Notes: a model not told the origin generated them from the letters alone. A stretch of DNA of 52,941 nucleotides from a bacterium (GCA_017409065.1 JAFQTK010000107.1:1-52941); one strand, 5' to 3'. Positions 1-52,941 are shown, numbered from the stretch's first letter. Numbers and translations are program-made.

Positions 1-65
1 AAAGGGGGTGCGGGGGCATAGCCCCTGCCATAAGGGCGGAGCCAAAAGAGAGTTTTCTTCTTTTG

Positions 66-112
66 TGATACTTTTCTTCTTTTTCATCGACATAAAAAGA
101 AGAAAAGTATCA
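66..112. repeat. perfect 19-bp inverted repeat (hairpin) with 9-nt loop
   Basis: tgatacttttcttcttttt (66-84) is the exact reverse complement of aaaaagaagaaaagtatca (94-112). The context is non-coding. Confidence 0.9.
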
Positions 113-174
113 AAGAAAAGATAATTTTAAAAAAATAAAAAAAGATTTTTTTCGATACGGTTAAAGCCTATTAC

Positions 175-470
175 AAGAGGGTTCATTTTTGCCTCAGGAT
201 GACGTAATTTTTTATGAAAAATAATCTCCGTCATTCTGAGGGAGTGAATGAACCCTAATGAAGTGAGCTTTAATTTTTTAAGCTGTCTGGTTATGAACCT
301 GCATGTGCAGGCGAAGAATCTCATGGAATAAAGGCTAAAATTCGGTGAGATTCTTCGCTTCGTTTCACTCGCTCAGAATGACGAAATGATTTTTGCTCCA
401 AGAGATTCTTCAATCGTGCTTCGCACTCCTTCAGAATGACTTTAACCCTCAGGATGACGAAGAAGCTCAG
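175..470. repeat. cluster of short dispersed repeats (YTCAGRATGAC core plus GAGATTCTTC arm), REP/MITE-like
   Basis: Core copies lie at 193-204(+), 229-241(-), 372-383(+), 429-440(+) and 448-459(+). gagattcttc occurs at 347-356 and 402-411, and inverted at 313-322. There is a 13-bp perfect inverted repeat at 311-323/346-358. Two ~40-nt units (347-383, 402-440) are clearly homologous. Confidence 0.8.
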
Positions 471-502
471 TACAAAAAAGAAAAAGACCGCTTTTAGCGG
501 CC
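470..502 (-). terminator. probable intrinsic terminator downstream of the RHH gene
   Basis: On the minus strand, ggccgct-aaa-agcggtc (486-502) forms a 7-bp stem including one G-U pair. It is followed by tttttcttttttg. Confidence 0.6.
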
Positions 503-569
503 TAAAAATCGAGTTTGTCTTTTTCCTCGTGTCCTCGTGTGTTTGTGTCCTCGTGTGTTTAAAGTTTCT

Positions 570-758
570 TTAATCCAATAATGCTTCTAAAATTGTTGCA
601 TTTTTGGTTGCCAATGTGTTTTCTCGAACTTTGTTTCTATGCATATAAGTTCTGAGTGCTTCTCTGATTAACTCTGAGCGTGTACGATTTTCGTTGTCTG
701 CTACTGTGTCAATCTCATTTAAAAATTTTTCCGGCATTGAAATCAATACTCGTGCCAT
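570..758 (-). CDS. ribbon-helix-helix (CopG/MetJ-like) DNA-binding protein, solitary
   Basis: 62 aa. The N-terminal 'RVLISMPEKFLNEID' beta-strand followed by 'RTRSELIREALRTYM' helices is the typical RHH pattern. An aggagga RBS precedes the ATG. No adjacent toxin-like ORF. Confidence 0.7.
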   Translation of the reverse strand: MARVLISMPEKFLNEIDTVADNENRTRSELIREALRTYMHRNKVRENTLATKNATILEALLD

Positions 759-1151
759 AAGTCCTCCTGGTCTTTACTCTCTTTGTTTTTCTCTTTAATT
801 ACTCTCTCGGGTAAACTTAACCGTACTTTCTCAAGGTACAGCTTGCCGTACATAACGTGCGGACTTGTTTTTCTCTCTCTTCTTTGTGATTCTCTTAACT
901 TTTCTCTTTAGTTTGTTCTCGTATTTATATAAAGTATTTTCTTATAAAAAAATTGCCTATTTTTTATATATTTCTTATTTATCCCTTAATAAAACTACAT
1001 ATATCTTTACAATAAAAATTAAAACTCAATAGCAACGAGGGTTTTCAAATTTACATTTACAAATATTAATACAGCCTATCCTGATACTTAGTTCGTATAA
1101 TAAAATGATTGAGGATATGCTTTATAATTAATTTATGGGTAAGGGCAAAAA

Positions 1152-1502
1152 ATGCGAGAAATAATCGGATTATTAGTTTTTTTGAGTTTGGCAATTATAG
1201 TGACGATTGTTCTGGTGCATTTGTGTCACAAATTTCCCGAGCCTAAAACCAACGAAAATAAAGATTTAAAAGAAAATATTTTGGATATTTGTTTTCCAGA
1301 AAACAAAAATTTGAACTCTAATATTTTTAAATATGCGATATTCTGTTTGCTTATTTTTCTTTCAATATTTTTGGTTGCACCGGTAGTTTTGACAATTGGT
1401 AAATTTTCTTTCTCATCGATAAGTATAATAATTACGGCTATTTTTGTTATGCTACTGTCAATTTTTTATGCCATTAAAAAGCATATGATAAGGTGGAAAT
1501 AG
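1152..1502 (+). CDS. small 3-TM membrane protein, weakly NuoA/NdhC-like
   Basis: 116 aa and first gene of the A-H-J-K-L-M-N ordered operon. 'FKYAIFCLLIFLSIFLVAP' sits where NuoA has 'FY..A..F.IFDVE..fL.P', and the C-terminus is '..YAIKKHMIRWK'. The acidic residues are absent. This is a by-eye call only. Confidence 0.45.
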   Translation: MREIIGLLVFLSLAIIVTIVLVHLCHKFPEPKTNENKDLKENILDICFPENKNLNSNIFKYAIFCLLIFLSIFLVAPVVLTIGKFSFSSISIIITAIFVMLLSIFYAIKKHMIRWK

Positions 1503-2539
1503 TGGATATAGTATATCAATATTACTTTAATTTTTTAGGGAAATTGGGATTATCAGATGTTTTGATAATCGTTTTGTGGCACATTCTTTTGTTCGGACTT
1601 GCCTGTGTGGCACTTTGTGTAAGTGCTTCACTTTTGATAGTTTTTGAACGTAGCCTTTCAAAATTTTTAAACAAAGGAAATTTTTCTTTTTCAACTACTG
1701 ATTTAGAACAAGAAATTTTTAAATCGCCAAAATATTCGTGCCAAAATATACTCCCAATACTATTTATTATCCCGATTTTGGCTATATGGGGAATAATCCC
1801 ATACAGCAACAAGTATATTCCTGTTGAATCCGATGTTAGCTTGCTTTTATTTTTTCTTTTGATGCTAATTCCAATTATGGGGATTTTATTTGGAGGATAT
1901 TCTACAAAAAATAAAACCATTATTTCGGCATCGGTCAAAACTACCATTGTAGTTCTTAGTTTTGCATTATCCATATTGTTTTCGATTGTTAGTGTAGCTA
2001 CATTGGCATCAAGCTTCAACTTGAATGAAATAATTGCGGCTCAATCATTGAATAAAGGGGCTTTAGGATGGTTTGTTTTTCCTAATATCATTGCTTTTTT
2101 AGTTTTGACAAGCAGTATTTTATTTTTCACCGATTTGTTACTAGGCGGGCTTGTTGACCTAAGATTTTCTATTTTTAATTTATGTTCCGCTAAAATATTG
2201 AAAACAATCGACTTCTTAAAATATGGAGCAATATTTATATTTGCTATTTTTATTGTCTGTTTATTTTTTGGCGGATATTTACCACCATTTGGGTTTTATT
2301 TGAGCGAACTTTACCAAATCAACTATGTTTTAAATACATCTGCCGTATATGTAGAACAAATCTTTTGGCTATTTTTCAAATCAATGTTGGTGGGATGTTC
2401 ATTGATTCTCATAAGATTTTTTCCCCCTGTTTTAGATTATAAAAAATTAGTTAAATATTCTTGCATAATATTGTTGCCCTGTTCTATTTTGAACTTTATA
2501 ATTATTTGTATTATTAAAGGGATTTCAGGAGGAGTATAA
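1493..2539 (+). CDS. nuoH: divergent NuoH/NdhA-like polytopic membrane protein
   Basis: 348 aa. 'FERSLSKF' matches the NuoH N-terminal ERK motif region. 'GGYSTKNKTIISASVKT' matches 'GWaSNSKYallGglRa', and 'SFNLNEIIAAQ' matches 'l.l..Iv.aQ'. The C-terminal part contains 'FFGGYLPPF'. GTG start (1493 or 1502) overlaps the upstream stop. Confidence 0.6.
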   Translation: MEIVDIVYQYYFNFLGKLGLSDVLIIVLWHILLFGLACVALCVSASLLIVFERSLSKFLNKGNFSFSTTDLEQEIFKSPKYSCQNILPILFIIPILAIWGIIPYSNKYIPVESDVSLLLFFLLMLIPIMGILFGGYSTKNKTIISASVKTTIVVLSFALSILFSIVSVATLASSFNLNEIIAAQSLNKGALGWFVFPNIIAFLVLTSSILFFTDLLLGGLVDLRFSIFNLCSAKILKTIDFLKYGAIFIFAIFIVCLFFGGYLPPFGFYLSELYQINYVLNTSAVYVEQIFWLFFKSMLVGCSLILIRFFPPVLDYKKLVKYSCIILLPCSILNFIIICIIKGISGGV

Positions 2540-3066
2540 TGGATATTCTATCAGTTATATTTTTCTATATATTTTCATTTCTGAGTATTGTAGGTTCTAT
2601 CATTGCACTTAACTCAAAAAGTTTTTTAAATGCAATTATGTGGGCAAGTTGCGTATTTGTTACCGTAGGGGGATTTTATATTTTGTTAAATGCTACATTT
2701 AACGCAACTTTGCAAATAGGTGTATGGGGGATTTTAATTCCGATATTTTTAGCAATATCTACATCTTACCTCGACAAACCAGAACAAAATAAAACAAAAT
2801 TCAACATAAAATTTGCAACACCAGCCATTTCGATTGCATTTTTACTTATTTTTATCTTGTTAGGAATTACAAGCAATTATTTTGAAAGATTGTTCGAGGT
2901 TATAACAGGAGATTTAGGTTTAAACCTTGAATATTCATCTCTTGCTATCTTAAGCGAAAATTTGACTCTTAATTATGGATTTTTGATAGTTCTGTTTTTA
3001 ATTGTAGTTTTCCTACTGATTGTAGGTTTAAATTTGATTTCTGTATTTAAAGATAGAGAGGAATAG
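2539..3066 (+). CDS. nuoJ: divergent NuoJ/NdhG-like membrane protein
   Basis: 175 aa. 'SIIALNSKSFLNAIMWASCVFVTVGGFYILLNATFNATLQIGVW' follows the NuoJ N-terminal pattern (..rnpvhsal.L...f...a.l.ll..a.FlA..QvlVY). An aggagg RBS is present, and the TAATG overlaps the H-like stop. Confidence 0.55.
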   Translation: MDILSVIFFYIFSFLSIVGSIIALNSKSFLNAIMWASCVFVTVGGFYILLNATFNATLQIGVWGILIPIFLAISTSYLDKPEQNKTKFNIKFATPAISIAFLLIFILLGITSNYFERLFEVITGDLGLNLEYSSLAILSENLTLNYGFLIVLFLIVVFLLIVGLNLISVFKDREE

Positions 3067-3069
3067 GTT

Positions 3070-3384
3070 ATGGACTTATTGACAAACATAGGACTGTATC
3101 ATTATCTTGTTATAGCTATTTTATTGTTCTGCATCGGTTTGTATGGTTTATTAACCACAAAAAATATTATCAAAACAATTTTTGCTTTGGGCTTAATGTT
3201 GAGTGCAATCGGATTAAACTTCGTGTCTTTTGCTTCTTTTGGCGATTTTAAATCTGTTTCAGGACAATCATTTCAAATATTTTTGGTTATAATAAGCTGC
3301 GTACAAATAATTTTGGCGATAAGTTTTGTCGTTGCAGCTAAAACACTAAAACATAAGAAAATAAAAACGGTTTTTAAAAAATAA
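3070..3384 (+). CDS. nuoK: divergent NuoK/NdhE-like membrane protein
   Basis: 104 aa, 3 TM. 'HYLVIAILLFCIGLYGLLTTKNIIKTIFALGLMLSAIGLNFV' aligns with the NuoK 'yl.l...LF.iG..G.l.rRN.i..lm.lElmlnA.nl.fv' pattern. Confidence 0.65.
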   Translation: MDLLTNIGLYHYLVIAILLFCIGLYGLLTTKNIIKTIFALGLMLSAIGLNFVSFASFGDFKSVSGQSFQIFLVIISCVQIILAISFVVAAKTLKHKKIKTVFKK

Positions 3385-3407
3385 CAGGTGTGAGGATTTA
3401 AACAGAT

Positions 3408-5327
3408 ATGTTAGAAACTTTGGAATATTTTGCAAATAGCATTGTCACAGTGTTGTTTTTACCACTATGGATTATTTTAGTTATATTTTTAAACTCATCA
3501 ATGTCATTTATTGATTCAAAAAAATTGACACTTAATTTATCATTAGGGGGAAGTCTTTTTAGTATAGTATTTGCTGTGCTTTGTATTTTGTACTGCGTAT
3601 CAAATCCAGCAAAAACTGTTGAAAATAATGTTTTATGGCTAAATATTGGGACCCCGATTTATGTTGGTACTTTTATTGATAAATTAAGTTCAATAATGCT
3701 ATTAATCACATCTATTTTTATGTTTTTTATCCAATTATTTACATACAGATTTATCCAAGACGACAAATATTTCCACAAGTTTTATATCCACTTGAACCTT
3801 CTTGCTTTTGCTATTTATGGGTTAATTTTGTCTTCTAATGTTATTCAATCTTTAGCTTTTGCTGGCTTAATAGGTATTTTAGGCTACCTACTGATGATTT
3901 TTAAGTCTGAAGAAATCACATCTGCTCAAGCTGCAAAACAATTTTTAATAACCAATTGTTTTGGAGATATTTGCCTCTTATCAGGAAGTATTGCATTAAT
4001 CTACTTTTCAGCTATTTTCTCATCAGCACAAAATTTGGCATTGCTTTCTTATTCCGGATTTTCTTTTAATGTCGATACATTGTATTCTATGGTATCTGAG
4101 CCTATTTTTTGTACAATCACATTATTTGTTATTATCGGGCTTATGATTAAATCACTACAATTTCCATTCGGGGGAATATGCTTCAAAAACAAAGATATTT
4201 CTGCACATTATTTTATTTTACCGATAATTTTAGGTTCCGTTGGGATATATTTGGCTTACAGATTATATCCAATGATAATTATTTCTAAATTCATCACAAC
4301 AAGCATTGTTATTATCGGCTTAATAACTGCATTTGCATATTCTTTTATATCAATGAGTCAAAATAATTTTAAAAAAATTCTAATAAACATCGCATTTGCA
4401 CAAATTGGGGTTATATTTATGAGCTTAGGACTAGGATTATATTCAAGTTCCGCTCTTATGCTAATTAATTTATTATATTCAATGGCAGCATTATTATTAG
4501 TTGCCAGTTCAGTGACCCAAGCCGTTAATAATCAAGATGATATAAAATTATTAGGCGGTCTGCGAAAAGAACTACCTTTATGTTCAGGAATATTTATTCT
4601 CGGTAGTTTATCTTTGATAATAGGAAACAATTTGCAGAATAATTTGCTTGCAAAGTTAAATGAGTTCGGAAATGATTGGATAATATTTACTTACTTGATT
4701 GTTATATTCCTTTTGGTTTATTCATCAACAAGAATGTATTTATTAGTTTTTGAAAACGAAAAAAGAGCTAATATTGAAGTCAAAAAAATAAGCAAAATAC
4801 AATATTCAGCAATAATAAGTTTCTTAATTCTTGCAATTTCTTTTGTGTTTGCAATAGGGAACAATTTCAAAAAATTTGTATATTTTATTATACCGGAAAA
4901 GACTGTACCGACTGAAAATATAACAATAATTTTAAGTATATTTGTTATTCTATGTGCAAGCTATATAGCATTTAGGTTATATGTGTCACCATTTAATTTG
5001 TTTACTCAAATCAAAGAGAAAATATTGAGCAAAGAAAATTTATTGTACAAGCTTTCATATAATGAATTTTATATAAATGAAATATTAGAGTTTATTGGCA
5101 AAAAAATGCTTCTACCTGTTTGCAAACTGATAAATTTTATAGAAATTTATGTTATTGAAATGTGCGTTTTTCTAATAGCACAAACAACCAAAATTTTTGG
5201 GACAACAGCTTTCAAGCTACAAAACGGAAACACTAAGTCATATTTGGCTCACACTGTTACGATATTGACATTAGTTATTGCCGTTACTGTACTGTTTTAT
5301 GTATATAGCAGTTTAATGGGGGTGTAG
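3408..5327 (+). CDS. nuoL: NuoL/NdhF/MrpA-like antiporter-type subunit
   Basis: 639 aa, many TM segments. 'IIGLMIKSLQFPFGG...GSVGIYLAYRLYP' matches the NuoL TM7-8 pattern 'gA.GKSAQ.PL..WL....AGvyL..R'. The long C-terminal extension is consistent with an L-type lateral helix. Confidence 0.75.
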   Translation: MLETLEYFANSIVTVLFLPLWIILVIFLNSSMSFIDSKKLTLNLSLGGSLFSIVFAVLCILYCVSNPAKTVENNVLWLNIGTPIYVGTFIDKLSSIMLLITSIFMFFIQLFTYRFIQDDKYFHKFYIHLNLLAFAIYGLILSSNVIQSLAFAGLIGILGYLLMIFKSEEITSAQAAKQFLITNCFGDICLLSGSIALIYFSAIFSSAQNLALLSYSGFSFNVDTLYSMVSEPIFCTITLFVIIGLMIKSLQFPFGGICFKNKDISAHYFILPIILGSVGIYLAYRLYPMIIISKFITTSIVIIGLITAFAYSFISMSQNNFKKILINIAFAQIGVIFMSLGLGLYSSSALMLINLLYSMAALLLVASSVTQAVNNQDDIKLLGGLRKELPLCSGIFILGSLSLIIGNNLQNNLLAKLNEFGNDWIIFTYLIVIFLLVYSSTRMYLLVFENEKRANIEVKKISKIQYSAIISFLILAISFVFAIGNNFKKFVYFIIPEKTVPTENITIILSIFVILCASYIAFRLYVSPFNLFTQIKEKILSKENLLYKLSYNEFYINEILEFIGKKMLLPVCKLINFIEIYVIEMCVFLIAQTTKIFGTTAFKLQNGNTKSYLAHTVTILTLVIAVTVLFYVYSSLMGV

Positions 5328-5328
5328 A

Positions 5329-6885
5329 ATGAACTTTTTATCTATATTATTTTTAATTTTTTCACCTGCAATCGTTGCACTACTGTTATTAAGCCCTATT
5401 TTCCCAAACAATAATATTAAAATCAGACGTTTTTCAAAAGGGTTTTCTATAACACATTTTATATACAGTTTGTTATTTTTATTATATTTTAATCCTACAA
5501 ATTTAGGTTGGTCTTACCAAAAAGAATTGACGTTTTTTGGCTCAAGTTGGATAAATACACTTGGAATAAGAGCTAATTTTGGACTGGATGGAATCTCGCT
5601 TGTATTTGTAATTTTAACTTCATTCATTACAATGTTAGCTATAATTGCAGGAAAACGGATGATAAGAACCAAAACAAGAATTTATTATCCGTTAGTTTTA
5701 ATTTTACAAACAGCGGTTTTAGGTGTATTTAGTGCCAAGGATATATTTTTATTCTTGTTTTTCTGGTTGCTTGAACTCATTCCAACATATTTATTAATCA
5801 ATCAATGGGGAGAAAAAACATCAAAATCTGCAGCCACAAAATATGTTATTTGTTCCTTTTTAGGAAGCATGTTCTTGATTTTGGGAATGTTAATTTTATA
5901 TTTTTATAGTTTTACAATAAGTGGTGTACTTACCGCTGATATAGAAAATTTAAGTATGTCTGAAAACGTATTTGCTATGTGGTTTCAAGCGTTTATCTTC
6001 TTCTGTTTCTTGATTGGATTTGCAATTAAATTGCCTATCGTCCCACTTCATACTGCACAATTTACAGCTCAAAACAATTCAATTGCACCGGTAAGTATGC
6101 TGTTATCAGGTCTGCTGATGAACATGGGTGGATATGGCATAATACGATTTAATTTAGGTTTATTTCCGGAAGTCTTTGATAAATTTGCACCTATATTAAT
6201 GATTTTAGGTGGCATAAACATGTTATACTGCACTACATTAGCTTTTATTCAAACTGATATTAAAAAAGTTGTTTCTTTGTACGGGATAGCACAATGCGGG
6301 CTTATTCTACTTGGATTAGGAGCTATGACAGAAGTAGGGTTTGAAGGTAGCATCTTTCATATGATATCAAGAAGCATAATTTCAGCCGGATTGTTTATGC
6401 TGGTAGGTTCTATTTATTTAAGAACAAAAACAACTCAAATATTTACCTTAAGTGGTTTGGGAGAAGTTATGCCTATTTGTAAAAACTTTGGTATAATTAT
6501 TACTCTCGCTGCAATGGGATTGCCGTTTTTAAGCGGATTTGCCGCTAATTTTATTATTCTAAACGGTATTATTTTAAGCGACATTGAACCGCAAGGTTTT
6601 ATCGTCACAATAGGTGCTATTAGTGCGTTAGGTATATTTTTATCCGCAGCTTGCATATTTAGGTTGTTTAATGATACATTTTTAGGTTCGGTAACTTCAA
6701 AATTCAAAAAATTAAATAACAAAGAAAATAATATTGTCATTTTGAGAAAGCCTATTACCAAAACAGAAATAATAGTGTTAGCCTCATTAGCATTAGCTGT
6801 TATGTTTTTGGGAATATTCCCAAATTCTATTTTAGATATATTTAAAGTAACAACAGATGTAATTATAGATTTTATGAAGGTGTAA
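5329..6885 (+). CDS. nuoM: NuoM/NdhD-like antiporter-type subunit
   Basis: 518 aa. 'LFFWLLELIPTYLLI' and 'GFAIKLPIVPLHTAQ....APVSMLLSGLLMNMGGYGIIRF' match the NuoM pattern 'FFWE..LiPmYfLI' / 'a.K.P..PlHtWLPdAH.eAPt..SviLAg.LLK.GgYG.lRf'. Confidence 0.85.
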   Translation: MNFLSILFLIFSPAIVALLLLSPIFPNNNIKIRRFSKGFSITHFIYSLLFLLYFNPTNLGWSYQKELTFFGSSWINTLGIRANFGLDGISLVFVILTSFITMLAIIAGKRMIRTKTRIYYPLVLILQTAVLGVFSAKDIFLFLFFWLLELIPTYLLINQWGEKTSKSAATKYVICSFLGSMFLILGMLILYFYSFTISGVLTADIENLSMSENVFAMWFQAFIFFCFLIGFAIKLPIVPLHTAQFTAQNNSIAPVSMLLSGLLMNMGGYGIIRFNLGLFPEVFDKFAPILMILGGINMLYCTTLAFIQTDIKKVVSLYGIAQCGLILLGLGAMTEVGFEGSIFHMISRSIISAGLFMLVGSIYLRTKTTQIFTLSGLGEVMPICKNFGIIITLAAMGLPFLSGFAANFIILNGIILSDIEPQGFIVTIGAISALGIFLSAACIFRLFNDTFLGSVTSKFKKLNNKENNIVILRKPITKTEIIVLASLALAVMFLGIFPNSILDIFKVTTDVIIDFMKV

Positions 6886-6886
6886 G

Positions 6887-8311
6887 ATGGATTTTTTAGC
6901 AGATATAAGATGGGCCTTTTTACCTGAATTGATAATTATAACTTTTATTTTTATCAGTGCTTTTTTATCATTATTTTTTAACAAAAAATTATATAAGACC
7001 TCACAATGGATAGCCATTTCAGGAATCTTGACTTCTTTTGCATCAATTGGATTTGTCCAAGCTGAACCTACATACTTTGCCTTCAATGGTAGCGTTGTTT
7101 GCAATGTCTATACCGTATTTTTTAAAAGTTTAATTCTTATTGCATCATTTTTTGTAATTTTATTATCAAAAGAAATTGTGAAAAAGAAAAGAGAAAAAGC
7201 TTTTGAATATTTTGCTTTGTTGTATGGGGCAATCCTTGGTTCATTATTGATGGTAGGAGCTAATGATTTTTTAGTCGCTTATTTTGCTTTTGCTTTACTG
7301 GGAATAACAAGTACATTATTAATTGGAGTTCCGCAAAAATATAATACCAAAATAGCAAGCACAAAATTTCTTTTGACTGAAATTTTTGCCTCAAGCATAT
7401 TTTTGTTGGGGGTATCTTATCTTTACATAGTTGTCGGTCAAATGAATTTTGATTCCATATTCTCTGCTTTGAGTGGATATCAAGGCGGATTGCTTTTGGC
7501 TTTGGCACTGATTTTTATAGTAACAGGGATAATGTTTAAAATTTGTGCCACTCCTTTTGCTAATTATGCTCCAGATATTTACAAAGATACAACAGCTCCG
7601 GTAGGTACTTTTTTATCGTTGATTCCTATTATCGCTGGGTTCTCGTTACTCTCCAGAATATTGCTCCTGACATCAGATTTTGTTCCGTTAGTAGGAGTAG
7701 TAGTTTTAATTTATGCATTAATTACAATGTCAGTCGGAGTTTACGGTGCAATAACACAAAACAATATAAAATCATTTATGGGATATAGCACAATGATTCA
7801 AGTAAGTTTTATGTTATTAGTTTTGGGAGTAATTAAACCTTACACACTCTCTGCCTTACTATATTATTTGGTTAGCTATATTTTTATGAATATTGCACTA
7901 TGGGCCGCTGTCATTAACTATAATAAAAATAATATTTCTGATTATACAGGTTTAGCATACAAACGACCATTTTATACATTAGCAGTTATTTTTACGTTAT
8001 TGTCAATGATTGGCTTTCCACCGACTTCAGGGTTTCTAGCCAAGCTTTTTGTAATGTCTGCCGTTACCCGTTTAGGAATTATTTATTTAGTTTTCATACT
8101 AATTATGCTCTTATTAACAGTAGTTGCATTCTTTGCATATTTAAAATTAATAAATACGATGTTTAAAAAAATACCTAACCCTATTATTGAACAAGAAAGA
8201 CCTGTTTTTTCCAAAATTACATTATATTTTTGTTCAGGGATAACAATTTTGCTATGTTTTTATTCAAGCAAAATAATCGAGCTTTGTGAACTTATATCTT
8301 ATTCTCTTTAG
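6887..8311 (+). CDS. nuoN: NuoN/NdhB-like antiporter-type subunit
   Basis: 474 aa. 'GIMFKICATPFANYAPDIYKDTTAPVGTFLSLIPIIAGFSLLSRIL' matches the NuoN pattern 'g.gFK...vPFH.W.PDvY.GaP.pv..fl....K.a.f..l.R'. Confidence 0.8.
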   Translation: MDFLADIRWAFLPELIIITFIFISAFLSLFFNKKLYKTSQWIAISGILTSFASIGFVQAEPTYFAFNGSVVCNVYTVFFKSLILIASFFVILLSKEIVKKKREKAFEYFALLYGAILGSLLMVGANDFLVAYFAFALLGITSTLLIGVPQKYNTKIASTKFLLTEIFASSIFLLGVSYLYIVVGQMNFDSIFSALSGYQGGLLLALALIFIVTGIMFKICATPFANYAPDIYKDTTAPVGTFLSLIPIIAGFSLLSRILLLTSDFVPLVGVVVLIYALITMSVGVYGAITQNNIKSFMGYSTMIQVSFMLLVLGVIKPYTLSALLYYLVSYIFMNIALWAAVINYNKNNISDYTGLAYKRPFYTLAVIFTLLSMIGFPPTSGFLAKLFVMSAVTRLGIIYLVFILIMLLLTVVAFFAYLKLINTMFKKIPNPIIEQERPVFSKITLYFCSGITILLCFYSSKIIELCELISYSL

Positions 8312-8582
8312 GTTGACTTTCTTCAAAATCTTGAATAAGTTTAATTTTCTCTGCTCGGGTCAAAGTTTTTTTAATTCTATATTCTTCTTTTTGAGCTTCT
8401 TGTTTCGTTTCAAACTCTTTAAAATAAGCTATTTTAACTGGCTTGAACGCTCTTGTATATTTTGCTGCTAAACCTTGCTTATGTTTCTCAAATCGTTTTT
8501 CAAGGTCATCAGTATAGCCACAATAATAAGTATTTTTTTCAGTTAATAGAATGTATGTGTAATATTTTTTGTTCATTTTCAA
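8292..8582 (-). CDS. GIY-YIG nuclease superfamily protein (UPF0213/YhbQ-like)
   Basis: 96 aa. 'YYTYILLTEKNTYYCGYTDDLEKRFEKHKQG' is the GIY-YIG motif block, and 'KEFETKQEAQKEEYRIKK' is the conserved Glu region. Confidence 0.85.
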   Translation of the reverse strand: MKMNKKYYTYILLTEKNTYYCGYTDDLEKRFEKHKQGLAAKYTRAFKPVKIAYFKEFETKQEAQKEEYRIKKTLTRAEKIKLIQDFEESQPKENKI

Positions 8583-9546
8583 TTATTTCATCAAGTAAAG
8601 TCAAAATTGACTGATAACTATCTTCTGTAACCAACTTACCTCGATAAGCTCCACCGCCACGAATACCTTTTATATAATACGGATAGAACTTACGGAAAAA
8701 TTTTATACCATTTTCTTCACCACGATGAGAAATTTCCCAATCGAGATGTGATTTTAGCGTTGCTATTTTTTCTGCTAATGTTTGAGGTGGAAGTATTTCC
8801 CCCGTTTCAAAATAATGCTCTATTTGTTTGAATATGTACGGATTTCCCAACGCACCTCTACCGATAGCCAATCCATCTGCTTTAGAAAGATTAAGACACT
8901 CAATAGCAGTTTCAATATTCACAATATCACCATTTGCATAGATAGGAATAGAAACTTCCTGCTTTAATTTTGAAATTTCAGCCCAATCAGCTTTTCCCGC
9001 ATACATTTGGCTCCGAGTTCTGGCATGAATTGTTATTGCATCAGCTCCTGATTCTTCCATCAATTTACCAAATTCAACAAAATTTTTAGTATCAAAAGTC
9101 CATCCAAGCCTGAATTTTACAGTTACGGGCTTATTGATTGTATCTTTTATTGCCTTAACAATATCTGCTGCAATTTGCGGTGTTTTCATCAGTGCAGAAC
9201 CATCTCCACCACAAACAACCTTTTTCACGGGACAACCCATATTAACATCAATAAAATCTGCCCTATCTTCTATAATTTTAGCCGCTTTTGCCATCAAATG
9301 AGGTTTGTGACCCGAAAGCTGAAACGCTAACGGAGATTCAAAGCCTGTGGATTCTAAAATTTTTGCTGTGGGATTGTTCACCAAAGCTTCTGAACTTAGC
9401 ATTTCAGTAACCAGCAAACACTCCTTATCCATTTGACGAACCATACTTCGCAAAACAGTATCGGTAATTCCAGCCATCGGAGCTAGCATTAGGTTTGAAT
9501 TTAATTGTATATTTCCTATTTTAATCTTTTTAGTTTGCATATTCAT
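8539..9546 (-). CDS. dusB: tRNA-dihydrouridine synthase
   Basis: 335 aa. Motifs 'LAPMAGITD', 'DVNMGCPVKKV', 'VTVKFRLGW' and 'ITIHARTR' are typical Dus/TIM-barrel flavoenzyme motifs. Confidence 0.9.
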   Translation of the reverse strand: MNMQTKKIKIGNIQLNSNLMLAPMAGITDTVLRSMVRQMDKECLLVTEMLSSEALVNNPTAKILESTGFESPLAFQLSGHKPHLMAKAAKIIEDRADFIDVNMGCPVKKVVCGGDGSALMKTPQIAADIVKAIKDTINKPVTVKFRLGWTFDTKNFVEFGKLMEESGADAITIHARTRSQMYAGKADWAEISKLKQEVSIPIYANGDIVNIETAIECLNLSKADGLAIGRGALGNPYIFKQIEHYFETGEILPPQTLAEKIATLKSHLDWEISHRGEENGIKFFRKFYPYYIKGIRGGGAYRGKLVTEDSYQSILTLLDEIIENEQKILHIHSIN

Positions 9547-11683
9547 TTAAGGCTTGAATACGAGATTGTGCATATTGAGTGTATTCATTTTGTTCATTTA
9601 CCAAAGACAGATATTTTTGATAATTACTTAGAGCTTCATTATAACGCTTTAAATATTCTAAATCCAGTGCTATTGAATAATAAATCTCAGGAATTGAATT
9701 TGAAATATTTACCGCTTTTTGATATTCAACAAGAGCTTGTGCGTATTTTTTTTGAACGTCGAAAATCATTCCCTTGTAATAATAAGCGTGAGCATTATTT
9801 TTATTTTGAGATAATATATTATTCAATACAGCAAGTGCATTGGTATAATCCCCTTTATTATACATATCTAAAGCTCTGGAAAGCGAACTTTCATCTTGTT
9901 TATCAATTGCATATTTATAAAGTTCTTTGATATTTGAGTTATTCGGTTGTATTGTCAAAGCTTTTGCTAAATAGCTTTTTGCATTTGACCAATCATCTAT
10001 GTTTAAATATGCCTGTCCAAGATAAGTTGCAATATCTGCATTGTTCGGACTTTTAGACATAGCGATTTTATAATATTCAATGGCTTTTTTATCTTCATTC
10101 ATCGCCTGATAGCAAGACCCTATATTTATATAGGTATCGACCGTCTTAGGTTCTATTGCCATATATTGAGCAATCGCATCCGCATACCTGCCATCTTTAT
10201 ATAAGTTGGATGCCGAATCAGATTTCGCAATTGCAATATCTGATTTTAACTCAGTGTCATATTTTCTAAGTATTTCACTATTTGGACTTACCAGCAACCC
10301 TTTTTTAATTGTATTAGTAGCATTCTCCAAATCACTTTTTTGTCTGTAAGCCTGTGCTAAGTTTATGTATGCATCTATATTTTTAGGATTAAGTTGAAGT
10401 GTTTTTGAGTAATTTATTATAGCCTCGTCAATGCGATTTGCTTTGTGCAATTCATATGCGTAATTATAAAGTGTATCCGCATCAGCCTGTCCTGATTGCA
10501 CAACTTCAGCATAGTTTTCCAACATCTCTTCCGGAGTAGAAGTTTGACTCATTGCCTCAAACATCAATTTTCTTACTTCTGCGTTATTCGGTTCTATTGC
10601 GAGTAATTTTTTGTACTCTTGCACCGCTTTATCAAATTGTTTTAATTCAGAAAGACATATCGCCTTATAATATCTTGCAGAAGTATTTTTAGGGTCAAAC
10701 TGTAAAACATCATCATAAGCATTTATCGCCAAATTATATTCTTTTTGCCCTTGGTAAAGAGTTCCTATATTAAACCTTGTTGTTAAATTTCGTGGATTTA
10801 AAGTTTTTGCCTTTGCATACTCTTCTAATGCCTTTGTATTATCACCAAGTTTTTGATAAACCGCTCCAAGGTTTGTATGAGCCTCGGCATTATTTGGAGA
10901 ATTTCCTATCTTTTTTATCCATATACTTTCTAATTCAAGCAAAAGTGGCATATTATTATCAACTTGTGCAAGAGTATAGTTATACTCAGTATTTGCAAGA
11001 TTCGCTTCCCCAAGTTCATCATACGCTTTTGCCAGTTTCAAATGAGTATCAGCATTTTTATTATTAGAATTTAATGCTTTTTTATAATAATCGACCGCTT
11101 GTTGATGATTCCCAAGTATTGTATATAAATCACCGGTCTGAACAAAGCAATCTTCTTTTATTGATGCTTCAGCAGCAGCTTGTATAAATTCGTATGCACT
11201 TGCCGCAAATTCGCCTTCTTTGCGTAAATTTTTAGCTAACTGATACCTGTTTTTAAGATTTGTAGCAATCTGAGTTTGTGAATATAAATGTGCCAAATTA
11301 TTTTCATTATCTCTAATTGCATTAATTGCCGAATTATCTGTCATTTTCAGCCCATAATATTTCAAATAAAATAATGCTGAACGCAAATCAGTCATAGCTT
11401 TCATATACTCTTTTGAAGTATTGTTATAATAAGTTGCCCTTAGCAGATAATTATTTATCAATCCGATACGGATATTATTGTCATAGGGGTTTAATCTCAA
11501 CCCTTTTTTAAGTTCATCAATTGCAGTTGAATATTGGTTATTTTTTGAATATTGCTCTGCCCGTTCAAAATATACTTGTGCTTCAACAACATCCCTTTGA
11601 GATACGGCAGCAAAAACATTTAAGTTGCTTAAACTGCACAAAATTGCTGCAACTAAAATTTTTCTATACATCACAATCCTCAC
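9530..11683 (-). CDS. secreted/periplasmic tetratricopeptide (TPR) repeat protein
   Basis: 717 aa. It has an N-terminal signal peptide 'MYRKILVAAILCSLSNLNVFA'. After that come many ~34-aa repeats with the A..Y..AL..(D/N)P.N pattern. Confidence 0.85.
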   Translation of the reverse strand: MRIVMYRKILVAAILCSLSNLNVFAAVSQRDVVEAQVYFERAEQYSKNNQYSTAIDELKKGLRLNPYDNNIRIGLINNYLLRATYYNNTSKEYMKAMTDLRSALFYLKYYGLKMTDNSAINAIRDNENNLAHLYSQTQIATNLKNRYQLAKNLRKEGEFAASAYEFIQAAAEASIKEDCFVQTGDLYTILGNHQQAVDYYKKALNSNNKNADTHLKLAKAYDELGEANLANTEYNYTLAQVDNNMPLLLELESIWIKKIGNSPNNAEAHTNLGAVYQKLGDNTKALEEYAKAKTLNPRNLTTRFNIGTLYQGQKEYNLAINAYDDVLQFDPKNTSARYYKAICLSELKQFDKAVQEYKKLLAIEPNNAEVRKLMFEAMSQTSTPEEMLENYAEVVQSGQADADTLYNYAYELHKANRIDEAIINYSKTLQLNPKNIDAYINLAQAYRQKSDLENATNTIKKGLLVSPNSEILRKYDTELKSDIAIAKSDSASNLYKDGRYADAIAQYMAIEPKTVDTYINIGSCYQAMNEDKKAIEYYKIAMSKSPNNADIATYLGQAYLNIDDWSNAKSYLAKALTIQPNNSNIKELYKYAIDKQDESSLSRALDMYNKGDYTNALAVLNNILSQNKNNAHAYYYKGMIFDVQKKYAQALVEYQKAVNISNSIPEIYYSIALDLEYLKRYNEALSNYQKYLSLVNEQNEYTQYAQSRIQALNEYAN

Positions 11684-11817
11684 TGATGAACAAACTCCTT
11701 ATTTATTTTATCTCAATCTAATATTTTTGAACAGTATTAACATTACCCTTTTGACTATTTGTCCTATTTATTGGTTTTTGTTATAATGCCAGTAAATAAT
11801 ATATAGGATTAAAATAA

Positions 11818-12465
11818 ATGAGAAAATTTACTAAACGAGATGCAAAAGAATTTAATAGATGGAGAGCGTTTTTCCAATGGTTTGTCGTAAATTTCATTTA
11901 TGGATTTTATTATAAAGTTATGTATCGCCTTGAAGTACAAGGACGAGAAAATATCCCTAAAAATAAAAAGTTCATTTGTGCTGCAAATCACCTCTCTGCA
12001 GCTGATCCATTTTTAACAATTTTTGCAACAAGAAAACCAACTGCGTATATGGCAAAAGAAGATTTGTTCCACTCAAACTTTTTGATGACATTATTTTTGG
12101 ATTGGCTAGGTGCTTTTGCAGTTAATAGAGATAAATTAGATGTTTCTACAATAAAAACAGCTTTATCTGTAAAAAATTCCAATTGGGTTTTAGGATTATT
12201 TCCTCAAGGTACCAGAGTTTTAAATGGGAAAATTGAAGACGTGTCCAGAGGTTTTGCAGCACTCGCAAAAACTACAAAAACTGATATACTACCGATTGCA
12301 ATAATCGGAGCAGATAAAAAAACTAAAATTCCATTTACCGGAAAAGTAATTTTGAAAATTGGTGAGAGTATTCCTGTTTGTGATGATATTGATTTGATGG
12401 TTGAACAATGGTGCGAATCAATAGCTAAAATGACAGGGTTGGAATATGTAAAGGCAACAGTATGA
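11818..12465 (+). CDS. plsC: 1-acyl-sn-glycerol-3-phosphate acyltransferase family protein
   Basis: 215 aa. It carries the HX4D motif 'AANHLSAADPF' and the blocks 'FAVNRD' and 'GLFPQGTR'. Confidence 0.85.
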   Translation: MRKFTKRDAKEFNRWRAFFQWFVVNFIYGFYYKVMYRLEVQGRENIPKNKKFICAANHLSAADPFLTIFATRKPTAYMAKEDLFHSNFLMTLFLDWLGAFAVNRDKLDVSTIKTALSVKNSNWVLGLFPQGTRVLNGKIEDVSRGFAALAKTTKTDILPIAIIGADKKTKIPFTGKVILKIGESIPVCDDIDLMVEQWCESIAKMTGLEYVKATV

Positions 12466-13181
12466 AAAGAGAAAATTTTACCAGAAGATATCAGTCCGAA
12501 TACAATTGGTATAGACTTTTTTCACAGTTCTATGCTGTATGGTGTATTTGTAAACCTTTTTGGGCCTTATTTTACAAAATAGAAATAATCGGCCGTGAAA
12601 ATATTCCTAAAGACCGAAAGATTATACCGGCTGCCAACCATATTTCATATTTTGACCCATTTTTAGTTTTCATGGCAACTTGGCGACCCGTTGCGTTTAT
12701 GGCAAAAAAAGAACTATTTGAACGCAGCTCTAAAAACACGTTAAAAGCCAAAATTCTTGATAACTGGCGTATAGGTTGGCTTGACCGACTAGGTGCTTTT
12801 TCCGTAAATAGAGAAAAATTAGAAGTTTCAACCATCAAAACTGCTAAAGATGCACTAAAAACTAAACGTTGGACACTTGGAATTTTTCCACAAGGCGGAA
12901 TCAGAAAAAATAAAAAAATTGAAAATGTAAACAAAGGTTTTGCTGTTCTTGCAAAAATGGTAGGAGTAGATATTCTTCCGATTGGAATTACCGGATGTGA
13001 GAGTTATAACTGGGATTTTTGGCACAAATCCAAAATCACCATAAGAATAGGAAAACCAATTTCTTCATCCTTAGAAATTGACGAAATCCAACGTCAATGG
13101 GCTGTTGAAGTTGCCAGATTATGTGATTATGAATGCGTTTTAGACCAACCTAACGAAGTTAAAGAAGTAATCGCTAAATAA
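12462..13181 (+). CDS. second PlsC-like lysophospholipid acyltransferase (tandem paralog)
   Basis: 239 aa. Motifs 'AANHISYFDPF', 'FSVNRE' and 'GIFPQGG'. An ATGA overlap joins it to the upstream paralog. Confidence 0.8.
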   Translation: MKRENFTRRYQSEYNWYRLFSQFYAVWCICKPFWALFYKIEIIGRENIPKDRKIIPAANHISYFDPFLVFMATWRPVAFMAKKELFERSSKNTLKAKILDNWRIGWLDRLGAFSVNREKLEVSTIKTAKDALKTKRWTLGIFPQGGIRKNKKIENVNKGFAVLAKMVGVDILPIGITGCESYNWDFWHKSKITIRIGKPISSSLEIDEIQRQWAVEVARLCDYECVLDQPNEVKEVIAK

Positions 13182-13205
13182 TTTTATTCCATAAATATTT
13201 GAAGT

Positions 13206-13766
13206 TTATTCTGCATCTGAATTGTGGTTATCAGATTTTTTTTGAGCTACATTTTCAACTTTTTCTGTTTCCTTTAATTTCGAATCAGATATAGGCTTAT
13301 TTTTAACCTGTTTTATAGGTTTTTGTTTTTTTTCAATTTTTTCTTTTTTAAGTTTAGGTTTGACTATTTCTTTAGGTTCTAAAGTTTGTTTAGTTTCTTC
13401 CTTAGGAACCTCAACAACAACAGGTTCTGCAACAGTTTCAACCTTTTTTATTTCTTCTTGTTTATCTTCTTGCAATTCTTTCAATTTCTCAGCCTGCTTC
13501 GCTTCATCTATTTTATATTTAACCCCTTTTTTAACATAAATATTTTTATTTGAAGAATATGAAGGAGAATAAGCCCAACTTGAAGTCCCTCTATAATCAG
13601 ATTTACCTTTATAATATTGAATATATTGTCTATTATCAATTTGTTGTTTTGTTCCCATTTTATGCAATTCAGACTTATGCACGGAATGTTCGTGCAAAGC
13701 ATTATATGCCTCAACCGGCAAGGCGAGGCATATCAATGAAATTGAAAACATTAAAAATCTTTTCAT
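13206..13766 (-). CDS. secreted Lys/Glu-rich low-complexity protein, unknown function
   Basis: 186 aa. Signal peptide 'MKRFLMFSISLICLALPVEA', then a charged K/E/P-rich tail. Its start overlaps the pilT stop by 1 nt (TAATG on the minus strand). Confidence 0.6.
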   Translation of the reverse strand: MKRFLMFSISLICLALPVEAYNALHEHSVHKSELHKMGTKQQIDNRQYIQYYKGKSDYRGTSSWAYSPSYSSNKNIYVKKGVKYKIDEAKQAEKLKELQEDKQEEIKKVETVAEPVVVEVPKEETKQTLEPKEIVKPKLKKEKIEKKQKPIKQVKNKPISDSKLKETEKVENVAQKKSDNHNSDAE

Positions 13767-14842
13767 TAATTAAATAAACCAACAAGTCTTTTAAACTCTT
13801 CAGGGCGAGATGTTTTCATTAATGCATCTTCCATAGTTATTTTCTTGCTAAGGTACAAATCTTTAAGAGCCATTTCAATAGTTTGCATACCATAACTTGC
13901 CCCTGTTTGCATTACAGAATAAAGCTGAGCTGTTTTTCCTTCACGGATAAGGTTCGCAACAGCAGAGTTAACAATCAAGATTTCTTGTGCCATTACACGA
14001 CCTTGTTTAGTAATGCCATCATCAGATAATTTAGGCAAAAGAGTTTGAGAAAATACTGCCGTTAATGAGTTTGAAAGCATAATTCTTATTTGCTGTTGTT
14101 GCCCTTGTGGGAAAACGTCAATCATACGGTCAACCGTTTGAGCAGCTGATGAGGTGTGCAAAGTTCCCATAACAAGGTGACCTGTTTCTGCTGCTGTAAT
14201 TGCAAGCGAAATAGTTTCCAAGTCACGCAACTCACCTACCAAAATAATATCAGGGTCTTCACGCAATGCTGATTTTAATGCATTTGAGAATGAACGTGTG
14301 TCTTGACCTAATTCACGTTGATGCACAATACTTTTTTTAGACATATGCACAAACTCGACAGGGTCTTCAATTGTCAAAATGTGTTCTGCACGATTCGCAT
14401 TTATATGGTCAATCATCGTTGCCAATGTGGTTGATTTACCTGAACCTGTTGGACCTGTAACCAAAATCAACCCTCTTGGTTTGTCCGTAATTTCTCTGAC
14501 AATTTCAGGCAAACCTAATTGTTCAAACGATGGAGCTTCTGAGTTAATTGAACGAAACGCTCCGGCATAATTACCTCTATCTTTATAAATGTTAACCCTG
14601 AATCGTCCCAAACCATAGACCCCATAGGATAAATCTAATTCCCAATATTGCTCTAATGTACGACGTTGTTCGTTATTTAACATCGGGAAAATTAAAGATT
14701 CCACGTCATCTGAAGTCAATGGCGGCATATCTATACGAGTAAGTTCACCATCTACACGAATAACCGGAGGTAAACCGGTTGAAATATGCAAGTCACTTGC
14801 TTTTCTTTCTCGTACTATTTCCAATAATTCATCAATTAACAT
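13766..14842 (-). CDS. pilT: type IV pilus retraction ATPase PilT
   Basis: 358 aa. Walker A 'GPTGSGKSTT'. 'ILTIEDPVEF', 'ILVGELRD' and 'TGHLVMGTLHT' are PilT/GspE-family signatures. The size fits PilT rather than PilB. Confidence 0.9.
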   Translation of the reverse strand: MLIDELLEIVRERKASDLHISTGLPPVIRVDGELTRIDMPPLTSDDVESLIFPMLNNEQRRTLEQYWELDLSYGVYGLGRFRVNIYKDRGNYAGAFRSINSEAPSFEQLGLPEIVREITDKPRGLILVTGPTGSGKSTTLATMIDHINANRAEHILTIEDPVEFVHMSKKSIVHQRELGQDTRSFSNALKSALREDPDIILVGELRDLETISLAITAAETGHLVMGTLHTSSAAQTVDRMIDVFPQGQQQQIRIMLSNSLTAVFSQTLLPKLSDDGITKQGRVMAQEILIVNSAVANLIREGKTAQLYSVMQTGASYGMQTIEMALKDLYLSKKITMEDALMKTSRPEEFKRLVGLFN

Positions 14843-14985
14843 CTATTCAACTCCACAATAATCTTAATTTATTTTACACTTTTTTTCTCATTTTGAAAAT
14901 AAAAAGTTTTCCTATAATATAATAATATTATGAGATTACAAAAAATTCAATTTTTATAAGAATTTTACGCAAAAAAGAGGATATT

Positions 14986-15807
14986 ATGACAGAAATCAAA
15001 AAGATTAAATTAAACGATTTTGTAATCGGAGGAGATACTCTTACGATTTTGGCAGGACCATGTGTTATTGAAGACAAAGACATGGTTTTTGAAACAGCCA
15101 AAGAACTTAAAAAAATCACTACTGAATTAGGAATAAATTTTGTTTTCAAATCCTCTTATGACAAAGCAAACAGAAGCTCTATAAATTCATATAGAGGCCC
15201 CGGAATAAAAGAAGGACTTGAAATTCTTAATGAAATAAAATTAAAATTGAATGTTCCGATAGTCACAGATATCCATTCACCGGAACAAGCTGCTGTTGCA
15301 GCTGAAGTTGCAGACATTTTGCAAATTCCTGCATTTTTATGCAGACAAACAGACTTGCTCGTAGCTGCCGCAAAAACAGGTAAGATTGTAAATATTAAAA
15401 AGGGTCAATTCCTAGCCCCACAACAAATGAAACCTCTAGCCCAAAAAGTTTCAGATTCAGGCAACGATAATATCTTATTTACAGATAGAGGCACAACTTT
15501 TGGGTACAACAACTTGGTTACTGACATGAGAGGCATACAAATAATGCAAGAACTCGGTTACCCTGTTGTATTTGATGCAACTCATAGTGTCCAATTACCC
15601 GGTGGGTTAGGAGAATGCTCTGGCGGGGATAGAAAGTTTGTACCACTTCTTGCAAAATCTGCTGTCGCAGCAGGTGCAAAAGCACTATTTTTCGAAGTTC
15701 ATCCTGACCCTGACAAAGCTCTTTGCGATGGTCCTAACATGGTAAAACTTTCGGAAGCAAAAAATGTATTCAAAATATGCAATGACATTTTTAAAATAGT
15801 TCAGTAA
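14986..15807 (+). CDS. kdsA: 2-dehydro-3-deoxyphosphooctonate (KDO-8-P) aldolase
   Basis: 273 aa. Motifs 'ILAGPCVIE', 'FKSSYDKANRSS', 'LQIPAFLCRQTDLL' and 'FDATHSVQLPGG'. Confidence 0.92.
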   Translation: MTEIKKIKLNDFVIGGDTLTILAGPCVIEDKDMVFETAKELKKITTELGINFVFKSSYDKANRSSINSYRGPGIKEGLEILNEIKLKLNVPIVTDIHSPEQAAVAAEVADILQIPAFLCRQTDLLVAAAKTGKIVNIKKGQFLAPQQMKPLAQKVSDSGNDNILFTDRGTTFGYNNLVTDMRGIQIMQELGYPVVFDATHSVQLPGGLGECSGGDRKFVPLLAKSAVAAGAKALFFEVHPDPDKALCDGPNMVKLSEAKNVFKICNDIFKIVQ

Positions 15808-15818
15808 TTTGGTGGATT

Positions 15819-17186
15819 ATGGCAAAAACTAAAACAAAATGGATTTGTCAATCTTGTGGCTATGAAACGATTAAATATATTGGCAAATGCCCTGATTGCG
15901 GTGATTGGGGAACTCTTGTTGAAGAAACTGAAACAACAATAAACAATTCAACCACAATAATAGATAACTCCGAACCTGCTTGTCCTATAAATAAAGTTGA
16001 ACTTAGCAATGCCATTCGATTTTCAACAGGACTATCTGAATTTGACAGAACTTTGGGCGGCGGATTTGTACAAGGTTCTTTAGTTTTAATTGCAGGTGAT
16101 CCCGGAATAGGAAAATCAACAATACTTTTGCAAACCTCTAATTCCATCGCAAAATCAAGAAAAGTTTTATATGTTTCTGCTGAAGAATCAGCATCTCAAG
16201 TTAAATTGAGAGCTGATAGACTAAACGTAAACGAGGATAATCTTTTCATATATTCTCAATCTAATTTTGAACTTATAAAAAAACAATTGGAAGACATCAA
16301 ACCTGATGTTCTAATTGTTGACAGCATTCAAGCAGTTTACACGCAACATATTACATCATCTCCTGGGAGTGTTTCTCAAATAAGAGAATGCACTAACGAG
16401 TTGATGACAATAGCAAAAACTCAAAATATCACTATAATTGTCGTCGGACACGTTACTAAAGACGGAACAATTGCAGGACCAAAAGTCCTTGAACATATGG
16501 TCGATACCGTTATACATTTTGAAGGAGATAGATATAAATCATACAGAATCCTACGTTCTATAAAAAATCGCTTTGGAAACACATCAGAAGTCGGAATCTT
16601 TGAAATGAAAGACAACGGCTTAGAAGAAGTACTTAATCCAAGCCAACTTTTCCTTCACGAACGAGAAAAAAATACCACATCAGGAAATATTGTAATAGCG
16701 ACAAAAGAAGGTACAAGACCTGTTTTAATTGAATTACAAGCACTTGTGGGTCAAACGTCCTATCCATCACCCCGCAGAGTTGTTAACGGAATTGATTATA
16801 ACAGATTACTGCAAATTCTCGCTGTACTTGAAAAGAGAATCGGCTTAAACTTAAGTAAATTAGATGTCTATGTAAACGTAATCGGCGGAATAGATATCGA
16901 TGAACCTGCTGCAGACTTGGGTATTGCACTTGCAGTTGCGACCTGTGCAAGAGATGTAATTGTTAGCCCTGACACTGTTATTATCGGTGAAGTCGGACTT
17001 TCAGGGGAAATCAGAGGGGTAAGTAATCTTGATGCTCGAATAAAGGAATGTGAAAAACTAGGTTTTAAAAAAGTAATAGTGCCTGCTTCCGAAAAATTAA
17101 ATCCAAAAGACTTTAACATAGAAGTAATCCCCGTCAAAAGATTAATGGATGCCATTTCTGCTTGTGTTTTTAAAGATGAACAATAA
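15819..17186 (+). CDS. radA: DNA repair protein RadA/Sms
   Basis: 455 aa. N-terminal zinc ribbon 'CQSCGYETIKYIGKCPDCGDWGT', Walker A 'GDPGIGKST', a 'KNRFG' motif and a Lon-like C-terminal domain. Confidence 0.92.
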   Translation: MAKTKTKWICQSCGYETIKYIGKCPDCGDWGTLVEETETTINNSTTIIDNSEPACPINKVELSNAIRFSTGLSEFDRTLGGGFVQGSLVLIAGDPGIGKSTILLQTSNSIAKSRKVLYVSAEESASQVKLRADRLNVNEDNLFIYSQSNFELIKKQLEDIKPDVLIVDSIQAVYTQHITSSPGSVSQIRECTNELMTIAKTQNITIIVVGHVTKDGTIAGPKVLEHMVDTVIHFEGDRYKSYRILRSIKNRFGNTSEVGIFEMKDNGLEEVLNPSQLFLHEREKNTTSGNIVIATKEGTRPVLIELQALVGQTSYPSPRRVVNGIDYNRLLQILAVLEKRIGLNLSKLDVYVNVIGGIDIDEPAADLGIALAVATCARDVIVSPDTVIIGEVGLSGEIRGVSNLDARIKECEKLGFKKVIVPASEKLNPKDFNIEVIPVKRLMDAISACVFKDEQ

Positions 17187-17279
17187 AATAATTTACAAAA
17201 GTATAAAAACATCCCAAATTAAGCAAATTTAATATTTTTAAAGTTTTTATATATTTGTGTAGACTATGAAGGGATAGTT

Positions 17280-18155
17280 ATGACCAGTTTATTGCCACAA
17301 ACAAATAACGTAGCTCCAACTAATTATGCACCTGCTAACGGTGAAGTACAAATAGGATTAAGTCCTGAAACTAAAAGCTCACTTATGGCTGCAGGAATGA
17401 CAGGAGTTTTAGGCGGAACATGGTTTGCAAAACCTAAAATTGATAGTGGCTACAAAATAATACAATTAGACTAAGATATATTTGAATCATCTGTTAAAAT
17501 ACTTGCGGATACAGAACTTGAAAAAGAAGCTGTTACCATACTTGAAAATCTTAGAGAAGACAGTGGTAAAGCTGCCGAAAAGGAAGCAACAAGACTTTTT
17601 GGAGAGAAAACTGAATTAACACAAAAAGAACTACTTGGAAGATTTAAAAACAAGGGGCAACTTGAAAAATATATTGAGGCTTGGGACAAAAGAGCAGCAG
17701 GAATTATAAATGACATAGTCGGTGGACTTGGCGAAAATAACAATATTAACACCACTGAAGTAACTGAAGCTCATTTGAAGAAACTAGAAAAACTTGATAA
17801 AAATTTTGCTTCAAAATTTAAAACAGCATATCCGGAAAAAGCTACCATTGGGGACCTAATAACATTCTTAAACAATGAAAGCCAAAGCCTAGACGGAAAA
17901 TGTGGAAAATTAAAAAATTTAGTCAGAATTTTAAATCAAGCAGGTGATGGTGAAGTCGTATCAAAAGCCACAGCAAGAAACGCAACCAGACAACTATTCA
18001 TAGACCAAAGATTAGACCAAATTGATGCATGCTATGAAGCCATTAGAGGAAAACTTCCTAAATTAAGACTTGCCGGTGCAGCTAAATGGTTTGGTATAGG
18101 TTTAGCCCTATCAGTTGCATCTAATATGTTCTTTAGCTTATTTACAAAAAAATAA
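17280..18155 (+). pseudogene. hypothetical C-terminally TM-anchored protein; reading frame interrupted by one in-frame TAA (pseudogene, read-through or assembly error)
   Basis: ORF 17280-17474 has a good gaaggga RBS. It ends at TAA 17472-17474 and continues in the same frame with no stop for another 226 codons to 18155. There is no ATG or GTG in the first 100 of those codons. The ORF track's TTG start at 17775 is in this same frame. Confidence 0.5.
17472..17474 (+). other. single in-frame TAA splitting the 17280-18155 frame
   Basis: I translated codon by codon: ...KIIQLD-TAA-DIFESSVKILADTELEKEAVTILENL... Confidence 0.9.
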
Positions 18156-18250
18156 TTTTTTAAACATGTTATGCATTGTAAATAATTTGTGTATTTTCTT
18201 TCTATTCCATGAAATTTCAAATATAATCATGTTATATAGAGAGGAAAATT

Positions 18251-18856
18251 ATGTTGCAACAAATGGGTTTAAATAAAAATAAAAGCGAAAACAAAGCTTT
18301 TACGCCTAAAATGGTGCGGGATTTGTTAAATGTGGATAATGAGAGAATTATAAAACTTTGTAAAAAAGTATCACTCATCCCTAAAAAAAATTCTAAAGGT
18401 CAGACATATTTTTCCCGTGATGACGTAAGAATATTAAAAAGAGTGCAAGATTTGCAAAATCAAGCCATGCAAAAAGCACAGCAAACTATTAACAATAGAC
18501 CTCAACAACCACAAACACAAACACAAATGATTCCGGTAGCACCTGTACCGCCTCAACCGGTTGTTGATGCAAAACTTACTCAAGCTGCAATAGATACTAT
18601 TGAACGCTTAAATAAAACTCTGAATATCTTGGAAGACAATCTTTCACGCAAATTAACTTCTGTTTTAGATGAGAAATTAGATGGAATGGATGAAGTTGTT
18701 GTTGAATTAATTCGCTCTAAAACAGAAAATGAAAATTTACGTCATAAAATAAATGAGTTAAATAAAGAAAATTTCTATTTAAAAAATAACTTAAATTCGT
18801 ACAAAGCTTTAGGTTTTGGTCTATACACAAAAAAGCAACTAGATAACGAGTTTTAG
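18251..18856 (+). CDS. putative MerR-like HTH protein with Q/P-rich linker and C-terminal coiled coil
   Basis: 201 aa. 'FTPKMVRDLLNVDNERIIKLCKK....YFSRDDVRILKRVQDL' resembles a MerR-type HTH. The C-terminal half has heptad-like charged repeats. By-eye call only. Confidence 0.45.
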   Translation: MLQQMGLNKNKSENKAFTPKMVRDLLNVDNERIIKLCKKVSLIPKKNSKGQTYFSRDDVRILKRVQDLQNQAMQKAQQTINNRPQQPQTQTQMIPVAPVPPQPVVDAKLTQAAIDTIERLNKTLNILEDNLSRKLTSVLDEKLDGMDEVVVELIRSKTENENLRHKINELNKENFYLKNNLNSYKALGFGLYTKKQLDNEF

Positions 18857-18858
18857 TT

Positions 18859-19371
18859 TTAGCCTGTTTTTAAATAATTTAACCAATAATCTGAGTCCAC
18901 TTTTGAGTATTTTTTCAATTCAAAATCTATGTAATCTTCAGGTCGGAAAGGGCGACGCAAAAGTTTCATTCCCGCTTCTTTCGGGGTTCTGTCCGCTTTA
19001 AATTGATTACATTCTTTACAGCAAGCTACAATATTCTCCCAAATATCAGGTCCAAATCTGGATTTCGGATAAACATGGTCTAACGTTAATTCAGAATACG
19101 AAAATTTTCTTCCACAATATTGGCAAGTATAATTATCACGGATAAAAACATTTTCACGACAAAATGGCAGCTCCTTGTCCGGAACTGCCACATTATAGTT
19201 TAATTTAATTATTCTTGGAATATATTTATTCTCAATTTCAATATAATCCTCAATATTACTAATATGTTCTGCACATTGAGCCTTTCCCTTAATAAGCAAT
19301 ACCAATGCCCGCTTCCAACTTGTAATGCGAAGCGGCTTCTCATTACTGTTCAATAAAAGAACTTTGGCCAT
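18859..19371 (-). CDS. HNH endonuclease family protein
   Basis: 170 aa. 'CQYCGRKFSYSELTLDHVYPKSRFGPDIWENIVACCKECNQFKADRTPKEAG' is a complete HNH/McrA-type motif (CxxC...DH...N...CxxCN). Confidence 0.85.
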   Translation of the reverse strand: MAKVLLLNSNEKPLRITSWKRALVLLIKGKAQCAEHISNIEDYIEIENKYIPRIIKLNYNVAVPDKELPFCRENVFIRDNYTCQYCGRKFSYSELTLDHVYPKSRFGPDIWENIVACCKECNQFKADRTPKEAGMKLLRRPFRPEDYIDFELKKYSKVDSDYWLNYLKTG

Positions 19372-19658
19372 GGGGGATTACTCTTTAAACTACTACATTA
19401 GTAATATACCCATTTTTCCAAAAAAATAACGATAATTATAAATTCTGTTACAAAACTCAATAATATTGAACCATTATACATATATTACAAATTGTAAAAC
19501 CAAGTTTTTCTAAGCCTATACTGAGTTACACGAAGTCCATTCCATTCTATTAGGAAATTATCATAATAAATTTGTTTTTATTTAAGTATAAATTAGCTAA
19601 TTTTAACACATCATTACACAGGAAGAGAATTTAGATTTATTACAAGGAGGAATTAAAC

Positions 19659-19934
19659 ATGACTGTTTCTAATAATTTACCACAAATACCAAGTGGTACT
19701 GCTGGTTTGGCTACTGGCTTAGGTGGAGAAGTTGTTAGAGTTGCTAAAAAACAGCCTACCGGCACCGCTGAAAGAGCAATAGGAATTGGTGGCCTATTAA
19801 CGAAGGCTGGTAATCCTCAATCCCATCCTACTACACAGACAAAAGAACAACCTATACCAAGCAGTACGTCAGATGTGCCTTGGGGCTTAGGTGGCATCGC
19901 ATGGTTATTTCAAAAAATAGGAAGTTTATTCTAA
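19659..19934 (+). CDS. small Gly-rich hypothetical protein
   Basis: 91 aa with a strong aaggagg RBS and its own terminator. Repeated GLGG/GIGG motifs. No family recognised. Confidence 0.55.
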   Translation: MTVSNNLPQIPSGTAGLATGLGGEVVRVAKKQPTGTAERAIGIGGLLTKAGNPQSHPTTQTKEQPIPSSTSDVPWGLGGIAWLFQKIGSLF

Positions 19935-19959
19935 ATAGAAAAACAAATAAAAACAAAAA

Positions 19960-19986
19960 CCTCATCCCTAACAGGACGAGGTTTTT
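19960..19986 (+). terminator. intrinsic terminator
   Basis: cctcatcc (19960-19967) pairs with ggacgagg (19974-19981) in an 8-bp stem with one mismatch. A ttttt run follows. Confidence 0.7.
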
Positions 19987-20165
19987 CGCTATTTGCCCCA
20001 ATTGTTATTAAGAAATGTAACAATATATACAAAATTACGCAATTTTATATACAAAATATACTTTATATATATGTAAGACACAAACACAATAGCAAATATT
20101 AAATAAACACAGATTTTAACACTAACTAATTAACTTCCTAACCTTCCCTTCCTATAAAAAGCATT

Positions 20166-20190
20166 GCTCCTAATAAAGGAGCTTTTTTTT
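20166..20190. terminator. hairpin plus T-run just downstream of alr (possibly bidirectional)
   Basis: gctcct-aataa-aggagc (20166-20182) is followed by tttttttt on the + strand. On the - strand a weaker U-tract (aatgcttttt) follows. Confidence 0.5.
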
Positions 20191-20196
20191 GCGTAT

Positions 20197-21327
20197 TTAA
20201 CGGACATAAACTCTTGGAAGTCTAACTTTCAAACGACAAGTTAACTCATAATTGATTGTTTTTAATTCATCAGCCCACGCATTGATAGACAAGCTATCAT
20301 CTAATAAAGTTATAATATCTCCCTCATTAGCATCAATTCCTGTAATATCAAACATCATCTGATCCATAGTAATATTACCTATTTGACGAATAATTTGTCC
20401 GTTTAATTTTGCTAACAATTTATTAGACATTTTTCGGGGAACACCATCAGCATAACCGATAGGAATGGTTGCAATTTTAGTCGGCATACTTGTCTTGTAT
20501 GTATAAGCATAACTGACACCCGAATCTGAAGAAGCATTGTGAATATTTACGATTCGCCCCTTTAGACCTATTATTTGCTTTAAATCAGGTTTATTTTCAA
20601 TATCTAAAGGTAAATCCGGCATAAGTCCATACAACCCTATCCCTTCTCTAACCATATTTGTAAAATGAAGTTCATTTTGGTATGCAATTGTAGTAGCAGT
20701 ATTGGCACAATGGACTAACAAATTCTCATTATTTGGAATTTGAGAAACAACTTTTTTAAACGTTTCAATTTGTTTCTGAGTAATTTCTCTGTTTTCAGCA
20801 CAAGCAAAATGTGTAAATATTCCTTTTAACTCTACAAAATCTGAACTTTGAACACGCTTGATATATTCAACTGCCTTATCAGGAGAAATTCCAATCCTAT
20901 TCATACTCGTATCTATTTTTACATGTACAGGAACTTTTATCCCTATTTTTTCAAATGTTTGTTTAGCAGCTTGTAAATGTTGTTCAGAAAAAACCGAAAT
21001 GGTTATGTTATTCTCAGCAACCCAATCAAATGCCCATATAGGAGCAGCACCTAAAACAAGAATAGGCAAATCAAACCCACCATCTCTCAATTGCTGAGCT
21101 TCATCAAGCGAAGCAACACCAAGCATATGAATACCAGTTGCCACAAACGTTGGAGCTAACATCAAAGCTCCATGCCCGTACGCATCAGCCTTTATTACCG
21201 CCAATATCTTTTTATCAGCAGGTATAAATTTCTTTAATTCACAGATGTTATGCTCAACGTTTCCTATGTTGACCTCTACCCATGAATCTCTTCTTGTGCT
21301 TAAATATGAGGAGCGATTATTTTTCAT
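20197..21327 (-). CDS. alr: alanine racemase
   Basis: 376 aa. PLP-lysine motif 'AVIKADAYGHG' plus 'RIGISP', 'FTHFA' and 'VSYAYTY..PTKIATIPIGYADG'. Confidence 0.9.
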   Translation of the reverse strand: MKNNRSSYLSTRRDSWVEVNIGNVEHNICELKKFIPADKKILAVIKADAYGHGALMLAPTFVATGIHMLGVASLDEAQQLRDGGFDLPILVLGAAPIWAFDWVAENNITISVFSEQHLQAAKQTFEKIGIKVPVHVKIDTSMNRIGISPDKAVEYIKRVQSSDFVELKGIFTHFACAENREITQKQIETFKKVVSQIPNNENLLVHCANTATTIAYQNELHFTNMVREGIGLYGLMPDLPLDIENKPDLKQIIGLKGRIVNIHNASSDSGVSYAYTYKTSMPTKIATIPIGYADGVPRKMSNKLLAKLNGQIIRQIGNITMDQMMFDITGIDANEGDIITLLDDSLSINAWADELKTINYELTCRLKVRLPRVYVR

Positions 21328-21385
21328 ATTACCATAATAATTTAAACAAACTTTTTTCGCATGTTAAAATAAAATTGAGGTAAAA

Positions 21386-21706
21386 ATGGACAAAAATGAA
21401 CAAATAAAAATTATTGAAGAAATGCAACAAGTTACAGCACAAATGAGAATGGACGACATTGAAGAAAATCCTGATTGCCTGAATGAATTTTTTACTTGTG
21501 CCGCTTGCGGTCAATCAAAAGATTATGCAGGGTCGATAAAATACAGCGAATATAGACTTTGTAATGATTGTGTGCTACTTGCTGAAACAGGTTTTATGTT
21601 GGGAAAAATCAAAAACATTCAAGAACTAATTGATAACATGGAAGACAAAAGACTTGAAGCCATGTGTGATTTTATAAAAACCGACGAAAAATCTTTAAAT
21701 AATTAA
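21386..21706 (+). CDS. hypothetical protein with CxxC...CxxC zinc-ribbon-like motif
   Basis: 106 aa containing 'FTCAACGQSKDYAGSIKYSEYRLCNDCV'. No family recognised. Confidence 0.5.
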   Translation: MDKNEQIKIIEEMQQVTAQMRMDDIEENPDCLNEFFTCAACGQSKDYAGSIKYSEYRLCNDCVLLAETGFMLGKIKNIQELIDNMEDKRLEAMCDFIKTDEKSLNN

Positions 21707-21749
21707 CAAATTTAATACATTTAAATCGTTATATTTTCAAAATTGTGGG

Positions 21750-21764
21750 TATAATATATATATG
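21750..21764 (+). promoter_or_regulatory. TATAAT box 6 nt upstream of the ATG of the TPR gene (possible leaderless mRNA)
   Basis: tataat lies at 21750-21755 and the ATG at 21762-21764. There is no purine-rich SD in between. Confidence 0.3.
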
Positions 21765-23399
21765 GGTGAAAATTTAATCACAATTATATCTATCATAGCA
21801 ATTATAATTGGGTTGGGCTTGTACAAACTTGCAAGACCAATGTTTGGTGGTGCAAATTCTAAAACCGGCGAAAATTTACAAATCAGCCCAAATGATATAT
21901 ACGAACAAGTAAGAATTATGATAGCTAATGGAAATCATAATGTTGCACAAAAATTAGCAAAAAATTATCTTGATGAAAACCCCAAACACGACAAATTAAG
22001 GATATTGCTTGCAAAATCTTATTACGATATGGGTTCTTTGAATGAAGCTATCGACAATTTAGAAGTATTAAAAACTATTTTCCCTGACAGAATTGACTTA
22101 ATTATTATGCTTGCAAATGCATACCAAAAAACAGGTCAAAATAACAATGCAATTGATTCTTATTTAGAATTACTTGATGCCAACCCAGATTCTGTTGATA
22201 TACTAATTCCTTTGGCAGAACTTTATAACAGCGTCAACCACAAAAAATCTGCCTTGAATATTTATAAAAGATTATTAAACTTGGATATTAAAGAACAAGA
22301 AAAGATAGGTTATTATTACAAAGTTGCTTCTATATATAAAGATTTAGCAGAATACGAAAACGCAATTGAATACGTTAGTTTCGGACTTAATACCGATAAG
22401 AACAATATTAAACTTTTATATTTGTTTAGAGATTTGTGTTCTCTCACAAAAGATGTAAATAAAGAAATAGAAATCCTTAATAAATTAATGCTTCTAGCCC
22501 CAACCGATTTCCATTTACAATTTGATTTAATAAATCTTTATTACAAAACAGAAAAGTATGCAGAAGCCTTAGACATAGCAATCCCTGCATTAAATACTCC
22601 TTCGGCAGACATAGAATCACTTCAAAATATAATTGCCAATATTTATATAAAAACTAACAAAATTGCAGAAAGTGTTTCTGTACTGGAAAAAGCAATGAAT
22701 AATTATCCCGAATCAATTAAACTGACAGAAACCCTTGCAGCAGCTTACAAACTTTACGGGAAATACGAAGAATCCGTAGCCTTATACAAAAAACTGGTTG
22801 ATTGGGCAGATTTAAAACAGGCAAAATTATATAATTGTAATCTAAGTTCAGTATACTGCGATTGGGCATTATATTTGTACAATATTGACCAACATGCAGA
22901 GGCTTTCTCTAAATTTGATGAAGCTCTAAGATTGAACCCTGACAACTACGAAGTTTATGAAGGACTAGGACGAGTTAATTTCTTGGCAAAAAATTATAAC
23001 GATGCAATTAGACAAATGCAAAAAGCAATTGATTTAGATCCAAAAAATTGTGAACATTACATATTTTTAGCCGACATTTACCGCGACATGGACAATGTTT
23101 ATGAAGCCGAAAGAATGTACAAAGAAGCTATATTTATCAACCCAAATCACCCGATTTGTCGTGCAAAATTAGGCATTATTAAACTCAAACAAAAAGATAT
23201 TCAAACAGCTCTTAACCACCTATCTATTGCAGTCAAGTTAGAACCCGAAAATTGGGATTACTTATATAACTTAGCATTGGCTTACGAATTATCATCCGAC
23301 AAACCAAACGCAATTGAAGCATATAACAAAGTTTTAAAATTAAATCCTGAACATAAAGAGTCTGCAAAAAATTTGAAAATTCTTCAAAATTCAAGATAG
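21762..23399 (+). CDS. TPR repeat protein with N-terminal TM anchor
   Basis: 545 aa. N-terminal 'ITIISIIAIIIGLGLY' hydrophobic segment, followed by repeated TPR units (A..Y..AL.L.P.N). Confidence 0.8.
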   Translation: MGENLITIISIIAIIIGLGLYKLARPMFGGANSKTGENLQISPNDIYEQVRIMIANGNHNVAQKLAKNYLDENPKHDKLRILLAKSYYDMGSLNEAIDNLEVLKTIFPDRIDLIIMLANAYQKTGQNNNAIDSYLELLDANPDSVDILIPLAELYNSVNHKKSALNIYKRLLNLDIKEQEKIGYYYKVASIYKDLAEYENAIEYVSFGLNTDKNNIKLLYLFRDLCSLTKDVNKEIEILNKLMLLAPTDFHLQFDLINLYYKTEKYAEALDIAIPALNTPSADIESLQNIIANIYIKTNKIAESVSVLEKAMNNYPESIKLTETLAAAYKLYGKYEESVALYKKLVDWADLKQAKLYNCNLSSVYCDWALYLYNIDQHAEAFSKFDEALRLNPDNYEVYEGLGRVNFLAKNYNDAIRQMQKAIDLDPKNCEHYIFLADIYRDMDNVYEAERMYKEAIFINPNHPICRAKLGIIKLKQKDIQTALNHLSIAVKLEPENWDYLYNLALAYELSSDKPNAIEAYNKVLKLNPEHKESAKNLKILQNSR

Positions 23400-23525
23400 T
23401 TTTTAAATCTTACTTTAAATAAAAAATTTGCAAATAATCTCTTTTTATTTCTCAAAATGGCGAATGAAGCTATTAGGATATTTTCCTATTATGTAGTTAA
23501 TCAAACATTTTTGAGAGAGAGTACA

Positions 23526-24200
23526 ATGGCAAATACTAAACAAAAAATTAAAATAATGATGGTTGAAGACCACAAGCTGGTTCGGGTAGGTTTAAAAACA
23601 CTTTTTGAAGAAAGTAGTGACATCGAGGTTATTGCTGAATCCGAAAATGGCAAAGAAGCAATTGAAAAAGCCAGACTGTACAAACCTGACGTAATACTTA
23701 TGGATATAGGATTACCTGATATTTCAGGTATTGAATCAGCAAAAAAAATATTAGAAGAAAATTCAGAACAAAAAATCGTTATACTAACTTCTCACCAAGA
23801 TGAAACTGAAATTAACGAATGTTTAGTAATAGGCATAAATGCATATGCACTAAAAGACATAAATACTGAACATTTAATTATGGTAATAAAAACTGTTAAA
23901 GACGGTGCCATTTGGTTAGATTCAAGAATTGTTCCCAAACTACGTTCTCGTGGAGGTAATCTTATTCCCAAAAAACACATAAGCCGTTCTGAATTTCGAG
24001 CAAAACATGCAAATCTAACCGAACGAGAATACCAAGTCCTTAAACTCTTGGTAAACGGAGGGTCAAACAACGATATTGCAAATGAATTGTGTATAAGCGA
24101 ACATACCGCTAAAGCTCACGTTTGCAACATAATACAAAAACTGGTAGTTGATGATAGAACTCAAGCAGCAGTAAAAGCTATCAGAGAAGGTCTTGTCTAA
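23526..24200 (+). CDS. two-component response regulator, NarL/LuxR family
   Basis: The receiver domain has 'KIMMVEDHKLVRVGL' and phospho-acceptor context 'PDVILMDIGLPD'. The LuxR HTH is 'LTEREYQVLKLLVNGGSNNDIANELCISEHTAKAHVCNIIQKL'. I prefer the internal ATG at 23526 over the ORF-track start 23457. No kinase gene is adjacent. Confidence 0.85.
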   Translation: MANTKQKIKIMMVEDHKLVRVGLKTLFEESSDIEVIAESENGKEAIEKARLYKPDVILMDIGLPDISGIESAKKILEENSEQKIVILTSHQDETEINECLVIGINAYALKDINTEHLIMVIKTVKDGAIWLDSRIVPKLRSRGGNLIPKKHISRSEFRAKHANLTEREYQVLKLLVNGGSNNDIANELCISEHTAKAHVCNIIQKLVVDDRTQAAVKAIREGLV

Positions 24201-24288
24201 AATATAGTAAGTTAGAAAACAATACGAATAATAAAAACTCTGAAACTTTTATTTAAAATGTTTCAGGTACATAAAAAAGGAGAAAAAT

Positions 24289-24549
24289 ATGTCTAAATGT
24301 ATTTGCAAACAAATTGCAGAAATGGTAGAAAAAAACGGATGCGAAAAAATTCACGTTTGTACAGGTCACGCAGGAATATGCGGCTATGTAGACGTTGATA
24401 CAACAAAATCTGCAGACGGCATTTTGGTAATTAAAAATGCAAAAATTAAATATGATTGCAATTGTGAATCCGAAATGAAATCAGTTGACACAATTGGTAT
24501 TAGCGGACTCCATATTGTATCCTTCCATTGCGGAGAATCTGAAGTTTAA
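24289..24549 (+). CDS. small cysteine-rich hypothetical protein
   Basis: 86 aa with 9 Cys (CxC, C..C, CxC patterns). It has an aaaggag RBS and its own strong terminator. Confidence 0.6.
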   Translation: MSKCICKQIAEMVEKNGCEKIHVCTGHAGICGYVDVDTTKSADGILVIKNAKIKYDCNCESEMKSVDTIGISGLHIVSFHCGESEV

Positions 24550-24566
24550 TCCATAGCAACAGAATA

Positions 24567-24614
24567 TCAACCCAAAGATTTACGAAAGTTAGACCTTTGG
24601 GTTGATATTTTTTT
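24567..24614 (+). terminator. intrinsic terminator
   Basis: tcaacccaaag (24567-24577) pairs with ctttgggttga (24595-24605) in an 11-bp stem. tattttttt follows. Confidence 0.85.
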
Positions 24615-24665
24615 ATGAAAATTTATCTAAAATGGTAATGTGAGGTTAAGAGTACCAATTAGGGG

Positions 24666-25466
24666 TTGGAGAAGAGAGAAACCGTGGCTTTTTTGATAGA
24701 AGGAAACAGAGGGGAAAGTGTTGAGGAGCTTTTGATAAAAAACTCCACCGCTGAAGGTGTTAAAAAGTCATACAAATTACTTGTAAAAGCTGATGCCCTA
24801 AGACTAAATAAAATGTTCCAAGAAAGCATCAAGCATTACTTGAATGCTCTTATGTTGGAAAGAAATAATATTCAAATCTATATTGGATTAGCACAGTCTT
24901 ATCTGTTTTTGGATAACATAGACAAAGCAATAGAAACACTGGAAAAAGCCAAAAACATAGAACCGAATAATGCAGAAATTCCGTTTGAAATCGGCAAATG
25001 TTTTATGAGAATGGGTTTGCCTTGTGTTGCAATAGTTAGTTTGAAAGAAGCTATTCTTTTGGATAAAAATAACATTGAAGCACAACTACAACTCGGAGTT
25101 GCCCATGAACTTATGGAAGAATACGATTTAGCCCTAATGGTTTACCAACGAATCATGGAAAAACATCCATCGTACTTAAAAGCATATCAACACAAAGCCG
25201 CTTTGTTAGTCGAACTTAAAAAATATAATGAAGCTGCCGGTGTGTTCACTTCATTGCTAAAAATTAACCCTCAATACTACAAGGCTATTTTGGGTATAGG
25301 AATTTGCTTTGACAAAATGGGTAAAACAAGTAGTGCTATAAGATATTACAAACGTTTCTTAGAAGTTAAACCAAACTCAAAAAATGCACCCGACGTAATT
25401 GCTAGACTTGAACAAATCAAAAAAAATCGTTCAACCTCTGAAAATAATTTCTTAAAATTAGCTTAA
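24666..25466 (+). CDS. TPR repeat protein
   Basis: 266 aa with several clear TPR units ('AIETLEKAKNIEPNNAE', 'ALMVYQRIMEKHPSYLKA', 'AIRYYKRFLEVKPNS'). The start is uncertain: TTG at 24666, or GTG at 24684 which has a better ggagaagagag RBS. Confidence 0.75.
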   Translation: MEKRETVAFLIEGNRGESVEELLIKNSTAEGVKKSYKLLVKADALRLNKMFQESIKHYLNALMLERNNIQIYIGLAQSYLFLDNIDKAIETLEKAKNIEPNNAEIPFEIGKCFMRMGLPCVAIVSLKEAILLDKNNIEAQLQLGVAHELMEEYDLALMVYQRIMEKHPSYLKAYQHKAALLVELKKYNEAAGVFTSLLKINPQYYKAILGIGICFDKMGKTSSAIRYYKRFLEVKPNSKNAPDVIARLEQIKKNRSTSENNFLKLA

Positions 25467-26389
25467 TTTTTACCGGTTGTTTTACTGAATATTAAATTAT
25501 CCAAAATGGCAAAAACAGGTAAAGTCAAATAAGTACAAAATGCTATTGCATAATGTTTTTTTGCAGCTTTTAAGATTTTTTTAGAACTACTCAAAGATTT
25601 TAATGTCGTTTCTGTTACGGATTCTGTTTCAAGTTTTTTAATATGTTGTTTAATATAATTAAGACCGATTTTGGATGCCGCCAATTCCGTAATCAACTCC
25701 GGACTGAAAGCCAAAAGCGGAATTAACATATTATACTTGTATATAAGATTTTGAGTCTTGCTTATAAAAGTTTCTTTTCCTTTTTTGTTAGTAGATTTCG
25801 AACGACCTAAACCATAAAGCAACAAAGCCAAAGTTGTATAATTCCCTCTATTCCTTTGTAACATTCTAAGAAACTTCGTTGAATGCTCCTCTACCGCATG
25901 CCCTATTTCATGAGGTATAGAGATTAAAGTGTTCTTGCTTACACGAATTTCATTATTTACAGGGTCAAAATGTGCGTTTTGTCCGGCATTTTCAATAATT
26001 AATCTAAGTTTTTGAAAAACTCCTTTATCAGTATAAGTTGCTCCCTCTTTAGATACGGAAACAGACGGTCTTTCCATCAATTTCTTATCTTTTAACATTT
26101 TTTTTGCAATTGTTATCATTTCATTTTCATCAATATTGTTTTTCTGCGAAAAATAATCTGCAAAAAATTTAGATGTTATATTTTGTAAAAATTCCCTTAT
26201 TAACAAACCACCAACCAAAGCTGTACCGGCACTGGTTGCCGCACCACCATCACTACTGCTAAAAAAATCAGGTTCAGGCTCAGGAAAAGAACAACTATGC
26301 GGTGCATAAGTCAGGATAGGTGCCGCCATAATACTATCTGGCGGAAACGAATTTTGAGTATTAAACTTTGAAAAAATCGTATTATCCAA
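25463..26389 (-). CDS. putative membrane-associated zinc metalloprotease (HExxH)
   Basis: 308 aa. 'ISIPHEIGHAVEEH' is an HExxH motif. Hydrophobic segments lie near the N-terminus ('GTALVGGLLI') and in the C-terminal third. The start is uncertain (TTG 26389 or ATG 26329). Confidence 0.5.
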   Translation of the reverse strand: MDNTIFSKFNTQNSFPPDSIMAAPILTYAPHSCSFPEPEPDFFSSSDGGAATSAGTALVGGLLIREFLQNITSKFFADYFSQKNNIDENEMITIAKKMLKDKKLMERPSVSVSKEGATYTDKGVFQKLRLIIENAGQNAHFDPVNNEIRVSKNTLISIPHEIGHAVEEHSTKFLRMLQRNRGNYTTLALLLYGLGRSKSTNKKGKETFISKTQNLIYKYNMLIPLLAFSPELITELAASKIGLNYIKQHIKKLETESVTETTLKSLSSSKKILKAAKKHYAIAFCTYLTLPVFAILDNLIFSKTTGKN

Positions 26390-26568
26390 AACTGCACACT
26401 TTGATTGTTTTAGTCATTTTAAAACATATAAACAAATTTTTTTGTCAGTTTTCTAATTTTTTTTACAATTAGAAAAATTTTTTCTAAATCAAACTACTGA
26501 TTATCAATAAAAATATTTAATTATTGTTTTAAAATGCCGATAACATCATCACAGAAAGTGAGGGCTAT

Positions 26569-26742
26569 ATGGCAAAAGTAATCGAAAATTTAGAAGGCGG
26601 CAGAAGATGTATAATGCTCTCTTCCTACGATGTAATAACTGTCGTTAAATCTTATCAATATTTGATGAAAAATACCAGAAAAGAGGAAGAAATTTTAGAT
26701 AAACTAAGAACACATAGTATATTTTTGCCTGAAGATTTTTAG
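26569..26742 (+). CDS. 57-aa hypothetical protein (below the ORF-track cutoff)
   Basis: The ATG is preceded by gaaagtgaggg. Product: MAKVIENLEGGRRCIMLSSYDVITVVKSYQYLMKNTRKEEEILDKLRTHSIFLPEDF. The composition looks non-random and protein-like. Confidence 0.45.
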   Translation: MAKVIENLEGGRRCIMLSSYDVITVVKSYQYLMKNTRKEEEILDKLRTHSIFLPEDF

Positions 26743-26750
26743 TCAAATTT

Positions 26751-26784
26751 TTATATAAAAAGAGGGAGCGTTGTTGCTCCCTCT
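26751..26784 (-). terminator. intrinsic terminator downstream of the SLH gene 26795-27934
   Basis: agagggagc (26761-26769) pairs with gctccctct (26776-26784) in a 9-bp GC-rich stem. On the minus strand it is followed by ttttatataa. Confidence 0.65.
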
Positions 26785-26794
26785 TCTGAATCAA

Positions 26795-27934
26795 TTATTC
26801 AATTATCCAACTATTAGTCAAATCAACTTTAATCGGTTTTAAAGTTTTTACCAAAATTGTTTCCCCACTTGTATATTTAACCTTTAAACCTTTAAATATC
26901 TTTCTCCAAATATTCAATTCCGGATTTGTTTCAGTAACACCAACAAATGCTGCTGTTTGGTCGTTATTAGTTGTTATAGTTCTTGTATTAAGAACCAATT
27001 TGCCGTTTCTAATTATAAGCATTGCCTTTTGTTTATCAATTAAAAGACCTTTCACAGTCGCCCCTTCTTTAAAAAGAAGATATTTTTCCGAAGTTATAAG
27101 ATTTTCAGGAATCTTAGCTTCAAAAACATCACTAACAACACTTGATTGTGAATTTAAATCATCTTGAATCACAAGCGGAATAAGTGTTCCAGGTGGAATA
27201 ATACCAACATTATCTTTTACAACAACATTTTCAATAACTATGCCTTCTGATTCAATTGGTTTTAAAACTTCAGCCAATTTTTTGTTTGGAGCAAGTCTTA
27301 CTTGTTCCATCATATTGAATAAAAACGCAGCGACTTCTGCTCTTGTTGCAGGCTTCTCAGCGTACATTTTTGCCTCTTCTCCAGGGATAGTTACAACAAT
27401 TCCCAAAACTTCAGCTTTTCCAGCTTTAACAATAAACCATTCCGGAATGGTATTTGCATCGATATACTTTGCTTCTACAATTTTTGTAGCTTCTTCAAGA
27501 GTCAAATCTTCAGTTGTTAAAGAATTTATAACAATCTCAAGGCACTCAGCTCTTGTAACACTATCATTTGGACGGAACATATTATCTTGTGTTTCTTTAA
27601 TCAAATCAAATCTGACTGCTCTTTGCACACTATTCCACGCCCAATTATCTTGAGCAACATCAGCAAACTCAATTATATCAGTAATTTCAGCTTCATCTTG
27701 ATGCAAAGCCTTAACAACCATAGATGCAAATTCTGCACGAGTAATTTCTTCATCCGGTCTATAAGTTTCATCCGGATACCCAACAACAACCTTGTGATCT
27801 GCAAGTTGTTTAATTTGAGCATAAGCCCAGTGATTTTCATCTAAATCTTTAAATACCGGTTCTGCAATTGCATTTGATACTGTTAATGCAAATCCCAATA
27901 CAACCGGAGCAAACATTTTAACAATTTTTCTCAT
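26795..27934 (-). CDS. S-layer-homology (SLH) domain envelope protein with TrbI/VirB10-like C-terminal region
   Basis: 379 aa with a signal peptide. Three SLH repeats ('FKDLDENHWAYAQIKQL..GYPDETYRPDEEITRAEFASMVVKAL' and two more). The C-terminus contains 'PPGTLIPLVIQDDLNSQSSVVSDVFEAKI...LLFKEGATVKGLL'. Confidence 0.8.
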   Translation of the reverse strand: MRKIVKMFAPVVLGFALTVSNAIAEPVFKDLDENHWAYAQIKQLADHKVVVGYPDETYRPDEEITRAEFASMVVKALHQDEAEITDIIEFADVAQDNWAWNSVQRAVRFDLIKETQDNMFRPNDSVTRAECLEIVINSLTTEDLTLEEATKIVEAKYIDANTIPEWFIVKAGKAEVLGIVVTIPGEEAKMYAEKPATRAEVAAFLFNMMEQVRLAPNKKLAEVLKPIESEGIVIENVVVKDNVGIIPPGTLIPLVIQDDLNSQSSVVSDVFEAKIPENLITSEKYLLFKEGATVKGLLIDKQKAMLIIRNGKLVLNTRTITTNNDQTAAFVGVTETNPELNIWRKIFKGLKVKYTSGETILVKTLKPIKVDLTNSWIIE

Positions 27935-28081
27935 TTATTTTCTCCATTCTAAACTATCCTTAGCAATACAATTATCACTCAGTTTGCAAATTTTGCAATA
28001 TTGTTAAGCAGTTTTTATAAATTACACTAAAAAATGCAAATGTAGAATGATATCTCTTATAAGAAGAGTTAAAATCATTAA

Positions 28082-28318
28082 ATGAACAAAAACAAAGGTT
28101 TAATATTAAAAAACATCATCTTCTCTATTACCCTAATTGGAGCAATAAATTGGGGGATTGTAGGATTTTTTGATTTTGAAGTATTTAGTTTTATGCTAGG
28201 AGCAAATAGTATCCCCTGCAAAATAATATACATAATAATTGGATTGTCTGCCCTATCCTCAGCTACATTTGCAGTTATAGATTGCAGCTACTGTAATGTT
28301 TTATTTAAAAGAAAATAA
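28082..28318 (+). CDS. DUF378-family small membrane protein
   Basis: 78 aa. 'ITLIGAINWGIVGFFDFEVF' matches the DUF378 signature (GAlNWGLvG.f.fnLV). Two TM segments. Confidence 0.8.
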   Translation: MNKNKGLILKNIIFSITLIGAINWGIVGFFDFEVFSFMLGANSIPCKIIYIIIGLSALSSATFAVIDCSYCNVLFKRK

Positions 28319-28319
28319 A

Positions 28320-28341
28320 AGACCGACTTTTCAGTCGGTCT
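28320..28341. terminator. shared hairpin terminator between convergent genes
   Basis: agaccgact-tttc-agtcggtct forms a 9-bp stem. The T-tract is strong on the minus strand (ttttattttc) and weaker on the plus strand. Confidence 0.75.
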
Positions 28342-28349
28342 AAATTTTA

Positions 28350-29573
28350 TTAAAGATTTTCTTCTAAGTCCAAATCCTGAGTTAACTCTATTAATAAAGA
28401 GTCTTCAACATCAGCTTTAAAGTGCAATCCCGGAGTAACTAACCCTGTAACTGAACCTGCATCAGCAGAGCCTTCCCCAACCTTTTTAGGGTCAGAAACC
28501 GCAGCAACTCCGATACCTGAACCAACACCGGTAACGGCAGAACCAATAGTATAACTTCCTATTTTTCCAAAAGTTGCAAGTTTACCTGCTGTCAAAACAC
28601 CTTTTCTGTCAAATACATGTCCTTGGATAGGTGCTACTTTTCCTGATGGGAAAAGAATTTGGTCAAATGTTACAGAAACCTTTGTATTTTTATCAAGAAT
28701 TTCTTTAGAATCTAATGATTTTATTTCAGCGTTCAATACAGAACCACGAGGAATCAACAAATTACCTTCTTCAGTATAAACATCATTAACAAAAGTAAAT
28801 TTTAGATTTTCATCCAAGTCAGCTATATTTCCTGTAAAAGCTGCTCTTACTACGTTCCCAGCAAGAACAATTCTTCTAAAATTCAAAAGTGAAACTTTTT
28901 CTGTTGGAGCCGGATCTTTTTGTTGCTCAACTTGAGCATCTTTAGCTACATATTGTTCTTTAACCAAACCCATTGCCATTCTTAATCTGTGCAAAATAAC
29001 AGCTGCTTCAGCACGGTTTAGCGGTTTATTTGGTAGCAATTTAGCTAAATCTGGATAATTCGCATAAAGTCCAAGTTCAATTGATTTTGCATATTGTTTT
29101 TTACCCCAATCAGGAATATCATTGCTATCCACAAACTGTTCAAGAACGCTCATATCTTGCAAAGAATTTTTTGTAATATGGCTCAAAATAGAGGCAACCT
29201 CTACCCTTGAAATCAAAGTTTCAGGTCTGAAAGTTCCATCCGGATATCCATACAAAAGTCCTATTTCTTCGGATTTCATAATGTCACTAAAAGCCCAATG
29301 ATTGCCTTTTAAATCTTTAAATGGACTTTTTGCTTGAATTTCAGTTGGTTTATGTCCTAATGCACGAAGAAGCATTGAGTTAAACTCAGAACGCTTAACA
29401 TTTACATTAGGTCTAAAACTACTGTCAGCATATGGTCTTATTACACCATCTCTAACACAAGCAGCAATTTCTTTTGCCGCCCAATATTCTGTTGTTACAT
29501 CAGTTAACGTCAATGCAAAAGCACTCCCTGACATTAAAAGAAATGCAGATAACACAGATAAAAATTTTTTCAT
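28350..29573 (-). CDS. SLH-domain envelope protein with TrbI/VirB10-like C-terminal region (paralog of 26795-27934)
   Basis: 407 aa with a signal peptide. Three SLH repeats ('LTDVTTEYWAAKEIAAC...', 'FKDLKGNHWAFSDIM..GYPDGTFRP', 'FVDSNDIPDWGKK..'). The C-terminus contains 'NDVYTEEGNLLIPRGSVLNAEI...KVSVTFDQILFPSGKVAPIQGHVFDRKG' and then a Gly-rich tail. Confidence 0.8.
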   Translation of the reverse strand: MKKFLSVLSAFLLMSGSAFALTLTDVTTEYWAAKEIAACVRDGVIRPYADSSFRPNVNVKRSEFNSMLLRALGHKPTEIQAKSPFKDLKGNHWAFSDIMKSEEIGLLYGYPDGTFRPETLISRVEVASILSHITKNSLQDMSVLEQFVDSNDIPDWGKKQYAKSIELGLYANYPDLAKLLPNKPLNRAEAAVILHRLRMAMGLVKEQYVAKDAQVEQQKDPAPTEKVSLLNFRRIVLAGNVVRAAFTGNIADLDENLKFTFVNDVYTEEGNLLIPRGSVLNAEIKSLDSKEILDKNTKVSVTFDQILFPSGKVAPIQGHVFDRKGVLTAGKLATFGKIGSYTIGSAVTGVGSGIGVAAVSDPKKVGEGSADAGSVTGLVTPGLHFKADVEDSLLIELTQDLDLEENL

Positions 29574-29714
29574 TATTTTTCTCCAATCTATTTGTTAGCC
29601 TTTGAAAACAGCATAACACTCAAAGAAAATTTTGTAAACTTTGAACACGACTATTTAAAGTAATTTGAAATTTATAGCTCAATATTATATAATCATTGTG
29701 TATAGGAGCTAATT

Positions 29715-32522
29715 TTGGACAGTTTAACAGACAATACAAATTTTATAAAAGAACATTTATCTTTAAACTCAACAAAAAATTTTTGTGTTATTTCTGACAA
29801 CATTTTTTTGAAAGATTATACCACTTACAAAGTTCTTTCGCCGGAAGATTTTAGCGAATTTGTTTTAAAAAAAATAGCTCTATTATCTACACCTAACATA
29901 ATTTCAAAAAGTGAAAGTATTTTTGTTATTCGCAATATAACAAAAAATTTATTTTTAAAAAATTCTGCATTATCAAATTTAACAAAATCAAACCTGTTTG
30001 CTAACGATTTATACAATCTTTTTGGACTTTTTTATGAATATAATTTATCCACAGAGCAACTTTTTCAAACAGTTAATTCAGCTAACATTGAAACTGAAGA
30101 TAAAAATAGATTTGAAATAATTATAAAAGCATACGAAAAATACGATTCCATTCTCAACTTGAAGAATTTTATTGATAGAAGGAATATAAGCAATTATACC
30201 TGCAAATTAATCACAAATTCGCCAAATTATCTAAAATATTTAAAAAAGAGTAATTTTGAAAATATTATTTTAGACGAAAGTACCTACGTTCCAAATAACA
30301 TACAAAATCTTTTAAATCTTTTAGAGTTAAATCTTGTTAAAAGAAATTTTATTCAAAAATATGGAAACAATGCGGCAAACACTTTAGCAGAAAAGTATCT
30401 GGACAAAACAATAATTTCCGATAAAAAATCTGAAACTAAATTTTTTAAATTTAACGATATAACAGATGAAGCCGAATTTATATGCAATACAATAATAAAC
30501 AAAGTTAAATCCGAAAATTACAACTTTTCTGATTTTGCAATAGCACTAAATCAGCAAACTACCGGAAAAGTTTTTCAAGAATATTTATCATTGGCAAATA
30601 TTCCTACAAACACAATTCAACCTGATAATATTTACCAAAGTTTCCTTGTTAAACTTTCTCAATACATAAATATATGCGAAATTTACACAAAACTAAAATC
30701 AGAAAAATCCTTAACGACCACAAGAAAAGATGAACTATATGAAGAATTAAATCTTAACTTTGAAAATATAATTTCTGAAACATTAGAAAATCAATTTGCT
30801 AAAGACAAATTCTTATCAATGCTAAACAATTCAACCACACTTTCATTGATTGACTGCGTAAAAAATAACTTAAATTTGCTAACAGTAGAAGATGCGGTTA
30901 AAATAAATACCGAACTGAATCAGCTCGATATATTGATTGAACTTTATAGCAAAAAAAATATTATTCAACTAATTACAATTGTTGCTAATAATTTTAAGAT
31001 ACAATCCCCAATTTTCAAAACAAAACTCGCAAAACTTATAAAAGAAATTAGAAATCTTGAAAATTTAAACACAACTTTTGGTCACCCGATTTTAAATTAC
31101 AGCGATATTCTTGAAATTATAAATAAACCTCAACAAATTAATAATCCAAATCAAAATCGAGTAACTATCGGCTCTTTTAAAGAAATCGCCAAAAGTGAAT
31201 TTAAAGAAATATTTTTCCCGAACCTTACTGAAAAAACCACACCTAAATTCAATAATTCAATCCAATTTATTTCAGAAGAGGCAAATACTAAAATATCAGC
31301 AGAAATTAAAAAACTGGTCAATAATTTTGAACAAATAATTCCAACACAATCATTTGTACTTATCGATACCGCAAAAAATTTCATTCAGGCCATCTATTCA
31401 GCTAAAAATACAGTTATATTAAGCACTCATAATTACGAAGACAAAAAACAAACTATTCCTTCAATATACTACCAATTCCTAAGCACAATACTTTCAGGTG
31501 AAGAAGAAGATACAAAAACTGAATTTAAAACCATCAAACCTGAACACAAACAAATAAGTTTAGATTTAACCATAGAAAATAATAAAATCATTATAGAAGA
31601 CAAAGACACACTAAAACTTAGTGCATCAGCAATTTCAACTTTTCAATCTTGCCCCAAAAAATACTACTTTGCACATCTTTTAGGGCTTAAAGGGCACAGC
31701 ACATTCGCAGCAACTTACGGAACAATTGTACATGCAATTATGGAGATTTTTAATCAAAAATACTTAACTTCATACTCAGCAGAAACACTTTTAAATTTAA
31801 CAGATATCCTATTTAAAGCGGCAGAAACACCTAAAGCAGCGATTGCCGAAGGATTTACGCAAAGAATTATCGACTTAATTTCAGCAACAAATTTACTATC
31901 GTTAGCCGAAATGAAAGATAATTTTAAAAGTGCAATCAAAGAAATGGAAAAAAACGGATTTTTTAATCAAATTCCCGACGAAATAATTAGCGAAAAAAGT
32001 TTTGAATTTGAGATTGCAGAATGTCCAAACGTTGTATTTGACGGACGTATAGATGCTATTTACCGTTTTGGGGATAATTACACGGTGGTAGATTATAAAA
32101 CAGGAAAAAACAAACCTGAACTTAGTTATCTTATAAGTAACGACGGAGTAAATTTTAGAACATCAAAAGGACCTGCCACAAACTTAGAAGCGAAACAAAA
32201 TGAATTTGAATACCAAATCCCAATCTATTTCTTCGCAACTCAATTTGCTGAAGAATTTAAAAATCTAAAAAACTCCATAAAATCATTGGGACTACTATAC
32301 ATTCGCCCTCAAAATAAACACAATGGTTTTAAACAAGATTTTGTTTCTACGGAAATATTAAACGAATTTACCCCTAATTTAATAGAAAATTTGAACAACA
32401 CAGTAATAAATAGAATAAGAAATTGTAAATCCTTTTCAGCCTGCAAAAATTCTATAATTTGTGACAATTGTGAATTTAAGTTGCTTTGTGATTCAAATTC
32501 AGAGGGGGCTGAAAATGATTAA
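29715..32522 (+). CDS. addB: AddB/RexB-type helicase-nuclease subunit (inactive-helicase scaffold plus PD-(D/E)XK nuclease with Cys cluster)
   Basis: 935 aa. RecB-family nuclease motif 'DGRIDAIYRFGDNYTVVDYKTGK'. Cys pattern 'QSCPKKYYF' ... 'CDNCEFKLLC' (C..CxxCx5C). It is translationally coupled to the downstream UvrD-like subunit. TTG start, and no Walker A is seen at the N-terminus. Confidence 0.8.
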   Translation: MDSLTDNTNFIKEHLSLNSTKNFCVISDNIFLKDYTTYKVLSPEDFSEFVLKKIALLSTPNIISKSESIFVIRNITKNLFLKNSALSNLTKSNLFANDLYNLFGLFYEYNLSTEQLFQTVNSANIETEDKNRFEIIIKAYEKYDSILNLKNFIDRRNISNYTCKLITNSPNYLKYLKKSNFENIILDESTYVPNNIQNLLNLLELNLVKRNFIQKYGNNAANTLAEKYLDKTIISDKKSETKFFKFNDITDEAEFICNTIINKVKSENYNFSDFAIALNQQTTGKVFQEYLSLANIPTNTIQPDNIYQSFLVKLSQYINICEIYTKLKSEKSLTTTRKDELYEELNLNFENIISETLENQFAKDKFLSMLNNSTTLSLIDCVKNNLNLLTVEDAVKINTELNQLDILIELYSKKNIIQLITIVANNFKIQSPIFKTKLAKLIKEIRNLENLNTTFGHPILNYSDILEIINKPQQINNPNQNRVTIGSFKEIAKSEFKEIFFPNLTEKTTPKFNNSIQFISEEANTKISAEIKKLVNNFEQIIPTQSFVLIDTAKNFIQAIYSAKNTVILSTHNYEDKKQTIPSIYYQFLSTILSGEEEDTKTEFKTIKPEHKQISLDLTIENNKIIIEDKDTLKLSASAISTFQSCPKKYYFAHLLGLKGHSTFAATYGTIVHAIMEIFNQKYLTSYSAETLLNLTDILFKAAETPKAAIAEGFTQRIIDLISATNLLSLAEMKDNFKSAIKEMEKNGFFNQIPDEIISEKSFEFEIAECPNVVFDGRIDAIYRFGDNYTVVDYKTGKNKPELSYLISNDGVNFRTSKGPATNLEAKQNEFEYQIPIYFFATQFAEEFKNLKNSIKSLGLLYIRPQNKHNGFKQDFVSTEILNEFTPNLIENLNNTVINRIRNCKSFSACKNSIICDNCEFKLLCDSNSEGAEND

Positions 32523-35500
32523 TATTTTGAATAGTTTAACCAATGGTTTAAACGAAAAACAAAAATTAGCCGTTGAAAATACAATTGATTCCTGCACCAA
32601 AATTGTTGCAGGTGCAGGCACAGGAAAAACACAAATTATCGCCAGACGATTTGCAAAATTGACTGCTGATTTAACCCAAAAAGGAATTGAACATCCGACT
32701 TCGCATATTTTAGTAATTACATTTACTGACAAAGCTGCAAATCAAATGAAAGAACGGATTATTGATGTATTAAATAAAAACGGACTAAATTCATACGGCA
32801 ATGATATGTGGATATCTACTTTTCACGGTTTTTGCAATAAAATTCTTTCAAGACATTCGATTGAAGCCAATCTTTCACCTGATTTTCAACTTGCAGACGA
32901 AAATACTTTAAATGAATTTTACGAAAAAATAGTGAAAACACTAAGAAATAATGAAATAAGCTCTATCGAAAATATAGACAAAATTTGTTCGGATTTAGAC
33001 TTGGAATCTTCTATTTTGAACATAGAGAACCTAAAAAAATTAAGTGCTATAAACACAATAGACAATATTTTTGATGATATTTTCCAAACAATAAAGAAAA
33101 TCAAATCACTTGGCATTACACCAAAAGAATTTTTAGATAAAACAATTTCTGCAACACAAAATTACTCAAAAATACTTGAAACACTTCCATATAATGGTTT
33201 AAGCGTTGATGACTATGTAATCAATTGGCAAAACCATCTTCGCAAATATACTGATGACTTTTGCAAATTTGAAAAAGATGAAGCTTTTGCCAATCTTTGC
33301 AAAAAATCTTTAATTATTTCTAAAAATAGAAGTTCAAAAGCCGAAAAATGGACGCCTCCGGAAGGCTTATCCGACAATATTACAAACTTCAATGAAATAG
33401 AAATTTATCTGACAAAAGTAATTGCCCTAATCTATGCTATATACCAAAATGAACTTGAAATAGCCAATATTATTGACTTTGATGATTTAATCAACAAAAC
33501 AATTTATATTCTTAAAAATAACAAAATAATTCGAGCATATTATCAAAAATATTTTGAACACTTAATCATTGACGAATTTCAAGATACAAACGGTTCACAG
33601 CTTGAACTTATAAAATTATTACTAAATCCAAATTATGCAAATATAACCTTTGTCGGGGACAGAAAACAATCAATCTACGGTTTTCGATACGCTCAAATGG
33701 AAAATCTCGAAGTATTGCATAATTTCATTAAAGAAAAATACAACAAAAATTATCCTGAAATTAAATTAGATACAAACTATCGTTCTAGCGGACATGTACT
33801 AAATGCCGTAAATTTCGTAACAACAGAACATTTGAATTTGGATGAAGAACTTTTACCTAACCCCAATTCCGATTTTACTGAAGTAAACAAATTTGTAAAA
33901 AATTCAAATATAGAAGATGCTCAGTATTCTTTTGAACGGAAAGAAGCAGAAGCCAAATATTTTGCCGCTGAAATCCAAAAATTACACAAAGAAGAAAATG
34001 TCAAATACAAAGATTTTGCCATTTTGGTAAAATCTCATTCTCAATCTGAATTGATTGAAAAAATTCTGACAAAATATGGCATTCCTTCCATCAAAAAAAC
34101 AAATAAAAGCTATTTTACAAACCCAATAATAAAAAATGCAATTGCCGCATTAAAACTTATCCAAAATCCTTTGAACGAAATTGCGTTAGCAAGAATTTTG
34201 CAAATAAACAATAATGAAAAAGATTTTCTCATTTTAAAAAAGACAATAGATGAAAAATTCCAAAATATAGACAAAACTCTTGGGACAAAACATCTAAATT
34301 TGAATGAAAGAATAATAAAGTTGTACGAAGAAAATAATCTTGAAAATAAAGAATTAAAAAAGATTTTTGACATTATTTCTCAACTGGTAAAAGAAAAAAA
34401 TCAAAGTTCGCTACTAAAATTATTTCTTAATTTTAAACAAAAAATTAATTTACACAATTCCAAACAAGAAATAGAACATTTTAGAAATGAAAATAATTTG
34501 AGAATGTTTGAAAAAATAATTTCTGATTATGAACAAACTCAAAACTTTACCTCAATAAAAAAATTTCTTGAATATTTTGATAAAATTTCTGAAGACAGAA
34601 ATTTCGAATTACCTAATGTTAATTCGACAGACTTAGATGCAGTTCAAATTATGACCATTCACGCATCAAAAGGGCTAGAATTTCCATACACTTTTGTATG
34701 TGCAATCAACAACAAAAAATCTAAAAATGAAAAAAATATAGTATTTGATCTACAATTCGGTAAAAAACCGGGATTCGGTTTAATGATAACTAAATTGAAC
34801 GAAAAAGACTCCCCAAAATACCACGTTTATAAAGAAATATGGAAAAACCCACGAGAGTATAACGAAGCTATAAGACTTTTTTATGTAGCTGTTTCAAGAG
34901 CAAAAAAATATTTAAACATAATAACTTTTGACTCCAATAGTGGTCCAAAAGCAGCTGAATATACTAAAGATTTTCCAAACACAATAGTCAAAGAAACAAT
35001 CAAAATTGCAGAAATTAATCCTGAACTTCAACAACTAGTTCCAACAGTAATAACAAAAGAAAAATCATTTGCACAAAATCTTTTAGCAGAAAGTTATGAA
35101 GAAAATCAAACTAACCATATTTTTTCATTTAGTAAACTAAATACTTTTACAAAATGTGAAAGCAAATTTCTCTTAAAATATAAATACGGATTTCCCTCAT
35201 TAGATATTCATAATAAAGGTGCAGAAACAGGGAATATTGTTCATAAATTGATATACAAAGCACTTGTATTCAATGAAATTCTTGATGAAAAAGAAATAAT
35301 ACAACACCAAAAAAATTGTAATGTCGATGATGTCATAAGACAAAATACAATTCTTGCTTATAGAAATTTTTTAAACAGCGAATACTCTCCTGAAAAATTG
35401 AAACAGAAAGAATTTTTTGTAGAAAGACATTTTGATTTTATTTATAAAACCACAGAAAATGAAGTGAGATTCATTGGTGATATTGATTTATTAATTAAAA

Positions 35501-35820
35501 ATACTGACAACACTTACTCAATAATCGATTTTAAAACTAATGTAAATATTCAAGCAGACAAAGAAAATTATTACAAACAATTGTATTTATACAAAAAAGC
35601 CATCGAATCTGAAGGATTTCAAGTCAAATCTTGTGCCATTCTCAGTTTAAATAGTAACAACACAAATGAAACTATCGAGCTAAATGATGAGCCAAAAATC
35701 GGTGAAGAATTTGATAGAATACTTGAATCCGCTATTGATTGCTTAAAAAATGACAAAAAATCATCATCGACTCATAATTGTAAAAAATGTGAATACAATT
35801 ATATTTGTAATAACAATTAA
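32515..35820 (+). CDS. addA: AddA/RexA-type ATP-dependent helicase-nuclease (UvrD/Rep helicase plus RecB-like nuclease)
   Basis: 1101 aa from the ATG at 32515 (agaggggg RBS, ATGATTAA overlap with addB). Walker A 'AGAGTGKT', 'LIIDEFQDTN', 'NYRS', 'MTIHASKGLEF' and 'LFYVAVSRAKK'. C-terminal nuclease 'IGDIDLLIKNTDNTYSIIDFKTN'. Confidence 0.88.
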   Translation: MINILNSLTNGLNEKQKLAVENTIDSCTKIVAGAGTGKTQIIARRFAKLTADLTQKGIEHPTSHILVITFTDKAANQMKERIIDVLNKNGLNSYGNDMWISTFHGFCNKILSRHSIEANLSPDFQLADENTLNEFYEKIVKTLRNNEISSIENIDKICSDLDLESSILNIENLKKLSAINTIDNIFDDIFQTIKKIKSLGITPKEFLDKTISATQNYSKILETLPYNGLSVDDYVINWQNHLRKYTDDFCKFEKDEAFANLCKKSLIISKNRSSKAEKWTPPEGLSDNITNFNEIEIYLTKVIALIYAIYQNELEIANIIDFDDLINKTIYILKNNKIIRAYYQKYFEHLIIDEFQDTNGSQLELIKLLLNPNYANITFVGDRKQSIYGFRYAQMENLEVLHNFIKEKYNKNYPEIKLDTNYRSSGHVLNAVNFVTTEHLNLDEELLPNPNSDFTEVNKFVKNSNIEDAQYSFERKEAEAKYFAAEIQKLHKEENVKYKDFAILVKSHSQSELIEKILTKYGIPSIKKTNKSYFTNPIIKNAIAALKLIQNPLNEIALARILQINNNEKDFLILKKTIDEKFQNIDKTLGTKHLNLNERIIKLYEENNLENKELKKIFDIISQLVKEKNQSSLLKLFLNFKQKINLHNSKQEIEHFRNENNLRMFEKIISDYEQTQNFTSIKKFLEYFDKISEDRNFELPNVNSTDLDAVQIMTIHASKGLEFPYTFVCAINNKKSKNEKNIVFDLQFGKKPGFGLMITKLNEKDSPKYHVYKEIWKNPREYNEAIRLFYVAVSRAKKYLNIITFDSNSGPKAAEYTKDFPNTIVKETIKIAEINPELQQLVPTVITKEKSFAQNLLAESYEENQTNHIFSFSKLNTFTKCESKFLLKYKYGFPSLDIHNKGAETGNIVHKLIYKALVFNEILDEKEIIQHQKNCNVDDVIRQNTILAYRNFLNSEYSPEKLKQKEFFVERHFDFIYKTTENEVRFIGDIDLLIKNTDNTYSIIDFKTNVNIQADKENYYKQLYLYKKAIESEGFQVKSCAILSLNSNNTNETIELNDEPKIGEEFDRILESAIDCLKNDKKSSSTHNCKKCEYNYICNNN

Positions 35821-36569
35821 TTTTTATCCTCAAAAGTATTTGCTAAAAATTCAAAATCAAAAAATAATTTTGCAGTATTGTCATTCATAGGTTGGTAAAA
35901 AAGACGGCTATTACACTGTTTTAAAAACTCATTAGCAAGTGCTAAATTTAAATTCAATTTATTTACATCTCTTTGTAAAGAAAGGGCATTATTTATATGC
36001 TCAAACAAATCATCTACCGCAAAATTATCGAAATTATTTCCATCGTAAAACAACTCAAAACGCAGGACAATAGAACTTGATGAACTTTTCAACGTACTCA
36101 CACTTAACTTTATTGATTGCTTAGAAAAATTAGTTGCACTTTCTAACAACAGATTAATGATTTCTGAAAATTTTAGACTGTCGCAAAACAAAATAAAAGG
36201 AATGTTTTTGTCATATTCAAAATCAATATTTATTTTTCTTTGAAAAGATTGTTTTCGAACAAACATCAATGCCGTTGTTAATAATGAATGCAAATTTATT
36301 CTTGTTAAACATTTTGGAAATACCTTTTGTTCTTCATTAACTAAAGTGGAAAAAGCCTCTATTTGTTTGGTTAAATTAAAAGTAGAATATTTTGCATTAA
36401 GCAAAAATTCTTGTTCAACCGGAGTACAAATTCGTCTGTTTAATAACTCTAAAAAACCGGACAAACCATTAATTGTATTAGTCATGTCTAATGATAATTT
36501 CTTCAACAAACTTGTCATTTCTTCATTATTAAAAAAATTATTAGAACTCTTTTCAAAATTTATCTTCAT
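35817..36569 (-). CDS. histidine-kinase-like protein with degenerate H-box and ATP-binding boxes (pseudokinase candidate)
   Basis: 250 aa. 'LLKKLSLDMTNTINGLSGFLELL' aligns to the HisKA 'fla.mSHEiRTPlNgIiGfsELL' pattern with Leu in place of His. 'DSLKFSEIINLLLESATNFS' aligns to the N-box with Asn lost. 'KLNLNLALANEFLK' aligns to the G2 box 'GtGLGLai...lv' with the Gly residues lost. Confidence 0.55.
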   Translation of the reverse strand: MKINFEKSSNNFFNNEEMTSLLKKLSLDMTNTINGLSGFLELLNRRICTPVEQEFLLNAKYSTFNLTKQIEAFSTLVNEEQKVFPKCLTRINLHSLLTTALMFVRKQSFQRKINIDFEYDKNIPFILFCDSLKFSEIINLLLESATNFSKQSIKLSVSTLKSSSSSIVLRFELFYDGNNFDNFAVDDLFEHINNALSLQRDVNKLNLNLALANEFLKQCNSRLFYQPMNDNTAKLFFDFEFLANTFEDKN

Positions 36570-36704
36570 CTATTTCTCTCTAAATCTATACGAATATTAC
36601 ATCAATATTAAAAATAGAGATATTACCCAAGTAGACAATATTTGAAAATCAAAACCGCAAATTATATAATTCAAAATTCATTCAAAGCTAAATAAAAAAT
36701 ATAA

Positions 36705-38102
36705 TTATGAATTTTTAATTTTAGCAATAATTTCGTTCACACAGTTTTTAAGCATTACATTCGTTTCCATATCTTCCTTAACTTTTTCATGTGAATAAAT
36801 TATTGTAGGATGCTTTCTTGCAAAAAAATCACCTATTTCATTCAAACTAAAATCCGTTATCTCACGACATACATAAATTGCAACTTGACGAGCATTAGCT
36901 AATTTCTGAGAACGAGTTTGCCCTTTAATATCCTTTGGAGAAAGCTTATAATAATCTGCAACAATATTTAAGACATCATCCAAAGTTATTTGCTTTTCTA
37001 CATCAGAAATATTTAAAATCTGCTTTACGCTATCAATATTTAATTCAATATTACAAACTCCAACATACGCAGTTACTCTGTTGTAAGCCCCTTCTAATTC
37101 TCTAACGTTTTTAGAATATGTTTTTGCCAAAAATTCAACAATTTCTAATGGTAATGTTATTCCGTCATTTTTAGCCAAATTACAAATTATTGCCATTCTT
37201 GTTTCCAAATCAGGCGGTTGTACGTCTACCATCAAGCCCCACTCAAAACGACTTCTTAACCTATCAGGAAGATTTTGAATATATTTTGGCTCTCTGTCAG
37301 ATGTAATTACAATTTGCTTACCTGCATTATGAAGAGCCTCAAACGTATTAAAAATTTCTGTTACGGTTCTTTCTTTTCCTTCAATAAATTGAATGTCATC
37401 AATCAAAAGCACATCAACATTTCTGTATTTTTGCCTAAAGTTGGTCATACTGGCAGATTTGTCCATCCCTTGATGAATAGAAGTTATTAAATCATTAATA
37501 AATTCTTCTGTTTTGACAAATTTAACTTTTAACTCCGGATGATTATACAAAACATAATGCCCAATTGCTTGCATCAAGTGTGTTTTGCCAAGTCCTGCAC
37601 CTCCATATATAAATAAAGGATTATATTTTTCACCAGGAGTTTTTGCTGTTGACATACTCGCTGCGTATGCAAATTTGTTGTTTTCACCAACTACAAAATT
37701 TTCAAACTTATACTTAAGATTAAGTTTTGGTGCAGATTGCATCTTTTTCAAATTGTCATATTTTCCACTTGGATTTTCTTGTGACACCTTCTCAATATTT
37801 TCTTCTCTTGCCAAAAGTTTTTGAAGCTTTTTGTTATGTTTTTGTGCCAATTTTTCATCATAAATAATGTTAAATTCAACCTTTTCACCAATTTCTTTGG
37901 TTAAAATATTTTCTATCAATGCAAAATATTTTTTCAAAATTTGAATAGCAAAAGACTGCCCCGTAAGAACTGAGAACGTACCATTTTCAAAAGCATGAGG
38001 AATTAAGGGTAAAACCCAAGGTTCAAAACTGGAACTTGGAATCTCATTTTTTATTTCCTCTACAACAGAGGACCAAATTTTTTGTACTTCTAGCATGTCC
38101 AT
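36705..38102 (-). CDS. dnaA: chromosomal replication initiator protein DnaA
   Basis: 465 aa. Walker A 'GGAGLGKTHL', 'LLIDDIQF', 'ITSDREP', 'RLRSRFEWGL' and 'NVRELEGA'. The C-terminal DNA-binding domain contains 'ARQVAIYVCREIT' and 'HPTIIYSHEKV'. Confidence 0.95.
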   Translation of the reverse strand: MDMLEVQKIWSSVVEEIKNEIPSSSFEPWVLPLIPHAFENGTFSVLTGQSFAIQILKKYFALIENILTKEIGEKVEFNIIYDEKLAQKHNKKLQKLLAREENIEKVSQENPSGKYDNLKKMQSAPKLNLKYKFENFVVGENNKFAYAASMSTAKTPGEKYNPLFIYGGAGLGKTHLMQAIGHYVLYNHPELKVKFVKTEEFINDLITSIHQGMDKSASMTNFRQKYRNVDVLLIDDIQFIEGKERTVTEIFNTFEALHNAGKQIVITSDREPKYIQNLPDRLRSRFEWGLMVDVQPPDLETRMAIICNLAKNDGITLPLEIVEFLAKTYSKNVRELEGAYNRVTAYVGVCNIELNIDSVKQILNISDVEKQITLDDVLNIVADYYKLSPKDIKGQTRSQKLANARQVAIYVCREITDFSLNEIGDFFARKHPTIIYSHEKVKEDMETNVMLKNCVNEIIAKIKNS

Positions 38103-38208
38103 AATACATGAGTTTACTATAAAAAATGAAAGGACTAAAGTAGTTGCTAAATTTTACATCATAGAGTAGAATACAGGTGTTACGAAATTACATTGTGGAT
38201 TTACTTTT

Positions 38209-38745
38209 ATGAACAAATTTTTAGCTTTTTCTATTGCCGAAGCTTTAGTTACTTTAACTATTGTTGGGATTGCCGCAGGCTCAGCGGCTCCTCTAATTTC
38301 AAAGACCATGAAAAATAGTCAAATTAGTAACTATCAAATCATGGATATCAATAAAACAATTGACAAGACAAATAACCAAATTAAAAACGTTAATGATGCA
38401 TATTTCCCTAATCATTGGCATGGTGTAGGAGCTTTTGACCAAGATATCAATAATGACATGCTTTTCTACGCCCGCAACCACCAATCTAATAATATTGGTA
38501 TTAATGGTAACGGGTTTTATAAAATGTGGGGTGATTCCTATGATAATTCCCAAAACAAAGGAGCTGAAAACTACAAATTTGAGGACACGTTATGGAATCA
38601 AGTAGTATCAACACGCCCCGCAGCCAAAGGGATAGGAACAACATCTGATATTTATACAGGTAACTCAAATACAGCCACTGTACCAACTAATAAAATAGAA
38701 GTAAAACCTGCATCATTATCGGTCATTGCTTGTAGAAAAGATTAA
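38209..38745 (+). CDS. type IV pilin / pseudopilin-like protein
   Basis: 178 aa. The N-terminus 'MNKFLA|FSIAEALVTLTIVGIAAG' resembles a prepilin cleavage/methylation motif, with Glu at +5 and Ala instead of Gly at -1. Confidence 0.6.
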   Translation: MNKFLAFSIAEALVTLTIVGIAAGSAAPLISKTMKNSQISNYQIMDINKTIDKTNNQIKNVNDAYFPNHWHGVGAFDQDINNDMLFYARNHQSNNIGINGNGFYKMWGDSYDNSQNKGAENYKFEDTLWNQVVSTRPAAKGIGTTSDIYTGNSNTATVPTNKIEVKPASLSVIACRKD

Positions 38746-38787
38746 TTTTTCAAATTTACATTCAAATTTGAAGAAGTGTTACACAAC

Positions 38788-38816
38788 TTGAAATTTGGGT
38801 TAGAATATGTTAAAAT
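38788..38816 (+). promoter_or_regulatory. sigma70-like promoter (TTGAAA-17 nt-TAAAAT)
   Basis: ttgaaa lies at 38788-38793 and taaaat at 38811-38816 with a 17-nt spacer. This is about 40 nt upstream of the ATG at 38855, which has a ggaaagg RBS. Confidence 0.5.
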
Positions 38817-38854
38817 CATGGTACGAAGGATGTTAGTAGTGGAAAGGTCAGTGT

Positions 38855-39088
38855 ATGCGAGTAAGCTTGAATTTGTCGTCATTAAATAACTCTCAACCAT
38901 TGCGTTTTGGCAATCGTCATGACAAAAGTCCAAGTTTTCAGCAGACTAATGTAACTAGTCAACCAAAGACCGTCGATTACAAAAAAGAATATGAAAAAAC
39001 TCAAGCACAGTTGGACTATGTAAGCAAAAAATATGAAGTCCTTTGTAATGTTTGTGCTTTGGGACTAAATCCTAATTTTAAAGCTTAA
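38855..39088 (+). CDS. small hypothetical protein
   Basis: 77 aa with a good promoter and RBS. No family recognised. Confidence 0.5.
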   Translation: MRVSLNLSSLNNSQPLRFGNRHDKSPSFQQTNVTSQPKTVDYKKEYEKTQAQLDYVSKKYEVLCNVCALGLNPNFKA

Positions 39089-39101
39089 TTAAGAGGTTTT
39101 T

Positions 39102-39827
39102 ATGTATAAATTTTTCAAAGAGTTCCAACTGCTTCTGTTGGGAATAGTTCTTGTTACAGGCATGATTTTAGGTGCAAAAATTATTGCAGATAATATTTCT
39201 CAAGCAGGCATTACAGTAACAGGTTCAGCATACGAAATTGTCAAATCCGATATTGCTACATTAAGATTAAACATAAACACTCGAAATGCTGATAAAGCAA
39301 ATGCTTATACTCAGTTAAAAAATCAAATTCCTCTGGTAAAAAATTACCTGATAAATAATGGCATCAAAGAAGACGAAATAACAATAGAAGCTCCTTCCAA
39401 TTATACTCAAAATAAATATAGCTCATCAGGAGCTATGACTAATGAAATAGCATTTTATAATTTTAATCAAACCATAACAATAAAATCTGGTGATATTGAA
39501 AAAATAACTAAACTTTCAATTGATGCACAATCATTGTTAGAAAAAGGGATAAACATAAATACAAATACACCTGAATATAATTATTCAAAGCTAGCAGATT
39601 TAAAAATTAAACTTTTAGGTGAAGCGACAAAAGATGCAAAACTTAGGGCTATTCAGATGTTAAAGGCTACAAACAACCGTGTTGGTAAAATTAAATCGGT
39701 AAAAATGGGTGTGTTCCAAATCACAGCACCAACATCAAATGAAGTAAGCAACTGGGGAATTAATGATACTTCCAGCAAAGAAAAGAAAGTAACCGCAGTT
39801 GCCAATGTTATTTTTGAAGTAAAATAG
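39102..39827 (+). CDS. SIMPL-domain (DUF541) protein
   Basis: 241 aa with an N-terminal TM/signal segment. 'ITVTGSAYEIVKSDIATLRLNINTRNADKANAYTQL' and the C-terminal '...VTAVANVIFEV' follow the SIMPL pattern. Confidence 0.7.
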   Translation: MYKFFKEFQLLLLGIVLVTGMILGAKIIADNISQAGITVTGSAYEIVKSDIATLRLNINTRNADKANAYTQLKNQIPLVKNYLINNGIKEDEITIEAPSNYTQNKYSSSGAMTNEIAFYNFNQTITIKSGDIEKITKLSIDAQSLLEKGININTNTPEYNYSKLADLKIKLLGEATKDAKLRAIQMLKATNNRVGKIKSVKMGVFQITAPTSNEVSNWGINDTSSKEKKVTAVANVIFEVK

Positions 39828-39828
39828 C

Positions 39829-40044
39829 TTATTCGTAATCCCAAACATAAATATTGCCGCAATATCTACAAACGGCATGGCTATTCATAAAAGCCAAATC
39901 CGGTTTAAATGAATACCCATCAACGTGAAAAATTAACTCACCATTGGTATCAAATTCCTGACTAAATTCTCTTTTTCCTTCATAATCAGGATTAAATATT
40001 AACTCATACTTATCTACTGATTTGCAACTGCGACACCTGAACAT
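39829..40044 (-). CDS. small zinc-ribbon-like hypothetical protein
   Basis: 71 aa with CxxC at both ends ('CRSCKS' ... 'CRYCGN'). It sits directly downstream of the 308-aa membrane protein gene with a 1-nt gap. Confidence 0.5.
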   Translation of the reverse strand: MFRCRSCKSVDKYELIFNPDYEGKREFSQEFDTNGELIFHVDGYSFKPDLAFMNSHAVCRYCGNIYVWDYE

Positions 40045-40045
40045 A

Positions 40046-40972
40046 TTAAAGCTCTTTTATTTTCTTTTCTTTTAATTTTTTAAGTTCTAAATCTTTATAA
40101 AGCATTGTACAACATATACTTCTTAGAGGTAATGTATAGCAAATCACAACAGTAGATACAACTATTGATGCAATTGTTTTAGGTATTGCGGAGAAATCTA
40201 ATGAAAAATCAGGAACAAACATCTGTATCATTGATTGAATTTCCATCAAAGGCAAAGTAGCCAAATATGTTTCTAGCGGTTTGTTTACTATCTCGTAAAT
40301 ACTTAACTTTGTAAATGCATAATTAATTAATTCAGGAATCATTATGTAAGATATAACGTACAATAAAAATAGCAATAAACTAGCTTTCAAAAAATTCCCT
40401 TTTATCATTTTTGCACTTTTTTTACATATTTCAATTGCGTTTAGATTTTCTTCCAAAGCAAAAACTTGAAAAACTAAACACAGAAAAATCATTACAACCA
40501 ACAATGGTATCCAAAAAAGAGGTATAACCCCCAAAAAAGAAATTAAAGATAAAATTAATAACAATGAAACATAAGTTCCCAATCTTCTATTAACTGTGTC
40601 ATTATGAATGCTCAAATCATCAAGTTTAGCCGAACAAATCAAATTGTTTGCCATTGAATTTAGAGAACCCATTGCGACCAAATATTTCCAAAATGCTGCA
40701 AGAAAAATTATAAATGCCGGAATTGTTATAATTAACAGTGTTGTGAAAACCACCGACACATTATCAAAAATAGGGCTTAATACCACAATTTTTTCTAAAT
40801 TTGTTGCAAATAAATATTGGGTAGAAAATATTAAAATAAGACCTAATACCTGCCCCAAAATAGGGAAAGTCATATATTTCATGAATTTATCTATGTTTTT
40901 AAAATATAAACACAATCCTTCAAAAATTATTTTAAAAACACTAACTATTTTTGATTCATTTTTCTTTGCCAT
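40046..40972 (-). CDS. polytopic membrane protein, unknown function
   Basis: 308 aa with at least 6 hydrophobic segments. No motif recognised. Confidence 0.6.
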   Translation of the reverse strand: MAKKNESKIVSVFKIIFEGLCLYFKNIDKFMKYMTFPILGQVLGLILIFSTQYLFATNLEKIVVLSPIFDNVSVVFTTLLIITIPAFIIFLAAFWKYLVAMGSLNSMANNLICSAKLDDLSIHNDTVNRRLGTYVSLLLILSLISFLGVIPLFWIPLLVVMIFLCLVFQVFALEENLNAIEICKKSAKMIKGNFLKASLLLFLLYVISYIMIPELINYAFTKLSIYEIVNKPLETYLATLPLMEIQSMIQMFVPDFSLDFSAIPKTIASIVVSTVVICYTLPLRSICCTMLYKDLELKKLKEKKIKEL

Positions 40973-41033
40973 TTTTTGTCACTCCATTTATAATACAATA
41001 ATATAATAAAATCAGGTTTTTTAAAAACAATTT

Positions 41034-41669
41034 ATGAAAAATATCAAAGAACTTTTGCAAGAATTTAAAGAAAAAGACTATAAAAGTTGTGTAAATCTTC
41101 ATATTCATACAACTTTTTCCGATGGCAAATCAACTCCGGAAGAAATTTTGTCACAAGCCAAAGAGCTAAAAATGAAAAAAATTGCCATATCTGATCATAA
41201 TACAGTAGAGGCTTATTTGCATAACCCAACATTAAAAGATGAAATAGTTATCCCTGCAATAGAGTTTGATTGCTGGTTTATGGGGTGCCTAATTCATATT
41301 CTGGGATATGGGATTGATGTAAATAATCAAGAACTAAAATCTCTATGTGCAAAAACTAAAGCCGGTACCGAAGCTGATATTGTTCGTTTGTTCTCATTCA
41401 GACACCCAAAACAAGTTATAACCGCAATTCACAAGGCAGGTGGGGTAGCGGTTTTGGCTCATCCGGCATGCTATTGGGCTTTTAGTTTAAACACATTAGT
41501 AAAAAGACTTATCAAATTAGGGCTTGACGGAATGGAAGTTTTTTATGAATATCGACGACATAGAAAGATAATAAAATTTCACTCAGAAAAAAAAGTTGCT
41601 CGAATAGCAAAAAAATATAATTTGGTATGTACCGGCGGCACAGATGAACACGGGAGTTTAAAAAAATGA
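41034..41669 (+). CDS. PHP-family metal-dependent phosphoesterase
   Basis: 211 aa. 'NLHIHTTFSDGKSTPEEIL..AKELKMKKIAISDHNTVEA' and later 'AHP' and 'GGTDEHG' are the PHP His/Asp motifs. Confidence 0.8.
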   Translation: MKNIKELLQEFKEKDYKSCVNLHIHTTFSDGKSTPEEILSQAKELKMKKIAISDHNTVEAYLHNPTLKDEIVIPAIEFDCWFMGCLIHILGYGIDVNNQELKSLCAKTKAGTEADIVRLFSFRHPKQVITAIHKAGGVAVLAHPACYWAFSLNTLVKRLIKLGLDGMEVFYEYRRHRKIIKFHSEKKVARIAKKYNLVCTGGTDEHGSLKK

Positions 41670-42664
41670 ATTTATTTAAAACAGCAAAATTTTGGTTTGA
41701 AAATGCTCGCTATCACGCAGTTGCACAAAGTCTATGGGCAGCTGTAACCGCAGTTTGTGTCGCTTTAAACCATTCATCTTTTAATTTGAAATATTCGGTT
41801 TTGGCAGTTATTGGTGTAATATTTGCCCATTTAAGTATAAATTTGCTAGACGATTATTTCGACTTTAAAATAGGAAGTGTGGATAAAAGAAATGAGCTTG
41901 GAAATTCTATCCGCAAAGGAAAATGCAAATATCTAACAGAAGGGAAAACAACTCCCAAACAACTATTTGCCTGTGCATGTATTTTTGGGCTAATTGCGTT
42001 AATTCTGGGTGGAATTTTATTCTATTACAGAGGTTTACCAATATTAATTATCGCATCAATTGCAATAATTTTAGGCTTTTTCTATTCTGCTCCGCCTCTA
42101 AAACTGAGTTACAACGGTTTTGGAGAGCTTGTTGTAGGCTTAATGTTCGGACCTTTATTAATGAACGGTGTTTTTTATTGTGCAACAGGCACAGTAAGCC
42201 TTCAGTTGCTTTTACTTTCCTTTGCCATTGGTTCTCTCGTTACAAACATTGTATATGTTCACTCTATTATGGATATGAAAGCGGATGGTGCTGTTGGAAA
42301 GAAAACACTTGCAGTCCTACTGAAAAAAAATTATTTTAGACTAACTGCCTTGGTATTTTTTGCAATTTATCCATATTGGATTATTGGAACAGGTATTTTA
42401 AGATACAAAATGCCTGAATTACTATGGTTTGTATTTTTAACACTTCCACTAACCGCCGTGTTAGTAAAATTTATGGTGGAATATGTTAATGGAATAAAAA
42501 AAGAACACCAACCCAAATTTTGGATGGGACAATTTGAATGTTGGGACAGAATTAAATCCATTGGTATCGAATGGTTTATGATTCGTTGGTTTTTAGCACG
42601 CAATATAATGGTTTTTTTCAGTATGATTATTTGTGCAGCATACATAGTGACGGCTATCAACTAA
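41666..42664 (+). CDS. UbiA-superfamily prenyltransferase, MenA-like
   Basis: 332 aa, polytopic. First Asp-rich motif 'NLLDDYFDFKIGSVD' and second 'DMKADGAVGKKTLAV'. An ATGA overlap joins it to the PHP gene. Confidence 0.8.
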   Translation: MNLFKTAKFWFENARYHAVAQSLWAAVTAVCVALNHSSFNLKYSVLAVIGVIFAHLSINLLDDYFDFKIGSVDKRNELGNSIRKGKCKYLTEGKTTPKQLFACACIFGLIALILGGILFYYRGLPILIIASIAIILGFFYSAPPLKLSYNGFGELVVGLMFGPLLMNGVFYCATGTVSLQLLLLSFAIGSLVTNIVYVHSIMDMKADGAVGKKTLAVLLKKNYFRLTALVFFAIYPYWIIGTGILRYKMPELLWFVFLTLPLTAVLVKFMVEYVNGIKKEHQPKFWMGQFECWDRIKSIGIEWFMIRWFLARNIMVFFSMIICAAYIVTAIN

Positions 42665-42665
42665 A

Positions 42666-43574
42666 ATGAAAAAATTGTTTTACTTAGCATGGTGGTATTT
42701 TCAAGTTAGGTTTCTGGGCAAAAAGAAACCACTACAAACTGTCCTCTTTATTAATAATGAGTGCAATTTAAGATGCAAACACTGCTGCATAGACAAAGAA
42801 AAACAACAAATTACAAAATCATATGAACAAATTGAAGAAGAACTGAAATATTCTTACAACTTAGGTTCAAGATTTGTTGATTTTGAAGGTGGCGAACCCA
42901 CATTATGGAAAGATAACGAAAAAAATATAAACGATTTGATTTTATTGGCAAAAAAAATAGGATTTTTTTCAACAACAGTTACTACTAATGCACAAAATGA
43001 TTTTTCATGGCTAAATGCAGATTCAATTTGGGTTAGCATTGACGGATTCAAAGAAAGTCACGACCTAATTCGTGGCAAAGGAAGTTTTGCCAAAGCAGTT
43101 GAAAATATTACAAAATACGGGGAATCAGGGAAAAAAAGCCTTTCTATAAACATGGTTGTTAATAAACTAAATGAAAATTCCGTTGAACAAACAATAAATT
43201 TTGCAAAACAAAACCCATACATTCGCTCAATTTCTCTAAACTTTCACATGCCATATTTTGGTACAGAAAATCTTTGTGTTGATGACAGAGATAAAATTTT
43301 AGACAAAATAATATCAATGAAAAAACATAATTATCCAATAATGAATACTTTTTCAGGTCTAAAGGCACTAAAAACTCCACAAAATCATAAATATTGTTGG
43401 ATTACTAATTTTATTATGCCTGATGGAAAAAAAGAAAATATGTGCCAAGGAGCAAAAAATAATTTGTGCCAAATATGTGGTCTTGGAATGGCAACAGAGA
43501 TGAAAAACCTTTATAGATTTAACTTTGAAACCATTTTAGCAGGAATTAAACTTCGCTTATTTAAAAATATATAG
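42666..43574 (+). CDS. radical SAM enzyme, unknown substrate
   Basis: 302 aa. CxxxCxxC 'CNLRCKHCC', 'FEGGEPTL' (SAM-binding GGE), and a Cys-containing C-terminal region 'CWITN...MCQGAKNNLCQICG'. It starts 2 nt after the prenyltransferase stop. Confidence 0.8.
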   Translation: MKKLFYLAWWYFQVRFLGKKKPLQTVLFINNECNLRCKHCCIDKEKQQITKSYEQIEEELKYSYNLGSRFVDFEGGEPTLWKDNEKNINDLILLAKKIGFFSTTVTTNAQNDFSWLNADSIWVSIDGFKESHDLIRGKGSFAKAVENITKYGESGKKSLSINMVVNKLNENSVEQTINFAKQNPYIRSISLNFHMPYFGTENLCVDDRDKILDKIISMKKHNYPIMNTFSGLKALKTPQNHKYCWITNFIMPDGKKENMCQGAKNNLCQICGLGMATEMKNLYRFNFETILAGIKLRLFKNI

Positions 43575-43724
43575 AACGGCTGTATCAGTTTTGGGCATTA
43601 CATCATACGTTTAATTGAGGATGAAAAAATATAAATCATAACTTTGTATGATTTATATTTCTTAACAATAAGTATAATAACACTATACTCCTTAGAGAAC
43701 GATACACATATCCCTAATCTGAAC

Positions 43725-43756
43725 AGCTATGAACCCCTTTCATAGCTTTTTTTTTA
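43725..43756 (+). terminator. intrinsic terminator
   Basis: agctatgaa (43725-43733) pairs with ttcatagct (43739-43747) in a 9-bp stem. ttttttttt follows. Confidence 0.8.
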
Positions 43757-43934
43757 TTTCAAATTAGTTTTCACATAAGAAATAAAGAATAAATAAAGAT
43801 TGTACTTGATACACTTGCAAAAAATTATTTATGTTTTATACTATAATTGTGGTAATTGTGAAATAAATCACGAATAAGTTGGAAGAAATTACATACAGTA
43901 AAATATAGACTAGCCAACCAAAAAGGAGAAAAAA

Positions 43935-46586
43935 ATGGTGGTAAAAAGCAAAAAAGATGTAGAAAAACTAGAAAAAGCTTTAAATCAGTCTTCTGAAGTT
44001 GCTACTGTTGAACAATTGGAAAGTTTGATTTCCAGAGTAAAAAAAGCACAAAGAATTTATGCTAATTTTACTCAAGAACAAGTAGACAGAATCTTCAAAG
44101 CTGCTGCAACTGCTGCAGATAAAGCTCGTATTCCTCTTGCAAGAATGGCTGTTGAAGAAACAGGCATGGGTGTTTTAGAAGATAAAATTATCAAAAACCA
44201 CTTTGCATCAGAATATATTTACAACAAACACAAAAACGCTAAAACTTGTGGTGTAATCAGAGAAGACAAAGAAAACGGTATCAAAGTTGTTGCTGAACCT
44301 TTAGGTGTTGTAGCAGGTGTTATCCCAACTACTAACCCAACTTCAACTGCAATTTTCAAATCATTAATCGCTTTGAAAACCAGAAACGGTATCATTTTCT
44401 CACCTCACCCAAGAGCTAAAAAATGTACAATTGAAGCTGCAAAGATTGTTCTTCAAGCCGCTATTGAAGCAGGAGCCCCTGAAGATATTATCGGATGGAT
44501 TGACGTTCCTTCTATCGAATTAACAAACTTGTTGATGACACACGATTCTATCGATTGTATCTTGGCAACTGGTGGTCCTGGTATGGTTAAAGCTGCTTAC
44601 TCTTCAGGAAACCCTGCATTGGGTGTTGGTCCTGGAAACACTTCAGCAGTTATTGATGAAACAGCTGATATCAAAATGGCAGTTTCTTCAATCTTGATGT
44701 CAAAAACTTTTGACAACGGTATGATTTGTGCTTCTGAACAAGCAGTTATCGTTGTTGATAGCATTTACGAACAAGTTAAAAAAGAATTTGAATACAGAGG
44801 TGCTTACTTGGTAAGCAAAGCTGAACAAAAGAAAATGATTGACCTTCCATTTATCGATCCAAAACGTGGTACAGCTCACCCTGATATCGTTGGTCAAAGT
44901 GCACACAGAATTGCTGAATTATCAGGTTTTGAAGTTCCTGAAAATGCAAAAGTATTGTTAGCAGAAAGACCATCAGTAGATTGGGAAGACCCATTCTCAA
45001 GAGAAAAATTATCACCAATCTTGTCTATGTACAGAGCTAAAAACTACGAAGAAGCTACTGAAATGGCTTACGAAATGGTTTCAAAAGGTGGTGCAGGTCA
45101 CACTTCTGTACTATATACAGATGCAAGATCACAAGAAAGAATCAACCACTATGCAGAAAAAATGCCTACTTGCAGAGTTTTAATTAACTCTCCTTCTTCA
45201 CAAGGTGGTATTGGTGATTTGTATAACTTCAAATTAGAACCATCATTGACATTGGGTTGTGGTTCTTGGGGTAAAAACGCAGTTTCCGGTAACGTTGGCG
45301 TTGAAAACTTATTGAACTACAAAACAGTTGCTGAAAGGAGAGAAAACATGCTTTGGTTCAAGGTTCCATCAAAAGTTTACTTCAAAAGAGGTGCTATTGA
45401 CTTAGCATTGAGAGAACTTGAAGGCAAAAAACGTGCTTTCATCGTGACTGACCGTTTCTTGTTCAATTCAGGTGCTGTTTCTAAAATTACAAACGTTTTA
45501 GATGAAATCGGTATTGAATACCAAGTATTCTTCGATGTAAAACCAGACCCAACATTGTCTACAATCGACCAAGCTATGGCTGTATTAAGACCATTTGAAC
45601 CAGATGTAATCATCTCTCTTGGTGGTGGTTCTCCAATGGACGCAGCTAAAATTATGTGGTTAATGTATGAACAACCTGATACAGTATTCGAAGATATCTC
45701 TATGAGATTCATGGATATCAGAAAAAGAATTTGCAGAATCCCTGAATTAGGTAAAAAAGCGACTATGGTTGCAATTCCTACAACTTCAGGTACAGGTTCA
45801 GAAGTTACTCCATTTGCAATCATCACAGATGATGAATCCGGTGTAAAATATGCAATCGCTGATTATGCATTAACTCCAAATATGGCAATTGTTGACCCTA
45901 ACTTTGTTGACGGTATGCCAAAAGGATTGACATCAGCTTCTGGTATTGACGCTTTAGTTCACTCAATTGAAGCTTATGTTTCAGCTCTTGCAACTAACTT
46001 TACAAACTCAAATGCACTTGAAGCAACTAAGTTAATCTTCAGATACTTAGAACGTTCATACAAAGAAGGTGCAAAAGATCCTATCGCAAGAGAAAAAATG
46101 CACTACGCAGCAACTATCGCAGGTATGGCATTCGCTAACTCATTCTTGGGATTGTGCCACTCAATGGCTCACAAGTTGGGTGCAATGTTCCACATTCCTC
46201 ACGGTGTTGCAAACGCATTGTTAATCAGCCAAGTTATTAAATATAACTCAACTGATTGCCCAAGAAAACAATGTATCTTCCCACAATACAAATTCCCTAA
46301 CGCTAAGACTAAATACGGTCAAATTGCTGATGAATTAGGATTGGGCGGAAAAGATGATGACGAAAAAGTTGAATTGTTGATTAAAGCAGTTGAAGATTTG
46401 AAAACAAAACTTGAATTGCCAAAATCAATGAAAGAATGGGGCATCGACGAAAAAGAATTCTACGCAAAACTTGATGAAATGGTAGAATTAGCATTCGATG
46501 ACCAATGTACTGGTGCAAACCCTGCATATCCGCTTATGAGCGAAATCAAACAAATCTACATTGATGCTTACAACGGCAAAATCTAG
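43935..46586 (+). CDS. adhE: bifunctional acetaldehyde-CoA / alcohol dehydrogenase
   Basis: 883 aa. The N-terminal ALDH domain has 'FDNGMICASEQ' (catalytic Cys). The C-terminal Fe-ADH domain has 'GGGSPMDAAK' and 'HSMAHKLG..FHIPHG'. aaaggag RBS. Confidence 0.95.
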   Translation: MVVKSKKDVEKLEKALNQSSEVATVEQLESLISRVKKAQRIYANFTQEQVDRIFKAAATAADKARIPLARMAVEETGMGVLEDKIIKNHFASEYIYNKHKNAKTCGVIREDKENGIKVVAEPLGVVAGVIPTTNPTSTAIFKSLIALKTRNGIIFSPHPRAKKCTIEAAKIVLQAAIEAGAPEDIIGWIDVPSIELTNLLMTHDSIDCILATGGPGMVKAAYSSGNPALGVGPGNTSAVIDETADIKMAVSSILMSKTFDNGMICASEQAVIVVDSIYEQVKKEFEYRGAYLVSKAEQKKMIDLPFIDPKRGTAHPDIVGQSAHRIAELSGFEVPENAKVLLAERPSVDWEDPFSREKLSPILSMYRAKNYEEATEMAYEMVSKGGAGHTSVLYTDARSQERINHYAEKMPTCRVLINSPSSQGGIGDLYNFKLEPSLTLGCGSWGKNAVSGNVGVENLLNYKTVAERRENMLWFKVPSKVYFKRGAIDLALRELEGKKRAFIVTDRFLFNSGAVSKITNVLDEIGIEYQVFFDVKPDPTLSTIDQAMAVLRPFEPDVIISLGGGSPMDAAKIMWLMYEQPDTVFEDISMRFMDIRKRICRIPELGKKATMVAIPTTSGTGSEVTPFAIITDDESGVKYAIADYALTPNMAIVDPNFVDGMPKGLTSASGIDALVHSIEAYVSALATNFTNSNALEATKLIFRYLERSYKEGAKDPIAREKMHYAATIAGMAFANSFLGLCHSMAHKLGAMFHIPHGVANALLISQVIKYNSTDCPRKQCIFPQYKFPNAKTKYGQIADELGLGGKDDDEKVELLIKAVEDLKTKLELPKSMKEWGIDEKEFYAKLDEMVELAFDDQCTGANPAYPLMSEIKQIYIDAYNGKI

Positions 46587-46607
46587 TTTTGTAAGATTAT
46601 AAAATTG

Positions 46608-46642
46608 ACAGGAGATTTCAAATTGGAATCTCCTGTTTTTTA
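46608..46642 (+). terminator. intrinsic terminator of adhE
   Basis: acaggagatt (46608-46617) pairs with aatctcctgt (46627-46636) in a perfect 10-bp stem. tttttt follows. Confidence 0.9.
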
Positions 46643-46691
46643 TACAACATGGGTTAATTGAAAAATTGGAAATCTTCATTAAAATAAAACT

Positions 46692-47222
46692 ATGAAGCAG
46701 TTTTTGTTAGTTTTAATATTAATTTTCTTTGTACAACCGTGTTTTGCAGATTTACTTCTACAAGGAGAAGCTGAATACAATGTGCAATCAGCATTAACCG
46801 AAGTGCAAAAAAATTTTCAACCAAAAGTTAATCCCATAAAATTCAAACCTTTTTTATTAGATTATAATAGAGATGAAAATCTAAATGCTTTATACAAAGG
46901 TTTTGCAGAAATAAAAGATAGAGAATTAGCTTTGTTCTCTATTGGCACCTACGGAGTTGTTTACAAAAACGACCCTTTGCATGCTTATTATTATTCTAAC
47001 AGTGGAATTTTAGAATTTATTGATATACGAACCGGTAATGAATATCCTTATAAATCATATCAATACGATATTTCAGGAAATCTTGTAAACATGGGATTGA
47101 GAATTTCTAAAAAAGAAACCTACATTTATACCCCAAATGGAAAATTAATCGCTCATTGGGTAGGTCAAAACGGATATGATGAAAAAGGGGAACTAATTAT
47201 GACTAGAAAATTTGTTGAATAA
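46692..47222 (+). CDS. secreted hypothetical protein
   Basis: 176 aa with signal peptide 'MKQFLLVLILIFFVQPCFA'. No family recognised. Confidence 0.55.
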   Translation: MKQFLLVLILIFFVQPCFADLLLQGEAEYNVQSALTEVQKNFQPKVNPIKFKPFLLDYNRDENLNALYKGFAEIKDRELALFSIGTYGVVYKNDPLHAYYYSNSGILEFIDIRTGNEYPYKSYQYDISGNLVNMGLRISKKETYIYTPNGKLIAHWVGQNGYDEKGELIMTRKFVE

Positions 47223-47223
47223 G

Positions 47224-48150
47224 TTAAGACGTGGCTTTTTTCAATTCATTTTTTACTGTTTTCAACGGAATCGTCAAGGTGTCATAATTTTTTATAGCCT
47301 CTTTCAAATGAAGAACATAACTTTCTATATCCGCTGATTTTTCTGAAATTTTTGCCAAATAATAATGCAAGTCCCCACAGTAAGGATTTTGTTGCAGAGC
47401 TTTGAGTAATGCTGCTTCCGCCTCATCATATCTTCCATTTATACTCAAAATCCGAGCATAAATTTTATAAGCGTCAATATCTTTTGGGTTTAGTTCAATA
47501 GTTTTCTCAAGATATTCTACGGCTTTATCATAATTTTTTTCTTTAAATGCCATAGATGCAAGATTGAAATACGCCCAACTGTAATCAGGACAATTTTCTA
47601 AGACCTTTGAATATTGCTCTTGTGCAGATTCTTCATCTCCTATTTTTTGAAATTCACATGCCAGATAAAAACTGGCTAAGATATCCTTTTCGTTTAAAAG
47701 TAATGCTTTATAAAAACATTTAATAGCACTTTCTGATTCATTTTTATTACGATAACAAACACCAAGATTAAAATATGTATTACTATCTTTCTTATCGTAC
47801 TCCAAAACTTTTGTAAAATAATGAATTGCTTTATCATTATCATTCATTTCAAGATAAACATAGCCTAAATTATACAAAAAATCAGGCTCTTCCGGCTCAT
47901 ATGAAAGTGCGGCTTCGTAAGCTTTCTTAGCTTGAGAGAAATTTTGCATTTTATCCCATGCAATCCCAATATTATAATGAAGTCTTGCATCATCAGGAAA
48001 AACACTAATCAAATAGGATAACTGTTTGACAGCTTCCTCATTAAACCCCTTATCCATAAGAGCAACTGTTAATTCTCGTCTTGCCTGAAAATTTGTCGGG
48101 TCATTTTTAACTATATTTGTAAGATTTTCTATTTCTTGCAGATAACTCAT
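47224..48150 (-). CDS. TPR repeat protein
   Basis: 308 aa made of about 8 consecutive TPR units ('AKKAYEAALSYEPEEPDF', 'AIHYFTKVLEYDKKDSNT', ...). Confidence 0.8.
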   Translation of the reverse strand: MSYLQEIENLTNIVKNDPTNFQARRELTVALMDKGFNEEAVKQLSYLISVFPDDARLHYNIGIAWDKMQNFSQAKKAYEAALSYEPEEPDFLYNLGYVYLEMNDNDKAIHYFTKVLEYDKKDSNTYFNLGVCYRNKNESESAIKCFYKALLLNEKDILASFYLACEFQKIGDEESAQEQYSKVLENCPDYSWAYFNLASMAFKEKNYDKAVEYLEKTIELNPKDIDAYKIYARILSINGRYDEAEAALLKALQQNPYCGDLHYYLAKISEKSADIESYVLHLKEAIKNYDTLTIPLKTVKNELKKATS

Positions 48151-48222
48151 AATTTTATTTTAACAAATGTGTAAAAATAAAACAATTTTTGTATTATTAT
48201 TAGAAAAAAGTTGAGGTAAATT

Positions 48223-48612
48223 ATGGATAATTTAATAGTCACAAAAAGAATAGAACCCTATGATTTGATAGAAGGAATAAAAAAGAACTATATAGTAGAA
48301 GATTTTACATTTACCGGTTATAACAAATTCGATATTCTGGAATCTTTCTTAAATAAAATGCAAGAACTATCTAAAAACGTTATTGCCTTTGGCTTATATA
48401 TGAAAAATGTTAATAAATTTTATCTAATTTCTTCTACTATTGAACCAATCCATTTGGAAGAAAATATAAATACCATAGTTTTAAACAACATTTTAGGCTT
48501 ATCTCAATCCGATTTGGTTAATAAAAACGGCATTGAATACACCGATGATAGAGAAAAAGCTTTAAGTGCTATTGATATGGGCAAAGCAGAAGCTAGTTTT
48601 ATTTTTTTCTAG
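48223..48612 (+). CDS. hypothetical protein
   Basis: 129 aa with a gaggtaaatt RBS. No family recognised. Its 3' end overlaps the convergent PLD-like gene by 14 nt. Confidence 0.5.
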   Translation: MDNLIVTKRIEPYDLIEGIKKNYIVEDFTFTGYNKFDILESFLNKMQELSKNVIAFGLYMKNVNKFYLISSTIEPIHLEENINTIVLNNILGLSQSDLVNKNGIEYTDDREKALSAIDMGKAEASFIFF

Positions 48613-50449
48613 CCTGACACCCATTATCACTTGCATCAACGTCACCGTCAAAATCATTATCTATTCCATCAAAACAAGAACCAACTGAATCAGGGCTTTC
48701 TGCTCTTGGTGTCTTAATAAGCCATTTATCCGGAATAGAATCCCAAGTATAAAGGAATTGTTTTTTAAATTGTTTTGCAACTATCGGGTTTACTATATAC
48801 ATAACACTTTCATCATTTTTTGTATCCCCGCTTTTAGTTAAATTCATTGAACCAAATAACGTAATATTATCATCAATGATAATGGACTTAGAGTGCATTT
48901 TTCCTGCCTTGTCCTCAACTTTTACAGGAATATTAATCTGTCTTAATTCATTATGAATTGAATATTTGCCACCTGCACTCGTCGCATCTGTAATTATTTT
49001 TATATCTACACCTCTGACTTTAGCTTGTTTTAAAGCAAATTCCACGTCTTTGTGAGTAATAATAAATGAAGAAATATAGATATATTTTTTTGCCTGATTA
49101 ATAAGTGGAACTATTTTATTTGTAATAATTTTATCTGTTGGTGAAAAGTAGACTGATACCGTATTTTGGCTATCAATTTTTATTTCTTCCTTGTCGGGAA
49201 TAGGATTTTTCAATTCATGAAATTTTTCATTGTACATTTGCTCAAATTCTTGCTTAAAAATATTTGATAAAACAGAAGAATTTGTTAAAAGAGTTATGTT
49301 ATTGTTAAAATCAGCTAAATCCGTCTGGGAAAGATTTGCTGTACTTAACCATAGGGTTTTATTGTCAAAAATAAAAAATTTGTTATGCATAATAGCATTT
49401 GTATATTTAAAATTTTTAGAATTTGTTGTCGGATAAATGTGATTATCTGTCTTAAAATTTGGAAGTAATTTCTGAACTTTTATAACCTCATTATAAATAT
49501 TCTTTCCGTTAATATCCGAATCAGTTACCCATCTTATTTTTACTCCTCGATTTTGAGCTGAAACCAACGCATCAATGATTTTGGGCTGTTGAGCTATTCC
49601 AAATATTGCAAAATCGATACTCCTAGCCGCATTGTTAATTTCATTGAGTAATATCTTGCAACTTTTCGTTTCACAACTGCTATCAGGCTTTATTCTTTTG
49701 TTAAAATCAGTAAAATAAAAATTTAAAATCCCTGAACTAAAATCAAAATTTTGAATCACAAAAGATTTACTTACTTTTTTAATAGTTGGAACTGTACAAT
49801 TTTCACAAGCATTCGAAGTTTGTGGAATATCTTTCTTCTTTATTGCTCTTGATTCTTTCAATTTTTCTGCAAATTGACAGCCTATTTCATGATAAATATT
49901 GTTTTTCTCATTCAATATTACAATATCATCTTTTTTAACTTTTTCTAAAAGCTTATACAAATTAACAAAATTGAACTCTTTTTTATAAGTTTTTTCTTTA
50001 TGTTTTGGGGTTGCTAGCCCCTGATTAAGCAAAATTTTGGCAATATCTTTATTGTTTAAATAAACTTTTGCTGTTTTATATTTGTAATTTTTATTTAATT
50101 CTATATCATAAAATTCGACACTAACATTTTTCCCAAAAAAATTATCAAATAAGAACTCTTCTGCCAAAAGACCTAATGCTAAAATTTCAGTACGTTTTAA
50201 TTTTATCTGCTTTGACTGCTGAAAATTAATTTTAGAATTTTTTGATGAAAAAACATCAATGTCATAAAGCTTGACAAGTTCATTTTCATCAGGTTTGTTA
50301 TTCTTATTAAAATCTATGTAAAATTCACCAGTATTTTTTATACCAATGATTTTGTATTTTGGCTTGGGCTGAAGTCGAAAAATATTGAACCCCAAAAGAA
50401 TTAATGCACATATTATTACTATAAAAAAATTAGCTGAAACCTTTTTCAT
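48599..50449 (-). CDS. membrane-anchored phospholipase-D-superfamily protein (two HKD motifs) with N-terminal nuclease-like and zinc-finger-like segments
   Basis: 616 aa with an N-terminal TM segment. HKD1 is 'HNKFFIFDNKTLWLSTANLSQTD' and HKD2 is 'HSKSIIIDDNITLFGSMNLTKSG'. 'YHEIGC...CENC' is a metal-site-like motif. 'AKVYLNNKDIAKILLNQGLA' resembles SNase. The C-terminus is 'CFDGIDNDFDGDVDASDNGC'. Confidence 0.8.
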   Translation of the reverse strand: MKKVSANFFIVIICALILLGFNIFRLQPKPKYKIIGIKNTGEFYIDFNKNNKPDENELVKLYDIDVFSSKNSKINFQQSKQIKLKRTEILALGLLAEEFLFDNFFGKNVSVEFYDIELNKNYKYKTAKVYLNNKDIAKILLNQGLATPKHKEKTYKKEFNFVNLYKLLEKVKKDDIVILNEKNNIYHEIGCQFAEKLKESRAIKKKDIPQTSNACENCTVPTIKKVSKSFVIQNFDFSSGILNFYFTDFNKRIKPDSSCETKSCKILLNEINNAARSIDFAIFGIAQQPKIIDALVSAQNRGVKIRWVTDSDINGKNIYNEVIKVQKLLPNFKTDNHIYPTTNSKNFKYTNAIMHNKFFIFDNKTLWLSTANLSQTDLADFNNNITLLTNSSVLSNIFKQEFEQMYNEKFHELKNPIPDKEEIKIDSQNTVSVYFSPTDKIITNKIVPLINQAKKYIYISSFIITHKDVEFALKQAKVRGVDIKIITDATSAGGKYSIHNELRQINIPVKVEDKAGKMHSKSIIIDDNITLFGSMNLTKSGDTKNDESVMYIVNPIVAKQFKKQFLYTWDSIPDKWLIKTPRAESPDSVGSCFDGIDNDFDGDVDASDNGCQARKK

Positions 50450-50574
50450 TCTTGAATTATACTTGATGTAAGTTTAGTTGTCTAATAATAATTGTCTTTA
50501 TATAAATTTAATTTGATTTGATTTAATTATCGTGTAAAAATTATTAATGACCAATAGCAAAAGAGGATAAGTGT

Positions 50575-52419
50575 ATGTGCGGAATCGTAGGATATATAGG
50601 CAATCGTGACGTAGTTGACGTTTTGCTCAAAGGTCTTACTAATCTCGAATATAGAGGATATGATTCATCAGGAATAGCTTTGAATGATGAAGGTGATATT
50701 AAAATTTTTAAAGCCCTAGGAAAACTTGGAAATTTAAAAGATTTACTAAAAAACCAACAACATAACATAGTTGAACCTGTTGCCGGTATCGGTCATATTC
50801 GTTGGGCAACGCATGGCTCTCCTACTGAAAACAACGCACACCCACATACATGTAATTGCGGAAAATTAGTTCTTGTTCATAATGGAATCATTGAAAATTT
50901 TAAAGAACTAAGAGAAGAATTAATTAAAAAAGGATGCATTTTTAAATCTCAAACAGATACAGAAACAATTGCTCATTTGGTTGCACAAGAATACGACAAA
51001 ATTAAGGATTTAGCAAAAGCAGTAACAAATGCTATAAAAAAATTAAATGGTGCATACGCTATTTGTGTCATGTACAAAGATGAACCTGATAAAATTGTTG
51101 TAGCTCGTAAAAATGCTCCGTTATTAGTCGGAATTGGAGAAAAAGAACACTTTATTGCTTCTGATATTCCTGCTGTCATTGAATATACTTCCAAAGTTAT
51201 TTATTTGGATGATTCAGAAGTTGGTGTAGTAACAAAAGACAGCCTAAAAGTATACAACTTAGAGGGCAAAGAAGTTTCAAAAAAAATAGAAGTTCTACCA
51301 TTTGAACCCGTTGCTTTGTCAAAACGTGGTTATAAACACTTTATGCTTAAAGAAATACATGAGCAACCTGATGTGATAAGAAACGTTTTAAACGGAAAAT
51401 TATATGATATTGATGAAAAAATTATCTTAAATGAAGTAAAGATAGATAAAGAAACGCTAAAAAATTTACAAAGGATTGAAATAATAGCTTGTGGAACTTC
51501 ATTACACGCTGCTATGGTCGGTAAATATTTGATTGAAGATTTTTGTGGAATTGCCGTTGATGTTGAAGCTTCAAGTGAATATATTTATCGCAAAACTGTT
51601 ACAAATGAAAAAACACTGGTTATCGGAGTGTCCCAATCAGGAGAAACAGCTGATACCATTACAGCAATTAAACAAGCTAAAGCAAAAGGTGCACATGTAT
51701 TGATTGTCACAAACAGACCTGATTCGGCTATGGCTAGAGAAGCAGATAGCTTAATCCCAATTAATGCAGGGATTGAAGTTTCTGTTGCGGCTACAAAATC
51801 ATTTACCGCACAATTAATGTCTTTTTACATGTTGGCTATGTTTTTGGCAGAGATAAAAGGTTCTGTTTCAAATGACGAGCTAAGAAAGTTAAAACACGAT
51901 ATTATACAACTCCCAACATTAATTGATGAAATATTAACTAACAAAGAACCAATTCAAAAATGTGCAAGACTTTTTGCAAATACAAAAGACTTCATTTATA
52001 TTGCAAGAGGAATAAATCTTGCAACGGCTTATGAAGGAGCCTTAAAATTAAAAGAAATAAGTTATATTAACGCAACCGGTTATGCCGCAGGAGAATTAAA
52101 ACACGGTCCAATTGCAATGTTAGACGAAAGCATGCCTGTTCTTTCAATTTTGATGGATGGCAAAGTTTATGAAAAAATTCTTTCTAATTCGGAAGAAGCT
52201 AAAGCAAGAAATGCTCGACTAATTGCATTAACTTCATCACAAGATAAAACTCTTGATGATTTATTCGAAGTCGTTTTAAGAATCCCAAAAGTTAATGAAT
52301 TGTTATCACCTGTTTTAGCAAGCGTTCCATTACAACTTTTGGCATATTATATTGCTGAATTTTTAGGAAAAGATGTTGACCAACCTAGAAATTTAGCAAA
52401 ATCTGTAACGGTTGAATAA
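50575..52419 (+). CDS. glmS: glutamine--fructose-6-phosphate aminotransferase
   Basis: 614 aa. It has the 'MCGIVGY' Ntn-Cys start, two SIS domains ('GVSQSGETADT') and the C-terminal '..NLAKSVTVE'. Confidence 0.95.
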   Translation: MCGIVGYIGNRDVVDVLLKGLTNLEYRGYDSSGIALNDEGDIKIFKALGKLGNLKDLLKNQQHNIVEPVAGIGHIRWATHGSPTENNAHPHTCNCGKLVLVHNGIIENFKELREELIKKGCIFKSQTDTETIAHLVAQEYDKIKDLAKAVTNAIKKLNGAYAICVMYKDEPDKIVVARKNAPLLVGIGEKEHFIASDIPAVIEYTSKVIYLDDSEVGVVTKDSLKVYNLEGKEVSKKIEVLPFEPVALSKRGYKHFMLKEIHEQPDVIRNVLNGKLYDIDEKIILNEVKIDKETLKNLQRIEIIACGTSLHAAMVGKYLIEDFCGIAVDVEASSEYIYRKTVTNEKTLVIGVSQSGETADTITAIKQAKAKGAHVLIVTNRPDSAMAREADSLIPINAGIEVSVAATKSFTAQLMSFYMLAMFLAEIKGSVSNDELRKLKHDIIQLPTLIDEILTNKEPIQKCARLFANTKDFIYIARGINLATAYEGALKLKEISYINATGYAAGELKHGPIAMLDESMPVLSILMDGKVYEKILSNSEEAKARNARLIALTSSQDKTLDDLFEVVLRIPKVNELLSPVLASVPLQLLAYYIAEFLGKDVDQPRNLAKSVTVE

Positions 52420-52583
52420 TGAAAATAATAAGCTCAGAAATAAAATTACCTAAAACGGACAATCCATCATCAGAATACTTTGAAAAAGGATTGTCTGAGT
52501 TGGGATACAAATTTATCCGCTGGGCAATTGTCAAAATTGAAGAAGATAACTTTGTCCTAAATGTTTCACATATAGAACAATAA
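52419..52583 (+). CDS. 54-aa hypothetical protein translationally coupled to glmS
   Basis: The ATG overlaps the glmS TAA (TAATG at 52417-52421). Product: MKIISSEIKLPKTDNPSSEYFEKGLSELGYKFIRWAIVKIEEDNFVLNVSHIEQ. It is below the ORF-track cutoff. Confidence 0.4.
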   Translation: MKIISSEIKLPKTDNPSSEYFEKGLSELGYKFIRWAIVKIEEDNFVLNVSHIEQ

Positions 52584-52674
52584 TAATATAAATAAGAATC
52601 ACCTCTGCGAAACAAAAAAGACTCCCGAAGGAGTCTTAAATGGTGAGCAGAGGTAAGGACTCCGTTGCGAATTA

Positions 52675-52712
52675 GGAAAAGGTGACTAAATGTCACGTTT
52701 TCCGTGTTTTTT
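52675..52712 (+). terminator. intrinsic terminator inside repeat unit 1 (identical copy at 52851-52888)
   Basis: ggaaaaggtgac-taaat-gtcacgttttcc forms a 12-bp stem with one mismatch. gtgtttttt follows. Confidence 0.7.
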
Positions 52713-52739
52713 ACAAAATATTCTAAAACTCTATATATA
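52711..52739 (+). promoter_or_regulatory. sigma70-like promoter inside the repeat unit (TTACAA-17 nt-TATATA)
   Basis: ttacaa lies at 52711-52716 and tatata at 52734-52739 with a 17-nt spacer. It begins immediately after the terminator T-run. An identical copy occurs in unit 2. Confidence 0.4.
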
Positions 52740-52941
52740 GCAATGGAGGGAAGAACCACCACGGTGGTGAGAATCACCTCTGCAAAAACAAGAAAGACTC
52801 CCGAAGGAGTCTTAAATGGTGGGCAGAGGTAAGGACTCCGTTGCGAATTAGGAAAAGGTGACTAAATGTCACGTTTTCCGTGTTTTTTACAAAATATTCT
52901 AAAACTCTATATATAGCAATGGAGGGAAGAACCACCACGGT

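Follow-up and report, generated by a model that had tools for sequence, protein, structure and literature searches.

What does the membrane arm of complex I do when the arm that drives it is gone? This question is raised by a locus in a Gastranaerophilales (Melainabacteria) bacterium, where seven close-set genes at positions 1152-8311 encode homologues of NuoA, H, J, K, L, M and N. We use "the window" for the whole stretch of DNA that was analysed (52,941 nucleotides). The operon and its flanks hold the following features:

570-758, minus strand: RHH (CopG-type) gene, divergent from the operon; 62 aa; Pfam RHH_1 6.9e-7
759-1151, no strand assigned: conserved intergenic region, a putative control region; pairwise identity 71-87% among six species
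1152-1502, plus strand: NuoA/ND3-like; 116 aa, three TM helices; NCBIfam NuoA E=1e-3, marginal
1502-2539, plus strand: NuoH/ND1-like; 345 aa, GTG start; Pfam NADHdh 2e-23
2539-3066, plus strand: NuoJ/ND6-like; 175 aa; Pfam Oxidored_q3 5.6e-7, under the Pfam cut-off
3070-3384, plus strand: NuoK/ND4L-like; 104 aa; Pfam Oxidored_q2 4.7e-14
3408-5327, plus strand: NuoL/ND5-like; 639 aa with a C-terminal lateral-helix region; Proton_antipo_M 1e-17
5329-6885, plus strand: NuoM/ND4-like; 518 aa; Proton_antipo_M 5e-52; TIGR01972 378 bits, over the cut-off
6887-8311, plus strand: NuoN/ND2-like; 474 aa; Proton_antipo_M 4e-44
8292-8582, minus strand: GIY-YIG gene, convergent with the operon

The coordinates and junctions of these ORFs agree with a preliminary description of the window, which had seen seven packed plus-strand membrane genes flanked by an RHH gene on one side and a convergent GIY-YIG gene on the other. 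The A and H genes overlap (TAGTG), as do H and J (TAATG); J and K are separated by 3 nt, K and L by 23 nt, and L/M and M/N by 1 nt each. A second possible GTG start for H lies at 1493. Random sequence of the same composition would be expected to contain about 182 stops per 2381 codons, and the seven ORFs contain none. Profile searches place H, K, L, M and N in the anticipated Pfam families, with J below threshold and A marginal; the A protein can be aligned to orthologues in its clade that do match Oxidored_q4. All best Pfam and NCBIfam matches are to Nuo or Ndh families, none to Mrp, and the nearest relatives of K, M, N, L and H among solved structures are the cyanobacterial NdhE, NdhD, NdhB, NdhF and NdhA. 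H still models as a NuoH fold (AF2 pTM 0.75; Foldseek TM 0.76 to NdhA 6khj_A). By these profile matches and the H model, the locus has both the nuo gene order and the homology that mark the membrane arm of complex I. We rejected an assembly artefact, since assemblies of separate samples, taken from ENA, Logan, JGI and NCBI, all show identical architecture.

The synteny of related species shows how unusual this gene content is. The canonical 11-gene operon nuoABCDHIJKLMN occupies 76 of 80 loci, always with all eleven genes contiguous, and the remaining four are reduced. No homologue of NuoB, C, D or I was found by tblastn (with the L006 proteins as queries) in the 52.9-kb window or at any reduced-operon locus, the search covering the window and flanks of up to 10 kb at the loci of relatives. 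The same four subunits, which make up the Q-module with its N2 cluster and quinone-site His/Tyr, were all found at the 76 full-operon loci, save where a short contig stops inside the operon. Homology and the lack of B, C, D and I in the window thus support the earlier view of a membrane-arm-only derivative of complex I. In neighbour-joining trees that contain long branches, the reduced clade of the window is monophyletic (50 of 50 bootstraps) and placed beside full-operon lineages; a second reduced lineage, L094, pairs with the full-operon L046 and in 0 of 50 bootstraps with the window's clade. Loss of nuoBCD and nuoI happened twice, in L094 independently of the clade studied here. An ancestral 11-gene operon without nuoEFG, typical of Gastranaerophilales, is well supported. 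Because the nearest relatives are full-operon Gastranaerophilales, the reduced operon is explained by local deletion, and vertical descent from the 11-gene operon, with nuoBCD and nuoI cleanly removed in the forebear of one small sub-clade, is well supported. A horizontal origin from an actinobacterial partial operon appears unlikely: in a tree of the loci of related species, full operons of Gastranaerophilales stand closest, and the solved structures that match best are cyanobacterial Ndh subunits.

The retained subunits have been altered where complex I binds quinone and couples its reduction to the membrane arm. Checked against the sequences of solved structures and in alignments that include about 70 relatives with full operons, the window retains 11 of 43 canonical functional residues (residue table). 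The preliminary description had held that the chemistry of a classical NADH:quinone oxidoreductase appears to be gone. Most canonical residues of the quinone site, the E-channel and the antiporter-like subunits have indeed been lost, and the alignments to solved-structure sequences exclude a wrong register in its reading by eye. Both of the losses that it named in H and A, the TM5-6 loop of H (NRxPFDLPEAESEL..GYxTEYSG) and the FDxE motif of A, are borne out; in addition, the TM1-2 loops of H (RKGPNRVG..QxxAD..KE) and of A (YECG) are missing. The two NuoH loops and the NuoA YECG loop are absent from all reduced-operon species and 99-100% conserved in full-operon relatives. Both membrane glutamates of K are likewise replaced, as had been claimed: alignment to NdhE (6hum_E) and the family alignment show Gly at the TM2 and Gln at the TM3 position. 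The other E-channel positions are occupied by Ala and Lys in H (TM4 and TM6), Phe and Ser in A (FDxE) and Val in J (TM5, in place of Glu), and the TM3 Tyr of J is a Trp.

H keeps 41% of its near-invariant positions, compared with 86-91% in sister full operons. The cytoplasmic loops that form the docking and coupling site of H and A have either been deleted in the reduced species or differ there in sequence and length, and they are modelled at low confidence. The most conserved segment of H (residues about 252-290) is a clade-specific block that forms the TM6-7 loop, which by topology parity would face the outer side rather than a channel. A new cytoplasmic docking surface on H was rejected, the conserved block lying opposite the former Q-module side. 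Full operons with degenerate quinone sites form a continuum of decay: in those with intermediate forms of H, the quinone-site His of NuoD is already replaced. When loop-less NuoH was sought in other phyla, a regular expression flagged about 30 of 150 representatives; on alignment, most of those outside the melainabacterial type proved canonical, the expression having been too strict.

In the antiporter-like subunits of the window, the canonical TM5 Glu and the TM8 residue are gone from all three of L, M and N, and the TM12 residue from L and M. L has lost its TM5 Glu, TM8 His, TM11 Lys and TM12 Lys and retains the TM6 Asp and TM7 Lys, while N retains the TM7 and TM12 Lys and lacks the TM5 Glu and TM8 Lys. 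The alignments thus agree with the preliminary description that L and N have given up the TM5 Glu and kept the TM7 Lys. For M, the best-conserved subunit, its account held in part. The TM7 Lys is kept and WLPDAH has become AQFTAQ, without the His, but the TM5 Glu has not moved by two positions: the family motif WELELIP carries two glutamates, and in the WLLELIP of the window the canonical first is lost and the second kept. The TM8 Lys and TM12 Glu of M are both replaced by Asn. The reduced-operon members L009, L016 and L091 still possess the TM5 Glu, and the L subunits of L011 and L094 carry internal deletions. In L, the TM6 Asp and the TM7 Lys survive in both independent reduced lineages, and so do the TM7 Lys and the second WELE Glu of M and the SKEA Lys of N.

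Despite this erosion of canonical residues, the genes lack the features of pseudogenes (broken frames, dN/dS about 1). No stop or frameshift interrupts 7.1 kb of AT-rich DNA, and the ORFs are unbroken in at least eight independent assemblies of deep divergence. Between the window and L089, dN/dS is 0.027 for M, 0.04 for J, 0.057 for N, 0.115 for H, 0.18 for L and 0.40 for A, with 0.022 for the flanking Dus gene. The codon comparison gives a clear indication of purifying selection on H, J, L, M and N (0.03-0.18), as had been proposed from the open 7.1 kb. A, H, J, K and L share 31-39% identity between species whose Dus proteins are 86% identical.

Upstream of every reduced operon in the window's clade stands the RHH gene, whose product is 94-100% identical in amino-acid sequence. 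No RHH gene was found in the inspected flanks of the 76 full-operon loci or of the second reduced lineage. The gene and the control region, which accompany the window's clade only, were probably acquired there. The six species that share this intergenic identity of 71-87% have saturated synonymous sites. This region contains hairpins at 823-839 and 846-862, the latter followed by a terminator-like T-run, compensatory double changes at three base pairs, and a -10-like TATAAT at 1096-1101 within the invariant GTATAATAAAAT at 1095-1106. Rfam gave no match in the window or in this region, and promoter and terminator scans of the operon gave nothing over shuffled background except the hairpin at 846-862. 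Expression of the operon is probably governed by the adjacent, near-invariant repressor-type RHH protein together with the conserved control region.

An orphaned complex I membrane arm is therefore a well-supported description of the locus. It is also well supported that such an arm would be unable to act as a redox-driven pump, because the iron-sulfur/quinone module is absent and neither the quinone cavity of NuoH/NuoA nor the E-channel carboxylates survive. By their published genomes, gut Melainabacteria have neither quinones nor respiratory chains (PMC3787301). The arm appears to have taken up a non-respiratory role. We tentatively favour retention for a redox-independent task, most likely residual ion conduction or exchange. 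The seven subunits would still fold and, as we assume, assemble into a membrane complex, at best guess a stripped-down Mrp-like secondary transporter. Its core would be the strongly constrained M-N pair, working with the ionisable residues common to all reduced lineages (in L the TM6 Asp and TM7 Lys, in M the TM7 Lys and second WELE Glu, in N the SKEA Lys), to which the window would add the TM7 and TM12 Lys of N. The TM5 Glu, the TM8 and TM12 ionisable residues and the two K glutamates are regarded as essential in both complex I and Mrp. Canonical proton transfer is unlikely in the window, judging from its residues, because the TM5 Glu is gone from L, M and N, the TM8 and TM12 ionisable residues from L and M, and both glutamates from K. 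The less degenerate L009, L016 and L091 could still run canonical antiporter-type chemistry, the branch of the window having been remodelled further.

Other fates of the arm have to be weighed against residual ion conduction. It might carry no ions at all and serve as a structural complex that organises the membrane or envelope or aids the assembly or stability of something else. The loss of most proton-relay residues in the window and L011 (11 of 43 kept) would fit such a role, as would selection that remains strong along the entire M and N proteins and a most conserved H segment, the TM6-7 loop at about 252-290, that by model topology points outward. Yet a scaffold of about 2400 residues and at least 60 transmembrane helices would be costly, no partner is evident in the neighbourhood, and two independent lineages have kept the same few ionisable residues, which suggests that these residues still matter; we consider a scaffold unlikely. 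It is very improbable that this is an ordinary split nuo locus whose nuoB, C, D and I genes sit at another site and whose product is still a redox-driven pump. Cyanobacterial ndh genes are scattered, and our inspection covered 52.9 kb of this genome and flanks of about 10 kb in relatives, both of which favour this reading. However, the eleven genes are contiguous in all 76 full-operon relatives, B, C, D and I are missing from the window, and most E-channel carboxylates have disappeared together with the NuoH TM1-2 and TM5-6 and NuoA YECG loops, elements that full-operon relatives conserve at 99-100%. That all NuoH and NuoA elements contacting the Q-module are lost in every reduced species argues against a merely split operon.

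We hold it to be just as remote that the operon is a decaying relic on its way to pseudogenisation. The rapid evolution of A, H, J, K and L (31-39% identity against 86% for Dus), the eroded canonical residues, the internal deletions in the L subunits of L011 and L094 and the dN/dS of 0.40 for A could all be read as decay, but neither a stop nor a frameshift has entered 7.1 kb in at least eight assemblies, dN/dS remains at 0.03-0.18 for five subunits, and the identical architecture has been kept twice independently. Finally, the arm could be the coupling part of a larger energy converter, a platform on which an unlinked, non-canonical soluble or membrane module docks. A candidate is the six-subunit complex, NiFe-hydrogenase-like but without hydrogen-binding motifs, that gut Melainabacteria reportedly encode (PMC3787301), and relatives of complex I are modular (PMC4453560). 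Such docking is nonetheless distinctly unlikely: the H and A cytoplasmic loops that would receive the module are deleted or variable among reduced species and modelled at low confidence, the E-channel that would transmit its signal is erased, and no candidate partner gene is linked at any locus or lies within the window.

A broader reading, plausible though somewhat less likely than not, is that gut Melainabacteria have on at least two independent occasions exapted the arm as a self-standing complex whose function is new and non-respiratory, be it a novel ion transporter or an organiser of the envelope or membrane. It would rely on a reduced set of convergently retained residues and, in one clade, on a dedicated RHH regulator and a control region that is structured and ultra-conserved. 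Complex I itself probably arose when an Mrp-like antiporter was joined to a soluble hydrogenase-type module, and how its membrane arm is driven is debated. The reduced operons are a natural reverse experiment, in which the redox module was dropped twice and the membrane arm kept under purifying selection with most "essential" charges replaced. If active, the arm would show what it can do alone and which residues are truly indispensable; if structural, it would be a rare conversion of a bioenergetic machine into a scaffold. Full operons with degenerate quinone sites, reduced operons with relay residues and reduced operons without them form a graded set for dissecting coupling, with a bearing on the energy metabolism of quinone-less gut Melainabacteria.

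Among known systems, the 11-subunit NDH-1 of Melainabacteria and Cyanobacteria (nuoABCDHIJKLMN, no NuoEFG) is the direct ancestor, still carried as a full operon by sister lineages of the window's clade. The genes that the window retains stand in the same order, but NuoB, C, D and I are missing, neither quinone cavity nor E-channel survives, 11 of 43 canonical residues are kept, and the RHH gene and control region have been acquired. As a redox-independent membrane complex of NuoL/M/N-like and NuoK-like subunits, Mrp is the obvious functional analogue, and Mrp chains are among the weaker structural and sequence matches of the locus proteins. Unlike Mrp, the cluster has homologues of NuoH, NuoA and NuoJ in place of MrpB, E, F and G; the Mrp small-subunit families have no match among the locus proteins or in the rest of the window, and the Glu-Lys pairs (TM5 Glu/TM7 Lys) required in MrpA and MrpD are broken in the window. 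The closest parallel in content is the partial NDH-1 operon nuoAHJKLMN of marine Actinobacteria (Salinispora, Streptomyces and Kocuria), for which ion pumping has been proposed from genomics alone (PMC3314556, PMC6676996). The window has the same genes in the same order and no peripheral-arm gene. In a literature search outside most subscription journals, no report of a melainabacterial membrane-arm-only operon was found. The actinobacterial operon accompanies a complete nuoA-N operon as an additional copy and its acquisition is inferred to be horizontal (PMC3314556), whereas in Gastranaerophilales the operon that the lineage already had was cut down in situ by deletion. A partial operon of this content is already known in Actinobacteria, and the Gastranaerophilales form appears to be new.

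The operon in this window is an orphaned membrane arm of complex I. Seven + strand open reading frames, encoding homologues of NuoA, H, J, K, L, M and N (here A, H, J, K, L, M and N), occupy positions 1152-8311 and are packed as tightly as the preliminary description reported, with overlaps at A/H (TAGTG) and H/J (TAATG) and gaps of 3 nt at J/K, 23 nt at K/L and 1 nt at both L/M and M/N. The H start is most likely GTG 1502, a reading of the sequence that agrees with the orthologue start MDI(L/V)YQ. About 182 stop codons would be expected by chance in 2381 random codons of the same composition. The flanking genes are those originally named, RHH on one side and a convergent GIY-YIG gene on the other.

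570-758, - strand: RHH gene, 62 aa
823-839 and 846-862: intergenic hairpins
1096-1101: -10-like TATAAT
1152-8311, + strand: A-H-J-K-L-M-N operon
8292-8311: 20-nt overlap of the GIY-YIG gene with the 3' end of the N gene, also seen in the related loci L004, L089 and L091

Pfam and NCBIfam profile searches bear out the proposed homology of the seven proteins to complex I membrane subunits, weakly for J and A. Nearly all scores fall far under the curated equivalog cut-offs, the sole pass being M (TIGR01972). The suggestion of purifying selection also holds: between the window and its 97%-identical relative L089, Nei-Gojobori dN/dS is well under 1.

Homology and constraint of the seven proteins (dN/dS, window versus L089; near-invariant positions retained in the window, then in sister full operons)
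A: NuoA; marginal profile match 1e-3, placed via alignment with orthologues matching Oxidored_q4; dN/dS 0.40
H: NuoH; Pfam NADHdh 2e-23; dN/dS 0.115; 41%, 86-91%
J: NuoJ; Pfam score under cut-off; dN/dS 0.04
K: NuoK; profile E=5e-14
L: antiporter-like subunit; top NCBIfam match NuoL; dN/dS 0.18; 43%, 84-93%
M: antiporter-like subunit; top NCBIfam match NuoM; dN/dS 0.027; 66%, 84-91%
N: antiporter-like subunit; top NCBIfam match NuoN; dN/dS 0.057; 63%, 75-79%
Dus, flanking gene: dN/dS 0.022

Synonymous divergence from L089 is very uneven (0 in K and RHH, 0.03 in N, 0.17 in A), a pattern suggestive of recent recombination inside the locus.

The window sequence is metagenome-derived and was found again in other assemblies. 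An H-protein profile search of GTDB species-representative genomes returned 80 loci, most of them titled Gastranaerophilales, Melainabacteria, Vampirovibrio or non-photosynthetic Cyanobacteria; five melainabacterial-type nuo genomes (L016, L020, L034, L035 and L046) bear the record titles 'uncultured Muribaculaceae' or 'uncultured Acinetobacter', probably taxonomic mislabels. Probing with the eleven proteins of the full-operon relative L006 revealed a contiguous nuoA-B-C-D-H-I-J-K-L-M-N in 76 of the 80 loci. A-H-J-K-L-M-N alone is found in four species (L009, L010, L011 and L016), in the JGI locus L091 and in the window's own species, and the same probes detected no homologue of B, C, D or I anywhere in the 52,941 nt. 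A adjoins H and H adjoins J, the mark of clean deletions. An M+N neighbour-joining tree groups the reduced operons into a single clade (50/50 bootstraps), nested beside the full-operon lineages L013, L014, L019 and L043, and among proteins of solved structure K, M, N, L and H match cyanobacterial NdhE, D, B, F and A best, respectively. Both results point to vertical descent from the melainabacterial 11-subunit enzyme, and import of the operon was rejected. Synteny of the GIY-YIG, Dus, TPR and acyltransferase genes is also retained in L016.

To score residue losses, each subunit was aligned with about 70 full-operon relatives, anchored to solved structures, at 43 canonical functional positions, each conserved in 93% or more of the full-operon set. 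The window and L011 retain 11/43, L009 22/43, L091 23/43, L016 24/43 and L010 0/23; L094, a second reduced lineage described below, retains 13/43. The NuoA YECG loop and the NuoH TM1-2 and TM5-6 loops, which form the quinone cavity and touch NuoB and NuoD, are gone from all reduced species. Most losses read by eye in the preliminary description stand in these alignments: both membrane Glu of K (now G and Q), the FDxE motif of A, the TM5-6 loop of H and the TM5 Glu of L and N. Its displaced TM5 Glu of M is in fact the retained second Glu of WELE, the canonical first Glu being lost. Window H further lacks the TM4 and TM6 Glu, L, M and N have all lost the TM8 Lys or His, and L and M the TM12 residue. 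Every reduced lineage, L094 included, retains the L TM6 Asp, the TM7 Lys of L and M, the second Glu of M WELE and the N SKEA Lys. An AlphaFold2 model of H (pTM 0.75) has eight transmembrane helices and resembles cyanobacterial NdhA (TM 0.76), and its low-confidence stretches coincide exactly with the sites of the two former quinone-site loops.

Between the window and L009, the housekeeping neighbours Dus and a TPR protein are 86% and 73% identical in amino acids, A, H, J, K and L 31-39%, M 65% and N 58%. This sharp split indicates that the loss was followed by strong relaxation or redirection of constraint on A-H-J-K-L, with M and N remaining highly constrained. Members of the window's reduced clade share 94-100% identity in the RHH protein; no RHH gene lies in the examined flanks of any full-operon locus or in the second reduced lineage. 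The 393-bp intergenic region keeps 71-87% identity in pairs of species whose synonymous sites differ at 62-83% (saturated); it contains long invariant blocks, and its hairpins carry three compensatory double substitutions, with a T-run after the second. This second hairpin resembles a + strand terminator, though to its left there is just one gene, on the - strand. No Rfam family matches the region.

A loop-less H profile run against 1.84 billion representative proteins recovered more such proteins of melainabacterial type. Those of L092/L093 and L094 (GCA_024695865.1, JAILHI010000039, 9625-16262, with a TPR gene upstream) again lie inside A-H-J-K-L-M-N operons, in genomic contexts that differ from that of the window's clade and have no RHH gene. 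L094 clusters with the full-operon lineage L046 and in 0/50 bootstraps with the window's clade; on this tree evidence at least two losses of the peripheral-arm genes appear to have occurred, the one in L094 seemingly being independent. L094 shares convergent substitutions with the window's clade, such as M TM8 Lys to Asn. Two reduced operons encode a shortened L subunit of about 479 aa (L011, 11867-13306; L094, 11859-13295); in L011 this is an internal deletion of roughly TM12-15 that retains the C-terminal anchor helix, and the L094 protein has no Pfam match at all.

Two H proteins (P0072 and P0077) with partly degenerate loops belong to operons that still encode the peripheral arm. In these operons, L095 (135-8364, its record cut upstream of nuoD) and L096 (6555-16634, all 11 genes), degeneration of the quinone site has already set in: the NuoH TM1-2 loop is gone from both, the NuoD quinone-site His is R in L096 and Q in L095, and the Tyr is gone in L095. 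Quinone-site decay can therefore precede gene loss, in agreement with a report that gut Melainabacteria are without quinones and respiratory chains (PMC3787301). L096 NuoB keeps its cluster cysteines and only 55/99 near-invariant positions. In L096 the K and I proteins are enlarged, to 165 and 161 aa respectively.

The remaining window is ordinary chromosome, as the DnaA gene at 36705-38102 indicates, with AdhE, AddAB-like nucleases, SLH proteins and TPR proteins, and possibly lies near the replication origin. Cumulative GC skew drops across 26-38 kb. A tandem run at 41034-43574 comprises a PHP-domain gene, a UbiA-family prenyltransferase gene and a radical-SAM gene; the prenyltransferase weakly resembles MenA, scoring 107 bits where the cut-off is 264, and could be relevant to whether a prenylated naphthoquinone is made in a supposedly quinone-less lineage.

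The locus cannot be a redox pump, and a pseudogene cluster was likewise rejected. An ordinary split nuo locus, with B, C, D and I elsewhere in the genome, is unlikely because every contact with these quinone-side subunits has been erased. The best-supported mechanistic reading is that the seven proteins would form a redox-independent membrane complex, kept for what remains of an ion-handling function, with M and N at its centre. A purely structural role for this complex and an unlinked partner module are less probable alternatives. The rest of the window encodes no hydrogenase, MrpE/F/G or iron-sulfur module.

Partial operons without nuoEFG are common (PMC4453560), and a seven-gene nuoAHJKLMN operon is known from Salinispora, Streptomyces and Kocuria as an extra, probably horizontally acquired copy for which a pumping role has only been proposed (PMC3314556, PMC6676996). 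A study of melainabacterial complex I noted only metagenome-assembled genomes with few complex I genes (PMC8235220), and our literature searches did not turn up a melainabacterial operon reduced to the membrane arm. What appears new is the convergence in two lineages, a graded series of intermediates, the documented loss of canonical residues while purifying selection continues, the apparently dedicated RHH gene and control region, and the mode of origin: whereas the actinobacterial operon is an extra copy, the melainabacterial one arose where it stands, when genes were deleted from the operon that the lineage already had.
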